From the NCBI RefSeq assembly GCF_009914755.1, contig NC_060940.1: DNA of 64,000 nucleotides. One strand, given 5' to 3'. Position 1 is the stretch's first letter, and each line of letters opens with the position of its first letter. This document shows, piece by piece, positions 1-64,000 of this stretch. The stretch is from the human T2T-CHM13v2.0 reference genome, Homo sapiens. The notes below the pieces were generated by a model. It was not told the origin of the DNA. It did no database searches and saw only the letters and a list, made by a program, of their open reading frames with translations. Both the position numbers and the translations under genes were made by a program.

Positions 1-1533
1 TGAAACCCTTCAATTATTTGGAACCGTGGTCTCCTGACTTCCCTCACACCTCACTTTTGCCTTCATTGTTTTTCATGTTTGAGTAGCAAGAGGGATTCAG
101 AATCTCAGGCTGCCAGTGGCTGTTCTGATAACAAGGAGCAGACTCATGTTTCTTGCTACGGCCTTTCTTGATCAGGTTACCTTGGAAGGTGTATGTTTTC
201 CTACCCAATGCAGTCCCCACCACAGCACTCTCGTGTCCTCCTCCAGCCCAGCCTCCTGGAACTCGTGATTTTCAGGGTTTCCCTTGAAACCTATCCAGAA
301 ACCACAGCCATTAACTGAACGTGAAGATTTGACACCTCCTGAATTCAGGAATGAGGGAACTCGAGGGGCCAACTCTACAAACTCGCACCTGCTGCTTGAC
401 GGCAAGGAAACAGAGTTTCCCCAGCTAGGGTGAGCTTTAAATTATACACTATTTATTTAGTGACTTGTCTCCAAGGATCTCAAAGCATAGAGAGAAATAA
501 GATGATGTGTAACTTTCTCACAATCTACCTTCAAGGCTTTGCCCTGGTGCATTCTGACAAGCAGGACCCAGTATGAAGGAGAGGCCTTCCTTCTGTGCCC
601 AGGCAGAGCCATCTGTTCTCTCTGGGGTTTTCTGTCAGTGGCTTTAGGGAGTCTTCAAGGACTGTTAAATGACACAGAGGGTGGGGGGAGGGATGACCCT
701 CCTGGATTCACCTGCTCACGGCTTTCACTTAAGCCAGTTTAACACAGGAGGTACCACTGTGCCACGCAATTCCCTCTTAGCACACACCATGCGTGAGCTG
801 CAGTCTTTGCCCTCCAGGCCTTTTCCTATCATAACACAGGTGTGTCCAAGGCAGAAAAGAACATTTTCCAGAAGGTTCGTTTCCCTCCAAGCCTACAATG
901 CTTCTTTTTGTTGTTATTGTTTTTCTGCTACTGACCTAAACATAGGCATTCCTCCTCCTAACAGGATAAAAATCTTGACTCTCTCCTTTGCATCAGCTCC
1001 CCACCCCGCCCCTGCCCAAGGAAATAAATGCTCTGACTTTTCCAAGAGTGCGAAAAAACTAAAATTAGAGGGTGGACAAGATGATCTCCAAAGGTGCCCT
1101 CCAGCTCCAAAACTCTGATTCTCCCTTTAATTACTCCACAAGCGCATTCTTCACATTGTTTCGAACTGACCAGCGACTTCTCCAGGGCTGAAAAGCGTGC
1201 ATTTTTAGGCGGAGGCACCCAAACTTCTAAATGACACCAGTACCACAAGTATTCAGAAGGCAGGAACTAATCCAAAAGCAGACTCAGGAAAGGAGGAGGG
1301 AGGGGAGGACAGAGGGAAGGGAAGGAAGGAGGAAGGAAGAGCTTTACTGTGTGCCCAGCAGAATTTAGGCGCTCTCACCCTAGGTAGGTGGCAACTGGAG
1401 TCTGGGAGTTCAAGTGCATCCAGCCTGCCCTTCCCCCACACGCCCCAAGAGAATGGGAAGTTCAGCCAAGACTCGCAGCACCTGCCCGCGGCTCCAGGCC
1501 GGCTGCGCGGACCCGGAGGGAGGCTGCACTCAC

Positions 1534-1748
1534 CTGGCACACCAAGCCTCCGCGCACCTCCGGAGGGAGGCGGCACTTGCAGGTCCGGGGGCCGCGCCGC
1601 CATGCGCAACAACGGGAAATTCCAGTGGCACCCGAGCCCCGAGCTCACCCACCCCAGGCGGCATGCTCCCCACCTCCCGCTGGCCCCAGGACTCGGAGGT
1701 GGCTCTGGTCAGGAGCAGGGGGCCCGGAGACAGGGGAGGGGAGCTCAT
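1534..1748 (-). other. Candidate upstream ORF / N-terminal extension starting at a perfect Kozak AUG and open through the splice donor
   Basis: Minus strand GCCGCCACCATGA at 1757-1745; open for 71 codons + 2 nt to the exon end (MSSPPLSPGP...); the genomic stop is only the TGA inside the intron donor. Confidence 0.45.
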
Positions 1749-1910
1749 GGTGGCGGCAGGGCTGGCGGTCGGCCCGTCCCCGGAGGGAGGTCCCCGGGAC
1801 GCGGCGGGGATTCACCCACGGGGCGCGGCGCTGGCGTCCGGGTCCCCGGCCTGCCCGCCGCCGCCGCCTCCTCCTCTGCCGCCGCCCGCCCGGAATCGCT
1901 TTATGTAAAT
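1534..1910 (-). other. ZFHX3: Leader exon 1A (canonical first exon, annotated non-coding); 5' end uncertain (~1900-2160)
   Basis: Strong minus-strand donor GCCAG|GTGAGT (plus strand actcac|ctggc at 1528-1538) at the left edge of a CpG island. Confidence 0.8.
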
Positions 1911-1945
1911 GAAGCCCAACTCGCAGTTTGCAGCGCGCACCGCCC

Positions 1946-1973
1946 GGGGAAGGGGGGCGGGCGGGGCGGGGGG
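1946..1973 (+). promoter_or_regulatory. G-quadruplex-forming / Sp-KLF GC-box cluster
   Basis: GGGGAAGGGGGGCGGGCGGGGCGGGGGG: five G-runs with 1-2 nt loops. Confidence 0.7.
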
Positions 1974-2816
1974 CCTTCGGGGATCCACATTACACAGCAA
2001 CAAAGCGGAAGGTTAATTTGAAACTCACAGCCCCGCTGCCGCTCGGCTCCCCGGGCAAAGCCTGACATCTACAGTCGTGCCGGGCGCAGGCCGGGTTGCT
2101 CGGCGGCGACCGCGCCCGCCCGCCCGCAGGGACCCGGGGACGCACAGGGACGCGCGGGACCCGGGCGCTCAGCTGCGCTCGCTCCGCTTGGGGCGCGGGC
2201 CTTGGGGCAGGCCGGGGGTCCCGCGCACCCGCCTGGGGCCAGGAACCCTCGCCGCTCGGCCTGCGCCGCCCCGGGAACCGGCCCCGGCGGGAACAAAGCC
2301 CAGGCCCTCCCGGAGGCGCTGACCCCTCGCTCATCAAAGGTCAGGGGCCGGCCTAGAATCGGGCGAGAAGAAAGGGACGCGCCCTCGGCCACTAAAAGGA
2401 GCCTGAGGCCTCCGAACCGGAGCCATCGCTCCCTGGGCCCCGTCCACGTCACAGCCAGGCCACTCAAGCATGGGGACAGGAGCCAATGTGGACAGGAATT
2501 TATTGGAAACACACACCCATCCTATTAACTGCTTTACAGAGCACTTCTGTTTTTCAGTTGCAGAAACTTATAAAAACATCCCCCTGCTCTCCGTTGAGAG
2601 TTTAAGGATAGTTTTTGAGGCCAGAGAAAGAGAAAAGGAGAGATCACTAGAAAGATAGGAAGAAAAGAAGTGGGAAGAAAAGGAGATGCAGTCTACCATG
2701 TAAGCCTCCAGGCTCCTTAGCCTCACCTTATAAAGCCACATCACCGCAGAGATAGCAAAGATCGTGCCCTTTCCCAGGGAGTTCCTACCGCCAGGGTAAG
2801 ATTTAAAGCGGCCACC

Positions 2817-2926
2817 CCAGTTGGTCAAAGTGATTGCTGGGCGCCTTTCTATCTCCCCAAGTTCACCTTTTCCAGTTGGTCAAAGCGATTGCTGGGCGCC
2901 TTCTATCTCCCCAAGTCCACCTTTTT
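2817..2926. repeat. 55-bp tandem duplication (2 copies)
   Basis: ccagttggtcaaagYgattgctgggcgcctt(t)ctatctccccaagtYcacctttt starting at 2817 and 2872. Confidence 0.95.
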
Positions 2927-5900
2927 CCATTCTCATCTGAAAGCCAGCCCCAAAGAAATCTCACCGGAAGTCCTCTGTCCTCCCTGTCAGAATCCCACCC
3001 TCAGTCTGAATTTACTCCCGATTCTCACAGCACAGAAAGGCACCTGCTTTTACCCTTTCTGAAAACCACCCACCCAGGCTGGCCTTACAGCCTGGAGAGT
3101 CTTTTCCTCGGGCACAATAATGAACCATGCAAGTGTTAGAAATATAATCAGCTCATGAGGCGAAGAGCAGTATGTATGGAATTGTATTAGCATGAGGCAC
3201 ACACTGACTCGGGAGAAAAAGGGATGCTTAGCTGGTGAAAACCATCACATCCCCGTATAGAAGGCTTTTTGCACAATGTAAGTTGGGTTCAGATTAATGT
3301 AAGTATCTAACCTGTTGGGTACAGACAGCCCCTTTCTACATTTTAGTCCAGAATAGATTCTGGGGAAATTTATTTATTTATTTATTTATTTCAGCTAAGG
3401 CCCTGGGAGAAAAGACTGCCTCCAGGGAATCATGTCCGATTAGGGACAAAGGAGGGCACAAGCCCAATTCAGTCACACGTGAGAGCACGGGGGCCGGGTG
3501 GGGGGAGTTAAGAGCCAACAGGGAAGGTGGAGGATGAGTTTGCAAACCAGACTATGGTCACTGCAGAGCTGCTTCCAGACCACCTGACTTCAGGCCCAAG
3601 AACAGGTGGTGTTTTCAAAACACACTGTTATTTATATTGGCCATATAAGTTGAGAACACCTTAAAGAAAACAATTAATAATTTAATTGAAAAAGTGACTA
3701 TGAATAAGACATGAAGATGACGTATGCTAGCAGGACCGCAAGCAACGTGGCCCACAACGCAGAGATGCCTCTGGCAATCTCTCCGGAAAAACGAAGATTC
3801 CTTACCTGGGATAGGTAAGGCCTGCTGGATAAATTAAAGACAACAAGAAAATGTTGATACTCTCAGAAAATCTAATTTTGCTGCTTTATCTTCATTTTTA
3901 TTAACAGGGGACAACCTCGTAATCTGGTGACATCATGATCCTGGTAGGCCCACAGACAAATACCTTCAATAAAATAAAAGCTAGAAAGCCCAAAGAACAA
4001 GCTATTAAAGTAACCTGGGAGGATGCAGCACTGCCTGGGCAGAAGGCCCGGACGGGATCTGCCCTAATACTGCCACTGTCCCAAGAGGCAGACCCTGCAA
4101 CCTGCCTCCTGCACTTGAGAGGCCTGACAAGTAGAACTGAGAGTGACCCTGAGTTCCTTTTCTTTATCTGGCACCAGCTACACACATGATGAGGCCTAGT
4201 CAAGCCTGCCTTTGTTCCAGGCAAAAATTTAACAGGTAATCCACAGGCAGGTGATCTATGGCCTCTGTACATTATGGAAATGAGGGACTACACACAAGCT
4301 GGGTGTCACCTCTACTAAAACTCATTTTCCTTATTCATAAAAACAATACCTCTTCAGAGGGAATTGGCAACTTCTGCACTTACATATGAAATCAGGAGTT
4401 CCTCTGAAATACTCCTTGCAAATTCTATCCTCCAGCTCTGGAAGCCCTGGCTCTTCGGAGGGCAGCTGCCTGATGTTAAACCCATGGCCTACCCAGCAGT
4501 GACAGCCTGACATTCTCATCGCTCCATCCTGAACACTGCTGACAAATAAACCCACTCTCAGAAAAGGCAATTCTTCCCTCGCAGTTCTCCATACCCAGTC
4601 TCGTCTCATCTGGAAAGCGTAATTGGCAACAGCCGAAAGGATAAATATTTAAAAATAAATCAGGGAGCGCTAACCCCTTCCCTACTCCTCCCCTTACCCA
4701 CTCTCCAAGCCAGAGGCCTGCCCCCTAACGCTGAGCTGGCTGGTAAATTACAATGATTCTACCGAGCCAAACCTGCTTGTCTCTCTCTTTCTCTACACAT
4801 ACACACTTACTAATGCTGTATCCTTCCACTTTTGCAAAGGTAAATATGATCTCTAAGATACAGTGGATGTCAGCATTCTGACTTCCAGCGTAACCTGGGC
4901 TCTCTTTTCACAGTACAGCGGGTTTAGACAGATTTGTGCACCCTTCCGGGTTCTTCTATTTTTATTAAATTATACGTATACATTGATTTTTAAAACTAGT
5001 GCTTAAATAACCCGGAGGCTTTAACAAAGAAAAATCCAGAAGAGGGCAAGAAACAAAAACAAACGTTCCTGAAATAAACAAGGAACCATTTGGAGCTGAA
5101 TTGGCCTGAGTTCACCCCATGATTTTGAGGCAGTTATATTTAGGGGCCTGGTACCCGCTGGGTGGCCGAGCCCTCCTGGGTATGGAACAGAATGCAGAAG
5201 TTCCTCAGAACAGCTCACATTTGCCTTCATAACCATTGGAAGCTGGTGTGCCAAGGCCTGCACACAGATGTTTTGATTCACATTTTTCTGCTGAAGCCTC
5301 AAGGCCTCCATCCATCCCTACAGTGCTAATTCCATAGATTAATTTTTACCCCCAAATCGTAGGTGGAACATTATCTAATTTCCTTACCCACCCTCCCCAG
5401 CTCAGGTGCTAAATCTGTCAATGATATCCCACAACAAAGATACAAATGAGTAACCATTTTTTAAAAGCTGTGATTTCGGAGAGTTTTTCTAAATTAATTT
5501 TAAGTTACAAAGCCCCAAGTTTTAAGAAAGCCAAAATACAGAAGTTGCCTTAAAACAGCTTTACATGTTAGGTAAAGAGCTCTCTCTCTCTTTCTCGCTC
5601 CTTCTTTTTTAAACAAAAATATTATTTCTGAAAGGGCAAAGGGAATTTGCCATGCAAGACTTTTAAACACAGGGGGATTCTTACATTTGTGTTTCTAAAC
5701 CTTGAAATTGAGAATTTTAATGAAAAGGCGGACAGATGCTTAAGGACAGCATCGCAATCTGGGTCCATACATTACAGGAGAGAGAGGCGCTTTGTTTGGG
5801 GCCAAGTAAAAAGAGGTGGGCTCCTATTTTGTTCATAGGCCATTCCCACCGTCTGACACATCCCTTTACAGTCGGTCTGATGCTAACCACTGAATTCTTG

Positions 5901-7628
5901 GAGGGGAAGCAGGTTGGAAGGAGAAGAAAGGAAAAGGGAAACAGAAGAGGAAAAGAAATGGGCGATGGGATACTGCCTGTTTATACAAATTGTAGATTTA
6001 AAAAAAAAAATCCCAACACGGTATCCATTCCATAGTATGTACCAAAAGCACTTTCACACGTGAGTTAAAACGATCCATTAAATGCTATATCGAAAGTACA
6101 ACAACCAGGGTTGGAGTTTATTTTTTTTTTTTAATGAAGAATTCATTGAGGTTTGCAGTTCTCCCCTATTAAGCTTCTAAGGATGGGGCACAAGGCAGGA
6201 AGATAGACAAAAGATGACCTTTTTCACGCTTTCCCCCAAATAATTCTAGAATCCTATTTTCCTATCTTTTCATTTTAGGGCATTTGGGTTCAAAAATCTG
6301 TGCTAATCTGACTTCAGAGCCCCCGAGCTGAAAAATTCACATATCCTCCAAGTCAGCCAGTGTTTTAGAATTTGGATTTCTATTGAGGCTGTTCCAATCG
6401 CCAGTGAGGCCTACGGTAAAAACGTGCTTCATGCTGTTTCGTTTGTCTCTCTGCAGACAAATAGAAACTGTGAAATTTAAAGAATGGATGAAAAAAAGAA
6501 GTCTAAAACAAAGAGGTTAAAAAAATAGGACAAATGTTTTTGCTTTTCTGTCTCCCCGGAGCAATTGTGTGGGGAAGTCTGCATTGACAATAACCATGAG
6601 AAGGCCATCTAAAGGCGATGCGTACACAAGGGGACTCCTTCCCTGCTGCCTTTGGTCTGGGAGAAAAAGTACCTTAGCTCCGTTCTCCAGAAACAAAAGG
6701 CCAGGGCCACGGAAGGGGGGAGAGGTGACAGGGGCTTTCACATGGAGCCAAGTGTCAATGCTGGTTCATTTTTCACCCGTCTTACTTGGAAAGCGGCTCA
6801 GGGAACTTCCTAATGACTGCTTTTTCCCTCTCTCCCTATTATTTCTAAACCTAAAAGAACAAAACAATAATTTTTTTTTTAACCTAAAACCCATCATTCT
6901 ATTAGAGGAAAGCCTTTGGGGCCTATGCAGTCAGATTTTCCTCTTTCCTTTCCTCATCCTGCTTTTCTTTTCTTTTTTGGAGGGGGGTTCCAATTGTAGA
7001 TCACATGGAAATAAGAGACACTGGACACTATAGTCATTTTTAGTGACACCAGAACGGCCTTTATATCTACGAAAAGGCAGGAAACGGGGAGAAACACACA
7101 TGCACAAACAACCCAACAGGGATGGAAGGCGGTGGTGGGGAGGCTGCGGGGGCAAGGCCTTGAAACACTTTCTTTTTTTCACAGCATGAGGTCCACTAAT
7201 GCCAGCTTCAGATTTGCAACTGAATCAAAGTCTCCGAGTCGTCATTACAAGGTTTTTCGGTGGGTGGGGGCATGGAGAAGTGGACAATAAGGATGTATTA
7301 AAGACACAGACAAGGTGTGGCAGGGGCAAAGTGGGGGGAGGTGTTACAAAGAAAGGAAGCTGAGATGAATCACTGCGTGCCATGAAAATACCAGGGCGAG
7401 TGGATGTCGGAGTGTTTAACCAGATTTGAAGCTGGAAGCATCTTCCCCAGCGGGCAAACCCTAGGACGAGGCACAGCCACGCGACCCTCAGCCTTTGAAC
7501 CCAGACCTGGCAGCTTAGGAGCACACTCCCCCTTCCCCAGGCAGCCACAGGCTCTGAGCTGAAAGGCAAGGCGGGGGTAGGGATAAGAGGGCCCTGCAAA
7601 GAAGCACAATCAACAACTCAAATATGAA

Positions 7629-7642
7629 CGGAAATGACGTCA
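7629..7642. promoter_or_regulatory. Full CRE palindrome overlapped by an ETS core
   Basis: CGGAAATGACGTCA; TGACGTCA at 7635-7642. Confidence 0.5.
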
Positions 7643-8221
7643 GCAAAGTGAAGGACCTGTTTACTGCAGATCAAAACAAAACAAACTTCCAAACCTTTTG
7701 TGTACACAAGAAAACTCTATAAAAAGCCTTCCTAAAATGTCACCAGGGTCGACACATCAGCAGCCCCACAAGAAAACGCATGACAGTTACCATGGAGGGA
7801 GGGGGGAGGAAAGGGGCTGAAGGGAAGATGATCTGGGGGGCTGGGGGGAGGAGTGATAAAACCAGAAGGAGCCCAAAACCCAGTTACTACTGCCCCCTCT
7901 GCTGATCCTTAATATTTATTGGTGTTTATAATCTAAAAGCCATGCTCCACGTTTCACTTAATACAAGGCCAGACAGTGTTGTCTAATGAGGTAGCATTAC
8001 AATCAGCTTGTAATACTGAATTTTTAATGCTGCCAAGGATTCTGTTACATAATAATATGAAAAACAGAAGCTGAAAGTGGGCTCGCAGGGGACAGGACAT
8101 TCGAGGTTCCAGGCAGGCGAGCGCCACCAGCCCGGTTCCCCTCCCCCACACCCGCCCCCCTACTTTCTGACGTGCAATCAACCCTCCATCCCGATACAGG
8201 AGGTCGGTATGGAAACCAGGA

Positions 8222-8252
<31 letters not shown>

Positions 8253-9456
8253 GGAAATCCACACTTTTCATTATTATTGTTATTATACTCTCATCCGAAG
8301 TTTATAGCTCAAGAGTTTGAATTCTAGCTTTTCTGGGGTTAAAGGTCTAAAATGAAAATTAATTTTTTTGGAAGAGGTGGCGAAGAGACAATACAGGGGA
8401 AGAGAGGGGTAGCTTATTTTAAGCAAACCAAGAAATTTGGGAGAAAAATCACAGAGGGAGAAAGAACTTGGTGGGGGAGGGAATAGATGTCTGCCGACCA
8501 TATTCACAGCTGCCGCACTCAGTTTACATTGGTGTAATTTAAAGGCATATATATAGCCGCCGTTGCTCCTCTCTGTAATACCCCAAGACTGTAAATCTAT
8601 AACCACTGCAATGATTTAGTGATTAAAAACATGATAACATATTGTGTAACTGCAAACCACAGAACCCCTGCCAACTCTCTCTCTCTAAGATAAAGGGGAA
8701 AAAAATACAGAAAATGTGTTGCTTGCAGCCATCTTCCTAAACCCAAAAGATTTTAATAAAAGAACCTATACAGCAGACGAATTGGAAAGGGGTGAGTGAA
8801 TTCTGTGTGAAGCCAGCAAAGGGAGAGAAAAAAAAAAAAGGCAGCTTTATGTGGGATTCTTTTCCTTGTACTAACAAATTACGACCTAAACATGCCTTTT
8901 CTTTTCTCTCTCTTTTTTTTTTTAATAGTTTGTTGTAACTGGAATAACTGGTCTTGTGCACTGTCTTGCATATTCAAAGCTGCTTTGTAACCGGATCTAG
9001 AGACCCAACCTTATTTGCCTGAACTCAATAGGGTTTTTTTCTCCCCCTCCTCCCGGGTTTTGTTTTGGATTCGGTATTGTGGGTTTTCTGTTGTTGCTGG
9101 GAGCCTATGTCTATGCAGGCATAGGCTCTGGTGCCTTTAAACCACAGACCAAACACCTGAAAGGGGGAGGCACAATTTGTACAATGGCAGGAGGAGCCTA
9201 AAATATACACCAAAAAATAAAATCAAAGCAGCTGTAGGGGTTTTGGCCTCTGAGCAGCTGACCTGACCCCGTTCTGTATATTCTTTTATTTCCCCATTGC
9301 AGGATTCCTGCACCTTGGGTCAGATTCAAACTCAATGTGACCCTGAGGAGAAGGCAGTCACAGAGTCCTGAAAAGCTGCTCCATATTTAATAGGGGTGGG
9401 GGAAGTAAGTGCATATGCATCCAGACTCCCCCAGTGAAGACACCCACACGGTGCAG

Positions 9457-9514
9457 ACGTACGCGCGCGCGCGCGCGCACACACACACACACACACATAC
9501 ACACACACACACGT
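9457..9514. repeat. Compound (CG)8(CA)n microsatellite, Z-DNA-prone
   Basis: 58 bp of uninterrupted purine-pyrimidine alternation; a second (AC)n tract lies at ~9623-9649. Confidence 0.95.
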
Positions 9515-12416
9515 CAGGACTGCCAGGCCATGGGACCAGCTCCACCCCAGTTTTCTTGGCCCACACCACTGAGAGCCTGAACTCTCTTTGCGGGCCCCCC
9601 AAATCCTCATACCTACAACTCTACACACACACACACACACACACACACGCAGAGAACACCACTCCTCCAGAGACTTTGTATGTTTAAAAAGTCCACAGAT
9701 CTGAATCGCCTCCTCTCTGGACCGGAGCAGGGCAGTTTATTCAGAGAAATCAATAGGAAAGAGCATTTGCAAATATTTATATAAGCCCTGTGCGTTTCAG
9801 CATTAAGTAATTAAAAACTAAAACCCGAGGAGGGGGAAGGGAGACACACAGACAGAGGAAGGCTGCTGGCCTAGAGTAGGTTTTCCTGCCCACACCTCAT
9901 CTTCCCAAACCGCAATCTTTTCAAAACTGACTCCGTGTACACTTTTTACGAAATCCTCTTCGTACACCATTTGCTAGACTATTTCAAAATCATCTCCAAA
10001 TATGGATTCACCTACCACCAAGCTTTCAAGACTGACTGTGTCTGTATTCTATCTCTCTTCTCATACACACACAGCAACTCATACTTTTGACACTGCGTCA
10101 ATCTCTAGTATATTCTCTTTTATTTTCCTATCTCTAATATACCTGCACTAGTTAAAAAAAAAACAACAAACCTAACATTGTAAGATAAGAAGAGGGCCCC
10201 CCAAGTGCCCATTCAAGAAGCAAACTCCCAACCCCTAGGTCTCCTGAATACCCCCCACTCCCCTCAACCCACAGGATGTCTACACTTTGGGGGTTCAGCT
10301 CCTGAAACCCCCACATGTAAACAGATTTGGAAAAAAAAACAACTTCAGCAAAATGGAGTTTTAGAATGAGCTACTATGGAGTGGACTTCCCTATATTGTT
10401 CCGGAGGGCAGGGCAGTAAATTCTGGTTGTTCTCCCTCTAAATCCTCTCTAAGAAGCCAAGCAAGGCGCTGGAGCACCCACGCTGCAGATATTGTAGAAA
10501 TTTACAGTAAATGTAGGTACACGATTGCAGCACGCTGCCCTATTGATTATGCAGATTGTGATCAATCTTCTCCCCTCGCCCACTGCCCAAGCCTCTTTCG
10601 GAGGACCTCCAAATAAGTTGGTCTGCAACTAGCTATTCTCCCAAAGTAGGGAGGAAAAAAAGTAATTTTTTAAAAAACATAATAAATCCTCAATTGTCCC
10701 CACTGAAAGGGCTCGAGTCTTTTTTAAATTCCAAAGTGAATTTATGTTCTGTAATTTGCATTACAGCCAAGCGATCACCGTCTGTCATATTCTTCAAAGG
10801 TACTTAACAAACTGCCTTTTAAAAGTCACTAGAACTGGAGGCCAGAAAAAGGCAATCAGCATGCTCCGTCCATACAGTGCTTAGATCAAGTTTCAATAAT
10901 TGAGACCAATAAAAATTGTCATATTTACCCTACTTGAAAGCAACAAGGGGGAAAAGTTAAGACTGGGTGCCTTTTGAAAGCGCTTGTAATCAAAGAATTT
11001 GCCACAGTCCAAAGAATAGCACAACATTGAACAAAAGTCAGATTCTGAGCAACAGCTTCACTCGCAAAGTGATATATACATATTTTAATTCAATAGTTAT
11101 ACAAGAACCCTCCGAGTACTGAGTCCATACACAACTTAATTATATACACTGCATGAAATACACTTAGATCTACTCTCCAATAGATATGCAAAAAGACGGA
11201 CATTAAAATGCATAATGTAAAATTCAGGAACACGGTTTTTGCATCGAGTGGAGCCGGGCGAGGGGTGAGAGTGGGGAACCCAACGTAAACAATCCCAGAT
11301 TCGCGAGAGCAAAAAAAAAAAAAAGAAGAAGAAGAAGAAAGAAAAGAAAAAGAAAAAAGGCATCCTCGGATGTCTCTGAGCTCAGCTGGCGGAAGAAGGC
11401 CGGCCGGGCGAGGTCTGGCCCTGGCCAGCGGCGCAGCCCCGAGCCCCCGGGAGCCCCTAGTGTCCAGGGCAGAGCCCCCTCTGGGCGCTCGCGGCGCTGC
11501 CAGTGGGGCAGGGCGGAGAGCGCACAGGTAGAGGATCGCGCGGCCGCCTCGCCCCCTCCGGGACCCCGTGGCTCCGAACGGGCTCCCGCGTCGCCGGCAA
11601 GTCGAGCCCCAGCGCGGAAGGCGCTCGCCCGGCCAGCGGTGGCGGCCGCGGCAGCAGCAGTGGCTGCGACCGCGGCGACTGCTCCGGGCCGGGTGCGCGC
11701 CCCGCGCGGCTGCTCAGCCCGGGGCCCCGGCGCCTCTCGGGGTGGGGCAAAGTTGGGGGCCGGGAGCGGCGGGGGCGGGGGCACTCGGCACCGCGGACCC
11801 CCCCATACTCCCCCCACCGCCGGCCGCCGCCTTTGTCTCCGAGCTGGTACCCCGGCCGCCCTCCCGCCCTCGGCCCGCGCCCCGGCCGGCCCTGCCTGGC
11901 GGCGCCTCCAAACTCGCCGCGCGGGCCTCGCCCCGGGCGCCTCCACCCTCCCGGGGGTCGCCGGCGGCCGGCGGCGGCGGCGCGGGGCCGGGGAGGAGGG
12001 GGCGGCCCGGGCTCGGCGGCGGCGGCGGCGGCAGCGGCGGGAGGAGGAGGAAGAAGAAGAGAAAGAGAAAGTTTGGCGTAGGGGGAAGGCGAGCGGGACG
12101 CAGCGAGCGAGCAGGGCGCGGGCGCGGGGAGCGCGGGCGGCGGCGGCCGGGCGCGAGAGCCGGGAGGGGGCAGGACGAGCCCCATGCAAAGCAGCCCGGG
12201 CGCCCCGAGGAGCCCCGCGTCCGGGCGGTGGCGGCGGGAGGAGGAGGAGGAGCAGGCGGCGGCGGCGGCGGGAAAAAAAAAAGAGGGAAAAGTTGCCACT
12301 TACGCGGTTGCTTCTCCGGCGGCGGCGGCTGCAGCGGCGCTGCTGGCGACGGCGGCGGCGGCGGGAGCTGGCGGCGCTTTTAATCCCGAAAAGAGGCGCT
12401 CGGGCCGCGGAGCCCA

Positions 12417-12469
12417 TCAAGGCAGCAGCGGCGGCTGGCGGGGGTCGGCGGCGGCGGAGGACGCGCTGC

Positions 12470-12502
<33 letters not shown>

Positions 12503-12590
12503 AGCTGGAGCGCGCTCGGCGGAGCCCGGGGCGGGAGGCGGCCGCAGCCGGGGAGCCGGAGCCGCCGCCGCCGCTGCCGCCGAGCAGCAT
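12417..12590 (-). other. Candidate 57-aa uORF with Gly tract and Ala10 tract
   Basis: GCCAACCATGC start; MLLGGSGGGGSGSPAAAASRPGLRRARSSSAAAAAAAAAASSASSAAADPRQPPLLP*; below the ORF-track length cutoff. Confidence 0.4.
12471..12502. repeat. (GGC)10 / (GCC)10 trinucleotide repeat inside the leader exon
   Basis: Ten perfect GGC units at 12471-12500. Confidence 0.97.
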
Positions 12591-12940
12591 GGTTGGCGGG
12601 GAGTTTACAGCCCCCGGAGCGGGCAGGGGCCACGGAAGAGAAGCGGCGGCGGCGGCGGCAGCGGCTCTAGGCTGTAATTGGGATGCAAAGCAGGCGGCGG
12701 CGGCGGCTGCGGCCGGGAGGAGGAGGAGGAGGAGGCGGCGGCGGTGGCGGCTGCAGCGGTCGGAGGGGACGCGCTGGAAGTGGGAGCTGATGAGTGAAAA
12801 GAAAAAAAAGTCTTTGGATCTTTATTCTGCTAATTAGTTTCCTGCAAAAAATGGCTGTGATTAATTCAGTGCGCATGTGCTTCATTACCCAGGCACGACG
12901 GGAAGGGCTAATTAGCCACCTTCTGGATCAATAAGATTCA

Positions 12941-13290
12941 GCAAAAAAGAAAAGGGGGAGGTGGAGGGAGGCAGAGGGGAGGAAGGGAGGAAAAAAAAAA
13001 AAAAACAGGGGAAAGTGATGAGCAGGGCAAGGAGAGCAGGAAGAGAGGATGGGAGAAGAGCCTAGAAGAGGGAGAGAGGCTCCAAAAGTTTATGCATGTA
13101 TTAAAAACACACACACACACACACGACACACACACGAGCGCGCGCACACACACACACACACACACACGCACACACACACCGAGAAGTGGAATGCATAGGA
13201 GCAACAATAGGAACCTGGCTAAGAATCTTTTTAAGATTTTTTTTTTCCTTTCTTCTTCCCCCCCTTCTCTTTTCTTTCTTATTATTTTCC

Positions 13291-13337
<47 letters not shown>
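12941..13337. repeat. Low-complexity cluster: purine-rich tract, (CA)n/(CG)n, pyrimidine tract ending in (TC)21
   Basis: GA-rich 12941-13080; CA/CG alternation 13107-13179; (TC)21 at 13295-13336. Confidence 0.9.
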
Positions 13338-13338
<1 letters not shown>

Positions 13339-16300
13339 AGCAAACGCAGCAATGTTTAAATTAACTAGGAAAAGAGCATCTCCAAAGAATGGGGGCATTA
13401 GTGGAGGGGGACAGCTTAGAGTAAAGGTTTAAGTGAAAGAGCAGAGACTTCGAATAGAGACCACTTTAAATTGCAAATCTGAGATTTTTTAACTGAAGGA
13501 AAATTACCTCCCCCCAAATCAGAGGACGAATGAAGAAAATATGGAGAAAACTTTAACACATACCATAGACTAGACAAAAAATATATGTTAATTTTGTGTT
13601 CTGAAATAAGACGCAATCGGTCTTCTCTGGTTCTTTAGAAGGAGAGAGGAAGAGAGGAGGGGTGATTAGAAGAAATAAAAGGGAGAAAGTGAATCAGAAC
13701 TGAAAGGGGATAACTTCAGGAAAGACAAGAAAAGGAAAAGTTGCACTTGGAAACAAGTCCAACTTTCTACCTTTCTGGACTTAAGAGAAAAGTAAAATCA
13801 ATTTTCTCGTGTGAAACCTGGAAAGCAGATGTTTTCAAAACACAGGAAGCTATTTTGCCATCAAAAGCAGGGATGTAATAAAGGCAGTGAAAAATAATTT
13901 CAGACTGAATTCATAAGAGAGAAAGCCAATATATTTAAATATAGAGGAAAGGCCTAGGGTGTAGAAAGGGGAAATTACATACCCCTTCCCTAATGCCAAA
14001 AAAAAAAAAAAAAAAGCCTTACAGCTACCTCCAAGAGTTTGGAGCACAGTCACGAAGCCAAAGGGCTTGAAATGAGAGGATGGATTTCAGATAAAGACTA
14101 GGAGCGGTACATCCCACTAGAGCCCAAAGGAGATCCCTGGAATCAAAGACAGCAGCGAGGGACCCTACTACTGTACCGATTCCCAGTACATCAAAGCCAT
14201 CACTTAGGCTGGTGCACGGTACCTCCAAAAAGCAAGCAAACAAACGCAGGAAGAACAAGAGTCAGTGTCTGTCTGTCTCTCTCTCTCTCTCTCCCCCCTC
14301 TTCTCTGTCTCTTCCCCCCCCTTTCAAATCCTAGCCTCAGCGTCACTGCTACTGCAATAGATTTTTAAAAAATGACAAGTTGTATTTATGTAAGTTCTAA
14401 ATATGAACTAATACCATTGAAATTACAATGTCTGGAATAAAATAAAATGCAATCAGCACTTTAAGTAATCTGCAAATGTAAAAACAACATTTATGTTTTT
14501 GAAGGCATTATTAGTAAACCCTGTAACACCAGATAGCTTGCTAAAACTTATTTTTCTTGGGAAAAAATGTTGCCCTAGCCTACCAGATTATTTATTTTAG
14601 AAGGAATTTGGGAATTAATCAGGAAATCTGTTTGATTAGAAAGTAATTCTTCATTTTGAGAGATTTTCCAATGCTCTTAAGAACATGCAGCTTCTTAGTC
14701 AAGACTAGAGAGAAAAAAACCGGTTTAGGATTTTGCAGGGTTACCTCATCTAATCCTTCTGAATTCACTCTGGGAATAATGCTATTTTATTTACGGGGGG
14801 CGGGGGAAGAAAATACATTTAGAAAAATCAGGGGTTTCCTCTCTGTGAGCCAAATCTGGGTTGCCATTCAAACTTTTTCTGGCTGCTTTTCCATGCAGGA
14901 CAGCTGATCAATAAAGCCAAGTCCAGCCTGGCTTGCTACAGGTTTCACCAGTCAGTGCTTGCAAAACCTTTGTCATTTTCTAAAAATAAAAAAGCTAAAA
15001 GTTATTGTAGAAGAAGGGGCTTTTTTTTGTCCCCTGCACAATGTGTCTTTTGTGAGGTTAATGCCATTCTGGGCTCTCGATAGCCCTGGACAATGGGGAA
15101 CTCTCTAGGAGCCTGCAAAGATTCTAGCTTTTTTCTTTCTTGCCTTTTTTTTTTTTTTTTTAAGGGAAGGATGAAACATTCCTACAGTCCAAACACAACC
15201 TCTACTGTGATTAAATAAATATTTATCTTTATTGTAGCCATTGTATATTTTTACCTTCAGTTTGTCCGGTTTCTGATTATTATTTTAAATTTTTCAATGG
15301 CAAGTTAATCTTTTTTTTTTCCCTTTCAGTCCAAAGGGCAGGTCAGTGTAAAATGTAGCTGACTGAAGGAAGACTGGTAAATTCTGAATTTTTCCATAAT
15401 ACATCAGGTAAGGAAAATTGTTCAGACCCTCAGGAATATATTCACTTCCTTTTTATCTGTCTTCACGAATCTTCATAAAGCTGTTTATTTTTTTAAAGAT
15501 GTGGTAGAATTAAATTCCTCTTTGTAGATCTTGAAAAATCACTTAAATACTATGTATTTATTTTCTTTTAAAATGTAAATAGTACTAGAAGTGAACTTGC
15601 AGCTTGTTTCTTATATAAAACGGTGCGGAGGAAGTCAGTATTTCCTTTAGTATAAGCTATTTGGAGGAAATTCTGGATATAAATGTATTTCATGTTACAA
15701 TATAGGAAAATGTCAGCTTAATCTGGTAAATACTTATGCTAATTTTACTGAGTGAATTCGTTATAAGGAGGAGAGGTACCAAGCTTGTATGATTGAATAA
15801 TGCTTAGACGATAATCCAGCATCTATATGGATTATTTTACGTACAAAATGAGAAAAAAAAAAGGAAACAAGAAATTCAGAATCTAAATCTTTCATTTAGC
15901 TGGCAAGAGGGCAGAAAATTTTAGACCAACCTGTTTTTAAGACATTTACATTAGGAGGGAAAGTGGAATGTAGGCTAAATATTGCATTGCTGTGTACATT
16001 TCTCTAGCTCTCACTCAAATGGATATAGATATAAAAACACAAAAATATATGCATAAAGGGGTACATAAATATACATTTGAATGACTTCAGATGTCTTTGC
16101 ATTTGTGTGAGTGTGTGAATATATCTGTGCACACAGATATACAAGGTGTACATAAATTCAGGTACTGGGCAGAGCTGTGTGAGTGCTCGCTCACTGGGGG
16201 CTTGTGTTTCCAGATCTGTTTGAAGCCACTTCTTTGCAAATATAACATAAAAAGGTTGATTTAATGATGAAGATGTGAATGGTGAATTTGAGTAAGAATC

Positions 16301-16759
16301 TGCTTCCCTGCAATTATCAGAATATGGGGTTGCAATGTGAGCAGCTATTATTTGGTCCAAAGGCTAAAGAGGCAATGGGCCATCTTAAGGGGCAAGGAGG
16401 ATGAAGGGGTCTTAGGAGATCTCACTTGGAAAAAGCCTAGCTCTGGGCCCTGGGTTTTCTTCTGCAGGGAGATTGGGGACACAGAAGCAAAAAAAAAAAG
16501 GAAGAAAAAAGAAAACCCCGTGTGGAGGCAGGAGAGGTTGAAAGGACGCCTCTCCGTACAACTCCAGAGCTAGATCTAAGGAAGGGGTTGGAGGGTGAAG
16601 AATGTGCGAGTCCCTTTTTGAATGTGTATTGTTATTCTAAGTCTATTGTATGTACGTGTTGCAGTCCTTTCATTTGCCACAACATATGGATTCCATAAAT
16701 GCAGACATGCCGAAGTGCATCTGTCTGGGTAGTTAACATGATCTAAACATCCCTCTTCG

Positions 16760-17270
16760 TTCCGCTAACTCCGGCTCTTCTTCGGGCTCCTCGGCAGCGC
16801 TCCGGGCCAGCCGGCCCGTGCCCCAGGCTTGCAGCGCCCGGCAGCCTCGTCCTTTTGTGGTCTCTGCACGGGATCCAAGGTGCCGCGCGGAGGAGGCGGG
16901 CTGCTCGCAGTGCCGGGGTCAGAGGCGCCGCCACCGGCGGCCTCTGCGCGCGCGGGGAGGAAAGGGTTAAGCTGCCCGAGCCCGGGGAAGGGGCTGCTCT
17001 CATCCTGGAGCGAGGTGCAGCCACCGGCAGCTGTGATTTAGGGGTCAAGTCCGAGATCACCTTTCTCCTGCCTCTGGAAATGGCAGAAGATGAGATAGGG
17101 AGGGAGAAACTAGAGAGTGGCAGCCAGGCGCAGCACGTGGGCTCCATCCATCCGACACCCCCATCGCCCCGGTCCACTCCCTGACCCCCAGACAAATCGG
17201 ACAGTTCCCTTTTCTGGTAGAGATGCGGGGTGCGCTTCTTCTGAGCGTCCGGAATCGCTCCATCCAAGGC
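16760..17270. promoter_or_regulatory. Small CpG island
   Basis: Locally high GC and CpG density. Confidence 0.75.
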
Positions 17271-18589
17271 TCTGCCCTAAGGTTAAGCCACTGTGCCCTG
17301 AGCCTCAACCACCAGATCTCAAAAGTTTGCTCTCAATGCGCCAGACAGTGAGTAGCTGAGTCTGAGTAAAAATCACCCCCCCTCCCCGTTTACGAAAACC
17401 AGGGGTCCCCCTGGCAGGACTAGGCCGTTTGAATGTTGGTGCTAGACCCTCAGACTCCTGTCACAGTCCCCACAGTCGTGAGGGGATGTACACAGTGGTG
17501 CCCACTACATGCAGCTTCTTGCTTTGTGCCTGTATTCTTTCTCAGGATCTTGCTTTCCCCCAACTCAGGCGGACTGGGGAATACTTTGGTCAAAATAAAT
17601 TTTTACACCTGAAAGGTAACCAAAAACCAAATTCAGATGTGTTTCTAGGGTTTTTTCACTGGAAAAGAGCAGAGGGTCTGAAGTCCCCTTTTGTTATGGT
17701 TCAGTGTCCGGCCTGCCAGGTTGAGGGTCCCCGCGCCCAGGTGACGTTCTGGGGGCTGTAGGGATGCGCACCGTGCCCACAAAAGGCGCTTTAATTGAGA
17801 ACGAGCTTCCCAAATCCAACTCCATGAGGATGGCATTTAGGACGACAGCTCTTTCGGAAAGTTACTCCAAGAAAAAGGAGTTTTTTGGTGGGAAAAGAAA
17901 ACTGGCTCGAAATGACAGAGAGAAAAGGGAACTAGATCCCTGGGGGGCAGGAGGCAGGTCGGGGGTGCGGTGAGAAGATAAGGAGATGAGCCGGGAAGTA
18001 CACGGACAGGGAGTGTGGGGCGCGGCCAGGGAGGTTCCGCGACGCCCTCCCCTGACTCTCACTCCAGCTACCAGGGTGAGGGTGAATCACCCCGATTTTA
18101 GCTTCTGCTTCCAGGGCCAAGAGCAGACCAGCTGGTCTAGAAGGCAGCTGAGGTCTGTCTTCTGAGCCCTGCCGCCCCTAACCCTGCCAGAGCCTCCAAA
18201 CCGCGGAAATCAAACCAAATTGGCCGCTCAAATCTAGAGAGGTTTCATCCCTGGGGCAAGGGGGAGGGAACAAGCCTTTTTTTTTTTTCTTTTGAACTCC
18301 CGATTCAAAAGAGACCACAACCTACTCTTGAGTGTCATCTCCAGTACATGGATTGTGGGTATGTTTCATTCTTTCTTTTTTCCTGTTTCTCAGAAGTAAA
18401 ACCTTTAAAGAATGAGCCCCAAACTTGGAGCGCCCGGATCCTTGAAAGAGTTCCAAATGATAAAGCCTGCCCTTCATTTTGAATACATGGCGCATTGTGA
18501 AAATGCAGGGCAATTAGTCAGTTCCAGGGTTTGAGTCAGATTCCCAGTTTCCTCAGCTCCTTTGCAATGGAAATCTGAAATCCAACCTT

Positions 18590-19334
18590 GGGGCAGGAGG
18601 CGCGGAGCCGGTGGCTCTCCCGGGTTCCACACCGCCTGCACCGCTGGCTAGCGCCTGACTTCCCTTTTGGTGACCTGGTAGGTACTAGAAGTTTGCACCA
18701 CATGTAAAGCCTGGGGCGAGTGAAGAAGAGAGAGAACTAACTTCATCACAGCGCAACAAAGTGAACAACTTGAGGGCAAGAGACCCTCGGTCGGGCTGTG
18801 TTCGCTTTAGGGATTTCCAAGGGCATAACTTGGGGGAATGGTAGAGACTTCTTGCTTGCCAGCCGGAGCCAGGAAAAAAGGAAACCCTGCGATGGGCGGG
18901 CGGCGGGCTTGGGAGCAGGGCTGTGAGTGGGCAACTGAGACCTGGCTCCCATCTGCACATAGCCCTCCTGGGCCAGCGCCGGGAGACGGTGCCCACGGTG
19001 GCACGTGCATTGTTGACACGCAGACACGCAGGCGTGCGATAACGGAGGGATGCGCGGCTGAACAATCCCCCCACCCCACCCCATGCTTGCATTTCTTGCA
19101 GGCATGGCTTATTTAATGGCCAGGGAATTGAGTGCCTCTTACCCACCACCCCCATCCCTTTTATTTTTTGCTGAGAAATGTAAAAAGGAACCTATGCCGT
19201 GTACATATTCTGAATAAACGTGAGGGTTTTTTTTTTTCTTGAGGAATACCTAGCGCCATAATTTTGTGATTTAAGGGGGCGAGGGAAATCTTTGAAATGA
19301 AGGAAATCAGTGGGGGACGAACTAGCTTTTCCTG

Positions 19335-19366
<32 letters not shown>

Positions 19367-20900
19367 GTGTGTCTCCCCAAAGCCAGTAATGGGATTTAAA
19401 ATGAGAGATTCCCAGTCCTCGTCCTCCCTCCCATTCCATTTTGCTCTCTTCGCCCCAGAAAACATCTGCGATAACCGGCTGCACGTCTAAAGGGACGGTT
19501 TAAAGAGAAACAGGGTTTGGGGAGCGCATCAACTTTCTCTTTTTCAAATAAAGTTGAAAAAAAATTCCAAAGACAATTTAAGCAACAAACGACATCGAAC
19601 AGATATTTTTCCAAGGCAAAAAATTTCCGATTCGTTGGTTTCCCATTCTCAGAAATAGAGAAAAATGCGAATCCGATCTTCCCGTGCGCTCATGACACGA
19701 AATTTGGAGCCCGTACTTGGTTAAGGCTGGTGAGTGCAGGGCAGGGTGTGGCCCCACGGCCGGCAGGAGTCCGGCGCACACTGGGCCTGGAGCGCACTGA
19801 CTGGGGCTCTGGCTAGCCGGGCTACCCGTGGGGTGGCCTAGGGCCCAGCCTGTGTCAAGGCTGCGGGCAGGGCACTGGTCCCCTGTGGACTCGGGGCGCG
19901 CCCTCTCAGCCGCCTCCCTGTTTAATTCCAGAGCTCAGCGGGCTGCAGGGACATTCGACGCCAGTTTCCTCTGGCCCGGGCGTGAGACGCGCCCTTCTCG
20001 TGTCTGCTCTTCCGTCCCTCTGCGCTGGATGTTGTATAGCGCAGGCCCCTTCCCTCCCCGCCTCTCGTTCCCAAAACCTTATCATTGAGAATTCGACAGT
20101 TGCCCCGAGATGCTGATCCCAGTTCACGGAGCCAGCGTGCGCGTCCCTAATGCCCGGCACACTCATCTCCATTTCGGGACCCTTTTTTTTCCTGCGGGCT
20201 CTGGACTCCCGGGAGGAAGCCTCGGGCCCTCCGGCTCCCCGGAGACACCGGCTGAGGCGCTTAGGCCAGTGCAGAGTCGCCGCACTGGGACCCAGGCGCC
20301 CCTCACAGGTGCACGTAGGGCATGGCCCAACGGCCCCTCGGATGGGCGGGGAAACAGGCCCGGGCGGAGCAATTCGATCACCCCATTATGCCCCTGCGGA
20401 TGCCCAGAAAAGCCACGAGGCCCGGGGGACCGCCCCAGCAGTGGTCTGGAAAGGAGAGGGCGCGGCGAGGGGCGCACCTCGCGCCCAGGGCCCACGCCGC
20501 CCAGGCCCCGTGCCTGCCTCCCCGTCACCCTAACTCCGCACCCGGGACTGCTGGTGGTTCCCTTCTCTTTCCGCCGTTCTCGCCGGGCTGCCTAGTCTCT
20601 TTAGGGCCACAGATGCGCCCTCCTCCCCCCAGCCCCGCGGGATACGGAGGTGAGAGCACTGAGATGGGGACCCTGAACCCAACTGCAGGAGGACGCTGGA
20701 CCCCTATGTCCCCAGGAGCCCCTTCCAGCCAAGGCCTGGGGAGGGAAGGCGCCTCTGCACCCCTCAGCCCCAGGTGCAAGAGCTGGGAGTGGAGAACCCC
20801 CGGGGCCCTGCTCGCCTCCAAGGCAGACCAGAAACCGGGCCCGCCAAGGAGGCGGGAGTGGGTGTGTAGAGTTAGCGAAGGGCCGACTGGAGGGGTGCCT
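18590..20900. promoter_or_regulatory. CpG-rich domain (core ~19700-20650)
   Basis: Retained CpGs and high GC; (TG)n at ~19335-19372 inside it. Confidence 0.7.
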
Positions 20901-21784
20901 GTGCCTGCGTGTTTGGTGCTGCACGTCTCCCTCCCTCTCATTCTGTCTGGGAAGAAAAAAGAAAGCGGGCAGATTTGAGCCGACCCCTCTTTCCGCAGCC
21001 TGGGAACGCTGCAGCAGGAAGAATTGCTCATAACGACACTTAAGCCCCGACAGTTGAATGCTAAAGGTTAAACTTACAGTCTTCAGGGAAGGGCTTCCTG
21101 CCAACTGGAACAGTGGTGCGCGCTGCCACGGGCGCTCCTCCACCCCAGCCTGGCCCCTCCAGGTACAGTTCACATCACGGCTCTTGGCATTTGTGAACTT
21201 CAGCGAAGGAGCCCCTGGGTGCTGGCTTGTCCCTGCCCCTCATCTTCAGGGAACCTCTCCTTCCTGGTCTCCCCCATTATTTTGCCTGTGGCTGGTTGAG
21301 ACCTCAGTTTGTCCCTGGGATCCTGCCCTGTGGGTCCCAACTAGTTCCTGCTGTGCAGTTGGAATGGACCCACCTTTGCAACAAAGATGCACGGTTCACA
21401 CAGGTGGACACTTTGGAGAAACTGCATTCATCCCTTGTCCCTTTGCACAGAGCACTCAGTGGCCCCTGCAGCTTGGCACAGATAAAACCAAGGCTAATAC
21501 ACTGAATTTAGTGCCCAGCCTTGGAGGGGTCTGCAGAGAGACGCTGGCTGTAAGGAGGCAGGCGGGGGATTGTCAGGTGGAAAGCTTCCCCCAAAGGAAT
21601 AGCCAAGGGAGTCTCTATTCCACGGACCAAGGGCCCCTCCCCCAACCCACCACCAAATGATGGTAAGGTTCAATTTAGCACCCCTAAAAAGTATATTCCA
21701 GTAGGAGATAGATGGTAAAGAGAATGCAGTTCAGCTCTCAGGAGCAAGGGAAGGTGGCTCTTTTCCTACCTCCCTAGAGAGCCC

Positions 21785-22015
21785 ACATTTGCTGAGCACC
21801 TACCTTGCCTTAGCTCCCTGCCAGGCACTTTCCAAATAATTGCATTCAGTTCTCCCAGCAACCCTGGGAAACTGGTATTATTAGTCCCATCTTATAGATG
21901 AGGAATACCAGATTCAGAGAGGTTAAGTCACTCACTTAAGGTCACACAGCTATTAAGTGGCTCAGCTTGAATTTGAACCTGGGCCTGTCAGGCTTTAAAG
22001 CTATTTCTATTACAC
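21785..22015 (-). mobile_element. MIR SINE
   Basis: MIR core tatagatgaggaatac...agagaggttaagtcact...aaggtcacacagct...atttgaacctgg. Confidence 0.85.
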
Positions 22016-23426
22016 CAGTTGCCTCTCATCAAGGTCAGTAGAATCAGGGGACCCAAGGGATGAGAAAAGATAGATGTGTAGGGCAGATGGGCTGAGGCGC
22101 AGGAAATAAAAATATTCCCGGAAGGGTGCTCTGGTTTTGTATGGATTCAGGGCTAGATTCAAGACTAAGAGACAAGTCACTGATGGGCATGGTCCCCCAT
22201 GTTATTCACTAAAGGGAAAAAGGCCAAAAGGGACAATGCAATAGAGAAATATCAACAAAATCCTAGGATTACAGGGTTGGAACCCATGTAACAATTGCCT
22301 GGTGTGCCCCTTGGTTTTCCAGCCTCGGCTGGCCATACTAGGGAAGTTCATACCAGGCCTTTTTGTTTTTCTTTGTAAATTTTCTGACTGTGTCTGAAGC
22401 TCAGACAAGTTCCTTACTTCTGTGAGTCAGCAGGGCTAACAGGAAGGGATGATCAGATGACCAACTGCTCATGAAAAAATATGAGGAAATCCAGTAGACA
22501 GGGAATAAGAGCAGGCAGAGACAGACATCCAAAGGCAGGCCCCTTGGGAACTCCTGGTCACTTGAGTGCTCCACTTGCAGGCCCTAAGGTAGGGAAGGCT
22601 GTGGGTGGGGCAGCTCCACAGCTCCCTTGAAACAAAGATGATGCCTGCTTTGCCAATATTGAGGTTTGGCCACCTGATGGTCGTCCACCAACTCTGGCCT
22701 CCATGCGCACTGCGGGTACTGACCACCCCTTTGGGCGCAACTGCACAAGGGGGAAGGGTGGTCAGTCCAGTGGTATGGGCTGATCACTCCTCGCCGTGCT
22801 CGGCTGGGTTGACTCTGACTGATGCTGCCCAAGTATGAGTGTGTGTAACTGGGCAGGACTGGCCAGGCCCACACGGAGAGGTTGCTGAAAGCCTTGTTAA
22901 GGAAGTACTTCTGACTAGGCAATCCAATTACATAATGCTGCAAAAATAACTCTGGGCTGGGAGTCTTGAGAGTGACGTATTTTGTTAACAGAGAGGGGTA
23001 TCAAATATCTGTCTTTTAACCCGAGGGCTGAAAGTACACTTGTGCATACTGACTGGCCTCTCACCCTCTCCCCCAATAAGGGATGTTAAGCGGGTGGCAG
23101 GGGGGAAGCAAAAGAAGAAGCAATGATGCACACTTGTTTTTTCCCCTCCTTTTTCCCAGGTGCAACTAAAGCCAACTGTTCAGTTTAGCTATATTCTGCC
23201 AGCTCACGTGTCCGTCTACAGAATCGTGCACACCCAAATTAGCCATGCAGTGCTATAAACTGATCAGGGAAGATTAAGCAAAAGAAATGAGGGAGAGAAT
23301 AAGAAATGAGAGAAAAACAGAATGAAAGGTGGTTTTGTTTTATTTTTTGGTGGGTAGAGAAGGGGAAGGGGTGAATTGTCTCATTATATTCATGAAGACT
23401 AGACTAGGACTCCTAGCTTCCCACTA

Positions 23427-23523
23427 AGGTGACCAACTGGTCCCAGTTTACCTAAGACTGTCCCACATTTAAAACTGCATCTTAGGAACCCACTCATTTC
23501 TGAAAAACTGAGTTGGTCACTCC
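23427..23523. mobile_element. Short hAT-type MITE (MER94-like)
   Basis: Terminal inverted repeats gtgaccaact...agttggtcac enclosing gtcccagttt...gactgtccc. Confidence 0.6.
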
Positions 23524-24427
23524 ACTTCCCACGGGCTTTGGCCAAATTTCCACCCGGTCAGAAAATAACTGGTCATAATGGTATATCCTGTCAATCCAAA
23601 ATTGTTCGAAGAGTGATCTAAATGAGATATTTCATCATGGACGCAAAAGCCTTATTTCCAGGCATTTGAAGAAAGATCCATACACTTCTTCCTCCCACTA
23701 CCATTTTGGATTCTAGAGCTTTCCAGGTGGAAAAATTACCTGCTTCATTCAGTTTGCTTTCAGATAAAGTTTCCAGAGGTCCCTTTCCCATTTTAAAGTG
23801 CCCCGAACTCCTGCCATGTTTTGCTTGAGAATCCTTTCATACCATTTTTAAAGAACACTGCTTGAAAGTCATTGTACCTTTTTTCAACTTCTTTTCTGTT
23901 GTGGGGTCTCCATTCCTTCCTGGGGCACCAGGGTCACACACTGAACTGTATCAAACTCTTTTAATGTATTCTCATTGAATCTGTTAGCATTTTCTGTTTC
24001 CTAATGTTGATAATTATTGCATCTGATCCTTTCACTCTAAACTGCGGCCGTGCAATTCATCCTTAATCTAGATCCATCTGAGCCCCTTCCAAAGAAGACA
24101 CAAAGATAAGCTATCCCTGGCCCAAGACACTCATAGCATCTGAGCTTAGATTCACATTTGTCCCCACCTCTATTATTTTTTTTTAATCAAAATGTTTCCA
24201 AACCCCTTGAGCTAATTATAAAAGCGAATAGCTTTTCCTCTCCGAATCATATTCCTTGACTTGTAAGAATGCAATTCCACTCTGAGACCACCTTGTCGCA
24301 GACGTGAAAACCTGCTTGCCGAGGACGCAGCAGAGAGGAAAGGGTGAAGCGGGATTCGTCTCCCGCCCTCCCTCGGCAGGCACTGCCTTTATGGAGTCTA
24401 TTTCCAGTCTGTTTACCTGGCAAGGAC

Positions 24428-24439
24428 CACGTGACCAAT
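24428..24439. promoter_or_regulatory. E-box immediately adjacent to a CCAAT box
   Basis: CACGTGACCAAT. Confidence 0.45.
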
Positions 24440-24668
24440 CCAGAAGGAAATGCTGACATCATTGTCTCTCTCTCTCTCTCTCTCGCACATGTGAGCCTCC
24501 CTCCCTCCCCAGGCCGCCTGCATTCCGGTATCCATCCTCTCTGCCTCTCTCCAGCGCCCGGTCCCCTCCCCCACCACTCACGCCTTCCACCACTTATTTC
24601 TCTGTCTTTCTCATGTCACACTTTCCTTTGTTTTCTTTTCCCCTTGCGGGCTGGTTCCTAGACCGTCT

Positions 24669-24680
24669 TGCGCGCGCGCG

Positions 24681-24716
<36 letters not shown>

Positions 24717-24717
24717 T
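24669..24717. repeat. (CG)9(CA)14 microsatellite, Z-DNA-prone
   Basis: Direct read. Confidence 0.95.
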
Positions 24718-25200
24718 CTGGGTGCCCTTTTCTTTCTCCCTCCCCTACCCCGCCCCCCAACCCTCCCCCCCGCCCCCCGCTTTTCAGTTTTTTCAGATCT
24801 GTGGCCATTGAGCCCTCACTCTTTTAAAAACACCTTTCCTCTTTCTCTCTAGATTTGAGATTTCTAAATTAAAAAAAAAAAAAAAAGTCTGGAGGCCTAA
24901 AAAGTCTTCTGGGCCAGGGGTAGGGGGAGGAGGGCCAGGCAAGGCTGCGGAGTCCAGCCATTCAATTTCCTGCTCCACTGAGCTTCGAGATTTCGGTGTT
25001 GGGGGTTTGGTCAAACATGCTTTCTTTCTTTATTTATGTACAGCTTCTCTTCTTCTAGTCTCCATTCCACGTTTTCCCACCCTGCTGCTGACCAGGCTCC
25101 CCTGCCTTCCCCACTGCCAGACCACAGGTCCCAGCAGCTCCTGGCCTTGAGCGGAGGGAGGGAGGGAGGGAGCACGTGCAACTCGCTCCTGGTCTTTTCT

Positions 25201-25242
25201 CTGCTGCTGCTGCTGCTGCTGCCGCCGCCGCCGCCGCCGCCG
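25201..25242. repeat. (CTG)7(CCG)7 compound trinucleotide repeat
   Basis: Direct read. Confidence 0.97.
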
Positions 25243-25911
25243 ATACTGCTGCTCATTCTGTCAGGGGCTGGGGAGGCTGCTCAGCATCCTCCCAGCCTGA
25301 GACCCGGGGAGCTGGGAAAGCCAGGATGCAGAGAGGAGGGGAGGAGTGGCAGTCCATGCAGGTGCCTCCTGCCTGTTCAAAGGCCTATTTATAGGAAGAA
25401 CCAGCAGGCAGGGCTCTGGGGTTTGGCTGCTCCTGGGCAGCTTTCTTGGTGCACGTGGGCACAGAGCCAGAGCATGCAGTTTAGAGGAAATGTTTAATAA
25501 AGACATGGGAGCCTCAAAGTGTTTATTTATTCTCACAGAAAGGTGGAGATAGGGTGTGCCTGGAAACTGCTTTGAAAGCGGACAGCAAGGTAGTGAGGCC
25601 ACAGGGTGACACCACTGGGAATCAAAGGGAACAGCTGTCTCAGGCCAAGGGGCACAAGGCAGACACTGATGGGCCCCATTGCTTCCACCTCCCACCCTAG
25701 GCTGTTCTGAGTGGGATGATACCCCTTTTAGCTTGGAAGTGGGACATGGAAGAAGATATGAAGGGTCACATGAGAGTGAGACAATTAAGTAGTCATTACT
25801 TAGGGGTAAATTCATAATCCCCAGCACTCAGAAAGGTGGGATTCTACCTGGAGGGCATGAGTACTTCGATGGGTATGTTCACTACTGGGTTGGATAGAAA
25901 ATCAGAAATGT

Positions 25912-26205
25912 AGGCCAGGTGGGGTGGCTCACGCCTTTAATCCCAACACTTTGGGAGGAAGGTGGATCACTGGAGGTCAGGAGTTCAAGACCAGCCTGGC
26001 CAACACAGTGAAACGCCATTGCTACTAAAAATGCAAAATTTAGCCAGGCGTGGTGGGGGCGCCTGTAATCCCAGCTACTCAGGAGGCTGAGGCAGGAGAC
26101 TCGCTTGAACCCAGGGGGTGGAAGTTGCAGTGAGCCGAGATCGTGCCATTGCACTTCAGCCTGAGCAACAAGAGTGAAACTCCGTCTCAAAAAAAAAAAA
26201 AAAAA
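25912..26205 (+). mobile_element. Alu (S-type), first Alu in the window
   Basis: Full dimer, poly-A tail, imperfect target-site duplication gaaaatcaRaaatRtagg. Confidence 0.95.
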
Positions 26206-26280
26206 GGAAAATCAAAAATATAGGATCCTATTGGAAGACCCTACTAAGACCTAGAGGTGGGACTCTGAATGTTAATATAG

Positions 26281-26949
<669 letters not shown>

Positions 26950-27179
26950 TAAGACACATTTCTAGTACTATGCCCATTGAAATGGCCCTGGCAGCCAGTC
27001 AGAAGAGAATCCAGTTATTATGAGGCTACCTTCTAGAGACCTGTTCCTTCAGCAAAGTATAAAGACAGCAGGGAGGGGTGTGGTGGAAGAGGTCGGTCAT
27101 AGATATGTCTCTCCAGGATCAACAGGATCTAAATCCTCTTCAGATATGCTGGAAATCTAGAACTTCCTACAGGCTTTAA

Positions 27180-27566
<387 letters not shown>

Positions 27567-28309
27567 TAGGTAGATAACTCCGTTGGTCAATGAAATTATT
27601 GTTGTGGCTTTTGATTCCAAATAAAACTAGTGCTGGAAAGTCTCAATGTCATTCTCATCATCTCAATATCTCATCATTTATGGAGCCACTGCTAAATTAT
27701 GAGTACGGAAGGGTAAGGTGAAGCACAGGTTCCCGACTCCCAGCTGTGGGTTTGAGATGCCTCTGTCAGTGAATGTGTGCTCTTCACTTCTTATCAGTTT
27801 TTGTCAAACTAAACTCCAAGTGGTGGAAAGATATAAGAGAGGGTAGAGAGAATCATACAAAGCAACCAACCCAGTAGGATTATATGACCTTTATTGTGGC
27901 ATCTTTCAACTTTGGAGGTATCTGGAGAATAATACGAAGGAGGTTCTTTCTCCATCTTTGAGTCTAGCTGAAGGCTCAGGCTCACTTCCTCACGCGGACC
28001 CTGTCCCAGGCGCAATGTTGGAGGTGACCTCACCCAGCTCCTCATATTCAGCTCTCTGAGTGGGTTTCCTGCATTTGTGTAAAACTGTACGGAAACCAAA
28101 ATAATAGCAACAAGATCCATTTGTTTCACTACAGAATACCTGTGATGATGTGGAAATGCATATGCATTCATAAGTAGATTTGTATTCATGTTACGGATGA
28201 CCCGCTTGCTTCCCCAAGGATAGGCACCATATGGAGTGTTCACTGTACACATCTCCATAAACGCCCACCATGCTAATTGGTACTCAGTGCTGTACCCATG
28301 GGGAAGAGA

Positions 28310-28368
28310 GGATAATGAGAATGATAATGACAATGATGACGACAATGATGACGACAATGATGACGACA
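28310..28368. repeat. Degenerate (ATG/GAC) repeat with 12-mer AATGATGACGAC x3
   Basis: Direct read. Confidence 0.85.
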
Positions 28369-28519
28369 CTAAACTGCAGATGCCGATTCCAAGATGAAGA
28401 TAGTTCTGGGCATACAGACATGCTTAACCAACGAGGAAGGAGGGAAGGGAGGGAGGGAGGGAGGATCAGATCGCATTGAAACACTCAGTGTAAGTCCTAA
28501 ACCAAATTCCTTCCTTCCT

Positions 28520-28850
28520 TCCTTTTTTCTTTTTCTTTTCTTTTCCTTTTCTTTTTTATTTGAGACAGGGTCAGGTTCTGTCACCTAGGCTGGAGTGCAG
28601 TGGCACAATCTCAGTTCACTACAACTTCTGCCTCTGGGCTCAAGTGATCCTCCTAAGTAGCTAATTAGCCTCCCAAGTAGCTGAGACTATAGGTGCATGC
28701 CACCACACTCAGCTAATTTTTGTTTTTTTTTGTAGAGACGGGGTTTTGCCATGTTTCCCAGGCTGGTTTTGAACTCCTGAGCTCAAGCAGTCCATCAGCC
28801 TTGGTCTCCCAAAGTGCTGGGATTACACGTGTGAGCTAGTGCACTCGGCC
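28520..28850 (-). mobile_element. Alu (J-like)
   Basis: Reverse Alu dimer. Confidence 0.93.
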
Positions 28851-28909
28851 TTTTTGTTTGCTTGTTTTAAAGCATAATTACTCTATTATTACCTACTAAA
28901 AGGAAGATA

Positions 28910-29060
28910 GGCCAGGTGTGGTGGCTCATGCCTGTAATCACAGTGCTTAGAGAGGCTGAGGCAGAAGGATCACTTAAGCCCAGGAATTTGAGGCTGCAGT
29001 GAGCCATGATCACACCACTGCATTACAGCCTGAGCAACAACAAGAGAATGATCCCCAACT
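28910..29060 (+). mobile_element. Alu monomer (FAM/FRAM-like)
   Basis: Single diverged monomer. Confidence 0.8.
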
Positions 29061-29343
29061 TGAAAGAGAGGAAGGGAGGGAGGGAGGGAGAGGGGACATA
29101 ATATCTACTGCTGAGCCTGTGGGCTGGGCTAGAATGGCGTAACAATAAAACAATCAGTTTTCATTGTTGGTATGTTTTTAAAAATATGATTTAGTACCTA
29201 ATACTTCTCTCTCTCATGGCAAATCAGTGAGGCAGTGTTGGCAGCTCAGGACAGACTCACCTTACACGCAAAGCCTAAATGTCAGAGACATGATCTTGCA
29301 GTGATATACAATATAAATAAATTAAAAATATATAGAAAAGTGA

Positions 29344-29672
<329 letters not shown>

Positions 29673-29719
29673 AGCTTTTCATCATAAAAATGAAACAAAA
29701 TTTAGAGAACAGGAAGATT

Positions 29720-29930
29720 ACCAAAGGCTTGGGTTCCAGTGTTAGCTCTGCCACTAACAGCTGGATGGCCCCCAACAAATCACTTAATCCTCACTGTGTA
29801 ACTTCTCCTTGTAAAATGGAGATAACAGTGCACACCCCACAGGGTTGTTTCAGGATTAAATGAGACTGCAGGTATAAAGTGTCTAGCACAATCCCTGGCA
29901 CATGGAGGGGGGTCAATCCATGGCAGAAAT
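29720..29930 (+). mobile_element. MIR SINE
   Basis: gggttccag...ctctgccact...tcacttaatc...tgtaaaatggagataac...aggattaaatgaga. Confidence 0.85.
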
Positions 29931-31547
29931 GATTAACAATATTCTGATATTTCTTACCTGTCAGCATTGCAGGGTTGCAGCGTGAAGATCAAGTGATTGT
30001 AAAAGTATTGCATGAACTAGAGGAACTGAAACAAATCTAAGATGTTCTTTTTAGGTGTTACTGGGCTCTAAGTTAAATCTGTTAGTACTGGGAAGTGGAG
30101 CAATGAGATAAAGATACGTTATCAAGGACAAACTCCCTATACACAGATACCTGATATACCTCGTTCCAGCCATAAAGTTGCTGAAATACGAGGAATGCAA
30201 GTGCCTAGCAGACTTCCTCAGGGGGATGTTGTGAAGATTAATAGTTTAGAATGATGTCACAGTTATTAAGGTGCTTGGATTCCCTCGAGCAGAGGGGATA
30301 TGTAAATCCAGGGACTCATCATAAAAGTAATATCATCACTGTTTCTCACAGCCGACTGTTTCCTAAGCTGGGATAGAATTTCCAGAAGTATCTTTCTCTT
30401 TTAGAATTACAGAGTATGACAGATTTATTTCCACACATCTCACTTGCTTTCAGAGTTATTGTTTCCTCTTATTCCCCCCACCTCTTTGGTGACAGAGAAG
30501 CCTGAGAACCGATCCTGTCAGGAATTTCTTGGGGAATTTTCAGAAGCATGTGAACACACAGTATGTGAATGGCTGTGCGCAGCGGCATTAACTTTATTTT
30601 ATAAAATATGTGTGTGTGTATATATATATGTATACGCACACACACACACACACGACTGATCTTCCAACCATATCTGAATAATCAAAACCATGAATGACAA
30701 ACATGTCAGATACATTCATCAGAACTCAGAGGATCTTCTAGGGGAATTCACTAGCATGTCTTCCTCTTAAAATAGGTCAGGTAACTATTCCCCTCCTTTG
30801 GGACTCTCAAAAAGGATGCGCTAATAAATCTAGGCCCCAGGATAGGAGCTCAGTTGCCCTCTAGACGTCTAATGCCAATCCCCAAATTTTCTGAATTTAT
30901 TGACCAACATGTTGGATGGAGCAGGTTCAAGCATCTTGCTAAATAAAATATAGATTATATTGATCATTTCCCCTCAATCTACTAAAATCTTGTTACTCTT
31001 TCACAGAAGGAAATAAATCAGTTTGACAGGACTTGTTCTGTCAAGTGATATAAGTTCCCAACACTGCATTCACTACAGATTATTCTAGAAATAAATTGGT
31101 AATCTTTTTTTTTTTCCAGGTGAAGTTCCAGATTAGGACACTGCGCACTTCCCTGTTTCTTTTTTAAAAATAGAGGCATTAGTCCTGCTTTCTTTCAGTC
31201 TTTCCACGTTGTTAAAAATGAAGTGACTCTCCCGTGATTTTAGCCAATAACAACAGCTTCCCTTATAAACAACTTTATCCTGCAAAAAATCTGCTTAGAA
31301 AAAAAAAAAGGCATATCTACTAGTGTTTAAGAAACGTTTAAGAGTTCATCCTGCAAAAACAATGAGGAAGTAAATGGTCAAGGTATATGACCTCCACTTT
31401 GACAAGCCTATTTCCAGATCTCTCCCATAGATTTAGGTGTTAGATTTAGAAATTATTTCTGAATTAAATGGGGTCAAGACCAAAGACAGACAGAGTAAAT
31501 TTGCAGATCGTGTCAATCATGTAGATCTCATGCACGTCAAAGCCATT

Positions 31548-31847
<300 letters not shown>

Positions 31848-32264
31848 AAAGCCATTATTTTTCATAAACACATTGAAAATCCACTAGGCAGCAAAGGAGA
31901 AAGACAGGAGAAAAAGTATGAAAAACCTCATTGTTTATTTGTCTTAAGACAAATTACAGTGGCCACAGGATCTGCACCCTTCCTGAAATCTCAGGGCTTC
32001 ATAAAAACCCAACATTTTCAGAATACGCCTGGCACAGAGACAACCTCGAAGTCAAAGCCCCAACTCTGTCAAGACCAAGACGGGAGCACAAAGGTGGCAT
32101 CCTTGAAATGAAATTCAGGTATCTTGGGTACTTCTGGGTATCTCTAGGGCTTGGGGTTCCTAAGCTTAACTAAGATACTTGCTTGTTTAAAGGCTCTGGA
32201 AGCAGAAAATCCACACTATCCTTCACAGGTCACAGCTTGGTATTTACCAATCTCGTGAGCCTGA

Positions 32265-32686
<422 letters not shown>

Positions 32687-32984
32687 CCTTTGTTTCTTAA
32701 AACCAAGATTGGAATGAACTTCAACTTGCCTGTCACATTACCTTATGGTGCCTTTTACCACCTCCTCTTTTTCATCATGAAATATCTTTGTAGCCTTAAC
32801 TATTATTTCCTTCCTTCTATTCTGCTGTGATTCCACTGCAAATCTTCCCTGATCTCTGGAGTCCAACCCGACCAGGTCCTTCCAGTCCCCTTCTCTTTCA
32901 CTTACTTGTCTCTCCCCACTGCTGTCCCCACGGCACACCTGCCTCCATCACTTTCATATCTTTCTCTTATTAAATTTATTTTTA

Positions 32985-33520
<536 letters not shown>

Positions 33521-33997
33521 TGAAGAATCATTTAAATGTGTTCTCTGGCCCTTGCTTGAGCACCTCTGGCACTGTGGACAGCTGGCTCTGATTGTTAGAG
33601 AAGATGGTCATTATTTTGAGCCTTTTAAATAGATCCCTTGTGGTTCTTGCCTACTGGTCTTAGTGTCACCTTGTGAGGTCACACAGAGCAAGTTTAATTC
33701 CCTGATGCAGACAACCTTTTCCTGTCCTGGCCTCCTCTCTCAGTCTGATCTTTCTGAGCTAGGAACTGCCAGTTTCTTCAACTCTTTTTCACAGGCTCTG
33801 CCTCTGAGTCCCCTTTGCCTTCCTGTTTCCAGTTTGACTCTCTTCTTAAAATGTCATGGCCCAATATTAAATGTGAATTATCCACATCTGCTCTGTCTCC
33901 CACAGTACAGCAGGATTCTCACCTCTTTGTTCTCCTCATTACACTTTTGCCCAGTACAATTGTGAAAGCCTCCACCCATTAACTGAAACCTCTAAGA

Positions 33998-34640
33998 CAG
34001 CGGTTCAGAAAGTGTGGCTCATGGAGCTCCTACTTCAGAATGACCCAGAGAGCTTCATGTTATGGACTGAAAGTTTGTGTCCTCCCAAAAGAGGGTGGAA
34101 CTGAATGTGTAGGTATTTTGATCACAGCCTCCAGAACTGTGAGAAATAAATGTCTGTTGATTGGGCCACCTAGTCTATGATATTTTGTGATAGCAGTCTG
34201 AGCTATCTAAGACACTTTAATAAATGGAGATTCTTGGTCCACACCTCAAACTTGAATCTGACAATCTGGGGTAGCACCTGGGAATCCACATTTTAAACAT
34301 TTATGCCAGGTGACTTTTTCTTTCTTTTTTTTTTGAGATGGGATCTTGCTGTGTTGCCTAGGCTGGAGTACAGTAGTATGATCAGAGCTCACTGCAGCCT
34401 CAAACTCCTGGGCTCAAATGATCCTTCCACGTCAGCCTCCCCAGTAGCTGGGATTATCGGCATACACCACCATGCCTGGCTAATTTTTAAAAACATTATT
34501 TTGTAGGGACAGGGTCTTGCTATGTTGACCAGGCTCTGGTCTCGAACTCCTGGCCTCAAGCAATCCTCCCGCCTTGGCCTCCCAAAGTGCTGGGATTTCT
34601 GGTGTGAGCCACTGTGCTCAGCCAGGTGATTCTTAAATGT
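33998..34640. mobile_element. Nested complex: MER5A-like DNA element interrupted by an MLT1/MST-like LTR remnant (~34058-34214) and a minus AluJ-like element (~34316-34625)
   Basis: cagcggttcagaaagtgtgg...gaatccacattttaaaca; tgttatggactgaa...cagcctccagaactgtgagaaataaa; gccaggtga on both flanks of the Alu. Confidence 0.7.
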
Positions 34641-34986
34641 GCCCAAAAGTCTGAAAAGAAAAAAGCTTCAGGTCTTTTCTAATACTTCTTACCAAGCCTG
34701 GCTCCCTCCACCCGAGTTTGTGCAGATGGGTTTTCAGGTCCAAGGTCAAGACCTGCCATTTTCTTGTGTTACATTTCACCTTGCTAGATTTGGTGCATTG
34801 CCTTGGTCTATCAAAAATCTTTTGAATTCTTTATCTTGCAACATATGATGTCATGATAATCACACATGGACTACCAAAACCTCACTGTCCCAGCACCAGA
34901 AATCTCCTCCACATTGATACCAATCACTAACTAATTTGTACTTCATCTTTCATCTTCTTTTCCATGAGATAAATGAGCAAATTGTC

Positions 34987-36313
<1,327 letters not shown>

Positions 36314-36643
36314 TGAATGAATTTTACATTTTATTCCCATTAACTTACTTTCTTTTTTTTTGTATAAGATGAAAGCAGATCCTGGAGTGAATACTGGAAG
36401 ACTAAGCTCCCTAGGCACGAGGGAAGTGGTGTGCCTGGGCAGATCTCAGCAGTCCCAATTGTTTCTCTTAGTCACTGCTCATAAAAATCAGCTCCTTAGA
36501 ATAAAAGCAGTCTTTGAAATGCAGTGTGATGAAATCACAGAAAGGATGACACAGTTTCTGAAACATCACAACATTACTGGAATCTGTAGTAATGGCCAAA
36601 GAGACACAGGAAACAGTATTTAAAACAAAACAAAACAAAACCT

Positions 36644-36950
<307 letters not shown>

Positions 36951-37259
36951 AAAAAAACCCCAACACCTTACCTTAGTAGAGCCATCTAAGTCAGCATAAC
37001 ATGCAGATAAAACCTGAGTTATGAGCTTACTGCTAATGAGACCTCTTGTGATGGCACAAAGTGTGTCGGTAGGATGTGACATGGCTGGACAGGGACATCT
37101 GGCTTTTCTCTCCATTATGGTTCCCTTCTGTATCACAACTGGTAACACATCTGAATAATTATCTGATATATAAAACACAAAGGGTGAAAAGCTGTAAATG
37201 AATGGTGGAAAGTCTTGTGGTTTTCATGGTCAAGTGACTTTCTTTGTAGTCATGCCTTT

Positions 37260-37562
37260 CCTATTTCTTTTTTTATTTTTTGAGACAGGGTCTCACTTTG
37301 TTGCCCAGGATAGAGTACAGTGGTGCAATCTTGGCTCACTGCAGCCTCGACCTCTCGGGCTCAAGCCATCCTCTCACCTCAGCCTTCTGAGTACCTGGGA
37401 CTACAGGTGCGCACCATCACACCTGGTTAACTGTTGTGTTTTTTATAGAGATGCGTTTTTGCCATGTGGCCCAGGCTGGTCTCAAACTCCTGGGCTCAAG
37501 CGATCTGCCCGCCTCAGCCTCCCAAGTGCTGGGATTACAGGTGTGAGCCACCATGCCCGGCC
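37260..37562 (-). mobile_element. Alu (J-like)
   Basis: Reverse dimer; tttcctatttcttt on both flanks. Confidence 0.93.
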
Positions 37563-37674
37563 TTTCCTATTTCTTTCCTATAGGCCAGAGAAGATTCCAC
37601 AGATACCCCAGAACATGCCTCCACTGGAAAGACCACACAGCCCCAGGGTGACACACCTGTTCTACGTGAGGTCT

Positions 37675-37875
37675 AGGGCCATGGTTCTCAACTGGGGCTG
37701 ACTTTGCCCCCCACATCCCAAGGGACATTTGGAAGTGTCTGGAGACATTTCTAGTAGTGACAACCGACATCTCATGAGTAGAGGCCACGATTCTGATAAA
37801 TATTTGGCAATGCACAAGACACATTACCTCCACCAACAAGGAATTATCTGGCTCAAAATGCCAATAGCAATGATC
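37675..37875. mobile_element. MER20-like DNA transposon
   Basis: ggttctcaactgggg...tttgccccc...ggacatttgg...tgtctggagaca...aaggaattatctggctcaaaatg. Confidence 0.8.
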
Positions 37876-37879
37876 TTAA

Positions 37880-40880
<3,001 letters not shown>

Positions 40881-41562
40881 TATAATGAATACTGCCATGG
40901 AGAATTCCTGGTCTACGAACACAGTACTAGTCCTAAAACTAGACAGGCTGGTCCATCTCAAAGGGTCATGTAACTAACTACCTGTTGTGGGTTTGTGAAG
41001 TAAGTCACAGATGGCAAACTGTGAGGTTTAACTGGGGCCTCTGAGGATCCGGGAATGTGACGTGAATATGAAACCAACGTACCCAGCGGGACAACAAGAG
41101 GTACAGCTTTTCAGGCTAACTCCAGGAAAGTCCTTGTCTTACAGAGGCACAAGGGAACCTCATTTCTCCTAAAGCCCCTAGACAACAGATATGTTTTCCC
41201 CAAACTGCCATTCTTTTTGATATAGCCAAGATTTTAAACATCACCAGTTTTAGATATCACAGGGAAGCTGCTGGATTTAATGAAGCCTCAAGATGTCCCC
41301 TGAGAGATGATTATAACTCTAATTAAAAATGGGGGGTGATGGACAAGAATCCCCTGGGACTCTAAGCAACTGGCATTTGTGCATCTTTTTTCATGGAGAA
41401 GATGACTTTTTAATGTCAGTTTGGGCTCTTTCCAGGAGTCAAGGATAGTGTCCCCAAAGTCTAATACATTTTGAGATTTAATGTGGTTCAAGGATCAGGA
41501 AATGTCTTAAATTGTAAGGGACAAAGAAGTTTACAAGCCAAGCCAAACTTTCATTTCTCTCT

Positions 41563-42182
<620 letters not shown>

Positions 42183-42839
42183 ACATTTCTTTTATTTCAT
42201 ATACCTGTACTTACCATCTCCATGATTGCATGAAGCCTAGAATATAAGAAACCACCTAAATGAATTCTATCTGCATGTCGATTCTAGGTATGGATAAGAA
42301 CAAAGGAGAAATGAGTGTGGCAGAATGAGGATTAGAGTTCCATGCTCAGGCAAGTTTTTGGGGATCAGGTAGGTACGGCAGGTCACAGTAGGTAGTGAGG
42401 GCATGGATCCAGGTAACTAAATGAGAGTTAAAACATTCTCAGGTACATCCTGAAGTTCAAGGCAGGAGATCAGAGAGACTGAGACACCAGTGTCAGAAAG
42501 CAGACCACTGACAGGAGCTCATCTTATCACAAGAAGTCTGGTCTTCTAACCTCATAGTGCTGGCCATGCCCACTACTCATTGGACAGTCTTGACCCTACA
42601 TAGATCCTGAAAGGGAAGTCAGACTGTTTAGTATCCATGGTGGGGGTCCAGGGCAGGTGGCAGCCAGAGAAAGCACGAGGCAGAAAGGCACAGCTCGTTG
42701 AAGGCCTTAGGATTGGATGGGGCCTCTGCATTTGAACTTAACATAGCCCTGGGTGAGGATCTCAGTAGCCTCAGACAGACACTCACTTCCAAAGGCAAAG
42801 GTAATGTTACACCTTTTTTTAAATTTTAATTTTAATTAA

Positions 42840-43134
<295 letters not shown>

Positions 43135-43791
43135 TAATGTTATACCTTTAGATTGTGTCCTTGCATCTCATTACTCCATGAACATATTTTTACCGAGGAA
43201 AAATCAAACAGCACAGAGCTGGGCCACCATGAAGCCAACTGTGTCACCGAACAAGGGTCTAATGCAAGCAACATCAGGGATGCCACTGTGATTAAGTGAT
43301 GGATGCAGTGACCACACTATCCATTGACCCTGCACTGACTGGCATGAATCAGGGCAGGTCTCTGACAACAGGAATCCTGTGATTCAAGATTCATCCCTGG
43401 ATAGGATGAATGTACCAGGGAAGGCTCTCATCCTTGCAGACACAGAGCCTGAGGCACCATGCTGCCCTGGGAGACTGACCTGCAGGCTTTACTAATGATC
43501 GTCAAGCCTTTTGTTAATGACTGGCAAGATTTGAAGATTCCCCTATTAGTGTTCAAGGCTGGGGAATTATCTGTAGGATATAAGGATGAAGAAATATTCC
43601 TGAACCGAAGCTGTGCTTGCTTTAAGGCTAGTGGCCCCCAAGCTCATCTCCAGTCTTGATTGCTTCCCAGATCCTACACACAATGCACAAAATACCTACC
43701 TGTGATGCCCAAATAGGGCATGTGTCCTCTCCTGACAATGCCTTGCCTGCAACAATATCAACCCCTCCAGGCTGAGGCACTTTTTTTCCTA

Positions 43792-44993
<1,202 letters not shown>

Positions 44994-46099
44994 TCAGGCA
45001 GCCAGCAGTGTCACGCTTTTCCAAAAGGGGCATTGGCAGTAAGCCTGGGAGAGACAACCTTATGGAGATCAACAAAGGAGTTGGCAATGGCTTTCAGTGG
45101 CTGCAGGGCTGTGATTCCCACTGTGCCTATTGGCGGAACCCCAGGGAATCCCTCTTTCTTGGATCAGCCAGGGACTTACCTTCCTCGAAGGCCAGCACAC
45201 ACTCCTGTGCTGGCGACACTTCTGCAGAGCTGGCCAGCAGTAGCCTGAGGTTGGCTATGTCAAATGGTCCCTAGCATCTCAGAGACTGAGCCTTGCTCAA
45301 TCCCATCTTTATCCTGTCAGTTTCCTCTGAGGACCCTGATATTTGATATTATGACCCCAAATAGTTAACCTTAGTTGTGGTGAATTGCATTCATTTATTT
45401 TACGATCTTCATGGGATGAAAGAGTTTGTCGAGCTGAGTCTTCATTCAGAAATTCGCAAAATATAGCATTTGACAGTGCCACTTAATTTTCAAAATACTA
45501 TCCAATGGCCACAAGGATCACTGTAGCTGAAAACCCTGAGAATATCTATAAGGGTATTTCGAGACGCTAGAATGTGATGACATAGGTCTCTTCTACTTTC
45601 CCCTCACCTTAGCAAACCAATACATTCAGTATTCAGGATATTCAACAGAACATTCAGCACATATCCTTAACTGCTCTTAGAAATTGGTTCTGCCGATATA
45701 TTAGCTATTCAGAGAAAGTGCTTTTAAGTTCATTGTTGAACATAGTGATGTAGTGTCTTGCAATCACAGAATCAACGAATGTTTGAGCTCGAAGATTTCT
45801 TATAGACAGGCTAGTGTGAATTAAGGACACTAATGCCCAGCTAAAAAGGGAAAGTCACTTAGTAACTTGCCCAAGAACACGCAGCTAGTGCGTAGTTGAA
45901 CCAGACTTGAAAGCAAACATCATGATCATAAGCCACCTTTCTGCCACTGCGTGTTGATGGTATGAAGATACCATATATATATTTACACATGCACACACAA
46001 AAAAGGATAAAGTCTTGCATCACATAGAGCCAGTTGTCTGAAGAAACTGTCAGCCCTACTGAAACAATATCCCATTTAAGTTTAAGACAGCCTGGTGAG

Positions 46100-47520
46100 G
46101 CCCAGAGCCTCACCAGTCCCCCAGAAAACGGAGTATTGTTTCCATCCAAACCTTGCACTGAAAGGAGCCTGTCAGCAGGAAGTGACCTCGTGAGACAACT
46201 GTGGGGAGAGCAAAGGGCCGGGGAGAGAAAGGCCTCATTCTCACTGCAAACAGGAAAAGGAAAGAGAAAAAGCAAGCTCTGTCTCCACACAAGGTTTGCT
46301 GGGCTGGCTATGAACTGTTCCAGTACGTTCCATCAAATAGACGCCTTCATAGAATCAAGCCGAGCGCGAACGCCGTGTCTGGGGCTCCCACTCCCGGGAC
46401 ACACACGCGGGCTGGCTTACACATGCTCTTGCTCTCTCGCGCTCTGGGAGAGCGCTTATATGGGCTTCATGAGGCTAAGTAATAAACACTTTGTCTTCAC
46501 CCTGCTATTTATGGGTTGCTTGGGGCATCCTGTGCTCTCCACTGCCCTTACCTGAACAGACGGCTCATGCAGACCCGGAGTTTAATAGGGACAACAGTAA
46601 ATCTGAGAGGCTGTGTGTGTCCCACGCGCTCCTGTTTTCCCAGCCACCCATGCTAGTTGCAGAGAAAAGCCAACCTGTATCCCTTCGGTTATGCTCTGTG
46701 TGCCCTTCCTGGAGGTGAAATCCCTTCTCCTTTTTCTTCGGGCCCTTGTTTTCTTCCATCCTTTCAAACATCTCTCTAACATATCCTTTTGCTATTTGAC
46801 CCCTCCCAGAGATCCCTTCATTCTTCAGCAATGGATCAAAGAACTCTGAAAACAAGAACAACCCCGACAGCTGCAAACCACGAGCCCTCACCTCCAGCAG
46901 AGGTTTTCGGGAAACTCTGGACGACCACGCGCATGCAGAGGTAAGGGAATGATCCGGTCCTACCTGGCGTTGACTTCCAGGTTCACTCAAAGGCCACGTG
47001 CCACCCTTTGCACATCGTGTTTGGGTTGCAAAGGGGAAAGATGCATATTGAAAGCCAGAAGTGTGCCCAGGCCAACAGACGTCTGAAAGCCACAGGGGAC
47101 GACCCTGAAAAAGTCTGGCAGATGCAGAACCACAGCTGATCACTTTGGTCCGTTTGAGGGCCCCTTTCGCTCAGCTCTTTTGGGGGTTCCAGGGCTCTCA
47201 GAGCTTCCAGGTCCTGTAAGAAGAGATGGAGTCATAGCTGCGCCCTGTCCACTCTCGGGCTGTCACACAAGCCTGGAGCCCAGCCATTTCTCGGCCTTGT
47301 CTTCATCTTGGGCTAACCGGTCGTCTCCTGCAAACAGACAGCACGGAGAAGGATGAGTGAACTCGGCCTCTCCCCACAGAATACAGTTCGCCATTACAGC
47401 GCTGATTAAATACAGGACATTATCTCACCATAATGCCCTCCTGGCGGCGTTCCCAGGAAAATTCTAACTAATCATAAAAATAGAAAGAAAAACGCAACCT
47501 AAATTCCATTCCTCGTCTTA
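46100..47520 (+). ncRNA. HCCAT5: Probable lncRNA HCCAT5 (HTA), antisense to the ZFHX3 leader exon; boundaries approximate
   Basis: Name is by recalled position relative to the ZFHX3 promoters. Seen: repeat-free CpG-retaining block, plus-strand donor GAG|GTAAGG at 46940/46941, candidate acceptor ccctcccag at ~46801-46809, ATTAAA at 47405. Confidence 0.55.
46964..47327 (-). other. ZFHX3: 364-nt upstream non-coding exon of the long isoform
   Basis: Acceptor CTGTCTGTTTGCAG|GAGAC (AG at 47329-47328) and donor GCCAG|GTAGGA (GT at 46963-46962); size agrees with my recollection of the annotation. Confidence 0.65.
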
Positions 47521-48424
47521 AATGAGTGATGTGTTCACTTTTATTTATTTTTCTGGAAGCGAGGCGGGAAAAGAAAATGAATTTTAGGGCTTAGAAAAAC
47601 AAGCTACTAATAGTACTAAGTAGAGCTGGGGCGGTGGTGCAGACAGCTTAGCTCTAGCAGGGATGTAGCCGGCATGGCACGGGTGAGTCCTGGCCCTGCT
47701 CCTGGCTGAAAACTTAAGAGTTTAGAACTGGAGCACCTGGCAGGGCAAAGGCAGGATGGGGTGAGGGAAAGTTGTGGGGTTGAGTGTGGACCCCCCCAAC
47801 CCCCTACAAATGCACACACAAGCTAGGCGCTCAATAGCTTTCTTACAGCCCAGGTAGGCAAATCCTCTTCCAATATACCTTTGAAAATAATGCCTGATCT
47901 TTCTCCAGCAGCATTCTTTTTGGAAACACAGGCATAGTTTAGGTATTTTTCTCCCTGGAAGGTTCTTTCCTGGAAGTTCACCCAATTAATTCCTACTCAC
48001 ACATTTTAGAGATCTGAACAGTAAGAAGCCTTCTCTAAGAACCCCTACCCTGACTCCAGTCCAGGGGCTGGTCCTGTAAACCTTCTCTTCATAACAGCCA
48101 TGTGACTGTAATTAATGCAATAACTGCATAGTTGATTGTTTAACATGGTTGTCTGTCCCCTCCCTTAGATTAAAAATGTGTTTGTCTTATTCCTGACTTT
48201 GTAAGTACTAGGTACAAAGTAGCTGCCCAATACATGCCTGTGTTGGATGAGTGCTGACGGGTCACGGTGGGCGCCAAAGTGGATGGTACCTTATGCTACT
48301 TCGGTGGGGCTCAGGTGTAGCAGCAACAAACACATGTAGAACCAGATCACGGTGGGTCCACACCAACAAGGACCAAGGACCAAGCTCCTCCCTAACAATT
48401 TCTGCTCCTTCCTCCTGTGAAGTG

Positions 48425-48953
48425 TTTTTTGTCGTTGTTGTTGCTGTTGTTATTTTTTGATGGAGTCTTGCTTTTTTGCCCAGGCTGGAGTGCAGAGGTA
48501 CGAACTTGACTCACTGCAGCCTCCACCTTCTGGGTTCAAGTGATTCTCCTGCTTCAGCCTCCTGAGTAGCTGGGACTGCAGATGTACACCGTCATGTCCG
48601 GCTAATTTTTGTATTTTTATAGAGATAGGGTTTTCCTCATGTTAGCCAGGCTAGTCTCAAACTCCTGACCTCAGGTGATCTGCCCACCTCAGCCTCCTAA
48701 AGCGTTGGGATTACAGGCATGAGCCACTGTGCGCAGCTCCTTCTGTGAAGTCTTCATAGATAAACCATGGGAGAGTTAAAAATCCTGAAAACCAGCTTCT
48801 GAAATGCTTATCTTTTTTTACTTTTTATTTTAAATAGAGACAAGGGTCTTGCTGTGTTGCCTAGGCTGGTCTCAAACTCCTGAGCTCAAGTGATCCTCCC
48901 ACTTTGGCCTCCCAAAGTGCTGGGACTACAGGCATGAGCCACTGCGCCTGGCT
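48425..48953 (-). mobile_element. Alu dimer plus Alu monomer
   Basis: Reverse orientation, ~48425-48738 and ~48813-48953. Confidence 0.92.
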
Positions 48954-50123
48954 CTGGGATGCTTCTCTTAATATTATACTGGATGAAAAGAAAATAAAAG
49001 ACATCCCACACCCATCTTGCCTCTCCCTGTCCCCAGTCTGGCATAAGAATCCCACACTGCCAGCCCCCATCTTAGCTACTGCTGAAGTAATGGGCACTGC
49101 TACTAGATGGCAAAGTTCTAGCTGGGCTAATTAAGCAGACTGAGCTAATAACCTTCCATTTTGGGACTGGTGTTATTCATAATTTAATGTATTGCTGCTG
49201 AAACATTAACCTTTCGACAACTGGCATGTTGCCCACAGCGGCCCAAGTGCTGACCATCTTTCAGTAAAATGAGTATTATTGTTAAAACAGGTATAAATCA
49301 TTCATGGCTGCAGCTTTTGTGTCAGACCTTACGTGAAAGTACGCAGTAAGCTGGGTAATTTATTTACTTTTTGGTGATTATTTTTTATGATTTTATCATC
49401 ATATTCAATGATTCATAAACATTGGCCTGATGCCATTTGGTAATCATTTTACATTTTAAATATTGTGTGGCTGTTCTGCTTTTCATCTTTAAAAACTTCA
49501 GGATTGATACCGGGCAACTTAATTCAGACACAAATGCAATTTCATTTGAAAGAAGGCGGTGGGTGGAGGGGGAAAAGAATCCCGGCCCCTTCTTTTTAAT
49601 AAACCATTTTCAACAGAGCTGTTAGGAGCTTCCACTTGTTACAACATTGCACTTACTGTAGCAAACTTTCTTTGAAGTTTAACACACAGAGGGTGCCTTG
49701 AAATCTGAATAAAAGCACAGGAAAACAGTTAACAAGCTTCTGGTTGGAAAGACGATGTGATTGAGCCAAGGGTGGAGAGGGGCCTGGAGATGCTGGCCCC
49801 GGGCCAAGAAGGTTGGAAGCCACTAGCCCTCCTCCCAGCACCTGGTTGGGGAATGTGATTACAGTCCCCCAGGGACCTGGAAACTCTTTACTGCCTGCCT
49901 GCCTGCCTGCTCCGGCTGCCTGCCCCGAATTGGGCTCCTATAACTGTTCCAGAAAGTAGCTTTTGCTCCTTATGACTCCCAGTGCTGGAGACCGGGTGGT
50001 GGCTGGGTCTTTCATGGTCTGGGAGCTCAGGGGATCTCCCTCCATCTCGTAGGCGCTCTTACAGCAGCCCTGCACATTTCCTAAACCAATGAAAACTCAG
50101 AGGTCTTCGTATGCAATAGCTGA

Positions 50124-51096
<973 letters not shown>

Positions 51097-51269
51097 TAGA
51101 AAGATTTCTTTCTGGACAGTTTGAATAGGGTTAGCTCTGAGACAGCTCTTACTGTCTTTTCTAACTTGTTTATGTAATTTCCCATGAATAGCTTTCATGA
51201 CTTTTCAACTGGATTATCTGGTTTTAGGTTTTACCTGGATTTATATATACATATGTCTCAAGTTATTTA

Positions 51270-52390
<1,121 letters not shown>

Positions 52391-53157
52391 GTATATCTAT
52401 GTTTTGACCATCACATTTTTTTTTTCATCTGATCTACCTTTATCTTGGATGCTCTGTTTGCTAGCTTGGCAGAGCCAGCGTGGGCACACGTGGCAAAGCC
52501 ATTTATGCCTGGGAATTCCTCTCTGACTGTCAACGCCGCCGCTTCAAAGGACTTCTTGCAGTCATCCTCTGGCATTGCCACGGCTGGTGCTGGTTGTGAA
52601 TTCTGCACCAGCAACCTCCACCCCCTACATTGGACTTGATAAAACAAGCTGCTTCTCAGGTATGCTAAAGAACAAATTAAGAAACAGAATCACCTGGGAT
52701 GAGTGAAATTCCCTTTCAATCATGTCAGCCGGAGCAGAGGTTGTCATGAAATTTGATGTTAGGGATTTATTTCCTAATATACAGTCTAAAAGGGAAAACA
52801 GTGTAAGAGCTGAAATGTGAATTGGACATGTCTATAGAGTGTGAATTGGATTCAAGACAAAATATTGTGAATGGTTAATAGGGTCAGTCTAAGTACACTT
52901 CCTGAAATAATCTCTTGGATATGCAAATATTCTGAGAGCTACACTGTCAAATAGCTATTGTATCCTCTTATCTATGTGTTCACAGAACGGCTACATGTTA
53001 TAACAAATGAAAAATGTGAATTTAAAAAATAATGCCACCCTAAAATAATACTTTACTTTGAATAGCAATTTTTGTTGTCGGAGTTTTTTATTTTTGTCAC
53101 ACCAGACAGTTAGGTTCTTACCACAGCTTTATTTGGAAACATTAAGAGATGAGCTCT

Positions 53158-53550
<393 letters not shown>

Positions 53551-54306
53551 TCAGAGTCATCTGGGTCATCGAGTCTACCATATGCATCAGCCATGCCTTG
53601 GATTATCTTGGAATACCTTGGAACTTCTCCTTCTGGCTACCTGGGGCCTTCTCAGTGGAATCCCTTTCCTGGGAACCTTGCATTGTCTTGAGGACTTGAG
53701 ATGCTATTTAAATGTTCACCATCTCACTATGGGTATCAGCCCATTACACATGAGGACAGGGTGGGGTTGGGGGCAAGGGGAATTCAGACGAAAGATACCT
53801 GTGGAGAAGCCATAGGTTTTACTGTTGACAATTCCGGGGCTCCACCATTGAGCCTCTCATTAAAAACATTAGGAAGTAGCCAAACATACTGGGTTTTGTT
53901 CCATTTCTTTTTCATTCCTTTTCCTAATTTCTGAGAGTTGAGCTAGTGAGCAGAGAAGGAATAGACAGTGCAGAGAAGACAGACAGCTGAGGGATGACCC
54001 TGACATACTCTAGAACAGCCCAAAGCCCATGGTAAGTATTCAAAAACACCTTGATCAGACGAACAAATAAACATCAGCCACTAGGACTCAAGAGCTGAGA
54101 CGATCTCACCAACGGGCATGCCTTTTTCTTTGATCTGGCCCAGGTTTGCTGGGTTTGATTAACTTTGCAACTCTTTGGCAGAATTTGGTTCTCAGAAATA
54201 TCAGGAAGTGGCAGAGTGCAAGAAAGCCCCTTCACCATACTTAAATGGAGACATCTCCCAGTTTTCTGATTTCCAGGTTAGAATTCAATTTCCAGGAATT
54301 CCCCTC

Positions 54307-55942
<1,636 letters not shown>

Positions 55943-56409
55943 TCTTCCATCCTCACGATTGCTCTTGCAGATGAAGAACTTGGAAATGTTCACCTGAGCT
56001 CACCTCGAGATGCCAAATGCTGCCACTTCCAGTATGGAAATCCAGGGTACACATTGCCCCTCTTTTCCGGCATCTGTCCACTTTGTGAAATACATATCTA
56101 TGCATATGCTTTTCTATTTCTTCCACTAGGCTTGAAGCTGCTGGAAGTGAATTTCTTTAGGTCACCTTTGCTTTTCTCTAGCATAGGACCTTGTATATGG
56201 TGCTTTGAAAAATATTTGTTGAATTGAACAGGTGAATTTCTTAATCGCAGGCCCACTGCTGACATGTAGCGATGTGTGTATAGATTTTTGACCTTCCAAA
56301 CACTTTCACAGTCATAAGCATAGCTAGCCTTTCTGTCCTTGGTATTGCTGACTGTCAATTTGTCTGCATTTGCTAATATGGAAATTTGAAAAAAACACAC
56401 AAAAAACCA

Positions 56410-56625
56410 CCATCTGGGTTTGAGGTGAGAACCCCAGCTCTATCGCTTATTGGACGATCTTTGATAAGTTCCTTACCTCTCTAAGCCTCAGTTTCATCTT
56501 CTGTAAAAGGGAAGTAATAATAGTACCTCTCTTACAGGTTGTTATAAAGGTCAAAAGAGAAAACAAACGTAAGTACTTAACGTGGTTCCTGGCCTAGGTC
56601 AGGCACTCAGTGAATGGTAGCCATT
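56410..56625 (+). mobile_element. MIR SINE
   Basis: ctgggtttga...aagttccttacctctctaagcctcagtttc...tctgtaaaa...taataatagtacct. Confidence 0.85.
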
Positions 56626-56652
56626 GGGTACTGGTGTTCCTACATTTACATC

Positions 56653-56954
56653 TTTGTTTGTTTGTTTTTTTGAGACAGAGTCTCACTCTGTTGCCCTAGC
56701 TGGAGTGTGGTGGTGCAATCTCAGCTCACTGCAACCTGCACCTCCCAGGTTGGATCGATTCTCCTGCCTCAGCCTCCTGAGTAGCTGGGATTACAGGCAC
56801 CTGCTACCAACCCTGGCTAATTTTTGTATTTTTGGTAGACATAGGGTTTCACCATGTTGGCCAAGCTGGTCTCGAACTCCTGACCGCAAGTGATCCACCC
56901 GCTTCCGCCTCCCAAATCGCTGAGATTACAGGCATGATTTCCTGCGCCCAGCCT
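56653..56954 (-). mobile_element. Alu
   Basis: Reverse dimer. Confidence 0.93.
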
Positions 56955-57458
56955 ATTATCTTTGAAAAGGTCTCTACTGGCTCCCATTTCTACTGGATAA
57001 GGCTTAAAATCCTGGGCCGTGAGTATCTCAGGTTCCCAGCCTTGTCTCCCCGCCTCACTCATGTACCCCAACCTTGGGTACCCCAAACCAGACTCTGCCT
57101 CTTCCTTCAACAAGTCCTGTGCGCTCACACCTCTAGGCCTGTCCTCCAGCAGTTCCCTCCTCCTGGAGGGTCTCTCCTCCCATTGGTGGCCCACAGAAAG
57201 ATGCTTGGCGAGAATTAATTACTTCCTTATCCTTATTTCCATAGCTCTCTGAACCTTCCTCTATTACAGCACTTTCACATTGCAGTACAGTTAATTTGTT
57301 TTTGTATCCAAACTCCTCTGTGAGTCCGTGAACTCCTCAGGGGTAGGAATCATAGCTCGTGCCTCCTTTTGGCCCACTCACAGTGCATGAGCATTCTACG
57401 GTCTGATGAATATTTTCTGTGTTTACTAAAATGCGGAGATTAAGCATTAAGTCACCCA

Positions 57459-57886
57459 ATGATTGTGGCAGTGGCCTCAATGCCTGTCCATCTGGAGACC
57501 TCCTATAACAGTCTGGTGGAGACTTTTATCCGTAGGCCTCTTTACAGAGACATTTTACATAGATCATCATCTTCCTAGATCTTCAGATAAAACTAGGCTT
57601 GTTCTGGCAGATACGGTGGGAAATAATGTAGTAAACCAAGGCAAGGAGTTTAGTGATTTGACCAAAGTTCCAAACTAACTGAAGGCACTCTGATTCCACT
57701 GGTCTATCTCCCAGTCTCACGGCTTTGCATGGAAGCTGTGTGATGGTGGCCTCCGAGGAAGAACTGGCCAAGTATCTTTGGGACAAAGTAAATTGACATG
57801 TTAGGTTATGAAATGCACCGATCTCCATCCAGACTGTTATGGGAGGTCTCCAGATGGACAGGCATTGAGGCCATAGCCACAATCAT
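57459..57886. repeat. Non-Alu inverted repeat: arms 57459-57522 and 57822-57886, 299-bp spacer
   Basis: Arms differ by 3 substitutions and 1 indel over 64-65 bp. Confidence 0.97.
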
Positions 57887-57897
57887 CCAGTAACTGA

Positions 57898-58378
<481 letters not shown>

Positions 58379-58776
58379 TAGCTGTACAAGCGTAATGGGA
58401 ACACACAGGGTCTCTAGAAAAGAACCTCTCAGGGCCTCGGTTGACTTCAGGTATAGGCCTGATCCTGTATCCTCTTCACCTGGCTAACTTTTAACATGTG
58501 GCTGAAAAGTGGCTACTTCAGAAGCCTTCCTTGGCCACTCCTTCAACCCCACCATTCTGTCCCCCATGTGCTCCTATAGCATTTTATGTTCGCTTCCATC
58601 ATCATATGGCTGAATGATCAAACCCAAGTCTGTCCCTCACTTGACTGTGAGATCCCTAAAGGCAGGGACCTGTCAAGTATGTTTGTCACTGGACCATTCT
58701 GAGAAGAAGAAGTGATGCAAGCATCCTGCGGAGGGAAGAGGACTACAAAACAGCAGGCCACTGCAGCCATCACTCA

Positions 58777-59500
<724 letters not shown>

Positions 59501-60763
59501 AATATTTTTGTTGTTAATTAAAACAAAACATTTCACTGCAATGGCTTTCCAAGTCAAAAATTCTTTTCATGGCCCTCATGATCATCATGATCGAGATTCC
59601 TTTAGATCCAGCTTTTCTTTCACCCCCGCATCTCTCCCACTCCCTATATGTACACGGACCCCCTCCCCCCGCCCCATCTCCTACCTCTGTGCTTAGGCTC
59701 ATGCAATACCTGCCGCCCGGAACGCCAGCCTCAGAGCCAGGGAATCCTCTCCGCCATGCAAAACACAGTTTCAATGTTTCTCGGAAGCCCTCCTAGACCC
59801 CTCCTCCCTATGACCTGTTAGGGGCTTCTCTTGGTTCCCTGAGCTTTGGCTACTGCCTGACTTTTCTCATGATATTCCAATGATTTCTGCCCATTTTGCT
59901 CAATTAGAGCGCAAGATCTAGGAGCAAGGATCTTGTCTTGTTCTTTTTTTTCCATGCCCACTGCTGGGTCCTAGGTGGCTGGATGAATTGTAAAATAAGA
60001 ATCTGTGGAATTTAACATTCTTTTATTATTTAGTGATGGTGAAGCTTTCTCAGCTCTGAGAAGACCTTAAATGCCCATGCTTTTTGCATGGTGTCAGTTT
60101 TTGGGTTCCAAGACTTTTGTTCTAGCAGGATGAGAACCCAGGATTACACAAGACGGAAGATGTACAAACTCTCCCTCTCTAAGGGTGAGTGCTCTTAAAA
60201 GGCTACAAAGGGCCAAGCAGTCAGATGGCTTCATGTTCTATCTGATATCATCCCTTTATTGTGCCCTTGGGCCTGGTCAAATCAGTCATCCCAGCTCATA
60301 TGACATTTGCAGCTAGTTTCATGCAAGATGCAAAATCTTGCACGGCAATAACTAGAGAGGCTGTTGTAATTCTGTGCAAGTTGGAAAAAGCTGGGGGCCA
60401 ATTTGGCCTGCATAGATGTGACTTTGTCTCCAAGTTCCCATCATTCATCATGGAAGCCCTGCCTTAGAAAGTTTAAGTAATCAAAACATTTGTCAACTAT
60501 CAATTGACAATAATGATGGTGCACCTGTCTAGAGTTAGTCTGTCCACTTCCAGGGGTGTCCTCGTGTGACAGTTATGCAACAGTGCACTTGGTCACCACA
60601 TGAGTAATGACAAATGGGTCCGGACACTGCTATCGTCTCAGACATTATTAAGTTTTGCTAATGGATGGGACTAACAGTCCATCTAACCGGTTAGCAGGTG
60701 AGTCACTTGTAATACCAAAAAAGCAAGCATTTAAGTATGTATTTTAAAAATCATTCCTCTCTA

Positions 60764-61088
<325 letters not shown>

Positions 61089-61465
61089 TTAGTTTTATAT
61101 ATTTCATATCAAACCTTATTGAAAAAAGGATATAAGGCAGCTTCAGAAACAAAAGGAGATCCATGTTAGAGGTGGGTGTTTAAATATAAGCCCTTTCTTC
61201 TCAACCGACAAATGTTGTCACATCTGCATATGACAAGATATCACTCTACTGGGGCATCTGCTTTCCCTGACTCACCCAACAAGGTTGAGAATTCCCTCCT
61301 CCACATGACTTCTGTGCCTGGAACAAACCTGTTCTGTAGCGTAGCTCCTATGGCATTTTGAGTCTTTATTCCCATGCTGTGAGCATCTTGAGGGCAGCAC
61401 CACGCGTATTTGGTTTGGAACCCCAAGCACCTAGCACAGGTTTTCAATCAAGAATGATGATAATG

Positions 61466-62420
<955 letters not shown>

Positions 62421-63309
62421 TGAAGTGACTCTGGCCTTCTCCACTGCGGTTCTAACAGGGTTAAAGTTGAGGTTTCTAATCACTCCCATGAGGTCTTATT
62501 ACCTGTTGATTAGGTCCTTTTGGGATCAGCATCAAACCGAAAACAATAATAAACACTCCCTTCATTGGAACTCAGTAATGACCCTGCCTGCCCTGCAGGC
62601 CTGGTGGCGATGGGGAGGGGCTCTGGCCGTTATGGGGCTGGAAACAGCAGCCCTTGTTGGGGGCGTTTGCCAGCGATTTGGTGGTGCAGCAAAGAGGTGC
62701 GGCTAACAAGCCGATAGGCACTGGTTGGGGATTTCTGGCTGGCTGGAGGCATCACTGTTGTTCCAGCACAAGGCTCTTCAGAGGGGACCCTCCACAGCCA
62801 GCCTGAGGACTTGAGAGATGGAGCTGGGTGGTCTTTCCGCAGGACTAGAGGAATTTCTAGAGAATGATCTGGTAACTGTTTCACGTGTATTTTTCCAGAC
62901 TTTTTCCTGTGCACATTCAAATGTGAGTGAGTGAATGAGGATGTGAACGCATGCGTGTGCATAGGTTTCGTGTCTTTATTACAAAAATGCAATCATAGGA
63001 AACATTTTGTTCTGTAAATTGCTTTTTTTTCACCCAACAGTCCATCTCAGACACCCTTCCATGTCATTCTGTTGAAGCGCTTCGTATTAATCCAGAATAT
63101 GAACAAAGCCAAATACATTTAACCAACATAAATGTGATTGAACATTTTGGCCATCTCCACCCGTTTCTTGGTATCACAAATAAAGCTGCAGTGCTTGCTC
63201 TGCCAGCGCATGCACTAAAATCAGCACGACACAGAAGGTTACGTGGCTCCTGCGCAGGATGGATACACAAACTCGTGAAGCATTCCGTATTTTTTTTGTT
63301 TAAAAATTT

Positions 63310-63940
<631 letters not shown>

Positions 63941-64000
63941 GAAGAGTTTCATTTGTTTTACTTTTAAATCCTAAAAATCCTTATACATTTTCTCATGTAC

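What the first reader, a model, noticed from the sequence alone, without database searches (positions are those of the whole stretch)
1534..1757. Perfect-Kozak AUG in the 'non-coding' first exon, open through the splice donor and possibly in frame with the ZFHX3 CDS
Seen: the minus strand reads GCCGCCACCATGA, an exact match to the Kozak consensus from -9 to -1. It is the 5'-most AUG of the exon for any start site below ~1985. The frame is stop-free for 215 nt to the donor, with a second in-frame AUG (A at -3) at 1664. The only stop is the TGA within the intronic GTGAGT, so splicing removes it. Inference: if my recollection that exon 2 supplies 49 nt before the annotated AUG is right, 215+49 = 264 nt = 88 codons, which is in frame. 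That would give either an unannotated N-terminal extension or, if those 49 nt contain a stop, a strong junction-spanning repressive uORF. Either way scanning ribosomes should mostly initiate here first.
Basis: partly seen in the sequence, partly recalled or inferred. Interest (0 to 1): 0.8.

Follow-up and report, generated by a model that had tools for sequence, protein, structure and literature searches.

The report
Known upstream ORF in ZFHX3 leader
The strong upstream start codon in the first exon of ZFHX3 opens an 80-codon reading frame that stops just before the real start codon, so it is an ordinary, already catalogued upstream ORF and not a hidden extension of the protein.

Summary
The minus strand carries GCCGCCACCATGA at 1757-1745, and this is the first AUG of annotated exon 1. 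The frame is open for 215 nt to the donor CAG|GTGAGT, and there is a second in-frame AUG at 1664. I fetched exon 2 from the same assembly. It supplies exactly 49 nt before the main AUG, so the upstream AUG is in frame with the CDS (264 nt). Those 49 nt contain an in-frame TGA that ends 21 nt before the main AUG. The extension model therefore fails, leaving an 80-codon uORF that spans the exon junction. This exact peptide is already listed as GENCODE Ribo-seq ORF c16riboseqorf117, a ZFHX3 uORF. [quoted passage not shown] The open frame itself is not remarkable: 2058 of 5000 shuffles stay open. One addition is that an intact 79-aa counterpart is deposited for a rodent, Marmota monax. The most likely role is a cis-repressive uORF in a leader with four uAUGs; repression itself was not tested. 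Novelty: already known. Interest is low.

The parts
1534..1910 (-). Annotated exon 1 of ZFHX3 NM_006885.4 (377 nt). All of it is 5' leader, and 73% G+C together with the 49 nt of exon 2.
   Evidence: Hub annotation. The sequence was read and the length and G+C come.
1745..1757 (-). Kozak-type context GCCGCCACC-ATG-A around uAUG1 (ATG 1748-1746, mRNA position 163).
   Evidence: 1 match in the window and 0 of 100 shuffles with a match. Also.
1534..1748 (-). Exon-1 part of the uORF: 215 nt, that is 71 codons plus the first 2 nt of an AGG codon completed by exon 2. The remaining parts lie outside the window, about 86 kb further along the minus strand, and so cannot be given as rows here. (1) The exon-2 part of the uORF is L006 7995-7968 = G000:C16:78777995-78777968. 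It is 28 nt: 1 nt, 8 codons, and the TGA stop at mRNA 403-405. (2) uAUG4 is at L006 7971-7969 (mRNA 402-404) and overlaps that stop as ATGA. (3) The main ZFHX3 AUG is at L006 7946-7944 (mRNA 427, context ACC-ATG-G).
   Evidence: The coordinates correspond to the hg38 pieces 73047752-73047966 and 72960167-72960194 of c16riboseqorf117. The main open frame of 927 codons with C2H2 fingers is.
1662..1664 (-). uAUG2 (mRNA 247, A at -3), in frame with uAUG1. It would give a 52-codon version of the same uORF.
1601..1603 (-). uAUG3 (mRNA 308, C at -3, G at +4). After splicing it opens a 92-codon ORF in another frame that runs 160 nt past the main AUG.
   Evidence: The unspliced form appears.
1528..1533 (-). 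Splice donor GTGAGT of intron 1. The intron is 87,538 nt in this assembly.
   Evidence: The acceptor was read.
1812..1814 (-). In-frame TGA 21 codons upstream of uAUG1. It closes the frame on the 5' side, so no longer near-cognate-initiated version extends past it.

Best explanation
uAUG1 at 1748 starts an 80-codon upstream ORF of the ZFHX3 MANE/RefSeq-selected mRNA. It runs through the rest of exon 1, crosses the exon 1-exon 2 junction, and ends at a TGA 21 nt before the main AUG. It is the catalogued Ribo-seq ORF c16riboseqorf117. Shown: the anatomy, the frame, the stop and the catalogue listing. Inferred from the scanning model (recalled textbook rules of Kozak): most 43S complexes that enter at the annotated cap meet this AUG first, in a near-optimal context, and translate the uORF. 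Reinitiation at the main AUG should be poor, because the uORF is long and the spacer is only 21 nt. ZFHX3 synthesis from this mRNA would then rest on the minority of ribosomes that leak past uAUG1-4, or on mRNAs with other 5' ends. Termination upstream of eight exon junctions could also expose the mRNA to nonsense-mediated decay. The peptide itself is probably a by-product.
For: Sequence:
- uAUG1 is the first AUG of the exon and matches the consensus from -9 to -1.
- Splicing gives an 80-codon ORF with its stop at mRNA 403-405, and the main AUG is at 427.
- The acceptor follows a long polypyrimidine tract. It gives the 28-nt exon-2 piece that the catalogue also lists.

Translation:
- The identical 80-aa peptide is row c16riboseqorf117 (ZFHX3, biotype uORF, 2 exons, 243 nt) in sheet 'Ribo-seq ORFs' of Table S1 of PMC10032668.
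- The GENCODE 2023 paper calls ORFs named 'riboseqorf' replicated Ribo-seq ORFs (figure legend passage of PMC9825462).

Not a protein-coding extension or conserved peptide:
- PhyloCSF is -80.24 (primates) and -662.79 (mammals), with 0 MS studies.

Start and ORF structure kept:
- The label 'primatomorpha' means the ATG and at least 70% of the ORF are reconstructed back to that ancestor (methods passage).
- An intact 79-aa counterpart exists in Marmota monax, with 62 of 80 columns identical.

Leader:
- It is heavily loaded, with 4 uAUGs, 73% G+C and MFE -226.7 kcal/mol over 426 nt.
Against: - No measurement of repression exists in anything I could read. Searches for ZFHX3 or ATBF1 with uORF terms returned no paper about this ORF.
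- I saw no TSS data. If most transcripts start downstream of 1748, uAUG1 is skipped.
- I did not see which Ribo-seq studies or cell types called the ORF, nor any initiation-site profiling. Footprints could belong to the 52-codon version from uAUG2.
- The open frame is expected by chance in 41% of shuffles.
- The +4 base is A, not G.
- The Marmota record is an automatic prediction. Only intact ORFs get deposited, so it does not show constraint.
Confidence: 0.8

Rival explanations
1. N-terminal extension: uAUG1 starts a longer ZFHX3 protein with 88 extra residues. This could happen constitutively or by read-through of the single TGA.
For: uAUG1 is exactly in frame with the CDS (264 nt), and only one stop codon separates them.
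Against: The in-frame TGA at mRNA 403-405 is present in this assembly, in hg38 (the catalogue peptide ends there), and apparently in Marmota (the protein ends at the same residues). The base after the stop is A, which is not the leaky TGA-C context (recalled rule). PhyloCSF is strongly negative. No protein of 126-2000 aa in the database carries the peptide. That is weak evidence, because full-length ZFHX3 exceeds that length range. An in-frame relation is expected by chance one time in three.
Confidence: 0.02
2. Functional microprotein: the 80-aa product acts in trans, and the uORF is really a small gene.
For: It is listed as a translated ORF. Its length is within the range of known microproteins. 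An intact counterpart exists in a rodent with 77.5% identity.
Against: PhyloCSF is negative in primates and mammals, there are 0 MS studies, and it is classed de novo and 'young'. The composition is Pro/Gly/Ala/Ser-rich, as expected from translating 72% G+C DNA. Only 1 database relative was found.
Confidence: 0.05
3. Incidental translation with negligible effect: the AUG and open frame are by-products of a GC-rich promoter-proximal exon. Footprints are there, but ZFHX3 output is set elsewhere (other TSSs, alternative first exons, transcription).
For: The open frame is expected by chance (2058 of 5000 shuffles). ZFHX3 has alternative first exons at 12304-12795 and 46964-47414 (hub table). Most catalogued uORFs are young and unconstrained at the peptide level (passages of PMC10032668).
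Against: The context match is far beyond chance in this window. The ATG is reconstructed back to the primatomorph ancestor and is present in Marmota. Under the scanning model, a first AUG in this context is hard to bypass.
Confidence: 0.13

Closest known systems
GENCODE Ribo-seq ORF c16riboseqorf117 (ZFHX3 uORF), as listed in Table S1 of Sandmann et al. 2023, PMC10032668
   Same: It is the same object. The 80-aa product is identical, the two exon pieces are the same (215 nt + 28 nt = 243 nt with the stop), and the gene and strand are the same.
   Different: Nothing in the sequence differs. The report adds the frame relation to the CDS, the ATGA overlap with uAUG4, the chance test for openness, and the Marmota counterpart.
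Long, non-overlapping repressive uORFs of dosage-sensitive regulators, read by the scanning, leaky-scanning and reinitiation rules (general class, recalled)
   Same: The first AUG is in a strong context, the stop lies upstream of the main AUG, the spacer is short, and the leader is GC-rich and structured.
   Different: Repression has not been measured for this one. At 80 codons it is longer than the median catalogued young sORF (37 aa, passage).
In-frame upstream starts that give N-terminally extended proteoforms (class, recalled)
   Same: The upstream AUG is in the CDS frame.
   Different: An in-frame TGA intervenes, so the defining feature is missing.
c16riboseqorf118, the second catalogued ZFHX3 uORF
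   Same: It is also a uORF of ZFHX3 classed 'primatomorpha - young'.
   Different: It lies in the alternative first exon (window 12590-12417) and is a single exon of 57 codons. It sits on GC-rich triplet repeats and its mode of evolution is 'unknown'.

Membership tests
Upstream ORF (GENCODE Ribo-seq ORF biotype 'uORF') | AUG start inside the 5' leader of an annotated coding transcript | tested here: met
   uAUG1 is at mRNA 163 of a 426-nt leader.
Upstream ORF (GENCODE Ribo-seq ORF biotype 'uORF') | In-frame stop upstream of the main AUG (no overlap with the CDS) | tested here: met
   The TGA is at mRNA 403-405 and the main AUG at 427.
Upstream ORF (GENCODE Ribo-seq ORF biotype 'uORF') | Ribosome-footprint evidence of translation | tested here: met
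   By look-up, not by re-analysis. The identical peptide is row c16riboseqorf117 in Table S1 of PMC10032668. 'riboseqorf' names are called replicated in PMC9825462. The primary catalogue paper was not held.
Repressive uORF | Loss of the uAUG raises translation of the main ORF | not testable with these tools
   This needs a reporter or an edited allele. No such data were found in searches.
N-terminal extension of the annotated protein | Upstream start in the CDS frame | tested here: met
   There are 264 nt between the two AUGs.
N-terminal extension of the annotated protein | No stop codon between the upstream start and the main AUG | tested here: not met
   There is an in-frame TGA at mRNA 403-405.
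Conserved-peptide uORF / microprotein gene | Signature of purifying selection on the amino-acid sequence | tested here: not met
   By look-up: PhyloCSF is -80.24 (primates) and -662.79 (mammals), and the class is 'young'. I could not compute this myself because no mammalian alignments were on hand.
Conserved-peptide uORF / microprotein gene | Peptide detected by mass spectrometry | tested here: not met
'Number of MS studies' is 0. The newer per-ORF tables of PMC13275300 could not be opened.
Termination-reinitiation at overlapping stop/start (ATGA) | Stop of the first ORF overlaps the start of the next | tested here: met
   The uORF TGA at 403-405 overlaps uAUG4 at 402-404. This is only an anatomical resemblance. 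No other defining feature of such systems was tested.

The most novel reading that the evidence does not exclude
The arrangement could be a functional gate rather than a coincidence. It consists of a near-optimal uAUG in the CDS frame, a single TGA seven codons before the main AUG, and that TGA overlapping a further AUG as ATGA. The arrangement appears to be kept, with a frame-preserving single-codon gap, in at least one rodent. Ribosomes finishing the uORF would either reinitiate at the overlapping AUG, and so be carried past the main AUG, or in rare cases read through to make an 88-residue-longer ZFHX3. Stop-loss variants at this TGA would turn a repressive uORF into a strongly initiated extended protein in a dosage-sensitive gene.
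Probability: 0.05. Interest if true: 0.5.

Novelty: already known. Interest (0 to 1): 0.15.

Why it matters
ZFHX3 is a large transcription factor. The papers listed name it a tumour suppressor and endometrial cancer driver, and the gene of spinocerebellar ataxia type 4. Its dosage is therefore likely to matter. A translated uORF that starts at the first, near-optimal AUG of the main transcript is a plausible brake on its synthesis. The practical value lies in variant interpretation. Changes at the uAUG (1748-1746) should raise main-ORF translation. Because the uORF is in the CDS frame, loss of its single TGA would create an extended protein rather than an overlapping ORF. None of this is surprising for a regulatory gene, and the ORF is already in the reference catalogue.

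Tried and rejected
- **Peptide family.** A word-indexed search of 5.8 billion proteins with the 71-aa exon-1 part gave 1 hit among 3 candidates, the Marmota prediction.
- **Longer proteins.** The 'longer' search (126-2000 aa) gave 0 hits among 706 candidates. Full-length ZFHX3 lies outside that length range, so this is weak evidence.
- **Paralogous copies in the genome.** A DNA search of the assembly with 1400-2100 found the locus itself and two short GC-rich matches of 62 and 40 nt, on C1 and C3. I rejected these as low-complexity similarity.
- **Openness as a coding signal.** Rejected by the shuffle test.
- **Literature on function.** ZFHX3+uORF gave 5 papers, ZFHX3+'upstream open reading' gave 12, and ZFHX3+ribosome profiling+UTR gave 3. 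ATBF1+uORF, the ORF id and the tryptic peptide each gave 0. I judged the hits from listings, abstracts and one set of passages. None concerns this ORF; they concern polyglycine repeat diseases or pipelines.
- **Primary catalogue paper.** Mudge et al. 2022 was not held, either by DOI or by the PMC id I recalled.
- **Newer per-ORF tables.** Its main text does not name ZFHX3.
- **Not attempted.** Structure prediction and complex prediction were not attempted, because nothing in the evidence calls for them.

Full report
**Observation**

On the minus strand the window reads GCCGCCACCATGA at 1757-1745. It is the only match in 64 kb, and none of 100 dinucleotide shuffles contains one. The ATG is at 1748-1746. 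The annotated exon 1 of NM_006885.4 runs from 1910 to 1534 and holds no ATG before this one. The next upstream ATG is at 1990-1988.

The frame stays open for 215 nt to the donor CAG|GTGAGT. The first stop is the TGA formed across the donor. A second in-frame ATG with A at -3 is at 1664-1662.

- The +4 base is A rather than the consensus G.
- The open frame is not informative. The 212 nt after the ATG remain stop-free in 2058 of 5000 dinucleotide-preserving shuffles, and all three antisense frames of the same stretch are open too. The stretch is 72% G+C.

**Building the spliced leader**

The assembly that holds the window can be read. I fetched 60 kb around the expected place of exon 2 and looked for long open frames. 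One minus-strand frame of 934 codons stands out in L006.

The sequence upstream of its first ATG shows a long polypyrimidine tract and an AG acceptor at L006 7996, with the exon starting at 7995. The ATG is at 7946-7944 in the context ACC-ATG-G. The 927-residue frame from that ATG carries C2H2 zinc fingers. It also has a just-sub-threshold match to Pfam's ZFHX3-type finger, 26.7 bits against a cut-off of 27.

**Result of the splice**

From uAUG1 (mRNA 163) to the main AUG there are 264 nt, so the two are in frame. The frame reads AG|G, then eight codons, then TGA at mRNA 403-405, which ends 21 nt before the main AUG.

- The N-terminal extension model is therefore refuted.
- The object is an 80-codon uORF that spans the exon 1-exon 2 junction.
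- On its 5' side the frame is closed by a TGA at 1814-1812, 21 codons upstream.

**The rest of the leader**

The 426-nt leader is 73% G+C, with a predicted MFE of -226.7 kcal/mol. It holds three more AUGs:

| uAUG | mRNA position | Frame and product |
|---|---|---|
| uAUG2 | 247 | In frame with uAUG1; 52 codons |
| uAUG3 | 308 | Another frame; 92 codons, running 160 nt into the CDS |
| uAUG4 | 402 | Overlaps the uORF stop as ATGA; 12 codons across the main AUG |

**What is known**

Sheet 'Ribo-seq ORFs' of Table S1 of Sandmann et al. 2023 (PMC10032668) has a row with the identical 80-residue peptide. I searched that supplement for terms and read its first part for the header. The row reads:

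- Id c16riboseqorf117, gene ZFHX3, ORF biotype uORF.
- Two pieces on the minus strand of hg38 chr16, of 28 and 215 nt, 243 nt in all.
- 'primatomorpha - young' and 'de_novo_ORF'.
- Number of MS studies 0.
- PhyloCSF primates -80.24 and PhyloCSF mammals -662.79.

The 28-nt piece confirms the acceptor I inferred.

According to passages of the same paper:

- 'Young' means that the median BLASTp E-value against aligned regions of non-primate mammals is weaker than 1e-8.
- 'Primatomorpha' means that the ATG, and at least 70% of the ORF free of stops, are reconstructed back to the primate-colugo ancestor. This was the oldest level examined for young ORFs.

The table is the set of 7,264 ORFs of the GENCODE Phase I catalogue (passage). 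A figure legend of the GENCODE 2023 paper calls ORFs with 'riboseqorf' names replicated Ribo-seq ORFs (PMC9825462). That 'replicated' means found by more than one source study is my recollection of the primary paper (Mudge et al. 2022), which was not held.

Only 2 rows of the table carry ZFHX3. The other is c16riboseqorf118. I located it in the alternative first exon at window 12590-12417: 57 codons on GC-rich triplet repeats.

**Searches for functional work**

| Search terms | Papers found |
|---|---|
| ZFHX3 + uORF | 5 |
| ZFHX3 + 'upstream open reading' | 12 |
| ZFHX3 + ribosome profiling + UTR | 3 |
| ATBF1 + uORF | 0 |
| The ORF id | 0 |

Judged from titles and abstracts, and from passages for one preprint, the hits are about polyglycine repeat diseases or annotation pipelines, not about this ORF.

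The main text of the 2026 Nature paper on non-canonical ORFs (PMC13275300) does not name ZFHX3. That leaves open whether newer proteomics has seen the peptide.

**An addition from the protein databases**

The 71-residue exon-1 part finds one relative among 3 candidates: a 79-residue 'Hypothetical predicted protein' of Marmota monax. Aligned with the spliced human product, 62 of 80 columns are identical. Both methionines are kept, the C-terminal residues are the same, and the only gap is one codon.

So the start, frame, junction and stop exist in a rodent, which is beyond the level examined in the published classification. This is not proof of constraint, for three reasons:

- The record is an automatic prediction.
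- Only intact ORFs get deposited.
- The chance of staying open is high at this G+C content.

No protein of 126-2000 residues carries the peptide (0 hits among 706 candidates). Full-length ZFHX3 models are longer than that range, so this says little.

**Mechanism**

Shown: the anatomy and the catalogue listing as a translated uORF. The rest is inferred from the scanning model (recalled rules).

1. A first AUG in a near-optimal context captures most scanning complexes.
2. An 80-codon uORF followed by a 21-nt spacer should allow little reinitiation at the main AUG.
3. Ribosomes that leak past uAUG1 still face uAUG2-4, and two of these overlap the main start out of frame.
4. Termination in exon 2, upstream of the remaining exon junctions, may invite nonsense-mediated decay.

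The expected net effect is a brake on ZFHX3 synthesis from this transcript. The effect would be bypassed by mRNAs with other first exons (12304-12795, 46964-47414 in the hub table) or by downstream start sites.

The annotated 5' end at 1910 is the A of TTCATT, which fits the human initiator consensus as I recall it. I had no TSS data.

**Rivals**

- Constitutive extension is excluded by the stop. Read-through is unlikely, because the stop is TGA followed by A and PhyloCSF is negative.
- A trans-acting microprotein is unlikely, because PhyloCSF is negative, there are 0 MS studies, and the composition is that of translated GC-rich DNA.
- Incidental translation without regulatory weight cannot be excluded and gets about 0.13.

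**Verdict**

The object is an ordinary, already catalogued uORF. Interest is low. The residual value lies in variant interpretation for a dosage-sensitive gene, and in the in-frame single-stop and ATGA arrangement, which nobody appears to have tested.

Noticed in passing
outside the window: L006 7971-7968 (mRNA 402-405): The uORF stop TGA overlaps a further upstream AUG as ATGA. That AUG (G at -3) opens a 12-codon ORF that crosses the main AUG out of frame and ends 14 nt inside the CDS.
   Followed up: partly
window 1603-1601 (minus): A third upstream AUG opens, after splicing, a 92-codon out-of-frame ORF that overlaps the first 160 nt of the CDS. It is not among the 2 ZFHX3 rows of the Ribo-seq ORF table.
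   Followed up: partly
window 12590-12417 (minus), in the alternative first exon 12304-12795: This is the second catalogued ZFHX3 uORF, c16riboseqorf118: 57 codons in the context CCAACC-ATG-C, encoding Gly/Ala/Ser runs. It lies on imperfect GC-rich triplet repeats at 12428-12502. A further ATG at 12417 overlaps its stop and runs off the exon.
   Followed up: partly
P0001 (Marmota monax, 79 aa): A rodent database entry is the orthologous spliced uORF product. It is 77.5% identical, with a single-codon gap and the same end. The published age label for the human ORF stops at primates and colugos.
   Followed up: yes
window 1534-1748, plus strand; also 1453-1908 and 1602-2021 (+): All three antisense frames are stop-free over the uORF stretch, and plus-strand ATG-ORFs of 151 and 139 codons cover the exon. 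I read these as a G+C effect, not as genes.
   Followed up: yes
window 2817-2925: A 55-nt unit is repeated twice in tandem (94% matches), about 900 nt upstream of the annotated start of exon 1.
   Followed up: no
window coordinates against hg38: The offset between window and hg38 coordinates differs by 8 nt between exon 1 (1748 = 73047966) and the alternative exon (12590 = 73058816). Intron 1 is 87,538 nt here against 87,557 nt in hg38. These are small indel differences between the assemblies.
   Followed up: no
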